Part shown: positions 1 to 64,000 of the stretch, one piece after another
Numbering within the stretch: position 1 is the stretch's first letter
Layout: each line of letters opens with the position of its first letter
NCBI RefSeq assembly: GCF_020745735.1
Contig: NC_083406.1
Span: 45,444,255-45,508,254 of the forward strand
DNA: 64,000 nucleotides
From: Hemiscyllium ocellatum
Lineage: Eukaryota
Reading direction: 5' to 3'
Translations under genes and position numbers: made by a program
The notes under the pieces: model-generated
Database searches by the model: none
What the model was told of the DNA's origin: nothing
Seen by the model: the letters and a program-made list of their open reading frames with translations, nothing else

Positions 1-145
1 AGCAGATATAATAGCAGTATTTAACAGGCATTTAGATAGACACAGGAACAGAAAGTGGATAGACAAATGCAGGCAAATGACATTAGTTTAGAATCTCAAC
101 ATGGTCAACACAGATATGGTGGACTGAAGGACCTCTTCCTCTGCT
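1..145 (+). mobile_element. CR1 LINE 3' end remnant
   Basis: Degenerate 'tttaacaggcatttagataga...ggactgaaggacctcttcctctg' matches the CR1 3' ends seen elsewhere in the window (e.g. 56130-56280). Confidence 0.6.
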
Positions 146-689
146 TCACTTCTCCTTGCTCAAAGGCCTATCAGAGTTTGAAGGTGTGTTCTATTTTGTA
201 TTCACTAAGTAAGAATGCAGTGAGGCCCACATTTGAGTTCACAAATATGAGGTATTGAAGGAGAGTTGAAGTTTTGCTAAGCCATGTGCAAGTGGAAGGA
301 GCCCAGTAAAGCTGACATTTGAAATACTTGGAAAAGAACAGAAACAACAGGGAGAATCAAATTGAATTTGATAGCTATGGAATATATTGGTTTGGTCCTG
401 CATACCTCTATTTTGTCTGTCACTGTGTGGACCTCTGAGGTCCATGCATGGCAGCACCTTCCAGAAATAAATCAATGTGTTGCATACTGATCAATGTGCA
501 TGGTTTGGTCCTAGGAAAAGTGAATGAACATTGAAGATTCTGTAAAGTATAGGGAATACTTAGTGGAAGATAAGTTTGACATACTGTTGCAATTTTCATT
601 ACTAATTTGATTTCCAAATATAGTGTTAAACTAATAATGCTTGCTTTGTATGACTCTCATACAGTATATGATTGTTTGTTTTATATTTA

Positions 690-3480
690 TTTGTGGAATA
701 TGGGGCATTGTTAGTTAGACCAGTGTTTCCTGTATATTCCTAATCGCCCTGCAGAAGGTAGTAGTGAGGTGCTTTCTTGAATTGCTTTAGCCCTTAGTGT
801 AGGAATATCACAGTGCTGATCGGGAGCGTTCAAAGATTTTGAATATGACAGTGAAATAACAACAATAAAATTTAGAATCAGGATAATATGTGGTGTGGAG
901 GGGTATGTGCAGATACTGGTGCTTCCATGCATCTGCCGTCCTTGTCCTTCTACGTGGAAGAGAACTGGGGATTTGAAAGGAGCTACTCAAGGAGCCTTGG
1001 TGAATTACTGCAGTGCATGTTGTGTATACCATTGCCATTGTGCATCAGTGGTGAAAGGAACAAACGTTGAAGGTGGTGGGTGGGGTACCAACCAAGTGAG
1101 TTGCCTTTTCTTGATGGTGTCAATCTTAGTGAGCGTTAATGGCACTAATACACATTCAAGCAAGTGGAGAATATTGTGCTTTATGGATAGTAGACAGGCA
1201 CCGCAAAGCTAGGAGCTAAATTACTCGCCACCGAATTCCCAACTTGCTCATGAAGCCACAGTACTTATATGACCAATCCAGTTCAGTTTATGGTCAATGG
1301 TAACCTCATCATATTGATTAATGGGAAATTCAGCTATTAATATCATTGAAGATTGTAAGATTCTTTCCTTATGGAGGGAAGGTCATTGATCAAACAGCTG
1401 AACCTGGTTAAACTTGAGACACTATCCTGAGGAACTTAAGAGTTCTTGTGGCACAGTGGTATTGCCCCTGCCTCTAGAGCCAGAAGGCCTGGGGTTATCT
1501 CCAACCTGATCCAGAGATATGTCATAACATCCTTTGACAGGTTGCTTAGATTAGTGTTTATAAATTCTGTGTTGGTATTCCTTCCCTCTCTCATACAATG
1601 CCTGAGGAAGGAGCAGAGCTCTGAAAGCTTGAGTTTTCAAATAAACTTGTTGGACTGTAACCTGGCGTTATGTGATTTTGACTTTGTCCAACCCAGTCTA
1701 ACATCGGCACCTCCACAACAGAAAATATCTACCCTGAGGAACTCCTGTAGTGATGTCATAGAACAGGCATGATTGACTCCAAACAACTACAGCCATTTTC
1801 TTCTGTGGTTGGTATGATTCTAATCTAAGGAGAAATTCCATCCCTATCCCAACCAATTCTCATTGAGTCCAATTTTTCTTGGCTCCTTAATGTCATACTT
1901 AATTAAATGGTTGATTGAGTGAGTAGTCCAGGAGCCTTGGAAAAGGGCAGTCTTATCTTTCCTCTGCAGATCTTATTTTCTGTCAATCTTTGTTCAAAGG
2001 CTGAAATGAAATCAGGCACCAAATGACCCTGGCAGAACCCAAACTCAGTGTCAGTGAACTGTTTTCCTTAGTAAATGCTGCTTGATAGCATTGTTGATAA
2101 TCCTTCAGTCACTTAGTTAATGATCAAGAGATGATTGGATTCGATGTGTCCTCCTTTTTTGTGCATTGGACATACTGAGGCAATTTTCCACATTATCAGG
2201 TAGACCCCAGGTGGTTAGCTGTACTGGACTAGCTTGGCTAGGCGTGCAGCTACTTCTGAACGTAAATCTTTGTTACAATTTAAGGTATGCCTGATGCTGC
2301 TCTTGGTTGCTCTCTTTAAACCAGGGTTAATCTCCCAGCTTCAAGATAACTGTAGAGCAGTGGACATGCTGGGCCATGAGGTTACTGATTGTAGTTTATA
2401 GCAATTTTGCTGGTGTTCATGGCCCACATCACTTTGTATATACACAGTTTGAAGTTGCTCAAAGTTTTTCCCAATCAGCACAGTGGTACTACCACATAAC
2501 ATGATGAAGGGCATCTTCAATGTGAAGTCAGGACTTTCATCTATTCAAGGACTGTGCAGTGAACTTCCTATAGATATTGTTATGGACATATGCCACGAAG
2601 ATTGACGGGGTCAAGGTAAATATTTTCCTTTTGTTGGCTCCCTCATCAGTTCACAAAACTAGTCTGGCATTTGTATCTTTTAGGACGCAGCCAGTTCAGT
2701 CAATAGTGGTGAAACAGAGCTCATCCTCATGATGGACATTAAAGTGCCTGCCCATATTACATTTTCGTCCTTTGCTACTTATTGTGTTACCTCCAAATGG
2801 TGTTCAATGTAAAGATGTTCAGATTCATTTGAAAGGACTTATCAGCAGGGGTTTCCTTTCCCATTTTTGACTTGATGACATAAGAGGTTATGGGACCCAG
2901 AATCAACGTTAATGACTCCAAGGCTAATCCCTTCCTGACTGCAAACTGGTGTGCCACAACCTCTGTGTCATATTAGCGGGTTAGGACATGACCCAAGATG
3001 TTAATGGTGCTGTCTGGGATATTGTCATTCTCATGGAAACATACCTAATGAACAGTGTCAAACTATTAATTATATAGTCTCTGAGAAAGCTCTCACAAAT
3101 TTGGAACAAACCCTCAGATGTTGGTAAGGAGGGCTTTTTAATATTGACATGGCTGTGTTTGGTTTTGTCAGTTCAGGGACCTAGGTCGATGCCAGATGGT
3201 TCATGTGTTTTCATTTTTTTCTTTAGACTTTGTCGTGGTTTGATATCACTGATTAGCCTCTTAGAAGACATTTAAGGGTCAACCACGTTGATGTAAGTCT
3301 AGAGATACGTATACACTGGTTACCTGGTCACCACCATACTTTTAATTCTAGATTTTATTGCTTTCAAATGTCACCATCTGCAATACTGGGATTCACACCC
3401 ATGTCACCAAAACCTTATCTTAGGGTTTTGAATTGCTAGTCTAGTGACATTACCAGTGTATTACCGCATAACAGTTTGTG
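690..3480 (-). mobile_element. Old CR1-group (Zenon-like) LINE, heavily decayed, with tRNA-like 5' head
   Basis: 3' tail at ~690-790 is the same as the tails at 34915 and 40760. Body is homologous to the 58050-58870 copy that translates to RT-type motifs. 5' end (3270-3480) matches the SINE head at 21030-21300. Confidence 0.6.
1437..1728 (+). mobile_element. Composite short insertion: tRNA-like SINE head plus Penelope terminal-repeat fragment
   Basis: Flanked by 15-bp TSD cta(t/c)cctgaggaact (1422-1436, 1729-1743). Begins with an A-box-like 'tggcacagtgg' and ends with the 'cctgaggaaggagcagagctctgaaagc...ggcacctccaca' repeat. Confidence 0.6.
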
Positions 3481-3662
3481 CCATAGTTCATTCAGTTGCT
3501 AACTGGAGTTTGAACTTACTTTTGATAGTTGTTGATCTTCATTTGGGTCATAACAAACTTTGTGGGTTGATGAACCAACACATTTCCTCTGTACTTTTAA
3601 ATATTCAATCTAAAACCCAAAGAGTTTGGGAAAAGTCAAGTTCACAACTTTTTTTAAACATA

Positions 3663-3860
3663 TAAAACAAAGGACTGTGGATGCTGGAGATCTGAAACAA
3701 AATCAGAAATTGCTGGTGAAACTCAGCAGATATGGCAACATCTGTGGGAAGAAAGCAGAGTTAATATTTTGAGTCCAGTTCTGATGAAAAGTCATTGGAC
3801 TTGAAGTGTTATTTCTGCTTTCTTCCTACAAATGCTGCTAGACCTGCTGAGTGTTTTATT
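3663..3860. mobile_element. Fold-back Penelope-type terminal fragment (old)
   Basis: Imperfect inverted arms (ctcagcaga...gaaagcaga / tctgctttc...cctgctgag) around a degenerate hammerhead core 'ctgatgaaaagtcattggacttgaa' at 3781. Confidence 0.55.
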
Positions 3861-4399
3861 TTCAAGAGTTTACTGTAACATTGATAATCTTTTAAACATC
3901 AGAACCTGCTTGCCTTATGTTAAATCAGTACTCAAAAATGTAGTTGATCATTGATGATGAACAGCAATCAATACATTGCTCCCCTTATAACCAATCTGTA
4001 ACATATTCACAAACTCTGATCCTATAACTTCCAAGCTGCTCTCGCACTGTTGAGACTTGAATAGCTTTTTTCTGAAAATTGTTCCTGCTGGCTCTTTAGC
4101 TTAGTTGTCTCATTTTAATTCATGCAGACTCCTTTTAAACCTTATTTTTGAAGAAGCTATATACTGTGTAGTGCTAGCGCTGCTGTTTTACTGTTGTCTG
4201 TTTCAGCTGTCACTGCTATCTACTATTGCTACCATCTGCTACCAGCACTCTTCCTGCTAAACATGCATTTCTTAAAACTATGAAAAAATTACACTTGTGA
4301 CAACAATTGCAGCAGACTCTCCCCAGATCTTTCTTTCATATTGTAACAATCTCATGTCAGTTCATGAATAGTCCATTAGTTATGTAGAGTTTTTTTGAT

Positions 4400-5200
4400 G
4401 AGGAGGTTCCTGGTTATGATATAAGTTAGATTTTGTTCATATCAAGGAAAATGATGGCATATTCAAATACAGAAACTCCAATCTGTAGATATTATTTACA
4501 GTACTGAAATCTGTAGGTGCATACTCATTGTGTGGTCAGATGTTGTCCATTTATTAACTCAGATATTGAAAATGTCACATATTATGTCTATTTAGTTTAA
4601 GGTCTATAGGCTGCTGGAAGGCAAAATGTGACCAATTTTTGAAGGAAAATCCATTGCAAATAGTCTTCTTTTGTCTTACGTCTTTTGGTGTACAGGGGCT
4701 TTTAGATATTGGTTCTTGTTAAGTTAAATGCTTTCTTGATAAAGGACCTGCTATCCTCTATCAGAATGACAGCAAATGCATACTCTCAATGCCTATGCGG
4801 TTGTCTCCCAGACACGGAATCCTGATTGCGGCTACCATTTCAACGTGCTTCTGTACAAACCCAGGCACTCAAGCTATTGGAGGTCAATCCTGCAAGACGG
4901 TCTGCCCAAGTGAATATTAGCAACCATCCACCAGTGTTGGAGTAGCATTGGGTAGGATCAATGAAACAGGAAAAGATAACCTGACCACAGGCACCAGAAG
5001 AATGCACAAAGGTTAATTTTCCTTTTGATGCATTGTTTGATAAAGTAGTGACAGAAAGACATTTGTTGCCAACTTATGTTGCAGGAAATTCATCAAGAGG
5101 ATGCTATCGTCATTGCAGATGGATGGAAAGATCATGAATTGTGGAGCTATGATGGTTAAAACATAATCTTCAAAAGGATTTGGACTATAAGTAGGCACTC
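4400..5200 (-). pseudogene. Decayed Ulp1/SENP (peptidase C48)-like protease domain, probably part of a KDZ/Zisupton-like transposon
   Basis: Minus-strand translation across frameshifts: CNDDSILL (~5094-5117), LILP..QHWWMVANIHLG..CRIDL.NSL (4870-4960) and STD[C]GVSVFEYAIIF (4447-4489, requires restoring a 2-nt deletion). This is the order of the ND, HW, DS and DCG motifs of C48 peptidases. Confidence 0.5.
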
Positions 5201-5214
5201 ATCCACCAATCCAA

Positions 5215-5580
5215 AGATTGATTCTCTTCACACTGATACATAGTGTGAGCAGTGTGTACAATATATAGATTGACTGATATAAAGCACCCAGAGTTACTTT
5301 AATGGCCCTTTCCAAATTCGTGCCGTCTACCACCTAAAAGGATAAGGACAGCAGGTGTATGGGGACTCTACTACCTAAAAATTGCTTATATACCATCCTT
5401 TATTGCCATTTCCTTTACTTATTGAATCATTTGCCTCAAGCTACTTTTCTAACTGCATTGTGGGTTTACCTACACCACATAAACTTCACCAGTTCAAAGT
5501 ATCTCAGCACCTTTTCAGGGGCAGTTATGAATGGGTCTTATTAAAAATGCCAACATTCTATGAAAGAATTTCAAAAATTC
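5215..5580 (+). mobile_element. CR1-group (Zenon-like) LINE 3' end
   Basis: 'gcagtgtgtacaatatatagat...cacctaaaaggataaggacagcagg...gcattgtgggtttacctacacc' is the reverse complement of the tail family at 690-1050. Confidence 0.6.
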
Positions 5581-6199
5581 AGATGAAAGAATACAACACA
5601 TTTTAAATAGTCAGTAGAATAAGGATGTACCTCATGTGGTTACAAGCATTCGCCTTACGCCCCAGAGAAATGTAGGACCACTTTTAACCCCTCGATTTTC
5701 CATCTCCAAGATTCCTGCAATAAACAACTAGTGTAATAGAGAAGTGAAATGAACAAAGAACAGACATTAAAGAATTTCTCTCAGTGATTTCAGCATTGAG
5801 AAATAAAAAGGCCATTCAATCATTCCTGTATATGATATGAAATAAGGAGGTGTTTCTTCTCATTGATTTTAGTTTTCATTCTCTTGGTTGTGTATGTTAT
5901 CCATGACTTGTAGCTTTTTGGGGGTATTCAGAAGCCTGATGAGAGGAGAGGCTCAAATAGTAGCCTGTTGTTGTTGTCTGAGGAAGGGGAGGATTTGCTT
6001 AGGAGAATCCATCCTCATTCTTTGTCAACTTACAACTCTGGCAGCACTTTTTGACTTGGGTCTTCCTCATCATCTCTTTCTTCCTTATCCCTATTTTTAG
6101 CTTCCTCCTCATTCTCCACTTGTTTCTTGATAGAAAGCTGTAAGAGTTGAATTCTGAATCGCATAGCTGTGTAGCAGGCAGCAAACCACTAGAAATTGG

Positions 6200-6770
6200 G
6201 AGAGTCAATCTGGGTGATAACAATCACATGCTAGCTGTCCTTGAAATTCCATTGTAATGTAATGGCAGAGGAGTAATAATCTCCTCACATGGAAAGCGCT
6301 GTTCCTGTTGAGTGTAGGTCCTGTACTATTGGGTCACAAAGAAGATCTTGGGCAATATTGGTGACAGCACTGATGTTGTGCTATTTATCCTTTTCAGGCA
6401 AAACCTGTCAAGCGCAAACCCCCAAAAAGCTTCTGCAATGTGTGTTCTGAATAGGACAGTTCATGTTGTTTTTTCTCTGCTGGGGCATATGATGGTGTGG
6501 TACGTTCAATAAAACTGTAAACAACTGATGAAGCATAGATTTCAGTATACCATTGACTATCTGCATTACGGTCAGTTGCCAAGCAGTTTTGTATAGCTGC
6601 TCTTTGCCCACAAAGGGGAGAGATATTTTGCTAAAGAGTAGGTAAGTGCACAGTTTCCTGTCAAAATAGTGCTTGCACTGAATCCCCAGCCTGGGCATAC
6701 TAGTTTCCAAATAGTGTTTACTTTGGTCTCGGTCTTTTATCTGACTCTTTTTAAGGGACATTGTCCCCAG
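6200..6770 (-). pseudogene. Decayed KDZ-type transposase catalytic region
   Basis: Minus-strand motifs in order: IWKLVCPGWG, SSVVYSFIER, FALDRF (6401-6418), HQCCHQYCP (6349-6375), TQQEQRF (6293-6313), HYITMEF. These resemble the CPHG / DxFH..H..C / NSQ..EQ / YM...F pattern of KDZ transposases. Many stops and frameshifts. Confidence 0.5.
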
Positions 6771-6779
6771 ATTGATTCA

Positions 6780-7095
6780 GGCACTTGAAACTTTGCTTGA
6801 GATTCTGCAGCAACTTGGTAGAAGGGTAAGGCATTTCTTTATCTTTGTGAAAAGGACATCTGTCACCTGCTTGATGGCCCTATGTACAGTATACTGACTG
6901 ATATTACTGATATAATTTGTTGCAACCTGGAATAAAACTATGGCATACAAGTTTACTTTAAGGTTCATATTATAGGTGGCATTTTGTGTTTTCTGGTGTT
7001 TGACTCTATGCAGCTGACATGGGTTAGTGACTGTCAACCTGCTGAAGTACAGTATCCTAATACAGTCCTTTGTCATGTTGAGGGTAAAATCCCAT
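6780..7095 (-). mobile_element. PIF/Harbinger transposase fragment (HARBI1-like N-terminal region)
   Basis: ORF 6777-7310 segment MTKDCIRILYFSRLTV...KVNLYAIVLFQ...ISQYTVHRAIKQVTDVLF matches the Harbinger helix-turn-helix 'ISQxxVHRxIxxVTDAL' region. Confidence 0.7.
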
Positions 7096-7462
7096 TGCAA
7101 GTCATCCACATATTTACTTTTGCCTCTTTTCCATCTCTTTGAACATGGATAGGTCTGTGCTACTGCACTTTCTGCTGCTACTGTTAATGCTGTTGTGTTA
7201 ATCAATTGTAAACACAACATTATTTGCGTCTTTTGCAGCATTTCTGAATTAGTGAATTTGACAATTCTCAAACAGATATTTAGCACTAATGACTGTCCAA
7301 ACTCTACCAATAGGTGGATCGACTGCTTCCAATAAATAATTATCCATAAACTGATGGTAATGGAATTGGGAACACTTGAAATATCACTTCTTCATCTTTC
7401 TTTCTATTGTGACTATCCCAATTTTAACACTTGTAAAGCATATTCACTTCTTCATACCTGCC

Positions 7463-7577
7463 GTAGGAGCATTGCTCTGGAAACTTCTGATTTCAAATAA
7501 ACCTATTGGACTATAACCTGGTGTCCTGTGACTTCTGACTTTGTTGGTCCCAATCCAACACAGGCACCTTCACATCA
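7463..7577 (+). mobile_element. Penelope terminal-repeat fragment
   Basis: 'ggagcattgctctggaaac...aaataaacctattggactataacctggtg...tccaacacaggcacc' is the same repeat as 13060-13141. Confidence 0.7.
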
Positions 7578-8404
7578 TCATTATCTGAAGAAGAAAGTTT
7601 ACAAGAAGAACAAAAAAGTATTTATACTTTCAACACTGATTAAGGTCCCCAAGAAGAGAAGATAGTACACCACTTTGGATCATAATTTGGTCTTCACATC
7701 CAATTTACACTTTTAAAGTTTATCACTGGTGCAAAGCCAGAACAAACTTGCACAAATGCTTGCCTTATAATGCAAATACAGCCAAAAAGAGCAGACTCTG
7801 GAGCAGAAATTAAGTTGAAGAAACAAGGCATGGATCTACATAAGAAGTTTTGCCCAAAATGCATAATAGTTCTGTATTTACAAATCACACTAGTTGAGCT
7901 TCAATCTTGACTCTATTTTCTGGAATTTGGATGTAATTCACTTTTTTTTTCAGTAAATACTCCCATTAGTGTACTTTCTGTTTGGTGTTTATTGTTCAAC
8001 TTTCACTTACACAGTGTGTCTATTTGTTTTGCTGATACATTATGCTCATGCCTTGCCTAGCCTGATTGCAGGCCTAACAGCTGCCCATAAATTGTAAAAT
8101 ATGAAGGCCTTGCATTACTGCCAAAGAATTTTCCCAGTTGTTGTATTAGACTTTTTGTGCTTAATGCAAAATTCCCTACATCTGTTTTAATACTGTAACT
8201 TGTTGTGCTGGAAGATAAGCCATCTCTGTATTAATGCCATATATCCTTCTATTCACAAACAAAACTCACGATTGCATTCCAATTTGAAGTCGAGCTACTC
8301 ATGCAAAAAATATAGAATCTCACCAAAAGATGCAAGGTTTTGGAATCAATTTGAGAAGCAATCTATAATTAAAATTATTTAAAACAGATAGAATTCTTAT
8401 TTTA

Positions 8405-8600
8405 TTCAGAGGTGGGCATCACATCATTAATCACCCTCTCATTACAAATGCACAGCTCTTGACAATAGCACTGCCTCTAACTGAGTCAGGCATTTAGGAT
8501 TCAATATCCCGACATTTATCAGGTCTCCCTGATTGGACCAGATTCTTTATGCCAATCAGGGAACCCATATTCCAGCTGGCTGACCTTGTTACAATCAATA
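8405..8600 (-). mobile_element. Solo LTR fragment related to the Gypsy LTR at 26162-26401
   Basis: 'ccctgattggaccagatt...ccaatcagggaacccatattc...gctggctgaccttgttacaatc' is the reverse complement of the LTR start at 26162. Confidence 0.55.
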
Positions 8601-11553
8601 ATTTTTTTTCATTACTTTATTTTATTCTTTGAAATGTGTGTATTGCTGGCAAGGTCAGCATTTTTGTCGTTTCATAATTGCCCTTCAAGTGAGAGATTTC
8701 ACTCAGTCAGGAGAGCTCCTGTCTTGCTGACTAATCAGAGGCCAGCTGCTCCATTGAATGATAGTGCCAGTGGGGAGGTTGGCTGCTATTGGAGCATCAA
8801 CTACCAGAGCCTCAGAATTGAGGAGGTACCCAGGCCATAGGTGGGGAAGAAATAGCACAGTGGGTGTCACAGTCTGAAGGGTATAAGAGGTTTGGCAGTC
8901 ACGACTGACAGTTAGGTTCCATTTCTGATGTCAGGCAGGAGTGTCTTTAGCTGAGGGATCCACTCAACCCACAGGGAGACACAAAAAGGTTTTACTTGTG
9001 AGACACAATGTATATCAATAGGCTCAGCTGTAACTGGATTAATTTCAGCAATGAGGGGATGAAACTGTGAAATGGTCATTATAGTGTGAGTTTACCTTCA
9101 AAGGGGTATTTTATCTGATGGGATAATGCTTATGCTATCTTCCATAGAACACAGAACATAGAACAGTACAGCACAGCATAGGCCATTTGCCTACAATGTT
9201 GTACTGAGCATTTATCTTAATCTAACATCAACCTAACCTACACACCCCTCAATTTACAGCCATCCATGTGCTTGTCCAGCAGTCGTTGAAATGTCTCTAA
9301 TGTCTCTGACTCTACGACCACTGCTGGCAGTGCATTCCACGCATCCACTACACTCTGTGTAAAGAATCCACCTCTGACATCTCCCCTAAACCTTCCTCCA
9401 ATCACCTTAAAATTATGAACCCTCTTGACAGCCATTTCTGCTCTGGGGACAGGTCTCTGGCTATCTAGTCTATGTATACCCCTCATTACCTTGTACACCT
9501 CTATCAAGTCACCTCTCTTCCTTCTTCACTTCAGTATGGAAAACCCTAGCTCACTCAACGTCTCTTCTTAAGAGAAGCCCTCCAATACAGGCAGCATCCT
9601 GGTAAATCTCCTCTGCACCCTCTCTAAAGCATCCACATCTTTCCTATAATGATACAATATTCCAAGTGTGGTCTAACTAGGGTTTTATAGAGCTGCAGCA
9701 AAACCTCACAGCTCTTAAACTTAGTTCCCCTGTTAATGAAAGCCAAAACACCATATGCCTTTTTAAAAATATTTTTATTTTATTTTACAGAATAATAGAA
9801 ATAATACAACATTATTATATTACAATAATGTCAGTAGTAAACTATCTACTACTACTTTACAGGATACAATCGTCTCATACTTAACGCAAATTAAATTAAG
9901 TGAAATTGAATTAAATTACAATTAAATGAAATTAAATGACAATTCATTATGTTACTCCACTCGCTGCACCTGCACCGAAGCTTCCACCCACAGAAGCAAC
10001 AGTTATTATGCCCGTATTTACTAAGCCTCCTTCTTCCAGGGCCCTTAGACTGCCAAATCCGGCCTCCAAGGCAATTCTAAGGCTCTAATCAGAATCACCG
10101 ACAAATCCATGTGTATGTAATTTAAAAAGGGCTGCCACATCTTATGAAATTGCTCGCTTCTGTGGTGCACCATAGAGGGGAAGTGCTCCATCACGATTCT
10201 GCGCTGCCCCGTAAGACCTGGGGTTTTTTCGCATGTCCAGTTCAGTAGAAAGTTCTACCTTGCACAGTGTGTAAGAATTTTAAATAACCTCTTCCCGTAC
10301 TCACCAGAGGGGGTAGATTCGGCAGTCCCAAAAGAAGGAATATCAGGTCCACCTTAACTTCAATTCCCAGGATCTTCTCCAGCTCATTCACTCTGTCACC
10401 CAGTATCCACGAATCTTGTAACATGATCAGAAGCAATGTGTAAGGATGCCTGTACTAACTTTACATTTAGGACATCCTAGAGAACATCCTTTCATAAACT
10501 TAGCTAACCTCTGGTGCTATTTGGGCCCTGTGAAGTATCCTTAATTGCAAAACTTGTGCTTTATTGCAAAACTTGTGCTTTATTGCATATTGAGATTTCT
10601 TCACATTCTCTCACATATCTTCTTATTTTTCCAATGAAGTTTTCTTTTCTAGTTCCTGATTCCATAGAGTCTCTCCATAACTCCCAAGGTGCTCCCTCTC
10701 TGTAAGTGGTATAGGGTATTGGCCAAGAGAGTGCCCACCCATCTTCTCTTCTCTTTATGTCCAACTTGTAGGACTGAGCCAAGAGCGTGGTCCTCTTCTT
10801 TATGTAAACCCTAACCTGAAAGTATCAGAAGAGGTCCCTACTAGGTAGCTCAAATTTCTGACTTGATTGGTTAAAAGATATCAAGACCTCTCCCTCAAAT
10901 AAGTCTCCCAAAAGGAGATGCCCTTATCCTCTCATGCTTTGAAGCCAGAGTCCATTGACTCTGACCTAAATCCTGGGTCTCCCACTAGGGGGCTGATCAG
11001 CAAGGTCTTAAGCAAATTGCCCCCACCCTGCCGCATTATTGTCCATGCTTTCACCCTCTTTAAGATAATTGGATTCTCACAAAGCTCAGCTACGGATTTC
11101 ATCTCATCCATTAACAGTGAATTAACGAGGGGACAACTTGCCTCCGAGGCCTCAATATCAAGCCATATCAACCTTGAGTCCTTACCACCCAATCGCCCAT
11201 TTGTGACAACAGGGAACCTATTTGGTATCTCTTTAGATCTGGTAGATCCACCCCCACTATTCTCTGCGGGCGTTGCAGTTTAGTAAATTTAATTAGGGTG
11301 CGCCTACGGCACCAAATAAAGGATCCAAGCCAGCCACTAAACCTGCACAGCACCTGTCTGGGTAGCAACAATGGGAGCATCCGCGTAGGGTATAATAGCT
11401 GAGGAAGAACATTCCTTTTAACCAAGGCTATTCGGCCTAACCATGATATTGGTAGCCCTTCCTACCACTGCAGGTCCTGTTTTAACTTATCAAACAATTG
11501 CGCAAAGTTAGTTCAATACAACTGATGGAAGATAGAGGTAATAACAATTCCCA

Positions 11554-12360
11554 TGATTTGGAGATATCGGTGTTGGACCAGGGTGTACAAAGTTAAAAAT
11601 CACACAACACTAGGTTATAATCCAACAGGTTTAATTGGAAGCACTAGCTTTTGGAGTGCTGATCCTTCATGAGGTGTTTCGGTGTTATAAGATCGTAAGA
11701 CACAGAATTTATAGCAGAAGTTTACAGTGTGATCTACTCTTTGCTGTCCAGCACCTCCCAGGAGCCAAAAAACTACTCCATGTTCTTTGCAACCTTCAAC
11801 ACATTATCAATAACGATGAGCACCTCGCCCAGACCTTCCCCACGCTTCCACTTCTCGCCTTTAAACAACCACCAAACCTCAATAAGATCATTGTCTGTAG
11901 TAAACTGTCTGGCTTTCATGGTAGATGCTGCAAGGCATGTCAGAATGTCGACATGGATACCACCATTACGCGTGGAGACACCTCCCACCATATATGTGGC
12001 AGGTACTCATGTAACTCAGCCAACATTGTCTATCTCATACGCTACAGGCAAGGTTGCTCTGAGGCATGATACATTGGCGACAACAAGCAGAGGCTATGGC
12101 AACAAATGAATGGACACTGCACAACAATTAACAGACAGAAGTGTTACCTCCCAGTCGGAGAACACTTCAGCGGTCCAGGACATTTGACCTCGGACCTTCG
12201 GGTGACCATCCTCCAAGGCAGACTTCGGGACAGGCAACACCGAAAAGTGCCTGAGCAGAGGCTGATAGCCATGTTCGATACCCATGGGGATGGCCTCAGC
12301 TGGGACCTTGGGTTCATGTCACATTACAGGTGACCCCGCTGCACTACATAAACACACACA

Positions 12361-12402
<42 letters not shown>

Positions 12403-13143
12403 CAGACAGATGCACAGACACTCCTGCACACACACGGTCCTACACACATATGCCTACAGACACACACACTCCTACAGACCCATACACTCACACAGATGCT
12501 CTCTCATACACAAGCTCTCTCTCATATGCTCACACATACACTCCCACACTCACATACACAAACGCACCCTCTCATGACTTTTACTCCTTTACACTCACAT
12601 ACACACACTCTCTCACACAGTCATAATCATCTCCCCCCCGACCCACCCCACCATACACACACACACACACATATATAAGTTTGTGGGGTGAATTTGTACT
12701 TGCACACTTATATTTTATTTTGCTCAAAAACTGCATTAATCCGTGTAAGATTCTGTAAATCCATTTTTTAGATTAGAATCACTCTGAATATTGTGGCACA
12801 GACAATCTCACACAGTGCACCTCACACCTTAAGTGCATTATCTGGGCCGACATGACATCAATTGTTAAAGTTCACTTGAGCATATAACTTTTAAAAGTTC
12901 TGCGATTTACATATGAAAGAACTGAAATCAACATGTTCATTCTAAAAGATGAGAGACTTAATAAACAATCCAGATCTTTTTCAATATATAATTTCAGTTA
13001 CATCACACTGTAAATTTTTGCTATAAATTCTGTGTCTTACGATCTTATATTCCACAACCACCTGATGAAGGAACAGCACTCCAAAAGCTAGTGCCTCCAT
13101 ATAAACCTGTTGGACTATAATCTGGTGCTGTGTGATTTTTTAA
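11554..13143 (+). mobile_element. Penelope-like element (GIY-YIG end, Neptune-type Cys linker) with inverted 5' terminal repeat
   Basis: CCKAC...CNSANIVYLIRYRQGCSEA*YIG...RL..MNGH...PVGEHFSGPGH (ORFs 11635-12069, 12106-12333). 11554-11730 is an inverted copy of the 3' repeat. Short TSD aattccca (11546-11553 / 13144-13151). Confidence 0.85.
12350..12672 (+). repeat. (CA)n-rich low-complexity tract inside the Penelope 3' region
   Basis: Pure (CA)n at 12364-12397 and 12655-12672 with degenerate CA/CT repeats between. Confidence 0.9.
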
Positions 13144-14163
13144 AATTCCCAGGTAGAGAAAACCTTTTTGTGACCATCGAAAGGAATCTGTGTTCCATCC
13201 TCTAACTCCCACCAGTCTCCATGTGGGTATGGCTTGCGACTTGGTAAAGTTTATCCTGCATCTCGAAAAGCTGCCAAATAATTTAATTTTTTGTATTAGC
13301 CGGGGTATGGACTTTTCTGGGTTAGCCAGAAACAAAAGCACATCATCAGCATAAAAAGCAATTTTATGCTCCTCTATTCCTACCTTTGGTGCCACTATCT
13401 CTTCTGGATGGCCTCCGCCAACAGCTCAATTATCAATGCAAATAGCAGTGGTGAGAGAGGACACCCCTGTTGGCTACGTCTCCCAACACTAAAATGATCT
13501 GATTTAACATCATTTATGATAATTGCCCCTTGGGATTGTTATACAGCACTGCCACCCACCTAGTGAAGGCCCCCTGCTCCCCGCCCATGATCAAAACAGT
13601 CTAGAACACCAAAGAGATACAACCACTCCACCCAATCAAACACCTTTTCTGCATCCAGGGAGACCACCAAGCCTGGAATCAATCTCTACTGACATACTTG
13701 CACTATGTTCAGTGCTGTCCTGATATTATTGGAAGAGCTACGGTGCTTAATAAAAACCTGTCTGGTCTTCTTTCATAATTACGGGCAGTACCTTTTCCAA
13801 CCTTAGGGCCAGCACGCTTGTTAACATTTTGAAGTCTACGTTCAACAACAAGATATATCTATACGAGGTGCAATCCTCGGGGTCTTTCCCTTTCTTTAAC
13901 ATGAGGGTGATATTGGCCTCCCTAAGGGAGGCAGGAGAGGGGAGGCAGTCCTGGCTAAATGAGTGACTATATATCCCCAGAAATGGCCCAGCCAAATGTT
14001 TACAAACTCCTTGTAAAACTCACTTGGGAGATGCTTTGCCACTTTGGAGCTGCGTTACTGCCTCTTGACCTCTTGTATTGTCAGGGGTGCATTTAAAAGG
14101 TAGCCCTGCTCTGAGTTTATACCGGGGAGGTCCAGGTCCTTGAAAAAGGATTCCATTCTCACT

Positions 14164-14259
14164 TTGACAAAGGGTCAGTTAGACTTGAAACATCAGGTCT
14201 TTTCTCTCCTTACAGATGCTGCCAGACCTGCTGAGATTTTCCAGCATTTTCTCTTTTGG
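14164..14259 (+). mobile_element. Short Penelope-type terminal fragment inserted in L1
   Basis: 13-bp TSD ttccattctcact (14151-14163 / 14260-14272). Degenerate hammerhead-like 'tgacaaagggtcagttagacttgaaac'. Confidence 0.65.
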
Positions 14260-14569
14260 TTCCATTCTCACTACTTCATCTTCACAGCCCTCTGACTGGT
14301 ATAACTCAGCAGAGAATTCCTAAAATCTGGTATTAAACTTTTTCAGCTTGCACGTGATGGTACCAGCTCTCTCCCTAATATATACAATGATCTGCGGAGC
14401 ACTTTTCTTCCTAGCCAGATAAGCCAGGTATCTAATTGGCTTATCCCCATATTTGAACAACCTTTGCTTTGCAAAGACCCCTCTCTTCGCCACCTGTGTG
14501 AGCACTGAATCCAGAGCAGCTTGGAGAGCCATGACCTGCTGTAACTTAACCATAGATGGTCTATTATGA

Positions 14570-17170
14570 CATAGAACATAGAACATAGAACAATACAGCA
14601 CAGAACAGGCCCTTTGGCCCACGATGTTGTACCGAACATTTGTCTTAGCTTAAGCAGCTATCCATGTACCTATCCAATTGCCGCTTAAAGGTCACCAATG
14701 ATTCTGACTCTGCCACTCTCACAGGCAGCGCATTCCATGCCCCCACCACTCTCTGGGTAAAGAACCTACCCCTGACATCCCCCCTATACCTTCCACCCTT
14801 CACCTTAAATTTATGTACCCTTATCACACTCTGTTGTACCCAGGGAAAAAAGTTTCTGACTGTCTACTCTATCTATTCCCCTGATCATCTTATAAACCTC
14901 TATAAAGTCACCCCTCATCCTTCGGCCGTTCCAATGAGAAAAGGCCTAGCACTCTCAAGCTATCCTCATACGACCTATTCTCCATTCCAGGCAACATCCC
15001 GGTAAATCTCCTCTGCACCCTCTCCAAAGCTTCCACATCTTTCCTAAAATGAGGCAATCAGAACTGTACACAGTACTCCAAATGTGGCCTTACCAAGGTA
15101 CTATATAGCTGCAAAATCATTTCACGACTCTTGAATTCAATTCCTCTGCTAATGAACGCTAATACACCATAGGCCTTCTTACAAGCTCTATCCACCTGAG
15201 TGGCAACTTTCAAAGATCTATGAACATAGACCCCAAGGTCCCTCTGCTCCTCCACCTTACTAAGAACCCTACCGTTAACCCTGTAGTCCATATTCTTATT
15301 GGTCCTTCCAAAATGGACAACCTCACACTTGACAGGGTTGAACTCCATCTGCCACTCCTCAGCCCAGCTCTGCATCATATTTAAGTCCCTTTGTAGCCGA
15401 CAACACCCTCCTCACTATCCACAACTCCACCAATATTCGTATCATCTGCAAATTTACTGATCCACCCTTCGATTCCCTCTTCCAAGTTATTAATAAAAAT
15501 TACAAACAGCAGTGGACCCAGAACTGATCCCTGCGGAACTCCACTTGTAACTGGGCTCCAGGCTGAATATTTACCATCTACCACTACTCCCTGACTTCGA
15601 CTGGTTAGCCAGTTCTCTAGGAGAAAGTGAGGTCTGCAGATGCTGGAGATCAGAGCTGAAAATGTGTTGCTGGAAAAGCGCAGCAGGTCAGGCAGCATCC
15701 AAGGAACAGGAAATTCGACGTTTCGGGCATTCCTGATGAAGGGCTTATGCCCGAAACGTCAAATTTCCTGTTCCTTGGATGCTGCCTGACCTGCTGTGCT
15801 TTTCCAGCAACACATTTTTAGCCAGTTCTCCATCCAACTGGCCAAACTTCCGACTATCCCATGCCTCCTGACTTTCCACATGAGCCAACCATGGAGAACC
15901 TTATCAAATGCCTCATTAAAATCCATGTACACTACATCCACTGCTCTATCCTCATCCACATGTTTGGTCACCTCCTCAAAGATTTCAATAAGACAAATCC
16001 GTGCTGGCTGTCCCTAATTAGGAAGTGTTTTTCCAGATACTCATAAAGCCTATCCCTCAGTACTCTTTCCATTACTTTGCCTACCACCGAAGTAAGACTA
16101 ACTGGCCTGTAATTCCTGGGGTTATCCCTATTCCCTTTTTTGAACAGGGGCACAGCATTCACCACTCTCCAGTCCCCTGGTACCACCCCCATTGACAGTG
16201 AAGACGAAAAAATCATTGCCAACGGTTCTGCAATTTCTTCTCTTGCTTCCCACATAATCCTAGGGTATATCCTGTCAGGCCCGGGGGACTTGTCTATCCT
16301 CAAGTTTTTCAAAATGCCCAACACATCTTCCTTCCTAACAAGTATCTCCTCTAGCTTACCAGTCCGTTTCATACTATCCTCTTCAACAATACGGTCCCTC
16401 TCATTTGTAAATACTGAAGAAAAGTACTCATTCAAGACTCAATACACAGTCTCAATACATATCTCTTCCGACTCAATACACAGTCTCCCACTACTGTCCT
16501 TGATCGGACTTACCCTCGTTCTCGTCATTCTCATGTTTCTCACATACGCATAAAAGGCCTTGGTGTTATCCTTGATCCTACCCGCCAAAGATTTTTCATG
16601 CCCTCTCTTAGCTCTCCTAATCCCTTTCTTCAGCTCCCTCCTGGCTATCCTGTATCCCTCCAACGTTCTGTCTGAACCTTGTTTCCTCAACCTTGTGTAA
16701 GCCTCCTTCTTCCTCCTTACAAGACATTCAACCTCCCTTGTCAACCAATGTTCCCACACACGACCATCTCTTTCCTGCCTGACAGGTACATACATATCAA
16801 GGACACGTCGTATTTGTTCCTTGAAAAAGTTCCACATTTCAACGACATCCTTCCCTGACAGCCTGTGCTCCCAATTTATGCTCCTCAGATCCTGTCTTGC
16901 AGCATCGTATTTACCCTTCCCCCAGTTGTAAAACCTGTCCTGTTGCATGCACCTATTTCTCTCCATAACCAAGGTGAAAGTCACAGAATTATGGTCACCA
17001 TCACCAAAATGCTCACCCACTAACAAGCCCATCATTTGTCCCGGTTCGTTACCAAGTACCAAATCCAATATGGCCTGCCCTCTGGTCGGACAATCTACAT
17101 ACTGAGTTCGAAAAGCTTCCTGGACACACTGCACAAACACCGCTAATCTACTTGATCGAAAGAGCTTCCA
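14570..17170 (-). mobile_element. Relatively young 5'-truncated CR1 (HER1-like) LINE ORF2 inserted in L1
   Basis: (catagaa)3 tail. ORFs with [55 protein letters not shown] and LVRPHLEYCVQF. Confidence 0.95.
15618..15817. mobile_element. Fold-back Penelope-type terminal fragment with intact hammerhead core
   Basis: Inverted arms ~15659-15729 / 15747-15819. CTGATGA-AGGGC-TTAT-GCCC-GAAAC at 15733-15757. 13-bp TSD ttagccagttctc (15605-15617 / 15818-15830). Confidence 0.85.
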
Positions 17171-20100
17171 ATTAATGCCAACTCAGATGCTTTCAGCTAG
17201 GCCTCAAGCATCCGCAACTGCTCTCCTCTCTGCCTCTTTCTGGTTGTTAACTATGAGATAATCAAACTCCTTAAATAGACCTTGGTGGCCTCACAATGCA
17301 CTGATGGATTACTGGCTGTACCTCAATTGATGTCCTGGAAGTCCCTGAACTCGCTTCTAATGAACTCCACAAAGCCATCCCTCAACAGAAACAGATCCAT
17401 ATGCCAGTGCTGTGTGTCTGTTCCACTACCCTTAATCTTGACATCCAAGTGCATGGTTCGAAATAGTTATTTTCCCAAACTTGCAGGCTAATGCTGAGTC
17501 CAAACAAACCAACAGAATAAAGAACATACCAATTCTCGTGTGGCACTTGTGTGGGTTGGAGTAAAAGGTAAAATTCCTCCCATTACAGTGGAGACACCTC
17601 CATACATCCCTAGCTCCAAATCCCTATATAGGTCCACTAGCTACCTAGATTGCAGGGGTGTACCTGACAGACCCCTTGACATCCTGTCTATCCTGGGGTC
17701 CTTGAGATGATTAAAGTCTCCTCCTATGATCTGACAATGTACCTCATGTGCGATTAATTTAGAGACTGCGTCAACTAAAAATTTGAGGAGGTGTGCCTGG
17801 GGTCAATAAATGTTCAGGATGCCATATTCTTCTCCATGTATTAAAGACTTGAGAATGAAGAACCACCTGTGCTCATCCCTGATTTGATCTATTATCAGAA
17901 ATGGGAAGTTCCTTTTTACTAGTATGGCCACTCCTCTACTTTGAGACTAGAAGGAAGAGAAGAATACCCTATTGTATCTCTCCTGCTGTAACTTCAAATG
18001 TTCCCATCAGTTAATGTGTCTTCTGCAGCAGAGTGATGTCAACCCATTCCTTCTTAAGGTTTGAGAGCATCTTTTTTTCTTTTAATGGGGGAATGGCTCC
18101 CTCTTATATTTCAGGTGCACCATCTGAACGGATCGCTTGCCATGATCGCCCACCGCAGCCCGTAGTCACCCACGAGGAAGAAGCCTATTCAATGTGCAGT
18201 GAGTGGAAAAAACACGGACTTTATAGAATCTAAAAACTATCCCTACAAACACGACTAAAATTAAAAACCTAACCACTACGCTTAACTTGAACGAATAAAC
18301 ATATAAATCATAAATCACTAGAGATCTCCCCCCTCACCCATAGGGAGCATTCATTCCAAACCTTACAGCCAACCTGGTTCCTTCCACCTAAGGCCATGTT
18401 CCAAACCCAAGCAATGCACAGACAAAGAAACATGGTATTTACTCTCATACATCTTTAGACAAAAGAAGTAACCACCCCTCACCCAGAAAAAAGAACAATG
18501 AAATAACAGATAACTACCAAACTGATGAAATATGAAACAAACAACATTTTACACCAAGCAATGCCAAGCCTATAGGACTGAAAAACCTGAAAGGGAAAAG
18601 AACAAAGAAAGAAAAAAAATTATGCCACTGTCCACAATTATCTTCTTCTCCTACCTCCCGGCTCAAGCCATTTATTTCAGTGAGTTCAAACACTCCTTTG
18701 CTTTTTCTGCTGAGTCGAAATTATAAACATTCCCGCTTGATTAAAATGGAGTACTGCTGGATACCTCAAAGAATATTGAATATTCAAGTCTCTTAATTTC
18801 TTCTTAACATCATCAAAAGATTTCCTCTTCTTAATTATGGTCCCAGACAAGTCTTGAAAGAACATTATTCTCTAACCTTAATATACCAAGGCCTGTGGAT
18901 CTCTTCCTAGTGTTCTGGAGGTTTCTATTATAAACTGCTTCTCTTCATAGTGCTGGAGTCGCACTAGGACCAAGCAGGGGTACTGATCCGACCTGCACCT
19001 GTGCATAACAATCCGGTGGGTCTGCTAAACACTTAGCGGCCTGAATCGATCTCCAGCCCCAGAAACTTTGGGAGTCACTACTCCAAGAATCCAACCAGAA
19101 TCTCGCCCTTCTCACGCTCCAGAAGACCGACAGCCCGTAAGTTTTTCCTTTGACGTTGTTTCTCGAAGTCATCAACCTGGTCGAATAGGCCCTTCAGAGT
19201 TCGGAACTGCCCTTCCGAGTCTCTGTTGTGGTCTCTGACGCTGCAGTCCTTTGCTCCATGCCTCGATCCAATGTCTGGATCTCCTGCTCATGCTTTTTCA
19301 GCATGGCAGAGATCAGCTCCAGCGCCGTTTCAATTTTTTCTCGGAAAAAAACTCCAAGAGTAGATGCTGCTGCTCAACTGGGTTCAAAGGCGCTGCCGTG
19401 GGAGTCGAAGCGGCGGCTGCGGAGTGTGCCTGACACAGTAGGGGAATGCCCTGCCTGCTGTGATCCTTTCACTCCCTTTCCTTTGTTCATCTTCATCTCT
19501 CTCCTAGAGCTTCCAAATCAAAATGTAAGAGGCTCTAGATACTTTGCCTGCTTTGTGCTACCAATTTTTTTTGGGGGTGGCTAATGAGGGGGGGGTGTAG
19601 AAGTCTACTTTGCCCAGGGTATGGCAGACTTTTCAGACTGCCGCCATCTTGGATCTCCCCATCGCATGCATTCTTAACAACCCTATCAACTTGGATAGCA
19701 ACTGCATAATAGCAGCATAATATCCCCTCCCCCAATAAATACTTCCCATACTGTCTGTTCCTATCCCCTTCCATGGCTATGGTAAAGGTGAGGCAGTTGT
19801 AGTCATCATCACTAAAATGCTCTCCCACTGACAGATCTAACAACTGGCTTGATTCGTTGCCTAGCACCAAATCCAATGTGGCGTGCCCCCTCGTTAGCCT
19901 ATCTAAATACTGAGTCAGGAATCCTTCCTGGATACACCTGACAAAATCAGTTACATCCAGATCATTTGCATTAAGGAGGTTCCAATCAATATAGGGAATG
20001 TTAAAGTCACCCATAAAAACAACTCTGTTACATCTGCACCTTTCCAAGATCTGCTGTCCAATCTATTCTTCCATCTCTCGGCTGCTATTGGGAGGGTCTA

Positions 20101-20564
20101 TAGAAATGCGCGATAAAGTGACTGCTCCTTTCCTGTTACTGACTTCCACCCATACTGACTCAATAGACAAACCGTCCTCAACAACCTCCTTTTCTGCAAC
20201 TGTGATGCACCACTCTTTAATTACCAATGCTATTCCCCCCCCCCCACTCTTTTACCCCCTTCTTTGTTCTTTTTAAAAGATCCATACCCTGGAACATCCA
20301 GCAACCATTCCTGTCCCTGTGTCCTCGTATGGCCACAACATCGTAATTCCAAATACTGATCCATGCTCTAAGTTCATCACTCTTATTCCTGACACTCCTT
20401 GCACTGAAACAGATACACTTTAACCCATCTCTTTGCCCTAGCAACTCTGTATCCTTCCTGACAGACTATCTACATTCTTTTTCTGCCCATTCAACAACTA
20501 CCCTCTCCTCTGATCTGTAGCTCTGGTACTCATCCCCCTGCCAAAGTTGTTTAAACCCTCCTAA

Positions 20565-20720
20565 AGTCATAGAGTGTTGGAGATGTACAGCATGGAAACA
20601 GACCCTTTGGTCCAACTCGTCCATGCCGACGAGATATCCCAACCCAATCTAGTCCCACTTGCCAGCACCCGGCCCATATTCCTCCAAACCCTTCCTATTT
20701 ATATCCCCGTTCAGATGTCC
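20565..20720 (-). mobile_element. CR1 3' terminal fragment
   Basis: 'agtcatagag...atgtacagcatggaaacagaccctttggtccaac' matches CR1 3' ends at 40455 and 60429. Confidence 0.7.
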
Positions 20721-20949
20721 AATCTTTATGAGAAACTGCAGAACATTGTCAAACTGAGAACAACTCTAAATCAACCAAGGCTGCATCACCGTGCATTTCT
20801 TTTGTTACACTGGTCAGAACTGAAAAATGTGTACTAGACAGGAAAAAGACTGAACAGTTTCCACTTTTGCTCTCTTTGGCATCCCTTGGCAGTATAAGGT
20901 CGCCAATTCAGAAGTCCTGGAGCATGCTAATTGCATGAGCATACTCACA

Positions 20950-21302
20950 TTTTTTAAAAAAAATCATTCACAGAGTGTGGATATCATTGGCTGGGCCAAC
21001 ATTTACTGCCTATCTTTAATTGTTCAAAGGACAGTTAAGATTCAGCACATTGCAGTGGGTTTGAAGTCACATGGCGAGGACAGGAGATTTATTTCTTCAA
21101 AGACAATAAGGAACTACATGAGTTTTTCTGACAATTAGCAATGGTTTCATGGTCAATGTTAGACTCTTAATTCCAGACTATTTTTTATTAAATTCAATCT
21201 CTACTCTCTGCCGCGGTGGGATTTGTACTTGGGTCGACAGAACATTACCTGAGTCTCTAGATTAATAGTCTAGCAATAATACCACCAGGCTATCACTTCC
21301 CT
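20950..21302 (-). mobile_element. tRNA-derived SINE with Zenon-like LINE tail
   Basis: Minus-strand head with A-box-like TAGCCTGGTGG and degenerate B-box AGTACAAATCC. The 3' tail matches the LINE tail at 690/40760 and ends in an A-rich tract. Confidence 0.7.
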
Positions 21303-21613
21303 GACTCATTACTAAGTCAATGACATTCATGTCAATCTATCAAAATAAATGTCTGGTTAAATGGTCGCCCAGTTCTGATGGAGTTTGTTAACAGTGGATT
21401 TGTGTCAGTGATTGCAGAACCAGTCTTTATGATAGTTTGCTCTGGAGTCCAACCCTTAAATTTGCATAAGAAATCAGCCAGGCTGGAACCTATACTGAGG
21501 AACCCCTACAGATAAAGGGTACAATTTCGGTTCCAGTCTCTAATGAGAAGGAGCTGGTTCAGTTCCACTAAATGAAGTAAAACGCTCGATCCCAGCTTGA
21601 TGGGGCACAATTG

Positions 21614-21925
21614 GGGCGGCACGATGGCACAGTGGTTAGCACTGTTGCCTCACAGCACTAGGGTCCCAGGTTTGATTCCAGCCTCAGTGACTGTCTGTGT
21701 GGAGTTTGCACATTCTCCTCGTGTCTGCATGGGTTTCCTCCGAGTGCTCCGGTTTCCTCCCACAGTCCAAAGATGAGCAGGTTAGGTGAATTGGCCATGT
21801 TAAATTGCCTGTAGTGTTAGGTACATTAGTCAGAGGGTAATGGGTCGGTGTGCGTTACTCTTCAGAGGGTTGGTGTGGACTGGTTGGCCGAAGGGCCTGT
21901 TTCTATACTGTATGTAATCTAATCT
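21614..21925 (+). mobile_element. HE1-type tRNA SINE
   Basis: ggcggcacgatggcacagtggttagcactg head, B-box-like ggtttgattcc, CR1-like tail ending taatctaatc. Confidence 0.9.
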
Positions 21926-22022
21926 TATCTTGATTGGCTCAATATGTTTCAATTAGAAAATGGCTGAATGAAATCCTAAGGAAATACCTGGAAGTTTTCA
22001 AGAAGGTCTAGGGACTATCATA

Positions 22023-22881
22023 TCTAGGGACTGGAAGTGGAGGTTGGGTTGGTGCGGGGTGTGGACCTGACGAGGGAGTCACGGAGGGAGTGGTCTTTTC
22101 GCAACCAACCCAACCTCCACTCTCGGCACCTTCCCCTGCAACCGCAAGAAATGCAAAACTTGCGCCCACATCTCCTCTCTTACTTCTCTCCAAGGCCCCA
22201 AGGGGTTCTTCCATATCCGCCACAAATTCACCTGCACCTCCACACACATTATCTATTGCATCCGCTGCACCCGATGTAGCCTCCTCTATATTGGGGAGAC
22301 AGGCCGCCTACTTGCGGAACGTTTCAGAGAACACCTCTGGGACACCTGGACCAACCAACCCAACCACCCCGTGGCTTAACACTTTAACTACCCCTACCAC
22401 TCCACCAAGGACAAGCAGGTACTTGGACTCCTCCATCGCCAGACCATAACAACATGACAGTTGGAGGAAGAGCGCCTCATCTTCTGCCTGGGAACTCTCC
22501 AACCACAAGGGATGAACTCAGATTTCTCCAGTTTCCTCATTTCCCCTCTCCCCACCTTGTCTCAGTCGAATCCCTCGAACTCAGCACCACCTTCCTAACC
22601 TGCAATCTTCTTCCTGACCTGTCTGCCCCCACCCCACTCCAGCCTATCATCCTCACCTTGACCTCCTTCTACCTATCACATCTCCATTGCCCCTCCCCCA
22701 AGACCCTCCTCCCTATCTTTTATCTTAGCCTGCTGGACATACTTCCCTCATTCCTGAAGAAGGGCGTATGCCCAAAACATCAAATTTCCTGTTCCTTGGA
22801 TGCTCCTGACCTGCTGCGCTTTTCCAGTAACACATTTTCAGCTCTGATCTCCAGCATCTGCAGACCTCACTTTCTCCTCAA
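22023..22881 (+). mobile_element. Penelope-like element 3' part (GIY-YIG) with short inverted 5' piece
   Basis: GTFPCNRKKCKTCAH...FTCTSTHIIYCIRCTRCSLLYIGETGRLLAERFREH. 11-bp TSD ggactatcata (22012-22022 / 22882-22892). Confidence 0.9.
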
Positions 22882-23242
22882 GGACTATCATAGGAGCAAA
22901 GGTAACCTTACATGTTGACCAAGAAGCAATTTCATGATCCACCAAGGCCTTCCTGTGTCACTTGCTTTAAATGCAAAAGTATAGGCAGACATCAGGAGGC
23001 TGGGAAGTGAAGGAATCATCAAACCAGTAGTTTTTGGAATGGACAACATTGGTTGTACCAATTGTGAAGCCCAATGGGTCAGTTCGCCTTTGTTGGTATT
23101 TTAACCAAACAGTAAACTGCTTCCCATAGCTGGATAAATACACATACGGGACATATGCAATACTGGCTGGGGTGCGGTGGGAGTGGGGGGATGATTGTCT
23201 TTCATGAAGCTGGACATGAGCCATGTGAGTAATTGCAATTAC

Positions 23243-23492
23243 AGAGAACATAGGATAGTACAGCACAGTACAGGTCTTTTAGTCCTTGATGTTGTGCCGA
23301 CCTTTTATCCTACTCAAACCACATTACCTTCATTGTAATATCTTCCGTGTACCTGTCCAAGAATCGCTTAAATGTCTCTAACGTATTTGACCCTACTACC
23401 ACTACTGGCAGTACATTCTACGAACCCACCACTCTCTGTGTAAAGAAACTACATCTGACATCTCCCCTAAACCTTTCACCAATCACCTTAAA
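23243..23492 (-). mobile_element. CR1 3' end fragment inserted in Gypsy RT
   Basis: 'agaacataggatagtacagcacag...ctctgtgtaaagaaactacatctgacatctcccctaaacc' matches 9144-9420. Confidence 0.8.
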
Positions 23493-23664
23493 TTAGCTGA
23501 GGATTCCCAAAAGCATGCTACAATTAATACCCATAAAGGTTTGTGCCTTTTGCCATCATCAGCCTATGCCATTTTCCAGTGGACAACGGAGAACATTATA
23601 TAAGACCAATAAAGAGCATTTAAAGAATATGGGTGGAGTGCTAAAATGTTTTCTAGGCAGGTTT

Positions 23665-23962
23665 TTAGATTACTTACAGTGTGGAAACAGGCCCTTCGAT
23701 CCAACAAGTCCACACCGACCCGCCGAAGCACAACCCACCTAGACCCATTCCCCTACACCTAACACTGCGGGCAATTTAGCATGGCAAATTCACCTAACCT
23801 GCACGTTTTTGGACTGTGGGAGGAAACCGGAGCACCCAGAGGAAACCCATGCAGACATGGGGAGAATGTGCAAACTCCACACAGATAGTTGCCTGAGGCA
23901 GGAATTGAACCCAGTTTTCTGGTGCTGTGAGGCAGCAGTGCTAACCACTGTGCCATGTGCAC
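23665..23962 (-). mobile_element. HE1-type tRNA SINE
   Basis: Reverse complement of the 26798-27131 copy. Confidence 0.9.
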
Positions 23963-26161
23963 CGTGTACACCTTAGGTGGGAAATAATGTGTGTTCTAGA
24001 CTGCCCAAGTGACCTACTTAGGCTATAAAGTTGACAAAACCAGATTACACTCACTGGAAGATGAAATGAGGGCAATCAAAGGTTCTCCGGTTTCCATATC
24101 TGTACCAGAGCTTAGATCTTTCCTTGGGTTGGGGAATTATTGCAGAAAATTCATGCGTAACCTGGCCTCCTTCCTGACTGCCTTACATCTGCTATTGAAA
24201 AAGGGTCAGCCTTGGAAATGGTCACCAAGCAAAGATGTAGCTTACAAGGAAGTGAAGAAGCAGCTATCTTCATCTAAGGTGTTAGCACACTACAATCCCA
24301 AGCAAAATATTGTGCTGACCATGCAACATCTCCGCATATGGTATTGGGTGGTGTTGACTCATTGGTGGCCCCGTGGAGTAGAACACTCAATAGCATATGC
24401 TTCCCAGACTTTGGCTGATAGCTGATACTGAATGAAAATTTGACCAGATAGAGAAGAAAGGTTTGGCAGTCATCTTCGATGTGAGAGAGATCCCACAATA
24501 TCTTTAAAGACTTAAATTTGTGATAGTAGTGAACCACAGATCCCTATTAGGGTTACTAAGAGCGGACAGGGCTTTGTTGCCTGGAGCTTCAGGTTAAGTT
24601 CAGCGGTGGCTGTTATTCAGAGTGCGTACAATTACAAGTTTGAACACAGTCTGGGAGGCCAAATGGTAAATGCAGATACCTTGAGCCACATCTCACTAGT
24701 GGATACACCACTAGGCATGCCGCCACAAGAAGAATCCGTTCTTGTTTTGAACTTTCTGGACACCCTCCCAGTCACTGCTGACAATATCAGACTGTAGGCA
24801 CTAAAAGATCCAGTCTTGTCAAAACTAAAACAGCTGGTGGCACTGGGTGAAGCAAAAGTGCCATCATAACTAGAGTTGAAACCTTTCTGGACCTTGCAAA
24901 ACCAGATCACTGTAAAGGATGGCATATTATTATGGGGAGCAAGATTGATTGTCCTGTGTAAAGTTTGCTGCCAAATACTGGCTGAATTCCACCACAGTCA
25001 TCCAGGTTTTCCAAACTGAAGATTTTGGTGAGAAGTTATGTCTGGTGACCAAGATTAAATGCCGACCTAGCCACATTGGTGGGTCACTACCCAAAGGGGC
25101 AACAGAGACAAAACTTATGACCAGCAGCTCTCTCACATTCATGGGAATGGCTGGGTAAACCTTGGACTTGGTTATACATAGACTATGTCGGTCCATTCAT
25201 GGGGTCTATGGTCTTAGTCATTGTGGTCACCGATTCGAAGTGGTTGGATGTGCATGTATAGAGTTCATTTGTCAAACATGGGAATAATGATTGAAAAGCT
25301 CTGTACATATTTTGGAATACACAGACACCTGGAAGTGTTGTCACAGACAATGGGCCATCACTTACCAGCAGGGAATTTGAGTATTTCCTAAAGTCGAATG
25401 GCATTCGGCATGTAAGGACAGGTCCATACCATTCATTGTCCAATGATTTGCAGAAAAAGCAATCCAACCTTTCAAGGCAGGCTTAAAGAAACAGACCACA
25501 GTTTCACCAAACTGTCTCAGTTCCTGTTTGATTATAGGACCACTCCTCACAGAATTATAGGGACAGCCCTATTGGAGCTGTTAAAGGGTAGAAGACTCTG
25601 CGTTAGGTTACACCTGATCTTTCTGGACCTGGGTGGGAGGCGGGGTGGGGGGGAGGATGAATCAATATCAGAATATCAATGGCAGATACAAGACTCCTCT
25701 CTGCAAGAGAGGCAATTTTCCTCAGGGAACAAAATTTCATGTTGAAACCATGAACATGGCCCTGCGTGGGTAAAAGGCATAATTGATGCAAGATCATGTC
25801 CTGTGACATACAAAGTTTGGGTGGGAGAAGGCAGACCTGAACAGCACATGGACCACATGAGAAATGCAACCTCACAAACGTGGCAAGAGCAAAACATACA
25901 CAGCCCCTCAGAACATTCAACAAGGCTGTCAGACTTTGTGGGTTCTCCCCCTCCATCTAGCATTAAAGAAACCTCTGAGGATGAGATGGACACGACAGAT
26001 GTTACAGCCTTGATATTGTTACCACCTAAGATGCTCCAAGCACAAGAATCAGGCTATGTTCCAGTACATGCTTCCAGTACCTGAGGCTGAGTTGGAGGAA
26101 CTGGACCTAGTGTGAAAATGCCCCAGGAGAAGCAATGTCCCAGCACTTACAGGAGGAAGGA

Positions 26162-26401
26162 TGTAGTGATTGGAATGAAATCAGCCAGATGGACCTCATA
26201 AAATATGAGTTTCCTGACTGGGGCTTTTAACCTGATCTAATCAGGGAGTCCTGGCTAACAGATATGAACAGGAGTGTCAGGGGCTCTGTTCTGTTCACCT
26301 TTGAAGCTGACTCTAAACTAGCTGGTTCAGTGTCATGTACTATGCACATGTAAATCAAGAGTGACTTGTTGATGCATGCCTGCCTTCGAGGAATTATTTC
26401 A
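26162..26401 (+). repeat. Gypsy 3' LTR
   Basis: Starts TGTAG directly after the PPT (26151-26161) and ends TTTCA. A homologous solo copy lies at 8405-8600. Confidence 0.75.
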
Positions 26402-26797
26402 GTGTCCAGCCCCCATACACCCCTGCAGGGAAATGTTGACCAACTGCCAGAGGAGATGCTGCAAATGCGGCTAGATAGGTCGTTATATCGGGGAGTGCAG
26501 GGAGCCCACCCACAAGCATAGGAAGCAAACCACAAATATCCTACCATGCCACCTAACGGAGCCATGAGAAAAGCAGTGATAACTTAGGTAAGGGATGCCA
26601 GAGACCCTTCTAAACAATATCCCCAGTCAGACATAGGGCCTCACAGAAATGGGAATGTGATGCTAAATGGGATAGCATAAGGTGCACCGTGGTTGAAGGT
26701 GAGGTCAGGGGCCATCACATTGAGCTCCTAAGGGACACCAGGGGTTCTTGCACAACCCTGAACTATCCTGAGATATCAATAGATTCTAACATAGATT

Positions 26798-27131
26798 GGG
26801 GCGGCACGGTGGCACAGTGGTTAGCACTGCTGCCTCACAGCGCCAGGGACCTGGGTTCAATTCCCACCTCAGGCGACTGACTGTGTGGAGTTTGCACGTT
26901 CTCCCCGTGTCTGCGTGGGTTTCCTCCGGGTGCTCCGGTTTCCTCCCACAGTCCAAAGATGTGCGGGTCAGGTGAATTGGCCCTGCTAAATTGCCCGTAG
27001 TGTTAGGTAAGGGGTATATGTAGGGGTATGGGTGGGTTGCGCTTCGGCGGGTCGGTGTGGACTTGTTGGGCCGAAGGGCCTGTTTCCACACTGTAAGTAA
27101 TCTAATCTAATGTAAGTAATCTAATCTAATC
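26798..27131 (+). mobile_element. HE1-type tRNA SINE, young copy, inserted in retroviral protease
   Basis: CpG-rich; A-box TGGCACAGTGG, B-box GGTTCAATTCC; tail 'tgtaagtaatctaatctaa' duplicated in tandem. Confidence 0.95.
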
Positions 27132-28206
27132 AAAACACCTGCAAAATGCAGACTTACGTGGAACTTACAAAAAGGGATGGAAACCAACCCCTTAAGAATT
27201 ACACCGGGGAAGACTGCTTGCCTTCACTCATACTATTTGACCTAGACCCAGAGGTGGAACACATCTGGGCTTCGATTTCATTCAGAAATGCAATCTATCA
27301 TTTGACCCCATGAACTGCTGTGTATGCAGATGCCCGATACAGATGAAGCCCTGATTGCTGAGAAAGATATGTCAAAATCTGTTGCTGATGTCAAGCAAGG
27401 TGAAACATTTGTTTTCCGGGGCTTGTTTCATAATGGATTCAGTCACTACCACTGGTACGGTGATGGGTGTTTTTTGTAAATCTCCCGGTAGTCATTCGTC
27501 AGCCTCCAAGAACCTTCTGATTTTTGAACTGGCCAGATTGGGGAATCGTTGGTGGAGGCTACTGGGTGCAGGACTCTCTGTTTAGGAGGCTATTTATGAC
27601 CTTGGCAATCTCACCTTCAGCCTTCTTGGGGAAACCCGTGTTCCTTCTGAGGTTTCAGATCAGGACGGTCTATCACTACTGCCCCCGTCATTTTACCACA
27701 GTCTTGTCTGTGATTTGCGAAGGCTTAAGGATGTCTCACAAAAATCCCTTGTGCCTCTGGATCACCAGTTATTTCCACAAGCTTAAACCACAATTCTCCC
27801 AGACTGCACATTCTGTCAACATATTTCCCTGTGGAGGCTTCCATTGGAGCCTTGTCCTTATCAGGCATTTGTATCCTAAAACGGGCCCTGGCAAAGGCTC
27901 CTACACTACAGGTACCAGACCTGGAACTCCCATTTGCACCAGAAGTATTTACTACAGATGCTACTCTCACAGTTGTACTCTTACAGGAGCACCACAGGAG
28001 ACTTGGACTATGGGGGTTTATGGCTCCCAACTCCTATCCCCAGTGGAAAAAGGTTTCTCAGCATATCAGAAACACTTCCTGACAATTTTATGAGCAGTTT
28101 GCAAGGCTGCACTAATTGGACTCAAACCTCTAAATATCTCACCGAGCATAACCATATACAACTACTGCTGAACAGCCGAATTAAAGATGACCAAACATCA
28201 TAGTGG

Positions 28207-28395
28207 ATCAAGCAGTATCCAAGGAGCAGGAGAATTGATGTTTAAGGCATGAGCCCTTCTTCAGGAATCCTGAAGAAGGGCTCATGCCCAAAAAGTCAAT
28301 TCTCCTGCTCCTTGGATGCTGCCTGACCTGCTGCGCTTTTCCAGCAACACATTTTTAGCTCTGATCTCCAGCATCTACAGTCCTCACTTTCTCCT
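28207..28395. mobile_element. Fold-back Penelope-type terminal fragment
   Basis: Inverted arms around 'cttcttcaggaatcctgaagaag'; degenerate TSD caaac(a/c)tcata(g/a)tgg. Confidence 0.75.
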
Positions 28396-29309
28396 CAAAC
28401 CTCATAATGGGCTGGACTCTGATACCTCAGGGCCTTTACGTTATGTTGAAATGTACCAAAGTGTCCACCTTCCTTGCTGACAACTTGAGCTTCGGAGGGG
28501 AACCTCATGAGTGTCAGGTTGTGTCATCAAATGATTCCAAGGGAAAATACATCCCAGAACAAAATGGGGGAGAGCTCAAGGGAATCGGAAAAGCCAATAC
28601 ACACAGTCTTTTGAAATTTATGTGGATAGGTCCTTTCTGGTGAAACACAGGAATAGAAAATCAGCATGTGAAATGTATGTGGAGAATCACTGAGGTGAGT
28701 TCCTGGTGGGATTAGCATTAAAACTCCTCAACAAAATGAGCATCCAAACTGCTGAACTAGCCATCCAGATAAACTTCCTGCACTGGCAAACAAATATTCA
28801 GATAACATGTATGTCTGTGACAGTTTAACTGACTTCCTGCACGTTTGGAAGACAGAGGTTTTGTGTCAGTGGATGGAAACCTCTACTATCAGCATTCCTG
28901 ATAAAATACATATTCCAAAGTGCCCAAGAACAGGAGCATAGGATCATTAAAGTTAGGGCACACCATAAATCTTCCCCGGCTGGGAATGTGAAAGCAGATG
29001 AATTTGTCAAGGAGAACATCTGAAAGAGATAGCTATGGTCGCCCCCATTCTCCAGCACCCCCTCCCCCCACCCCTCCCCCACCGATTCTCAAGAAGGTGA
29101 ACACTATCGTTGTGAACCAAACTAAGATCGATGACCTTAAACAAGCTCAGGGCAGTGACAATGACCTAAAATAAAGGAAGGGGCAGATGCTGTATCCTAA
29201 GACAAATCGAAGGACAAACTAATACTAAAACAAGGACACATCTGTAAAGATGGGCAACACATGGGACTATATCAATGTCATGATGTCCACAGCAACAGAG
29301 ATTAGAATT

Positions 29310-30048
29310 AATCATTCATATGTACAAGTCTATACATTGACCATCCAGGTATTTTGCTGAGGTGTCAGCGCACCCTGATTACTGAGTGGGCCCCCTGTTC
29401 TTCTTAGGCAGGCAGACCTTACATGGTGGCTTTCCCCACTGTGCTTTGGTGGCAGCTGCCTCAAACTTCAGCGTGTCCCTCAGCACGTAGTCCTACACTT
29501 TGGAATGTGCCAGTCTGCAACACTCAGTTGGGGTCAACTCCTTCAGCTGGAAGATCAACAGGTTTCGGACAGACCAAGGAACGTCTTTGACCAAGTTGAT
29601 GATCTTCCAGGCACAGTTAATGTTTGTCTCTGTATGTGCCCTGGGGAACAGACCGTACAGCACGGAGTCCCGAATCACAGAGCTGCTTGGAATGAACCTC
29701 GACAAACACCACTGCATTCGTCTCCAGACTTCTTCTGCAGAAGGAGGTATGTGACAGTCTCGTCCCCTCCACAGTTGCTTTGGGGGCAACATGCGGTGTG
29801 GCAGAGAGTCCAGGCATGTATAAAGGATCTCATAGGCAGAGCCCTTCTCACCACCAGCCAAGCCATGTCTTGGTGCTTGGTGTAAAGTTCTGGTGATGAG
29901 GCATTCTGCCAAATTACTTTGACAGTCTGCCCAGGGAACCACTCCACAAGATCCGTTTTCTCCTTTTCCCAAAGGGCCTCAAGGACACTATATGCTGACC
30001 ACTTCCTGATGGACTTGTGGTCAAAGGTGTTTTTCTTCATAAATTTTG
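29310..30048 (-). mobile_element. Tx1-clade LINE 3' fragment (ORF2 C-terminal zinc-binding region)
   Basis: IWQNASSPEL..KHQDMAWLVVRRALP...CPQSNCGGDETVTYLL and VLYGLFP..HTETNINCAWKIINLVKD. Splits the retroviral integrase HH/CC motif. Confidence 0.85.
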
Positions 30049-30616
30049 TAACTGTATAACCTGTGCCCAAAATAATTGCGAAAGGTATGCCTGGGGAATA
30101 AGGGGGAACTGAGGCAGCCCCGACCTGTAGCATGCCTGGACAAATATTTAGCAAATGGTTGGAGGTTTTCCTTACCTGAACCAACACCGTTAATGTCACC
30201 GCAACCATTCTAAACCACCAATTTTCTCCCGGTGGGGACTCCCTGGCAGCATAGAGTTAGACCAAGGCACTGATTTCACCACCCTAGAAATGCAAGATGT
30301 GATTAATTTATTTGGCTTTGACCAATGGTTCCACACCACATACCATTCCCAATCCAGTGGGATAATGGAAAGAGTGAATCACACCTTAAAGGTAATCTAA
30401 CAGAACAGCACCACTTATAACATTGTAACACCTGTTGTGCTGATGTTGGTGATGACTGGAAGGTACGTGATGGAGATTGATCCACTCCTGAGCGGGATGT
30501 CTCGACTGTCCAAAAAGCAATGGCTGTTTGAATGGGTCAGAAAAAAAAAGAGATAAAGCAAAATTTACTTCAATAGCGAAGTCAACCTCACAGAATTTGA
30601 AATAGGACAATAAGTC

Positions 30617-31707
30617 TTTTTTTTATTTCAAAAATATACTTTATTTGTAAAATAATCATAAAATAATTTGATGGTCTGTACATTAGGTAATGCCATACAT
30701 ATGTCAACATTTACATACACAGCTCAGAATTATCGTTATTATATACAGGTCTGTGCATTTCTTGCTCATATGCCCATATATTGAGCTGAGGCATCAGCAG
30801 AGCCTAAATGACTGCGTGGGCCCCCTGTTCTTCTTTAGACAGGCAGATGTTAAACGGTGGTCTTTCCCCACCGCGCCTTGGCGGCAGCTGCCCCAAGCTT
30901 CAGCGCGTCCCTCAACACATAGTCCTGGACCTTGGAATGTGCTAGTCTGCAACACTCAGTCGGGGTCAACTCCTTCAGCTGGAAGATCAACAGGTTTCAG
31001 ACCGCCCAGAGAGCGTCCTTCACCGAGTTGATGATCCTCCAGGCACAGTTGATGTTCGTCTCGGTGCGCGTCCCGGGGAACAGACCGTAGAGCATGGAGT
31101 CCCGCATAGTTTCCATGCTATTTTGTGGTGCCTTGCTGGTCAAAAATATACTTTATTCATAAAATATTAGATACACTGTACATTTGGTAATGCCATACAT
31201 ATGTCAACATTTACATACACAGCTCAGAATTTTCATTATTACATACAGATCTGTGCACTTCTCACTCACATATTGAGCTAAGGCTTCAGCAGAGCCCAAA
31301 TGACTGCAGGGCTTGCCCCAGGGAAATCCTGCAGGCAGTACATGTCCACTGCTGCAAACCCACAGCACTCCAGCAAGACCTTCTTCACAAACACCGTCCG
31401 ATCGACCGGTGTGTGCTCCTCCACCTTCTTCACAGTCACCCTGACTGTGTTGCGAATGCCTTGGCCAAGGCTGCGAACGGCTGCTGAGGCAATGGCTCTG
31501 AGATTGGCTGGTCCCTGAATTGGCGTTAGGCCGAAGCCAGCATGAAGATCCACCAATAGTAGGTCAGCACAACCAAATGATCCTCCATCGTCCAATCACG
31601 ATTACGATCCAGCGATGATCTCTCCACTAGCTCTGGTGACTCGCAACTCGACACCGTTCTTATCTGTCCTGATAAGAACAGACAGTTGATCTTAGCCAAA
31701 AGGCCGC
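30617..31707 (-). mobile_element. Non-autonomous Tx1/Keno-like element with U2 snRNA-derived 5' head
   Basis: Perfect 18-bp TSD gaaataggacaataagtc (30599-30616 / 31708-31725). Poly(A) end at 30617. U2-identical blocks at 31686-31706 and 31669-31682. ORF1 N-terminus GQGIRNTVRVTV...DRTVFVKKVLLECCGF...YCLQDFPG. Two copies of the 3' UTR. Confidence 0.85.
31669..31706 (-). ncRNA. U2 snRNA 5' fragment (not a functional U2 gene)
   Basis: CGGCCTTTTGGCTAAGATCAA and TCTGTTCTTATCAG are identical to vertebrate U2 nt ~10-30 and ~39-52. The intervening branch-point-pairing GTAGTA is absent and the rest of U2 is missing. Confidence 0.9.
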
Positions 31708-34274
31708 GAAATAGGACAATAAGTCATGCTCCAAGTTTTCCAGCCAGGAATATTTCTGTCCCTCAGCTACTCAGGACTTCACTTTGTGATGGATAAGATG
31801 AGTTCCTCAGTTTACATTGTGTTGGGTAGACTCCAGGAAGACCAGATCATACCACATTAACTAGATGAAAGTGTATGGTTCCCAAAATATAAACCATCAT
31901 TTTCATACATCCCTGGAAGAGTTCAAGACACCAACCCAAAGACTTAGGCCCGCACAGTTAACTCCATCCTCATTGGTCGAGGAACTGGTTGCCAAAAGCC
32001 AACCTGTAGTCCATCAGAAATTGAGACCAATAGTCATCCAGCAACATATTAAGGAATTTAAATAGCACCGGAACCCACAGAGGCATTTGGTCTGGAAATC
32101 CAATGCGGCAGCTGTGGAAGAATTGGTTTCCAGCAGCCAGACCCCACCACGAGAGTTACAATTCTACTATTAGAACCATATAGGCGCCACCACCCATGAT
32201 TGGTTCCATTTTCGGAACTGGCAGCCAACCCCACTCCCACATTCCTGGTATAACTTCCTTGTTTCTTTTCCAGATAATTCATTTTCACAAATACAATTTT
32301 CTTCCTGACTGGAAGACAATCTCTTTATCTCATGTCTTTCGAATTGTTGCACAATCTGATAATACTCTATAAAATTGGTGCAAGACCCTGTATGCACTCC
32401 TACCACCTGGGTTAGGTTCAGGCTGAGAGCTATAACTGAAGGAAAGAGAAAAACAAATCAACTATTAGTAATGGGACATAACCGGGGAAGGGAGGGAACC
32501 TGGGAGCATCGAATCAGTAACAGATACCACTTTAATCATTTTCCCTAAGAATGTATGCACAGGCAAGGGACATTGCAGCAATCACCACAACATAACCCTG
32601 TTGATCACAATCCAACCTTATGAAGTACTAGATTATCCAAGATAAATGTGGATCGCCCCACTGGTTACTGTGAAAACAGTGTTCTACGAGTACACCCCAA
32701 CAAAACAGTGATGTTCGGGTCGAACAAATGGTATACAAAAGATACCTGGCAGCTTGAACTATTGTTCAAATCTATGTTGAGCAGGAGAGAACAGAGGAGG
32801 TTGCTCACATTGCAGGTGCATAGGGATACCTAAAATATGAATCAACCATTTTCCAAAAGCATTTTCTGATACTGCACCGACTGATAATGACCACACTGTT
32901 CTGTGTTTGCATTTATTTGCTTGTATTCATTTTTGAATTTTCAACTGCTGTGTAGATTATAATTTTTAAATAGTTGAGGCTGTCAGCCTGAGACCCAAGT
33001 GCTGCTCAGTTGGAGAACAAAGTTGAAGTTATGTGATCCCATTTTGCTGACCCTAATTTGAATCAAGAGGAAGGACTGTGGCTGGATAATGCAGGGCCTG
33101 AACAACTAGGCCTGAGACCAGAATGGACAACCTTTGAGCAGCCAGGCCTGATAAGAGTTCCAAGGCATCTGTGCAGGTCAAAGGCAGACAAAGATAAGCC
33201 TGGACTTGCCATAGAAAATGTATTGCAGTATAGCGCCTAGAGTTCCCAACAATGTACACCAAGTTTAGCTCCAGAGTCCTCCATACATGACATCGGGAGC
33301 CCAATGAACACCATGCTTTGACCTGGAAGATTGATTGGCTGAGTGACAGAGAACATTCTAGAAGGATGCAGCAGGGGGAGGTAAAACTGGCAGTCATTCC
33401 ATCAGTGAAGACCCAATCTGGCCCAGCAGTGCAGTTACAACTACCTGGAAAGAGAGAAGATAACCATATGCAAGATCAACCCTTGCCAAGTTCATCAGAG
33501 CTGACTACACAGACTGGCCAAGTTTAAATACAGAGGTAGTACATGGTCCTAATCTGGCAGCCAGTGGTCATTGAGATAAAGATTGCAACAAAAATATACC
33601 ATTGCAATTGGGAGAATAATTAATGTATGAATTGGGTGATGTAAAATGAAAGAACAGGGTTTTCGACAATAGACAGCCAAATGGTCCTTTTTGTGTCTTA
33701 GTGAATTTTGTGTATAAAATTATGTTGAATTGCAAGTTGAATCTTTCCCTTTCATTCATCTCAGAAGTACAGCACCTGAGTGAAATGTGTTTATGGAGAA
33801 ACTAGTTGAAGTGTCCAAAGCATTGACGTCAGAGGCCATTCAGCCCTTTGTGCCTGTGCTGGAAAAGCAGGGGGTGGTTTGGACACTAATTGGGACAGGT
33901 AATGCCCCAGTCAGGTGGTATGTCAGGAAAAAAGGCTATGGATTTGGATTTGAAGAATGATGGATCTAGGGATTGGAAAGCAGGAAGGTTCTGGGTAATG
34001 ATTATGAACAGATTGAGGGCAGGGGTAATCTTTTGCTTACTTTTGGATCTCAGCTGCAGTAATGAGGAATAATTGTTCAGATCTTGCTTAGTCAAACTGT
34101 TCCAGTAAAGTTACAAAACTGGCATCAATCTGGTGACATAAAAATTTGTCTAAATTTGCCCTGTCCAACAACATGAGAGAAATCCCTTCTGGCAAAATGC
34201 TAATTCAGGATGCTCCCAGTCAACAGCAAAGTCATGGACGGTGCCAGCAGCAGCATTATCAAGTGGAACTTATT

Positions 34275-34452
34275 TAGATTAGATTCCCTACAGTGTGGAA
34301 ACAGACTCTTTGGCTCAATCAATCCACACTGACCTTACGAAGAGTAACCCACTCAGACCCATTTCCCTCTGACTAACACACCTAACGCTACGGGTAATTC
34401 AGCATGGCCAATTCACCTGACCTGCACATCTTTGGACTGTGGGAGGAAACCC
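34275..34452 (-). mobile_element. HE1-type SINE 3' half
   Basis: 'agattagattccctacagtgtggaaacag...tttggactgtgggaggaaacc'. Confidence 0.85.
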
Positions 34453-34556
34453 TTAGCAGTAATCTGTTCACCAAACTACAGCTTGGGTTCCACGAGGCCC
34501 AACTGGTTCTAGGCTCTATACATTTTGATCCAAATATTGACAATATAGTTGGATTG

Positions 34557-34893
34557 GGGTGGCACGGTGGCTCAGTGATTAGCACTGCTGCCCCACAGTG
34601 CCAGGGACCGGAGTTTGATTTCCACCTCGGGTGACTGTCTGTGTGGAGTTTGCACATTCTCCCTGTGTCTGTGTGGGTTTCCTCTGGGTGCATTGGTTTC
34701 CTTCCAAAATCCAAAGATGTGCAGGTTAGGTAAATTGGCCATGCTAAATTGCCCATTGTGTTCAGGGGTGTGTAAGTTAGGTGCATTAGTCAGGGGAAAA
34801 TGTAGAATTATGGATGAGTTACTCTTTGGAGGATTGGTGTGGACTTGTTGGGTGAAAGGGTCTGTTTCCCCACTGTAGGAATTCTATTCTATG
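34557..34893 (+). mobile_element. HE1-type tRNA SINE
   Basis: ggtggcacggtggctcagtgattagcactgctg head; tail ending attctattctatg. Confidence 0.9.
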
Positions 34894-34914
34894 AATTCCA
34901 AAATGGATTTCTTT

Positions 34915-35520
34915 TCATTTTTAACGGATGACAGTGGCACTAGCAGACCAGCATTTATTGCTTAATTACTAAGTGCCCTTGAGAAGATGCTGGTGAACAG
35001 CTCTCTTGAACTGCAGCAGTCCAACTGGTGTGCATGTACCCACAATGATGTTAGGAAAGGAGTTCCAAGATGTTGACTCAGCCACAGTAAAAGGATAGTG
35101 AGATGTTTGCAAACCAGGATGGAGTGCTTGGAGAAATATTTGCGTGGCATTTCCATGCCTGCCTTTGACCATCAGGTCAGCAGAATTTGAAAGAAGGAGT
35201 TGAAACAGCCTTGACAAATTGTTGCAGCGCACCTTTTGACCAACACTGCTGTCACTATGCATCAGTATTGGAGATAGTGAAGGTGCTGGTTGAGGTTTTG
35301 ATAAAATGTGTTGCTTTATCCTGAATTGTGCTTAAGCTTCTTGAGTATTGTTGGAGTCTCACATATCAAGGTAAATGGTCTGTATTTCCTTGAAAATTGT
35401 GAATAGGCTTTGGGGAGTCAGGAAAAATGCTAGTCATGGCAAATTACCTGTTATTCTAGCCACAATATTTTTAATGAGTAGTCCAGTTAAATTTCTAGTG
35501 AATGATAGCATCCATGATGT
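34915..35520 (-). mobile_element. CR1-group (Zenon-like) LINE 3' fragment
   Basis: Same tail family as 690-1300 (gcatttattgc...gcccttgagaagatgctggtga...cttgaactgcagcagtcc). Confidence 0.7.
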
Positions 35521-35819
35521 TGGTAATTGCATTGAATTATCAATAATCCTTTTATTGGCCTAACTTTTCCTCTCTCTCTCTGAGTTACATCTCCACATAT
35601 CCGTTCATTCCTTCCCATCTCCTCCCACACCCACACATCACTCACTAACCCACCCCCTTCCCGAAATCATCAAGATGGTATCAGGTCTGAAGGAGGGTCA
35701 CTGGACTTGAAATGTTAACTTGTTTCTCAGTCCACAAATGTTACCAGACCAGAATTTCTCCAATAATTTGTATTTTTGATTTGGGTTTCCATCATCTTCA
35801 GTTATTTATTTTATTGTGG

Positions 35820-36360
35820 CTTCTAACATTGATGTCCACTGTCATAATTATGTACTTTAGCCAAAGCAAGGAAGGAACTTCACCCAAGCTTGGGATCCCT
35901 GGTAATCAACAGACTACTAGAGATCATTGCAAAGGATCAAGCAGCATCAAGACTGAGCACATTCTTGTTCTCATGGTTAACTTCACCAAGTTCATGCAGA
36001 CCATTCCCACTCGTGACAAAAGACTCCAACAGTAGTCAAACTGCTATTGCATGACTGATTTGTTTGTTTCAGTGTTCCATGTTGGTTTACACCGATTGGG
36101 ATGAAACTATGAGAGCAAGATCCAAGGCCTGTTGTATTGCAAAGAGCAACACCAACCATATGATAATGAACAATGCAAATGATGCAACTGTAGTCTACAC
36201 ATCTCTCACCTCTGCAATTTTTCTCCTGCAGCGAAACAAAAGTGGGTGGAATGCTTTTTGGGCCCATTTTACACTTTTAATGGAACGTCACATTCATTGA
36301 TGGATTGTTATCTATGCTATCTCTTCTTGGACAAGATTATCTCTTTGAATTTACCATGCC
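35820..36360 (-). pseudogene. Decayed Cys-rich (CxC-like) coding remnant, possibly the N-terminal domain of the KDZ-type transposase
   Basis: Minus strand: CRGERCVDYSCIICIVH..ALCNTTGLGSCSHSFIPIGVNQHG, FDYCWSLLSRVGM, then QAWVKFL...YDSGHQC, cut by a repeat at ~35815. Confidence 0.35.
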
Positions 36361-37409
36361 TTCTGATGGAGATGGTCAGGTCAATGAGTAGATAGTTGGA
36401 CATTACATAGGGCTAAACAGGCTTTTGTGATGGCACCCAAGAGAACTGAAAGTGAAATACTAAGAGGAAAGACCATCACAAGGCTAACAGGACTGAGCTT
36501 CCAATTGAAGCCAGGATGTCGTTCTCAAAAATCAGAATATTAAGGGTGGGAATAAAATACAAGATATGTGAGACCCTGAACACTACAGAGTCATTAAGTG
36601 GCTGGATACAGGTTACCATACTTATGTTATTGAATCAATAGCTGGGGAGCAGCCTACAAAAATGGTTCTCAGATGGAGGGGAGTTCTTAAGGGTAGAAGT
36701 CTCATAGGTGACATGGAGGCAAGCAGCGCACACAACAGTGTCACATAATTGGAATAAGTGGAGCATGATCTCTCAAGCAAACTGGAACCAGATAGTAATA
36801 CAGATTTCTATAGTGACCTGTGTGTTTTGAATCCATGGGACGTATCTAGTATGCGTAGATCTATTCCCTCCATGAAAAATTATGCAGCGAGGCAGAAACT
36901 GAAGCAATAAATACTCTCAATCATATGATTTCTGGAGCTCTGACTAACCTAGAAAATATGGGTGACCCTTCAGAGCTTGGATCCCTTGGAAGGGATTTCA
37001 GATAAGAAGCTGAGAAGCTTTTCCTAAACAAATGTGTCAATCAAATCAATCCTTACCATTTATCTAGATCAGTTGTTCATGGAAAGAGCACTACCATGAA
37101 TTTGAACTCCAATGTTTTAGTCATCATGGCACAATTGGATTGGTTAACCAAACATCTGCTTAGCACATGATCACTATAGTGAATATCCAACAACTGGAAA
37201 AAAGTGTCTGGGGGAAGGAAGCTGGAAGAACACAGCAAGCCAGGCAGCATCAGGAGGTGGAGAAGTTGACACTTCAGAAGGGAGCAGATGGACAAAAAAA
37301 TTAGTCACTCAATGTAACCAACTGGCATTGTGCCACGCACATTCTGTAAAATAGTTCTTTGTTTTTCTTTAATTTTCTTTCCTGTTTGTCATATGAGAAC
37401 TCTGGATCT

Positions 37410-37790
37410 GTACTAAATGGAGTTTAGAAGAATGAGGCAGGATCTCATTGAAACTTATTGAAAACTGAGAGGCTTATATTGAGTAGACATGGAGAAGATG
37501 TTTCCACTAGTAGGACAGACCGTGGCCTTACGGCACAGCCTCAGATTGAAGAGACAGGAGGGACTTCTTCAGTGAGAGGGTGATTAATTTGTGGAACACA
37601 TTGCTGCAGAAGGCTATAAAGGCCAAGTCATTAAATGTATTTAAGACAGAGATATATAGATTCTTGATTAATAAGCAGATCACAGGTTACAGGGAGAAGG
37701 CAGGAGAATAGGGTTGATAACCATGTCAGACCTGATTGAATGACAGAACAGAATGGTCAAATTTTGCTCCTATAGCTTATGGTCTTCTAG
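37410..37790 (+). mobile_element. CR1 LINE 3' end
   Basis: ggagtttagaagaatgagg..gatctcattgaaact...ttcttcagtgagagggtg...ttatggtctt tail. Confidence 0.8.
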
Positions 37791-38969
37791 TCTGTTTGTA
37801 ATTAACCATAGGCAATGGAACAAAGAATCACTGCTTTAGGATCTTTAGACCATCCATATGTTCAAAAGTATTAGAAAATATTTGGAAATTAATGGAAATA
37901 TGTCCTTGCTGAAGAGGGTCATGCCAATTTTGACAAAATTAGCTATCCCACAGGTTAAGCATGCAAAACCTATATAATGCAGGTCCACAAATCTCTATTG
38001 GCCAATGTTATTGAGTTCACCAATACCTGCTTGGAAGGAATGCCATCAGTGTAACCAGGAGCATCATCATTTTCATTGTTTTCTTGTTGAAACATTATCT
38101 GTGCATGCACAACTTCTCTAACAATACCTCAGAAGAGTTTTGCTCCTTGTACATTCTTGGTGGTTGTGATTTAAGCAGTTCTGGGGAAATATGTGGTGGA
38201 AGCAGTAGTAGTAAAACTGGTTCAGCATTCAGAAATGGTGTTTGATGTGTCTTCTTCCTCTTCCTTCTTCATGTTCCTCATAGTAATCGGAACCAAAAGA
38301 TTGCATAATGGAAATTTCCTTACTGTAGAAAGAGCTTTAGGTCCTGCAGATAAGTGTTTTTCACTAAATAGAATCTTTTCTGCCAAGGAAAGGCTGCAAC
38401 AACAGAGACAGGGATTATAACCTCTTTTACAAATTTATAGATGCTAGCATGAAACTTTACGGTTGCAATGTTTCCTTTCTTGGCTTATAGGATGACAGTC
38501 AAATATTGACCATAAATCACATCATTACAAAGTCAACTACCATTATTTCACAGTGTTAAATAGCTTTGGCATGATTGATTGCAAAATATGTCATATATCT
38601 ATCAAAGGTGTAACCATTCTTGATTTTAATGGTAACATGAGCTGCTTGAAAAATGTTTTAAAAGTATCATGATTATCCCATTGTTAGCTGAATGTTATAC
38701 GTTAAAGTAATGACTCATGTCTTCTGATCATAATGACATGTGTTTCTAGTAATTTCATGCTTTATATTTGTAGCAGAAAAAAAATGAATAAAGCTGCACA
38801 TGTAAAGATTTTTTCTAAACTTCCTTTTAATCCTGTGAAACAAGGTTTCCTCCATCTTTGATGCAGCATTTTTTCAAGGTTTTACATTCTCCACAGATTA
38901 ACAACATATTTACCATGATTAGCTGACCATTTTGTTCCTTAAGACATGGGAAAGGCATACAAGCATAGA

Positions 38970-39071
38970 GTTAAAAATCACACAACCCGGGTTATAGTCC
39001 AACAGGTTTATTTAGAAGCACTATCTTCCGAAGCACTGCTCCTTCATCCCAGTCCAACACCGGCTTCTCTA
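38970..39071. mobile_element. Short rearranged Penelope terminal fragment
   Basis: 14-bp TSD catacaagcataga (38956-38969 / 39072-39085); minus- then plus-oriented pieces of the 13060-13141 repeat family. Confidence 0.75.
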
Positions 39072-40034
39072 CATACAAGCATAGATGCATCATGATTGAC
39101 TGTATTTCATTTGTTCTCACTAGTAACTTCAAACTGCATTGAAAAAAAATATAGGAATGGACTGAATTTAATAGCCACATCCACCTGCCAGAAAACCCAG
39201 GCCAACCCTATGCTGATTACTTCTGGAATTCAATGGAAATCAGTCTATTAAGCAGCTGCCAATAGGGTTTTCATGCCTTCAGGTATCAAGAGACCACCAA
39301 CAGTTAATGACAAGTCAAAAGACTGGCACTTCTACTGTTCAAGCCACACCACCTGGAGCAGCATTCAGAAATTATTCCTAGATTGCAGGAAATTTGGTCT
39401 GTCTGGCAGAGCCAGCCATAGAGGGAGGGTGAGTCAGCAGAAGAGCTCTTCCAACAGTACACTGTCAATGGAGGCTAAGGATCTCATCAAATCAAGTGGT
39501 TTCCCCTTCCTAGGCTGACAGGAAGGCCCCTGCTTTTACTGCATTTCCCTGCTGGAGGTAAAATAGCAGTTGCAGTAGCATGAAATTAAAACAATGCTTG
39601 GTTAGTGCATCCCATTTGCAACAATATGTTCAGAAATGTTAAACAAGTATTACAGAATTCCAAAGCATATAAACATATGAAGAATGAGAGAAGCAAATTT
39701 CTAATGGCAAACAGTTTGAACAAATGGATAAGAACTGTAATAAGTGTGCAGAGAATGAAAATTAATTTAGCTGATTCTATGATCCTTCTGCTAGAGGACT
39801 TCTGAACAATATCAGAAATCATTTATTTTATTTGAAAAGTGTTAGACATACACAGGCATGAGACTACATTTCATACCAATGAGTTTAGAGATAGGAGGAT
39901 AGAAATGGCTGAATCAGTGCCTGAAAAGATGATGTAGAAGGAAAGGCTGTGTCTTCTTTGCCACTGGCATCGAGACCCTCTAAAAGTATGGATTCTTTAA
40001 CGGCTTCTGTGGTCTAATGTGGTTGAAGCTAGCC

Positions 40035-40660
40035 ATAGAGCTTAGAAGATAGAACAGTACAGCACAGGAACAGGACCTGCGGCTAACATATATTGTGCCA
40101 AACATGACACCAAATTAAACTAATCCCTTCTGCTTGCCCAAAGTCAATATCCCTCAATTCTTGTTTATTCATGTGACTATCTAAAAGCCCATTAAATACT
40201 CCTGTCATATCCATCTCTAGCACTATCCCAGCCAGCATGCTCCAGGCACTTACCAATCTCAGTGTAAAATACTCACGCCTCATATCTCCCTTGAACTTTC
40301 CCCCTTTTACTTTAAATCAATGCCATCTAGTATCAGACACCTTCTGATTTAATGAGAAGAATCTTATAGAATAATAAAGATATAGTTTATTGCATCTTGC
40401 AACTACTTATAGGTTATTATAATAAAGGGGTTCATCTTAGAAAATGTTGCTTTGCGATAGAGTCATAGAGTCGTACAGATGTACAGCATGGAAACAGACC
40501 CTTCATTCCAACACATCCATGCCAACCAGATATCCTAAATTAATCTAGTTCCATTTGCCCATTTCCCTCTAAACCCTTCCTATTCATAAACCCATTCAGA
40601 TACTTGTTAAATGTTGTAATTGTACCAGCCTCCAGCACCTCCTCTGGCAGCTCATTCCAT
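40035..40660 (-). mobile_element. Two CR1 3' end fragments (40035-40340 and 40455-40660)
   Basis: ORF 40083-40283 FTLRLVSAWSML; tails 'atagaacagtacagcacagg' and 'agagtcatagagtc...gtacagcatggaaacag'. Confidence 0.75.
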
Positions 40661-40759
40661 AGTTCTCCACAAAGCCAACATGATACTATGATTGTACATG
40701 GTATCATTGCACTCAATCAATTACTAATCCTTTCAGATTCTTCCAAACCCTTTTAAAAA

Positions 40760-41620
40760 ATTTAATTCATTCATGGGACGAGGGCATCACTGCTGGGGCA
40801 CCATTTATTGCCTGTCCACCACTTGTTTTGGAGAGGTGGTGGTGAGATGACTTCTTTAATCATTCCAATCTATTTGGTCAGTTAGGCCCACGATACCATG
40901 AGGGAGGAAGGTCTGGGATTTTGATCCAATGACACTGAAGCAATGGTGACATATTTCCAAGTCAGGATGCTGAGTGGTTTAGAGGAGAAATTGCAGATGG
41001 TAGTGCTCCTATATATCTGTAGTCATGGGATCAGAAGGTGCTGTCTAAGGAGTCTTGGTGAATTTCTGCAGTGCAGTTTCAGTGTGAAAGGATTGAATAT
41101 TTGTGGATGTGGCGACAATCATGCTGGTTGTTTTGTCATGGATGGTACCAAATGTCTTCAGTGTTATTTGAACTGCAATCACTCAGACAATTTAGGACTA
41201 TCTCATCATACTCCTGACTTGTGTTTATAGATAATGGACAGACTTTGGGAAGTCAGAAGATGGGTTCTCACCACAGTATTCCTGTCCTCTGACCTGATCT
41301 TGTAGCCATAGTATTTATATGGCTTGTCCAGTTTAGTTTCTGGTCCATCGTGATCCACAGGCTATTCATAGTGGAGGATTCATTGATGGTAATGCCATTG
41401 AAAGTCAAGAAGTGATGTTTAGATTTTCTCATATTGGGGATGGTCATTGCCCAGCACTTCTGGACAAATATCATCTACCACTTTTCAGTCAAAACTTGAG
41501 TATTGTCTAGGTCTTTGGACATAGACTGCTTTAGTATCTGACGAATGATAAATGGTGCTGTTTATTGTGCGGACATTAGCAAAGAGCTCCACTACTGACC
41601 TTATGATGGTGGGAAGGTCT
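40760..41620 (-). mobile_element. CR1-group (Zenon-like) LINE 3' fragment
   Basis: ORF 41268-41474 LTFNGITINESSTMNSLWITMDQKLNWTSHINTMATRSGQRTGILW (RT thumb); typical tail at 40760. Confidence 0.75.
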
Positions 41621-41689
41621 CCCACAAGCATTTTGTTTAATAGCTATTATTATTACGCATTTGTTTGTATAATAATTTTCTATCTTTTG

Positions 41690-42070
41690 TTCTTTCATGA
41701 GGAATGTGGTATAATGTACTTACAAGATCAGTATTTGTTGCCCGTCCCTCATTGTCCTTGGATTGACTGGCTTACTCGAGTATTTCAGAGGTAATGAGTG
41801 AACCACATTTCTGCAGATCTGGAATCACATGTGGGCCAGACCAGATAAGTGTGAATGATTTATTTCCCTAAGGAATATTAGTGATGCTGTCAAGTTTTTA
41901 TTAAGGTAATAGCTGGTAATTCTGTGACAAAATTATCAAGACAGGTTTATATTCCAGATTTATTAATCAAGTTTAAATTCCACCAGCTGCTGTAGTGGAT
42001 TTAGATCTGTGTTCTCAAACATTTGTCTGGCCTGCTATTCTCATGCAGTGACATTACCACCATGCCACCT
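41690..42070 (-). mobile_element. tRNA-headed SINE of the 20950-21302 family (old)
   Basis: 'gaaccacatttctgcagatctggaatcacatgtgggccagaccagataag...ccagatttatt...aaattccaccagctgc...gacattaccaccatgcc'. Confidence 0.6.
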
Positions 42071-43319
42071 CTTCATCTCCCCAGCTTCCGCTCTCCCCCA
42101 ACCAACATTCAAGTATTTAACTGGACATGTTTAGATGATCTGGAGGCTTAACTAATCAACCAAAATGTATCTCTTTGGACTTGGAAGAATGGTAATTTGT
42201 TGTTTAGAAGGTAATTACTTTGGACTGTCTTCCTAATAATGACGTTTTCTTCTAATGGAGAGAGCCTGTATTCTCCTTCATTTCTTTTGTGGAGGATCTT
42301 GTCTCTGCTGGAGCAGGCACCTTATCTTCACAGTACATCAAATCATTGGACATTGACTGTGAACTCTTCAATGGACTATGTTCACCACATTTTCCATTTT
42401 TCAGTGTTTTCAGCCTGCTTCTTCAACTTGTTGATTTGTTTGAATTTTCTTATTTGCCTTGGCAATTAATTATTGGTGAAATTAACTTGTTCTGTTTCTC
42501 AGTTGTGCTTTATGAAGATTCCTTTCTTTATTTGATTTCTTCTTTGAAAGATCCAGAAGTCAGATATTTTACTTGAATGTATCACTCTCTGGTAAACTCA
42601 GTATCAAAGGTGTGAATTGGACTTATCACATCAGTTGGTAACTGTGCTGTGTTGCAATGAGACTCATTTCAGATGCTTCAATTATTTTGAATAAGATATA
42701 CTGTGCCATTGCTAAATCCTTGTTTGTATTTCTTCACTAAGTTTGTACACACTTTGCTGATAACAATAGGAAACATTTCAATCAGTAGTCATGATTAAGC
42801 CTAAATAGTCATTGAGGCTCAGAGAACATTTTCAACGACCTTGATCAGGTTTATGTTTGAAGGATGCTCCCCCTTGTGGGGCAATCTGGAATTGCGGGAC
42901 ACTGCTTAAAAAGAAAAAAAATCCCCAATTGAGGTAGAAGTTAAAGATTCCCCAACTGAAGTAGAGAAGAGGAGTATTTATCTTGAGTATTGTTACACTT
43001 AAAAGAATTCTGTGTTCAAAGATCAGTATTGTTGAACATAATATTGAACAAGGCTGAGTTAGACAGATTTTTAATTGCAAGGGTTATGTGGGACAAGTGC
43101 ACAAATGGAGTTAAGAAAACAAACTATCAAAATTAACAATTGAAAAGTAGAGCAGGTTTGAGGGGCTGCTCCTGCGCCTTAAGATCAGAAAGGATTAGGA
43201 GGGAAATGGAGTGCACTGGAGAATCAAATAGGAAAGTGCAGAGTAGAGCCAGGCAAAGAGAGAATATGAGAAAGTGTAAAATAAAACATACGCAAATATT
43301 TGAAGAGTGGTTAATAAAG

Positions 43320-45400
43320 TTGGTGAGCTGGAGACTCAAATAGTCACATGTGAATATGTTGCTGTAATAATAAAGGAGTCTGATTCACAAAATGAAGGAC
43401 CAGGTACACAATATTCTTGGATATAAAGGTTTTGGCAAAGATAGGAAAAGCAAAAGATAAGAATGGCTTTACAGGTCAATGAGAATATAAAGTGCGACAC
43501 AGAGAGAAGAAAATGTCCTAGCTAGGTCAAGGTCAGATTCCATTTGGTTAAAAATAAGAAAAATTGAGCTGGTATTGCATGAATGTGTGTATTTATAGAT
43601 CGACGGAGGGACAGGAAGTGGGAGGCTGCAAAAGGACTTGGACTGCAAGGAGAGTGTGCAAAGCTGTGGCAGATGAAATATAATGCGGAAAAGTGTGAGG
43701 CTATGTACTTTGGCACAAAGAATAAAGGCATTGGCTACTTTCTAAATGGGGAAAAAGTTCAGAAATCTGAAACACAAAGGGACTTGGAAGTCCTAATTCA
43801 GAATTCTCTTTAGATGAACATGCAGGTTCATTTTGAGAGGACTAGAACACAACAGCAAGGATTAATGTCGAGGTTGTATAAGTTCTGGTCAGATTGAATT
43901 TGGAATATTGTGAGCAGTTTTCGGCTCTATATCTGGGAAAACTGCGCTTGCACTGGAGGGAGTCCAGAGGAAATTCACAAGAATGATCCTGGGATTAAAG
44001 GGCTTGTCATATGTGGAGTGGTTGAGGATGCTAGGTCCATACTCAATGCAGTTTAAAAGGATAGGGGGGAAATCTCACTGAAACTTACAGAACATTGAGA
44101 GGTCTAGGGTTGAGAAACACAGAGCCATGATTAAATGACAGGGCAGGCTCGATGCACCAAATGTTTTAATTCTGCTCCTATGTCTAATGGTCTTATGGTC
44201 TATCTGAAAGGTGATAAACTGGGAAAGAGGGAGACTTGGGTATCATTTTATACCAGTTGCTGAAAGTAAGCATGCAGGTGCAGTTGGTGCTAAAGAAGAA
44301 AATTGATATGTTGGCTTTCATAGCAAGAAGGTTTCAGCACAAGAGCAGGAGTGTCTCACTGCAATTGTACAGAGCCTTGGTGAGACCACACCTGGAGTAT
44401 TGCTGTCTGTTTTAGTCTCCTAATCTGAGGAAGGATGGAAGCTATGAGGGAGTGCAATAAAGGTTTACCAGACTGATTCCTGGGTTTGTATGACTGATAA
44501 ATGAGGTGCAACTGGAGTTTAGAAGAATAGGTGGCACGGTGGCTCAGTGGTTAGCACTGCCGCCTCACAGCGCCATGCACTTGGGTTCAATTTGAACCTT
44601 GATAGGTGATTATCTGTGTGAAGTTTGCACATTCTCCCCATGTCTGTGTGAGTTTCCTCTGTCAGATCCCAGGGATTTAGCCCTTTTTATGCATTTTAAG
44701 ATGTCCAACACCTCTGTAATATAGGCATTTTTCAAGATGTTGCTATTTATTTCCCTATGTACTATACCTTCCATGTCCTTTTCCACAGTAAACACTGATG
44801 CAAAATACTCACTTAGTATCTCCCCCATCTCCTGCATTTCCACACATCAATGGCCTTGCCGATATTTAAGAAGTCCTATTCTCTCCCTCATTACACTTTA
44901 GCCCTTAATGTGTTTGTAGAATCCCTTTGGATGCTCCTTAACCATATTTGCCAAAGCCATCTCATGTTTTCTTTTGTCCTCCTGATTCACCACTTAAGCA
45001 TACTCCTACTGCCTTTCCTCTTTTAATGATTCACTCGACTTCTGCTGTCTAAACCTGACATATGCTTTCTTCTTATTCTTGACCAAACCCTCAATTTCTC
45101 TAGCCATCTAGCATTCCCTATACCTACCAACCTTGCCCTTCACCCTGACAGGAACATATTGTCTCTGGATGCTTGTTACCTCATTACCTCTAACTGCTGC
45201 TTCAATTTATCCATGCAATCCAATAATATTTCCAACCAAACACACTTCCTACACACATGATCATCAGTAATATGGAAACTGTCCCTAGTCTCCCACGTCT
45301 AACAAGAAGAGCACATCACTCTACTAAAGATCATCTTTAGTACAACTGGATCTACAGATCCAACAAATAGCAGTTTACTGCTCTAAAAACACGACTCCAG
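43320..45400. mobile_element. Cluster of CR1 fragments in both orientations with a partial HE1 SINE (44530-44660)
   Basis: LWQMKYNAEKCEAMYFG (43583-43813, +); LVRPHLEYC-type DNA at 44370-44400; MGEILSEYFASVFT (44610-44843, -). Confidence 0.75.
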
Positions 45401-45732
45401 GCTAATCTAGTACCTTTTTTTTCATATATTTTAAAGTTTAATCAAGGGACAGATCTCAATACAACATGTAATTTAGAAAACCTACTCTATTCATTATCAT
45501 AGATTTACAAACTGCTATTTGCTAGAACTGTAGATTGTTAAGGTACACCAGATCCTGTCAGCCTGTTGCTCCCTGTGAGCTATGATCACAGCTCATGTTA
45601 TTACTGGACAAGACAGATACCAGACTAAAATCTGGCTCGATAGATCATATTTTGTTTCTTTAGTTTTTATAAGGTGACCTGTCATGAAACACAAGCATGT
45701 AATGCTGCTGATTTGGTTTCATCAATAAAACA

Positions 45733-46062
45733 GGGTGGCATGGTGGCTTAGTGGTTAGCACTACTGCCTCACAGCACGAGGGTCCCAGGTTTGATTCTAG
45801 CCTCGGGCATCTGTCTATGTGGAGTTTCCACATTCTCCCTGTGTCTGCGTGGATTTCGTCCGGGTGTTCCGGTTTCTTCTCACAGTCCAAAGATGTGTGG
45901 GTTAGGTGAATTGACCATGCCAAATTGCCCGTAGTATTAGGTACATTAGTCACAGGGAAATGAGTCTGGGTTGGTTACTCTTCAGAGTAGCAGCAGGGTG
46001 TGGACCTGTTGGGCCAAAGGTCCTGTTTCCACACTGTAGTGAATCTAATCTAATCTAATCTA
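45733..46062 (+). mobile_element. HE1-type tRNA SINE
   Basis: Standard head; (taatc)3 tail. Confidence 0.9.
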
Positions 46063-46689
46063 AAAAAAAACAGAAGCTCATTATGCATAAGGAATGATGA
46101 AGAATTAGAATAAACCAAACTTTACATACATGTTACGATTTTAAAGATTTTGAAATGCGTGTTTAAAAATAATCCCTTTAATCCTATCCAATCCCCACAC
46201 AGTAATGCCCCATTCCCAGGCATATTGAGTAAGTATGCTAGATCTTGTAATCCACCCATTCTCCAAGGGAAGCCATGGTGCTACTGAATGTTGATGATCT
46301 CCTCACCTAAATTATCACTTGTCCTTCAATACACCATTATCTTCCACCTTATATATAGAGTTCCGCCTTAACAATTGTAATCCCTTGTCTGGCCAACATG
46401 CTGGTTCCCAATCCTACAATTAAGCTTCCCAGATTCCCTCTTGCAGTACAAGTCTTTGATAAACTACCTTGAATTTCACTGAATGGTCCCCAGAACTGAC
46501 TGCAGTCTCCCCTATTGACTGACCCAGATCTCTGAGTGATTTCTGGACAGCTCCCTTCTGTCGATTTAATGCCACTGTACTCCAAAGTGCAGCACTACTG
46601 TACAGAGCCATACTATAAATGGATCAGAAATATGCTAAGATGGTCTGGTGAGGCTGTTATATGTCAGTTGTCAACATCTCTTGAAATGG

Positions 46690-49100
46690 GATTGATTACA
46701 TCATTGCCCATTGAGTGTGTGCTAAGATGTTGGTGCCAAATGCCCAAGATAGAGGTCGGAGAACAAACAGTGAGCTGGAGTTGCCAGGTAACCACGCAAA
46801 ATTTTGTCATGGAAATATCATCATCTTGTTTCTATCTGGCAGATGGAAGAACGAGAATCTGCATATTGATGAGGTGAGATTAGGTAATAATAAGATGCTA
46901 ATACATGCAAATAGGCCTGTTCTTATACACATGTGTAATTGTTCAACACTTGGTTGGAAAATAGGAAGTTGTGCTCTTAATGTTGAGAGGCTCTTCACTG
47001 AATATGCCATTTGATTTTCCCAACTTTCACCCAATAGCCAGGCAGGGCCAGGAGAGGTGTAACAGTGCCAATGGACTCCTAACCTTGTATGAGGAGAAAA
47101 TCATGGTCCTTGCAAGAGAACACTGGAACTGTTCTTGTGGAGATATCCTGTCAACTGACTAAGTTCTATTCTTTAATCCACTGCAACTCTTATAGTAACA
47201 CCATTTCTAACCACTGGCCATGATACCTTCTTTCTTTTGTGTCAGCAGGTGTCAGTGGGATGTTCACAACCCCTAAAGAGAAACTGGTTGCTCCAACAGA
47301 AAGGACTCTTCCACCTCTGAGCACGTGAATTCTCAGAGGAAATATTGGTAAGACTGCCTCTCCCACCCTCTGCCAGTTCAGGTACTGGCAGCTTGGTGGG
47401 AACATCAAGTGTCGAATAGGTGGCAGCATCAGCTGGTGAGCAGCTGAGGACAAAAACTTCATACCTGGATAAGGAAGAAATGCTGAGCACCTCTGGCATT
47501 CAGAGGACTTGAATGCACATGCTCAAACCCAGGACTGTGTGATGTTAGCAACTGAGGTCTTGGTCCAAGCACAGGAGCAACAGACAAGTATGTGGGAGGT
47601 GTGGGAGAAATCTTGATTATGTTTAAACAAAATGTCAGCAGTTGAATGTATATTGTACAAGGTACTTGAGTAGAAACTGTGTAGCTGCAGAAAGCATGGG
47701 CAGAATGCTCCAACAAAAGGCAGGACTGACCACTAAAATGGCAAGAACCCTGGTGCTTGAATAAGATGAATGGGTGAAAGTGAGAGGATGGGAGCAGGTA
47801 TAAAAGTATAAATATGTAAGGCCCGTGTGGGCAGTTAGAATCAGAAGGAAGGTGGTCGAGATCGACTGCTCATGTAATTTTTTTTTAAGTTTGACCAATA
47901 AATAATTATAAAAAACGGACCATCCCTGATGGCCTTGTGTGTGTTTCATTATGAAAACTTTGGACCAAACAGAGAGAATGGCTCTCTTAGCTCAGAAGCT
48001 ACAGGAGCACAGCTGGAGAGCAAGCAACTGATTGGCAGTCTGCAAGACCAGGTCCAACACTCTTATTGTCTGCTGGGTGTGTGCACAAACCCTGCACTCC
48101 CTTCCCCTAGCTATTGGTCCTCTTGACCAAAGAGATGGTGAAAGGGGTTCAGGGAGACGTGACCTCAGCCCAGGTACCCCTTCTTTACCAGGCGATGGAA
48201 GGGGTGGGGGGTCCACTGTCAAGCAAGCTCCCTCCTCCCACACTGTGAAACTTGGACTACAATGAAATGGAGTGAAAAGGACTGAAACAAGATATCCTTT
48301 TGAAAGCACTTGGTGGTAGGAGTGCTGTTGCAATGTACACTAATACTTCAATTTCTATAAATGTTGAGTGTTACACTAAATCTGTTTGTTTGAGTCTCTG
48401 TCTAGACCCAAATGTAACTGTAGCACCATGATGTAGTACATCATGTCGATGCAGCATGTGCAATGTCTTAACTGAGAGCTTACTGCAGCATGTATAAGCA
48501 AGATAAACATGATTTGGAGATGCCGGTGTTGGACTGGGGTGTACACAGTTAAAAATCACACAACACCAGATTATAGTCCAACAGGTTTAATTGGAAGCAC
48601 ACTAGCTTTCGGAGTGACACTCCTTCAGCAGGACAATCACCTGATGAAGGAGCGTCGCTCCGAAAACTAATGTGCTTCCAATTAAACCTGTTGGACTATA
48701 ACCTGGTGTTGTGTGATTTTTAAAAAAGATAAACATGGCCTTGTATAGGGGAATACTGTTGGCTACTTAGCCTCCATATTAACCTCCCTCTTAGCCAAAT
48801 AATATTATTCTTTCACTGGCTTCAGTGTGCAAAAGTGTTGATCTTGCAACGTCTGGAGCAGGGCAATATGCAGCATACAGGGAACCAATGCTTTAACATC
48901 ACAAGGGATTGGGAGTCCGTTGTTTCTGATGGAAATACTTCAGATCTGTGGGTCTTGTAGCTTCTTCCCACACAAATTGTAATATTTACCCTGCCCACCA
49001 TGAACAGCAGATCTCCAATTTCTTGACAGCTGGCAAGTGAATCAGAAAAGTGGCATAATGTTCCTGAGAGATGGAAGTGACCAGATGTCAATAACCTTGG
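46690..49100. mobile_element. Very old PIF/Harbinger remnant: Myb/SANT-like gene (+, ~46700-48300) convergent with transposase C-terminus (-, ~48330-49100)
   Basis: LLTLYEEKIMVLARE...CSCGD (46971-47162) resembles Harbinger Myb-protein C-terminal segments; LVMLKHWFP (48822-49091) resembles the transposase LKxRF motif. Weak. Confidence 0.35.
48512..48725. mobile_element. Fold-back Penelope terminal fragment with intact hammerhead core
   Basis: Inverted arms ~48549-48632 / 48640-48723. CTGATGA-AGGAGC-GTC-GCTCC-GAAA at 48641-48665. 12-bp TSD aagataaacatg (48500-48511 / 48726-48737). Confidence 0.85.
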
Positions 49101-49169
49101 ATTAGGGTTGTGTACAGATGGTGGTCACAGAAGATACTGTTTTGTAGTAACCAACATGGAGACCCCTTT

Positions 49170-50580
49170 GGAGCTCAGTAAGCTTCACACAGTCAGGAAA
49201 TAGAGATCACATCTGGAGTGAGACACAGGTTGAGTGAGTATATAGTTCTAGTACTTTGCAGGCAGTGTGCAAATAGAACTGGTAAAGCCTTCCTTTCTTT
49301 CTCCATTTTAAAAGTTTAAAGATCAGTAGTTTAATGAAAAGGTTATTAAGGTAGCTGACTCAACTGACCAAGGTAAATTTGGCAGTCAATTACCTGAAGC
49401 CTGAATAAGCCCTCAGTTGAAGCTTAACCCATGTAAGCCATCCCAGCTCACATCAGCTCTGTTTAAAAAGGGGCCTGTTGAAAGTGTATGGTCAGTAAGC
49501 TTTGCATGGTCAGGAAGGAGAGATCACATTCAGAGTGAGACATAGCTGGAGTGAGTGCATAGTTTGGTGATTTTGGAAACAGCATTAGAATTCAGAGGGG
49601 AAGAGGTTCTTTTTATTTGTTTTTTTTATCCTAGTTTGTAAGGTCTTTCTAACAGGATAACTAGGAGCCCAGAATCAGGGCCCAGCACAAAACAAAGATT
49701 TCGTCACAGGAAAGCTGTCAGTCCATTGGTTGTTAATAGTTACTGTACTAACTATGAGAAGTTACTTTCAGATTGAAGGTAAAGAGGAAATTTTTTTTTA
49801 CAGATTGCAAATGACAAGACCAGTAGGAATTTTTCTTAAAAATTAAGAAATAAGTAACTAAAAAAGTGAGATCAGGTCAGGGAAAGCGCTTTACCTGCTT
49901 GATGTCGGAGCTAGTGGACCACATTGTAGTCCATATGTAGCAAGTATTGGTTGCTTGAGGAAGACCAGCTCAAAGTTGATGAGCAGGAGTTTGAGCTTTG
50001 AACATCGTGACATATTAGGGAGTGGGAGAGTTACCTGGATGCTGTGTTCCAGGAGACAGTCACACCCATTTGATTAACTACCTTAAATTTGGTCAGCAGT
50101 CAGGCAGAAGAAGATGTGACTATGAATAGGACAGGCAGAGGCAACCAGGAGGTAATGCTGGAGGAGTTTCAATCCTGGAGTTTGTCTAACTGTTTTGAGA
50201 TTCTTGCTCCCTGTGTGGATGAGAGGAGGGACTGCAGAGAGGATGAGCAAACTGACCATAGCATCATGGTAAAAGCAACCATTCCAAAGTCCCGAGAAAG
50301 GAGAAACATAGTTGTAATGAAGGAGCAGTGCTCCGAAAGCTTGTGCTTCCAAGTAAACCTGTTGGACTATAGCCTGATGTTGTGTGATTTTTTAGCTTTG
50401 TACACCCCAGTAAAACACCGGCATCTCATATCGTAATAAAGGATAGTATAGAGAGGAGTTTAGGCACTATTAGTGATGGCTGCAGAGGAACTTCAAGTGG
50501 GATGGGAAAGATCCAGTCATCATAGTCCATATAGGTTCAAGTGATATATGTAGAAAGAGGAAGTTCGTTCAGTTGAGGGA
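49170..50580 (+). mobile_element. CR1 5' UTR/ORF1 remnant with a Penelope fragment at 50320-50430
   Basis: LSNCFEILAPC (ORF 50089-50436) and esterase-type 'PVIIVHIGSSDI' DNA at 50510-50550; ~73-bp direct repeat 49175/49492. Confidence 0.6.
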
Positions 50581-50671
50581 ACATAGAACTAAAACTTAAA
50601 ACAAGAACAAGCTCTTTGGCCCACCATATCTGAGCTAACCATGATGCCATTCTAAACTAATCCCATCTACT

Positions 50672-52868
50672 TGTTAAGAGGAAAGGTGCTGGAACAAGTG
50701 CACCAAGGGCACCCAAAGTAGGGCAAATGAAGGAGAAAATCAGGAGCTACTTTTGGTGGCCTCCAGATTGTGGAGAAAGTGGGATTACGTGAATCCTGCG
50801 TATTAATAAGGAAAATACCATTATCCTATCGTCCATGGGAAAGCCCTCAATCACCGTGGCAGCAGATTCAGGTTGATTTTGCTTGACCAATAGATGGATA
50901 GCTATTTCCAGTGGTTGTGGATGCCCACTCCAAGTGGTCTGAGGTGGTGGTCATAAAGTCAGAAACAATGATATGGGTGACCTTATAGAGGTTTATAAAA
51001 TCATGAGGGGCATAGATAGAATTAATAGTGAAGGTCTTTTTTTCTTAGGGTGGGGAGTGCAAAAATAGAGGACATAGGTTTAAGGTAAGAGGGGAAAAAT
51101 TTAGAAAGGACCTGAGGGGTAACATTTTCATGCAGGGGGTGGTTCATGTATGGAACGAGTTGCCAATAGAAGTGGTGGACTCAGATACAATTGCAACATT
51201 TAAAGTCATCTGGATGGGTATATGAATAAGAAGGTTTTAGAGGGATATTGAACAGTGGGAGGCACGGTGGCACAGTGATCAGCACTGCTGCCTCACAGCA
51301 CCAGAGACCCGGGTTCAATTCCCACCTCAGGCAACTGAGTGTGTGGAGTTTGCACATTCTCCCTGTGTCTGTGTGGGTTTCCTCTGGGTGCTCCGGTTTC
51401 CTCACACAGTCCAAAAATGTGCAGGTTAGATGAATTGACCATGCTAATTTGCCCATAGAGTTAGGTGAAGGAGTAAATGTTGGGGAATGGGTCTGGATGG
51501 GGTGCTCTTTGGAGGTTCAGTGTGGACTTATTGGGCTGAAGGGCCTGTTTCTACACTGTAAGTAATCTAATCTAAAAAAAATGCTGGTAAATGGGACTGG
51601 GATGTTTGTTTTGTGTAGATAAGTTGGACCGAAGGGTCTGTTTCCATTCTGTATGACTAATATAGGCCCATTGGATGAAATATTTGCCATTTTCAGGAAA
51701 CTTAAATAAGTCATGAGGGACAATGGTTCACAGTTTGTGATGCAAGAGTTTGAGGAGTACCTAGAAAAGCACAGAGTCAGACATTTGAGATCGGCTTCAT
51801 AAAACCCTGCAACAAACGGCCAGACGAGGAGATTTGTATAAACCCTGAAGCAGGCCTTAATGGCTTCACAAGGGGAGGGTGTGCTGGGATAGTGACTCAA
51901 CAAGTTATTCAGCATGAACAGGAATATGTCACACATGACAACCCAATGTTTGTATGCTTCCTTAATGTTTAGACATCAGCTGAAAACCACATTTGATTAA
52001 TTGCGGCTGGAAGAGCCTAGAGAAGTGATAGAGCGGAATCACGAAGGGCAGATGGGAGGGAACCTCACAGCCGAAGGTATTCTAAAGAGGAGAGAACATG
52101 TTGGTCTAGAATCATACATCTGGGGAAAAATGGATCCCAGAAGTGATGGTGGCTCAATCAGGACTATGTCATATACTGTACAGAATAGGGATGAACTGAT
52201 CTGGAGAAGACACATCGACCAACTGGTTGCTGTACCTCACCAACGGAGTGCAATCCCTCAGAAAACTAAGCCAGTTCAGATGGAACCAGAGGTGTTGACT
52301 GAGCCATGTGTCTCTGAGCCAGGGTTGGCCATACTCAGGAAGGAAATACCAGCAACTTTACAGGACAACAGCCAATCAGAAAGGAACATGTCACTGAACA
52401 ACAGGGGCTTCTGGAAGCCAGGGAGACTACACTTGAAAAGGTTCCTGAGACAAAGAGATGGTCTTCCAGAAACTGCCATTCCCCTGAGAGGCTGATCATG
52501 TTGATTCAGATTATGGATGGAACATCTTATATTAGGGAGGAATGGTTGTTCTTCCATGATTGTCATGCTTTTGTAAATATTCCTGACTATGTACATGTAT
52601 TGGCTACAATGCCTGTATATTATTTATAATTTTGTATATATGGTTATTAATGGGAGTTTTACAATAAAGGGGTGGGGGCATAAAGTATGTAGGTGGGGGC
52701 ACTACCCCTTTGACAGCTGGACAGGTGACCGAGAGGGGCAGAGCTGGGGTCCAATCTAGAACCGGTTATGGAGGTATAAGCATTGTCAATAAAGGATTTC
52801 TGTTCAGATTTGTCATTTGTCTACCTGATATATAATTCCTGATTCTAAAAGAAATACAGACATAACAG
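50672..52868 (+). mobile_element. Gypsy integrase/3' end remnant, interrupted by CR1 3' end (50975-51660) and HE1 SINE (51257-51573)
   Basis: PWQQIQVDFA*P..VVVDAHSKWSEV (50850-50950); DNGSQF..QEFEEYL...PATNGQTRRFV*TLK (51720-51850); SYTV...IWRRHIDQL (52001-52495). Confidence 0.8.
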
Positions 52869-52869
52869 A

Positions 52870-53540
52870 TCACATCTGGGCCTGGCTACAATCTGTCGTG
52901 TTTAAAAACAAACCTCTTTCACACATTTGCTATAAACTTTCTCCCGCTCATCTTATAACTATGTCCCCTGGTATTTGACATTTCCATCCTCGGACAAGAC
53001 AAAGTATACACCCTAGCCACCCCACTCATAATTTAATGTATTTATATCAGGTTGTTCCTCGGCTTCCAATGCTCTAGTGAAAACAATCTAAGTTTGTCCA
53101 AACTCTCCTTTAGTAAAAACACTCCAATCCAGGCAATATCCTGGTAAACCTTTTTTGCACCTTCCTAACCCTGATGAAACATCAAATCTCCTGCTCCTCG
53201 GATGCTGCCTGACCTGTTATGCATTTCCATTGTCACCCTTTTTGACTTCAACATCCTTCCAATAGTGTGGCAACCAGAACTGCACATAATATTCTAAATG
53301 TGGCCTAACTAAAGTCTTATGCAGCTGAACCATGGCTTGGCAACTTTTAAACTCAGTGCCCTGACCGATGAAATCAAGCATGTTGAATACCGTCTTTACC
53401 ACCTTATCTACTTGCATTGCCTTTTAGGGAGCTATGGACTTGCTCCACAAGATCCCTCTGTATCTCAACATTTGTAAAGGTCTGCCATTTGCTGTATACA
53501 CTCCTTTTGCATTTGACGTTCCAAAATTCATCACTTCACA
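52870..53540 (-). mobile_element. CR1 3' region (tail at 50580-50670 separated by the Gypsy remnant)
   Basis: ORF 53217-53417 QVDKVVK...LHKTLVRPHLEYYVQFWLPHY. Confidence 0.8.
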
Positions 53541-54240
53541 TTCACCAAAAACGGATACCTGCGCAATTTCATCAACAGATGCCTAAGGGAAAGACAACGG
53601 AATGAGGACATGCCACAACCCAAAGGACTAGCCACACTACCATACATCAAGAGCATTTCCAAACTGACAGCCAGACTACTGCGACGACTAGGACTCATAA
53701 CAGCACACAAACCAACAACCACTCTCAGACAACTCATTAGGACAAAGGACCCGATACCCAGCATGAGAAAACCAATGTAGTGTACAAAATCCCATGCAAG
53801 GAATGCACAAAACACTACATAGGACAAAAAGGAAGACAGCTAATGATCTGCATCCATGAACACCATCTAGCCACGAAACGACACGACCAGCTATCCTTAG
53901 TAGCCACACACACAGATGACAAGCAACATGAATTCGACTGGGACAACACTACTATTATAGGACAAACCAATCAGAGAACAGCCAGGGAATTCCTAGAGGC
54001 ATGGCACTCATCCACAGATTCAATTAATAAACACATTGACCTGGACCCAATATACCAACCACTGCAACGGACAGCTGGAACTGACAACCAGAAGCGGCAG
54101 ATTCAAGCCACTACAAATGCCAGAGGAAAGATCACTGAAGTGCTTCACAGGAGGCTCCCAAGCACTGAGGATGTCACCTAGACAGGGGACGAAATGTCTG
54201 CAACACAAATTCCCAGCTCGGCGAACAGAACCACAACAGC
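53540..54240 (+). mobile_element. Penelope-like element 3' part (GIY-YIG) with hammerhead core
   Basis: TLPYIKSISKLTARLLR; VYKIPCKECTKHYIGQKGRQL..IHEH...HEFDWDNTTII (53780-54181); CTGAGGA-TGTCACCT-AGAC-AGGGGAC-GAAA at ~54165-54194. Confidence 0.9.
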
Positions 54241-54639
54241 TTTTACATCTTTCCTTGATCTGCTTACTTATCTGTTCCTCTATCCTATGCTGGCTTGGGA
54301 AGCCTACAGTATTACCCTGTTATATTGATTGTACCTTTTTTCTTCCAAAGTTCTACTTACATTGCCTCACTGGATGAGCCCTCCATGACGTCCTTTCTTA
54401 ATATAGCTGTGACATTCTCTTTAATCAGTAATGCATCTCCTCCACCTCTTTTACGTCCCTCTCTATCATGCCTGAATCATCTAAATCCTGGAACATTGAG
54501 CTACCAGTCCTTCCCTTCTCTCAACCAAATTTCTGTAATGATGATGGTATTGTCCTTCCATGTATGAATCTAGGCTCAAAGTTTATCTTCTGTATTTGTT
54601 GTATTCCTTGCATCAAAATCAATACATTTCAGACCATTA

Positions 54640-56297
54640 GTCCTGTCGTGTTTAAGAAGGGTGGTAAGCACACGCCAGGGAACTATAGACCAGTGAGGTA
54701 AAAACAATGACTGCAGATGCTGGAAACCAGATTCTGGATTAGTGATGCTGGAAGAGCACAGCAGTTCAGGCAGCATCCAAAGTGCAGTGAAATCGACGTT
54801 TCGGGCAAAAGCCCTTCATCAGGAATTTTCCATGATGAAGGGCTTTTGCCTGAAACGTCGATTTCGCTGCACTTTGGATGCTGCCAGAACTGCTGTGCTC
54901 TTCCAGCACCACTAATCCAGACTATAGACCAGTGAGCCTGACATCAGTGGTGGGCAAGTTGTTGGAGGGAATCTCGAGGGACAGGATGTACATGTATTTG
55001 GAAAGGCAAGGACTGATTAGGAATCATCCACATGGTTTTATACGTAGGAAATCATGTCTCACAAACTTGATTGAGTTTACTGAGGAAGTAACAAAGAGGA
55101 TTGATGAGGGCAAAGCGGTGGACATAATCTATATGGACTTCCTAAGGCATTTGACAAGGTTCCCCATGGGGGACTGGTTAGCAAGGTTAGACCTCATGGA
55201 ATACAGAGAGAACTAGTCATTTGAATACAGAACTGGCTTGAAGGTAGAAGACAAAAGGTAGTTTTTCAGACTGGAGGCCTGTGACCAGTGGAGTGCCACA
55301 AGGATTGGTGCAGGGTTCACTACTTTTTGTCATTTATGTAAATGATTTGGATGTGAACTTAAGAAATATTGTTAGTAAATTTGTAAATGACATCAAAACT
55401 GCAGGTGTAGTGGACAGCGAAGAAGGTTACCTTGGATTACAACAGGATCTTGATCAGATGGGTGAATGGGCTGAGAAGTGGCAGATGGATTTTAATTTAG
55501 ATGTGCTGCACTTTGTGAAAGCAAATCTTAGCAGAACTTATACACTAAATGGTAAGGTCCTAGAAAGTGTTGCTCAACAAAGAGACTTTGGAGTGCAGGT
55601 TCATTGTTCCTTGAAAGTAGAGTTGCGGGTAGATAGGATGGTGAAGAAGGTGTTTTATATGCTGTCCTTCATTGGTCAGAGTATTGAGTACATGAGTTGG
55701 GAGGTCATATTGCGGCTGTAAGTGACACTGATTAGACAACTGTTGGAATATTGTGTGCAGTTCTGGTCTCCTACCTATTGGAAGGATGTTGTGAAACTTG
55801 AAAGGGTTCAGAAAAGATCAACAAGGCTGTTGCTAGGGCTGGAGGATTTGAGCTGTAGAGAGAGGTTGAATTGCCTCGGGCTGTTTTTCCTGGAGCTTTG
55901 GAGGCTGAGGGGTGAGCTCATAGAGGTTTATAAAATCATGAGGAGCATGGATAGGATAAATTGACAAGTTATTTTCCCTGGGGTGGGGGACTCCAGAACT
56001 AGAGGGCATAGATTTAGGGTGAGAGGGAAAAGATATAAAAGAGATCTAAGAGGCAACTTTTTCACGCAGAGGGTGGTATGTGTATGGAATGAGCTGCCAG
56101 AGGAAATGGTGGAGGCTGGTACAATTGCAACATTTAAAAGACACTTGGATGGGTATATGATAGGAAGGGTTTGGAGGGATATGAGCCAGGTGCTGGAATG
56201 TGGGACTAGATTGGGTTTGAATATCTGGTCAGCATGGAAAAGTTGGACCGAAAGATATGTTTCCATGCTGTACATCTCTATGACTCTGCGACTCTAT
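54640..56297 (+). mobile_element. 5'-truncated CR1 LINE (RT to 3' tail)
   Basis: NYRPVSLTSVVGK, SCLTNLIEF, GVPQG, LEYCVQFWSP, FFTQRVVCVWNELP; (gactctat)-type tail. Confidence 0.95.
54698..54920. mobile_element. Fold-back Penelope terminal fragment with hammerhead cores on both strands
   Basis: ~90-bp inverted arms; intact core on minus strand 54798-54822; 16-bp TSD actatagaccagtgag (54682-54697 / 54921-54936). Confidence 0.9.
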
Positions 56298-56299
56298 GT

Positions 56300-57330
56300 T
56301 CACTAACCTGGCCCTACCTATTTTCCCATCTAGAGTTACATGATTTAGCACCCCTCTTCTCTTCAAACACTGCCCTACTGCTCTCGTTCCCACGCCCTAC
56401 CACATTTGTTTAAATTCTCCTGTGTGGCATTAACAAACTTCACTGAAAGGATATTGGCACTCCTCTACTTCAGGTGCAACCCAGCCTTCTTATATAGGTC
56501 CCACATGACCTGGAAGAGATGTCAATTATCCAGCTACCTCAAGAAATCTCTCCTACACAAGCTCTTCAGCTGTGCATTTAATTATATTATCTTCCTATTT
56601 CTGGCCTCATGAGCACAGGGAGTAATCCCGAAATAACAACTGCTTTTCAATTTCCTACCTAATACCTAAATTCCCTTTGCAGGACTTCATTTTTCTTTCT
56701 GACCATGTCAATAGTAACAATAGGGGCCACAACTCTGGTTCCTTACCCTCTCCCTACAGAGTATCCTGTGGCTTCCCAAAGACATCATTGACCATGGCTA
56801 TAAGGAGGCAAAATACCATCTGGATTCTCGCAGCCACAGAAATGCCTATCTGTGCTACCATAAAGTCCCTATCACTACTGCCTGTCTACTCTTCAACCCT
56901 CCCTGCTGTCCAACAACAGAGCTAGTCTTGGTGCCATTGATCTTGCTGCTGCTGTTGCTTTCCCATAAAGAAGCCATCCCCTCCAATAGTACTCAACATG
57001 GTGCATCTGTTTGAGAGGGGAAAGTCAAAGTTCCCTCCTGTGCTCCTGCCGATGCTGGCTAGTCTTCCTGGTGGTCACCATGTCTTCTCTGTCTGTGCAG
57101 CCCTGCCTAGTGGTGTGACCAACTCACTAAATCTGCTATCCATGACAGTCTCAGCCTCACAGACACTCCATACTGAGTCCATCTGCAACTCCAGGTATTT
57201 CATGTAGCAAATCAGGATCTGCAGCTGAACATACATCCATTGACACTGGAAGTGTCTCGGTTTCCCACACATCGCAGAAAGAGCATTCCATGAGCTGAAT
57301 TTTCTTGCCATTTTGAACCCGAACAACTAC
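56300..57330 (-). mobile_element. Older CR1 ORF1 region (continues 54240-54640)
   Basis: MECSFCDVWE...DVC and LELQMDSVWSVCEAETVMDSRFSELVTP (CR1 ORF1 N-terminal Zn-finger/coiled coil). Confidence 0.75.
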
Positions 57331-57699
57331 AGACAATAAATTGGGAAACAATTATACAACCTTACCCATTATCACCAAAATCAGGTTTCTCACTGCCTCT
57401 CTTATTCCTAACAATCTGCAATGACAAAAGTAAGTATTCTATCTCCATTCTGACATTACTCACTCAGTATCCAGAGTCAGTTCCTGAACAGTCAAGCCTA
57501 TGTCATTTTTTAAGTCATGAAGTCACTTCTGGATCTCCTCCTTTGGATTCAGCTCCACTTCCACCATCGCTGCTCTGACTGACCCCACTCCAATCCGGTA
57601 GCTCCTGCCACATTTCACCCGCTGGTTCACGCTGCTGTGTTCCCTGTACAAGAAGAAGGACAGGGTATGCAAAGAATCAGGAATCTAACTTCAGGTACA

Positions 57700-59165
57700 G
57701 CTGGTAAGGGTAAACCTGAGACGGTGGTGGTCAATGCACGACTCAAGGCATTGTACTTAAATGCGTTCACTGTACGAAACAAGATAAATGAGCTGGGAGC
57801 ACAGATTTAAATTTGCAGGAACAATATTGTAGGTATCAGAGACATGGCTGCAAGGAGATCAGGGCTGGGAACTACATATTCAAGGATATTTATCCTATCG
57901 AGAGGACAGGCAGATGTGCAGATGGGATGGGGTTGCCTTGTCAGTAAGAAATGAAATTAAGTTGATAACAGGAAGCAACATAAGGTCAAAAGACAGAGAA
58001 TCTGTGCAGGTAGAGTTGAAGAACCACAAAGGAAAAATGATCCTGATGATGTTATCCTTATCTGGTCTGGCCTATACGTGAATCCAAACTCAGAGAAATA
58101 TGGTGGACTCTCTACTGCCTTTGAAGTGGCCTAGCACAACATTCAGTTGTATCAATCACTGCAAAGTCTCAACAGGAAATGAAACTGGATAGATTGTCTC
58201 GCATCGTGCCTAGATACCAGATCTGAGGCACTGTGGGCCACCAACAACAGCAGCATTGTCCTACAGTGCAATCTGCAAACTCATGGCCCAGCATATGCCC
58301 ACTCAACCATTACCATCAAGTCTCCTGGTTCAACAGAGAGCTTAGGAGAGCAGGCCAGGAGCAGGCATACCAAAATATAACATGTCAACCTAGTGAAGCT
58401 ACCAACATAGGACTACTCACATATCAACAGTACGAGCAGCAAGTGACAGACAGAGCTAAGCAAACCCACAACCAACAGATCAGATCTAAGCTCTACAGTC
58501 CTGTCATATTGTGATGGACAATTAAACAACTCATTGGAGGAAGAGGCTTCACAAATATCCTCATCTTCAATAGTGGAAGAGCCAAGTACATCAGAGCAAA
58601 AGATAAAGCCAAAGCATTTGCAGCAATTTTCAGCCATCTCAGCCTCCTCCTTTGGTCCCCAGCAAAAGAAACATTTGGAGGTACTGGATATTGAAAATGC
58701 GATGGGCCCTGTCAACATTCTGGCAATAGAACTGAAGATTTGTACTGTAGAACATGTTGCTCCTCTAGCCAAGCTCGTCCAGTGCAGTTACAATGGTGAC
58801 ATCCACGCAACAACGTGGGCAACTGCCCAGATATGACCTGTATACAAAAAGCAGGATAAATCCAACCCATTAATGATCTGGACAAAGGAACTGTGGGCAT
58901 TACTGCTAAGTTTACAGATGACATCGAGAAAGAGTGAGTGATAAGTTTTGTTGAGGAAGCAGGAGGGGTGCAGGGGGACTGGACAGGTTAGGACAGAAAG
59001 CAAAGATGCTGTTGATGGAATACAATGTGGGAAAGTGTGAGATTATGCTCTTTAGTAGGAAGAATAGAGGCATTGACTACTTTCTATATGAGGAAAGGCT
59101 TCGGAAATCTGAAGCACAAAGCGACTTAAGAGTTCTAGTTTAGCATACTTTCAAGATTAACATAG
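57700..59165 (+). mobile_element. CR1 endonuclease fragment (57700-58050), Zenon-like LINE fragment (58050-58870) and CR1 RT fragment (58880-59165)
   Basis: LYLNA...NKINEL; DRAKQTHNQQIRSKL, AMGPVNILAIELKIC...APLAKL; KFTDD...MEYNVGKCE. Confidence 0.75.
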
Positions 59166-59929
59166 CAATAGTAATAATAATAATAGTAATTTATGGTTAT
59201 GTGTATTTGTGAAAATATACTAAAATGTGTTTAAGTCACCAGGAGCCAGCACCATTTTAATTACATAAATTATATATAGAAATAAATCATACAAAGTTAG
59301 GGCAAGTTTCATTTTTCTTTCCACACAGGGCTTCTTGTTTCCTACAGGATGCTGCCACACTCTGCAGCTGCCAAACCATTCCCTAGGCCTCAACATCAAG
59401 GGGGAAAAACACTGAAGCAACCCCTGCTGCTGCTGACTGGACCCAGAATGTCACCTCTGTGAAAGCCACCTCATCACCTCTGCTACTCCAGTTGCCACCA
59501 TAGCCAGGAGACTGTCCCAATTCTCTAGGCCCGGGGCCCATCTCAACTTCTAAGAACCAATTGACCATCCAAAGTAACTCCCAAGAAACAAGAGATCATT
59601 CACTCCACCACTGTTGCAAATGCTGTCAAAACATCAGAGGAGAACAATAGTGTCCATTTCACCGACACTGGAACAGTTGATCAAGCCACAACTGCCATGG
59701 CCATGAGGAATGGACTGGATTTCCCCACCCCTCAACAGTTCCCTACTCCCTGTAACCTCTCTCTGTCATCATAGCTGCAGAAAGAAAAAATGAATTTGAT
59801 TCAAAAGTTAAATGAAAAAAATAAAATTAGTAGAAAAGAAAGATACAGTCAGTCATGCAAGACAGAGCAGATGGGTTGGAAGCCCAAACACCTCCTCCTT
59901 TGCCACCTCTACCATCTTGAAATCTTTGA

Positions 59930-61745
59930 AGATTCAGTTAGGAAGGTAAATGCATTGATTGCATTCGTTTTGAGAGGGTTGGAATACAACATCAGGGATT
60001 GTACTACTGAGGCTATATAAGGCTCGCGTCAGACCACATTTGGAATATTAGGAGCAGTTTTGGGCCCTGTATCTATGAAAGAGGTTGATGAGAATGAGGA
60101 AGTTTATTGGAAGGGGTTGAGAGGAGGTTTATGAGAATGATTTTGGAAATGAAGAAATATCATATGAGGAGCAGCTAAGTAATTGGGGTTTGTTCTTGAT
60201 GAAGTTTAAATGGATGAGGAAGGATTCTGATGGAAATTTACTGAATACTGAAAGGCCTGAATAGAGTGGGCATGGAGAAGATGTTTTCATTAGTAGGAGA
60301 GATTAGATGCCAAGGGCACAACTTCAGAGTGAAGGGACAATCCTTTAAAACTGAGATGAGGAGGAATATCTTCAGCTAGAGGGTGGTGAATCTATGGAAC
60401 TCACTGCCACAAAAGGTTATGGAGGCTAAGTCATAGAGTCATAGAGATTAGATTAGATTACTTACAGTGTGGAAACAGGCCCTTCGGCCCAACAAGTCCA
60501 CACCGACCCGCCGAAGCGCAACCCACCCAAACCCTTACATCTACCCCTCACCTAACACTACGGGCAATTTAGCATGGCCAATTCACCTAACCCGCACATC
60601 TTTGGACTGTGGGAGGAAACCGGAGCACCCGGAGGAAACCCACGCAGACACGGGGAGAACGTGCAAACTCCACACACAGTCAGTCGCCTGAGTCGGGAAT
60701 TGAACCCGGGTCTCAAGCGCTGTGAGGCAGCAGTGCTAACCACTGTGCCACCGTGCCGCCCATGTACAGCATGGAAACTGACCAACCTGTCCATGCTGAC
60801 CAGATAGTCTAGACCCAATCTAGTCCCACCTGCCAGCATTCGGCCCATATCCCTCCAAACCCTTCCTATTCATATACCCATCCAAATGTCACTTATCTGT
60901 TGGAATTGTACCAGCCTCCACCACTTCCTCTGGCAGCTCATTCCATACAAGTACCACCCTCTGTGTGAAAAAGTTGCCCCTTAGGTCTCTTTTATATCTT
61001 TCCCCTTTCAACCTAAACCTATGCCCTCTAGTTCTGGACTCCCCGATCCCAGGGAAAAGACTTTGTCTATTTACCCTATCCATGCTCCTCATAATTTTGT
61101 AAACTCTATAAGGTCAGCTCTCAGCCTCCGACGCTCCAGGGAAAGCAGCTCCAGCCTGTTCAGCCTCACCCTGTAGCTCAAATCCTCCAACCCTGGCAAC
61201 ATCCTTGTAAATCTTTTCTGAACCCTTTCAAATTTCACAACATCTTTCTGCTAGGAAGGAGATCAGAATTGCATGCAATATTCCAACTGAGGCCTAACCA
61301 ATGTCCTGTACAGCCGCAACATGACCTCCCAACTCCTGTACTCAATACTCTGACCAATAAAAGGAAGCATACCAAACGCTTTCTTCACTATCCTATCTAC
61401 CTGTGACTCCATTTTCAAGGAGCTATGAACCTGCACTCCAAGGTCTCTTTGTTCAGCAACACTCCCTAGGACCTTACCATTGAGTGTATAAGTCCTGCCA
61501 AGATTTGCTTTCCCAAAATGCAGCACCTCGCATTTATCTGAATTAAACTCCATCTGCCACTTCTCAGCCCATTGACCCATCTGGTCAAAAGTCATTCAGC
61601 CAAAGACATAGGTTATTGATTATTAATGAATCAGGATTATGGGGAGAAGACAGGAGAATTGGGTTTAGAAACATATCAGCCATGATTGAGTGGTTGAGCA
61701 GACTCGATCGATTGAATGGCCTAATCCTACTCCAGAATTTTACGG
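59930..61745. mobile_element. Old CR1 3' part (+) interrupted by a younger CR1 3' part (-, 60429-61590)
   Basis: ORFs 61263-61595 and 60889-61092 carry CR1 RT C-terminal motifs; short aagtcat duplication at both junctions. Confidence 0.85.
60446..60761 (-). mobile_element. HE1-type tRNA SINE, young copy, inserted into a CR1 tail
   Basis: Near-identical reverse complement of 26798-27110; splits 'gtcatagag|atgtacagcatggaaac'. Confidence 0.95.
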
Positions 61746-62459
61746 AGATTCTTATGAAGCCAGTGGTGAGCTAAAGGTACAAACTTGCTATGTTGAGAAT
61801 TCTTTGTGGGTTGCTTTGCTCATGGTGGATAATAGGATAGAAAGCTGTGCATTAATTATTTGAATTAATTCAGTGAAATGCATAAACAGTAGTTCAACAT
61901 GCCTGCAGTTATTTCCCTTTAACTTTATGAAAGGAAATCGAAAATTTATGCCAACATTTCATGTAAACAGGGTGCAGTGTTATACAGTTTGTCAGATTCG
62001 TGCGATTTAACTAAAAACTTTTTGAGTACTTATTATAATGAAAAAATGGTTATCAAGCAATGTGTAGCTTTATAAAGATTTTGCGGCATAGCTGGAAATT
62101 ATGAAAGTTCTGGAAACATCAAATAAAGACATATTCTAGAGACACATTTTGTCAAAGTCAATTTGGTAAAAATATCTGGCCTTGAAAGGTCTTTTTAATG
62201 AAAGTATATGTGGTCGTCATTCATTGTTGGCATGTGTAGAGTGTAGTTTGGCCACTTGACATTCCAAAGTTTTATAATTCCAGCAATTCAGTTTTTATTC
62301 TAATAATTTTAAGGAATTGTAAATTTTTATCAATTACCTACATATACTGGTGTTTTATATAGTGTTTTCCAGTATGATTTTGATACCAATGCTAACACAA
62401 TGTGGAAATGATAATTTGTGATTTTAATGGAAATTCAAATTCAATTTCCTTGAATCTCT

Positions 62460-62880
62460 TGTGAAGAGGAAGAAATGGCTTATGTTCAGATGGGATGTAA
62501 TGGGTCAGTTAGGGCATTTGAGAGTTACAACTTAGCCAGGAAAGACCTAAAGAGTGTGTTAGGAAGAGCCAGGAGGGGACTCAAGAAGTCGTTGGTGAAT
62601 ACCTTAAAACCTCCTTAGTAAACCACGGCTCCCACGCTCGACAACTTCCTCCCTGCCTGACAAGTACATACTTATCAAGGATCTGCAGTGACTGTTCCTT
62701 GAATAAGCTCCATATTTCAATTGTGCCCATTCCCTGCAGTTTCCTTCCCCATCCTAAATCTTGCTTAATCACATCGTAATTGCCTTTCCCCCTGCAGTAT
62801 ATACCTATCCCTTTCCATCACTAAAGTAAACATAACCGAATTATAGTCACTATCACCAAAATGTTCACCTACTTCCAAAG
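62460..62880. mobile_element. CR1 ORF2 fragments in opposite orientations
   Basis: ORF 62581-62772 IWSLFKEQ...WEPWFTKEV (-), preceded by a + strand 'ARKDLK..RRARRG' piece. Confidence 0.7.
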
Positions 62881-63480
62881 TGGTGGCAGGGGAAAGTGCC
62901 AGGACGGGAGGGTGGGTTGTAGGGGGGGGGGCATGGACCTGACCAGGTAGTCACGGAGGGAACGGTCTTTGCGGAAGGTGGAAAGGGATGGGAAGGGAAA
63001 TATATCCTAGGTGGTGGGGTCCGTTTGGAGGTGGCGGAAATGTCAGCGATGATTTGTTTATGCGAAGGTTGGTAGGGTGGAAGGTGAGCACCAGGGGCGT
63101 TCTGTCCTTGTTACAGTTGGAGGGGTGGGGTCTGAGGGCGGAGGTTTGGGATGTGGATGAGATGCATTGGAGGGCATCTTTAACCACATGGGAAGGAAAA
63201 TTGTGGTCTCTAAAGAAGGAGGCCATCAGGTGTGTTCTGTGGTGGAACGGGTCCTCGTGGGAGCAGATACGGCAGAGGTGGAGGAATTGGGAATAGGGGA
63301 TGGCATTTTTGCAGGAGGTAGGGTGGGAAGAGGTGTAATCCAGGTAACTGTGGGAGTCGGTGGGTTTGTAAAAAATGTCTGTGTCAAGTCGGTCGTCATT
63401 AATGAAGATGGAGAGGTCCAGGAAGGAGAGGGAAGTGTCAGAGATGGTCCAGGTAAATTTAAGGTCAGGGTGGCATGTAT
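62880..63480 (-). mobile_element. Penelope-like element RT/thumb fragment
   Basis: HPDLKFTWTISDTSLSFLDLSI...FYKPTDSHSYLDYTSSHP..CKNAIPYSQF..LCRICS (62951-63514). Confidence 0.9.
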
Positions 63481-64000
63481 TGGTGTGGCACAAGCAACAA
63501 ACCAGAGATAACAAGTTTTGGCTCTAAGACTCCACCCTAGCTCCCTGAATTTCTGCCTTAAATCCCCATCCTCCTTCCTACCTATGTCGTTGGTGCCTTT
63601 GTGGACCATGACTTGAGGCTGCTCCTCCTCCCCCTCAAGGATCCCAAAAACATGATCAGAGACATCATGACTCCTGGCACCTTGGAGGCAACACACCAAC
63701 TGTGAATCTTTATTGTTCCCACAGAACCTCCTATCTGTCCCCCTATCTATGGGATCCCCAACAAGTAATGCTCTGCTCTTCTTCCCCCTTTCCTTCTGAG
63801 CAACAGGGACAGACTCTGTGCCAGAGATCTGCACACCATTGGTTACCCCTGGTAAGTTGCCCCCCCCCCAAATAATATCCAAAACGGTATACTTCTTGTT
63901 GAGTGGAATGGCCACAAGAGATCCCTGCACTGCTTGCCAGTTCTCTTTCCATCCCCTGATGATAACCCATCTACCTTCTTCTTTTACCTGAGGTGTGACT
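63480..64000 (-). mobile_element. CR1 ORF1 SGNH-esterase region
   Basis: ALLVGDPIDRGTDRRFCG...VCCLQGAR..DVSD...VMVHKGTNDIGRK (63226-63930). Confidence 0.85.

Follow-up and report, generated by a model that had tools for sequence, protein, structure and literature searches.

A composite LINE insertion with a broken U2 snRNA head inside a decayed shark provirus

The provirus and its antisense insertions

By the window we mean the whole stretch of 64,000 nt from Hemiscyllium ocellatum that was analysed, and all coordinates refer to it. Between approximately 27100 and 32000 on the plus strand, the window carries a decayed retrovirus-type pol, recognised through Pfam and PDB comparisons, into which a retroelement has been inserted in the opposite sense. 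Three pol domains could be placed, namely RT connection/RNase H-like, a second RNase H, and the integrase core (Pfam E 0.0019, 0.0029, and 0.028, respectively, all three below the curated cut-offs). The integrase core (Pfam rve) lies about 200 nt left of the target-site duplication (TSD) of the insertion, and PDB integrases match with a best E of 1.8e-5; the RT-connection piece gave 0 PDB matches, and the right flank alone gave no match in Pfam or PDB searches. A first, sequence-only reading had placed the insertion inside a retroviral integrase. A location in the C-terminal part is deduced from position and frame.

The insert runs from 31707 to 30617 on the minus strand. Its recomputed length of 1,091 nt agrees with the unit first described, as do the letters of its poly(A) end, a run of eight A (A8, 30617..30624, minus strand). 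Two 18-bp TSD copies enclose it, the 5' copy at 31708..31725 and the 3' copy at 30599..30616, and these are as perfect as had been claimed (18/18 positions, 100% identity). The pair is one of nine exact repeats of at least 18 nt with a spacing of up to 3 kb in the 64-kb window. Both TSD copies hold an in-frame stop, in a frame that runs on at either side, and therefore the provirus was probably already broken at this point. Comparison of the insertion site with U2 snRNA gave 3/14 matches, so the target is not U2-like, its 3' flank being proviral. The last three nucleotides of the 5' TSD, read in the sense of the element, equal U2 nt 6-8, which may be a microhomology.

An older 3' fragment of the same LINE group, consisting of the zf-RVT end of ORF2 and a partial 3'UTR, is found at 29295..30050 on the minus strand, and a search for its TSD found none. 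Together with the insert, it holds the only copies of the 3'UTR in the 64 kb. This fragment also stands antisense in the integrase region, 550 nt from the insert. Two antisense insertions in such a region hint at a preference for ERVs, which n=2 does not show.

The U2 head and the two modules

After a single unmatched base (31707), the insert opens with two blocks of U2 snRNA, both on the minus strand. Block 1 (31706-31686) corresponds to U2 nt 10-30 (21 nt) and keeps the core of stem-loop I, as judged by comparison with U2, Rfam, and folding, and block 2 (31682-31669) corresponds to U2 nt 39-52 (14 nt). Between them, three nucleotides (31683..31685, minus strand) replace U2 nt 31-38, which Rfam aligns as one substitution and a 5-nt deletion. 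Both blocks are unique in the window, where chance would supply 2.7e-8 copies of the 21-nt block and 7e-4 copies of the 14-nt block, and a by-eye comparison with the human U2 row of the PMC4640811 supplement shows no difference from its nt 10-30 and 39-52. A 62-nt query matched positions 1-52 of the Rfam U2 model with 34.4 bits (E 3.2e-6), which is below the gathering score of 46; a scan of the whole window at that gathering score returned 0 U2 matches, and Rfam detects nothing resembling U2 in 31530-31668.

The U2 piece is real and is confined to the first ~38 nt of the insert, where the sequence-only reading had seen two U2-identical blocks. It lies inside the TSD and was therefore delivered by the same insertion, which upholds the earlier view that it belongs to the retrotransposed unit. 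The head is a broken U2 and not an intact one, since its U2 sequence opens only at nt 10 and 3 nt stand where nt 31-38 belong. This break removes most of the region that pairs with the branch point. The whole 5'UTR was also considered as a diverged full-length U2, a reading that was ruled out: a global Rfam alignment over 176 nt reaches 24 bits, the 5' 47 nt alone reach 34.4 bits, and the remainder has no U2 match.

An inverted copy of block 2 (31654..31664, minus strand) is predicted to pair with it in an 11-bp RNA stem (z -3.27, a stability reached by 2/200 shuffles). About four of the pairs coincide with native U2 stem IIa, and the stem extends past the native one, an extension that could be a one-off fold-back. 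Perfect 9-bp stems occur at 11 positions (seven distinct sites) in the 64,000 nt versus a mean of 3.6 in five shuffles, and the 5'UTR as a whole is not unusually stable (z -1.30, 22/200 shuffles). Block 2 begins, within 1 nt, at the 3' junction of Keno and Utopia insertions, behind which U2 sequence resumes at nt 39 (PMC4640811, PMC6136364); the available excerpts of PMC5322556 give no U2 breakpoint position. The start at nt 39 could be chance, with its ambiguity of 1 nt either way and its location in a single-stranded region where U2 often breaks; in SINEU-3, too, the first block has a length of 32 bp.

We use the term module A for the first 568 nt of the insert, that is, the U2 head, a 5'UTR, about 60 ORF1 codons, and a 3'UTR, without poly(A). 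The 5'UTR (31494..31653, minus strand) has no U2 similarity. Neither a tRNA nor a Pol III A/B box was matched there (weak negatives), and a tRNA or Pol III head was rejected on these grounds. An upstream octamer or PSE-like element was likewise not matched, again a weak negative. Six oligo-T runs of 4-5 nt occur inside the element.

The next segment (31493-31314, minus strand) comprises the first 60 codons of ORF1 and encodes a ZCCHC3-type RNA-binding domain (Pfam RBD_ZCCHC3_1st, E 2.5e-8). It aligns with the N-termini of 7/7 fetched homologues; these seven, which have N-terminal matches, were used from among 16 ORF1 relatives at E <=0.001, and the other nine were left out. ATT stands at the ORF1 start position, where the homologues have Met, and the start codon is thus dead. 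The 3'UTR follows directly (copy A, 31140..31313, minus strand) with an AATAAA at 31157, and its last 3 nt and poly(A) are missing. The junction between ORF1 and 3'UTR is G-rich, a possible microhomology. Module A is therefore bipartite, its LINE being represented by the two ends alone. Judging from the letters, this copy probably encodes nothing functional and has no recognisable internal promoter, and it would need ORF1p and ORF2p in trans.

Behind module A comes a 32-nt linker (31108..31139, minus strand), which is neither a TSD nor U2-like (3/14 matches). Its best match in the window spans 12 nt (E 0.07), and matches of 11-12 nt occur at four copies of one window repeat, so that the tail of a nearby repeat may have supplied it. 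Module B then supplies the last 85 codons of ORF2 and the stop (30850..31107, minus strand), with one internal stop and 79/85 residues identical to a Hemiscyllium ocellatum protein (P0017), and a second 3'UTR (copy B, 30625..30849, minus strand), which carries the A8 tail. The order of 5'UTR, ~60 ORF1 codons, and 3'UTR proposed at the outset was correct for the first 568 nt, but the linker, ORF2, and second 3'UTR had been missed.

Copies A and B of the 3'UTR show 155 matches and 18 mismatches (89.6% identity), so that they differ at 18/173 aligned sites, plus indels. The CpG observed/expected ratio is 0.78 in module B and 0.60 in module A, against 0.24 in the window and 0.27-0.33 in the proviral flanks. 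Of the six residues at which module B differs from P0017, three are CpG-type changes, two show the state of other shark homologues, and one is private. Module B thus looks young, an estimate that comes from one module and one reference protein, and the insertion itself is probably young.

The source LINE was traced through its proteins. A search with the older neighbouring fragment returned 12 proteins, six of them named, all shark (four species). Two predicted proteins, P0002 and P0025, each combine this ORF1 start with this ORF2 type, and both types therefore come from one LINE group. From the fragment and its homologues, the source is a two-ORF non-LTR element, with RNA-binding domains and CCHC knuckles in ORF1 and an RT with a C-terminal zf-RVT in ORF2. 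This architecture alone does not separate Tx1 from other clades of the L1 group; we label the source Tx1-type for a domain layout that we take to be that of Tx1, and the name came from no search. The evidence supports the insert body as a non-autonomous piece of a shark non-LTR element.

Several further searches were uninformative or negative. The Atlas protein clusters gave no usable match for the ORF1 piece and, for P0017, only RT/zf-RVT clusters without names. Word-index protein searches confirmed 0/9 candidates for the ORF1 piece and 0/4 for the frame spanning the junction between ORF1 and UTR. Pattern scans of GTDB confirmed 0/600 and 0/7 matches, which says nothing here as the collection is prokaryotic. 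Neither the head nor the ORF1/UTR junction has a second copy in the 64-kb window, where each stands once.

Origin of the composite insertion

The 3'UTRs differ by 10% although module B looks young, and A and B were therefore probably separate templates; by the same inference, a duplication after insertion was ruled out as the source of the pair. Two insertions at the same site were also ruled out because the spacer between A and B is not a TSD. The missing tail of module A fits template jumping or a later trim, and a plain read-through model does not explain a module A without poly(A). Neither module continues at its 3' end into U2-like sequence (3/14 matches each), and this is therefore not a Keno insertion.

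We favour, with a probability of roughly 0.55, a young composite Tx1-type insertion whose U2 head descends, in part at least, from a Keno-related lineage, as in Tx1-11_Crp. The TSD, the tail, the order of the modules, and the place of the U2 piece inside the TSD are directly observed, and the other steps are our reconstruction. One target-primed reverse transcription by a shark Tx1-type LINE would have carried a composite cDNA into the dead provirus, duplicating 18 bp. Synthesis would have begun at the module B poly(A) and then have entered module A; B would be part of a subfamily that was recently active, and A an element with an internal deletion, from another subfamily. The two may have been joined by template jumping, or an A-linker-B tandem at the source locus may have been read through as one RNA.

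The block of U2 nt 39-52, with its hairpin, would be the inherited 5' end of the A lineage, because a U2 co-transcript or a simple jump would be expected to give continuous U2. Block 2 may be a relic of the target duplication made by a U2-targeting, Keno-related ancestor whose U2 specificity has since been lost, as it has in the Tx1-Mar families of crocodilians, and U2 nt 10-30 may be part of the same inherited head or the result of a later template jump onto U2 snRNA. The Keno ancestry of the A lineage is putative; RT and endonuclease are absent from the copy.

It is unlikely, in our view, that the insert is instead a one-off chimera, whose junctions would all stem from template jumps in a single event or from deletions afterwards, and that no family with a U2 head exists. 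The single copy in the 64-kb window would suit such a history, as would an insert that is already a multi-template product and the G-rich microhomology at the ORF1/UTR junction, and snRNA/LINE chimeras, triple ones included, are documented in vertebrates (PMC4476161). However, a jump onto cellular U2 should yield one continuous piece instead of two blocks and an extended hairpin, the mammalian template-switch chimeras described in PMC4476161 are mostly of U6 or U6atac, and an insertion that combined four or five rare events would be unparsimonious. Also to be weighed is the whole A-linker-B dimer of 1,091 nt as the amplifying unit, in the manner of the dimeric SINEU-1D. Dimeric SINEU elements do exist (PMC4494074), one TSD surrounds both modules here with the tail on B alone, and A lacks a tail as a left monomer might; yet, given the near-intact ORF2 of module B (79/85), a dimer would have had little time to grow into a family, and the 64-kb window holds no second copy, so that we consider this quite improbable.

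The remaining possibility, which we judge about as improbable, is that a source copy occupies the Keno site of a U2 gene, is expressed from the U2 promoter, and is mobilised in trans. R2 offers a precedent for co-transcription with a target gene (PMC4494074), and the head stops 14 nt beyond the Keno cut, as would the 5' flank left where a Keno-type element had inserted with a TSD. Nevertheless, neither 3' end is followed by a U2 remainder (3/14 each), which a read-through of A should carry, and nt 1-9 are missing from the head, which also has its break at nt 31-38. The sequence-only reading had offered a U2-gene master copy transcribed from U2 +1, an idea weakened by a head that begins at nt 10 with nt 31-38 replaced. 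Its other proposal, a fixed U2 head, fits better than a master in a U2 gene, but such a head has already been described for Tx1-11_Crp (PMC4494074).

Significance and relation to known elements

A further claim, that sharks carry many copies of module A as a family of bipartite Tx1 derivatives with a U2 head, strikes us as possible but doubtful. If it holds, snRNA-headed retroposons would have arisen independently a second time, and outside crocodilians. The family's head would then preserve the Keno target junction as a fossil from which the bases that pair with the branch point have gone, and a hairpin would lock up what is left, so that it could take no part in splicing. Such a family would favour proviral integrase regions, as suggested by the two antisense insertions 550 nt apart, and would be a bipartite derivative of a LINE clade absent from the sources that PMC5786205 (2018) gives for ORF-absent bipartite families, which are RTE, Ingi, Vingi, and R2 only. 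Being young, it would also permit a direct test of promoterless snRNA-head transcription, which PMC4494074 (Kojima 2015) leaves open.

Should the head and the deletion junction recur, SINEU-like elements would extend from crocodilians to sharks, U2 heads would be tied to the loss of Keno-type targeting, and a young family would become available for mapping the start site and promoter. As a single copy, the insert is a well-preserved case, in the shark lineage, of a known process by which Tx1-type retroposons acquire pieces of snRNA. Among the literature matches listed, none reports a shark element with a U2 head; Repbase and Dfam, the likeliest place of record, were outside the scope of the search.

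Keno (Tx1 clade, U2-specific) and Utopia (RLE, same site) have their junction at U2 nt 39, where block 2 of the insert starts. The shark insert differs from both in that it is not in U2 and has neither endonuclease nor RT; its site is not U2 nt 38/39 followed by a U2 remainder, the 3' flank being proviral (3/14 matches). The bipartite LINE derivatives Bov-A, RIME, NARTc, and RTESINE (PMC5786205) resemble module A in having lost all but the two ends of a LINE. The template-switch chimeras of PMC4476161 likewise have an snRNA 5' of a LINE inside one TSD, but they are mostly U6 on 5'-truncated L1, whereas the shark insert has two U2 blocks before a complete LINE 5'UTR.

SINEU elements are confined to crocodilians in the account of PMC4494074, where the 5' addition of snRNA pieces is treated as recurrent and SINEU heads are ascribed to a template jump onto U2 snRNA. 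SINEU-1, -2, and -3 share with the insert a U2-derived head, a poly(A) end, no Pol III boxes, and presumed Tx1 mobilisation, and in SINEU-3, too, U2 is discontinuous, its first block breaking after 32 bp. Of the traits of SINEU, the insert has the U1/U2-derived head, the poly(A) (A8, on the composite only), and the lack of a Pol III promoter (a weak negative) with oligo-T present. It departs from them in size and content: SINEU bodies are non-coding and below 500 bp (except dimeric SINEU-1D), whereas the insert measures 1,091 nt, and module A 568 nt, with ORF1 and ORF2 remnants. Its body is recognisable as LINE 5'UTR, ORF1, ORF2, and 3'UTR, and that of SINEU-1 matched no LINE. A SINEU-like family is thus no more than a candidate reading, there being one copy in the 64-kb window and that copy a composite of two modules with coding remnants.

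A U2 head is also present on Tx1-11_Crp, a member of the Mariner-targeting Tx1-Mar group, which clusters with Keno (PMC4494074). Unlike Tx1-Mar, the shark insert has a shark host, is internally deleted, and is fused to a second fragment; the likeness is to the published description. In both cases, nevertheless, an snRNA-derived 5' head sits on a Tx1-type LINE outside snRNA genes. Within the Tx1-Mar group, Tx1-8_Crp and Tx1-4_AMi prefer LTR retrotransposons (PMC4494074), a preference that parallels the proviral target of the shark insert.

Decayed provirus and older LINE fragment

The provirus that hosts the composite insert (a minus-strand retrotransposon copy) occupies positions ~27100-33000 on the plus strand, where remnants of the RT connection, a second RNase H and the integrase survive; self-comparison of the window revealed no LTR pair. 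There is also a possible env-like stretch, without a Pfam match, 3' of 32470.

Sequence comparison placed an older 3' fragment from the same LINE group as the composite insert at 29295-30050 (minus strand). This fragment is ~83% alike to module B, the 3' half of the insert, and has a CpG o/e of 0.31-0.41. It is inserted antisense, splitting the His half of a putative integrase zinc-binding region from the Cys half; its own 3' end and part of the proviral sequence have been lost, and a search for a TSD around it found none.

Linker and upstream ORF of the composite insert

The final 11-12 nt of the linker between the two halves of the insert (31108-31139, minus strand) match, in reversed orientation, the end of a repeat that is abundant in the window, at 20589, 40485, 56269 and 60768; the best E value was 0.07, and the match may have arisen by chance. 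The 5'UTR of module A, the 5' half, contains a 20-codon upstream ORF beginning MEDHL (31526-31588, minus strand), which is probably fortuitous.

Other repeats in the window

A degraded RT fragment at 13401-13929 (minus strand) belongs to an L1-group element distinct from the LINE of the insert, and shares 32-39% identity with shark homologues. Palindromic MITE-like repeats of ~190 nt lie at 15644-15832, 22749-22886, 28208-28398 and 54709-54921, and also at 48549-48723; the proviral pol contains one copy. A SINE-like repeat 320 nt long is present in about seven nearly complete copies, mutually 73-96% alike, at 21610-21930, 23665-23960, 26795-27115, 34553-34891, 45733-46058, 51257-51575 and 60445-60762; it resembles the shark HE1 SINE.
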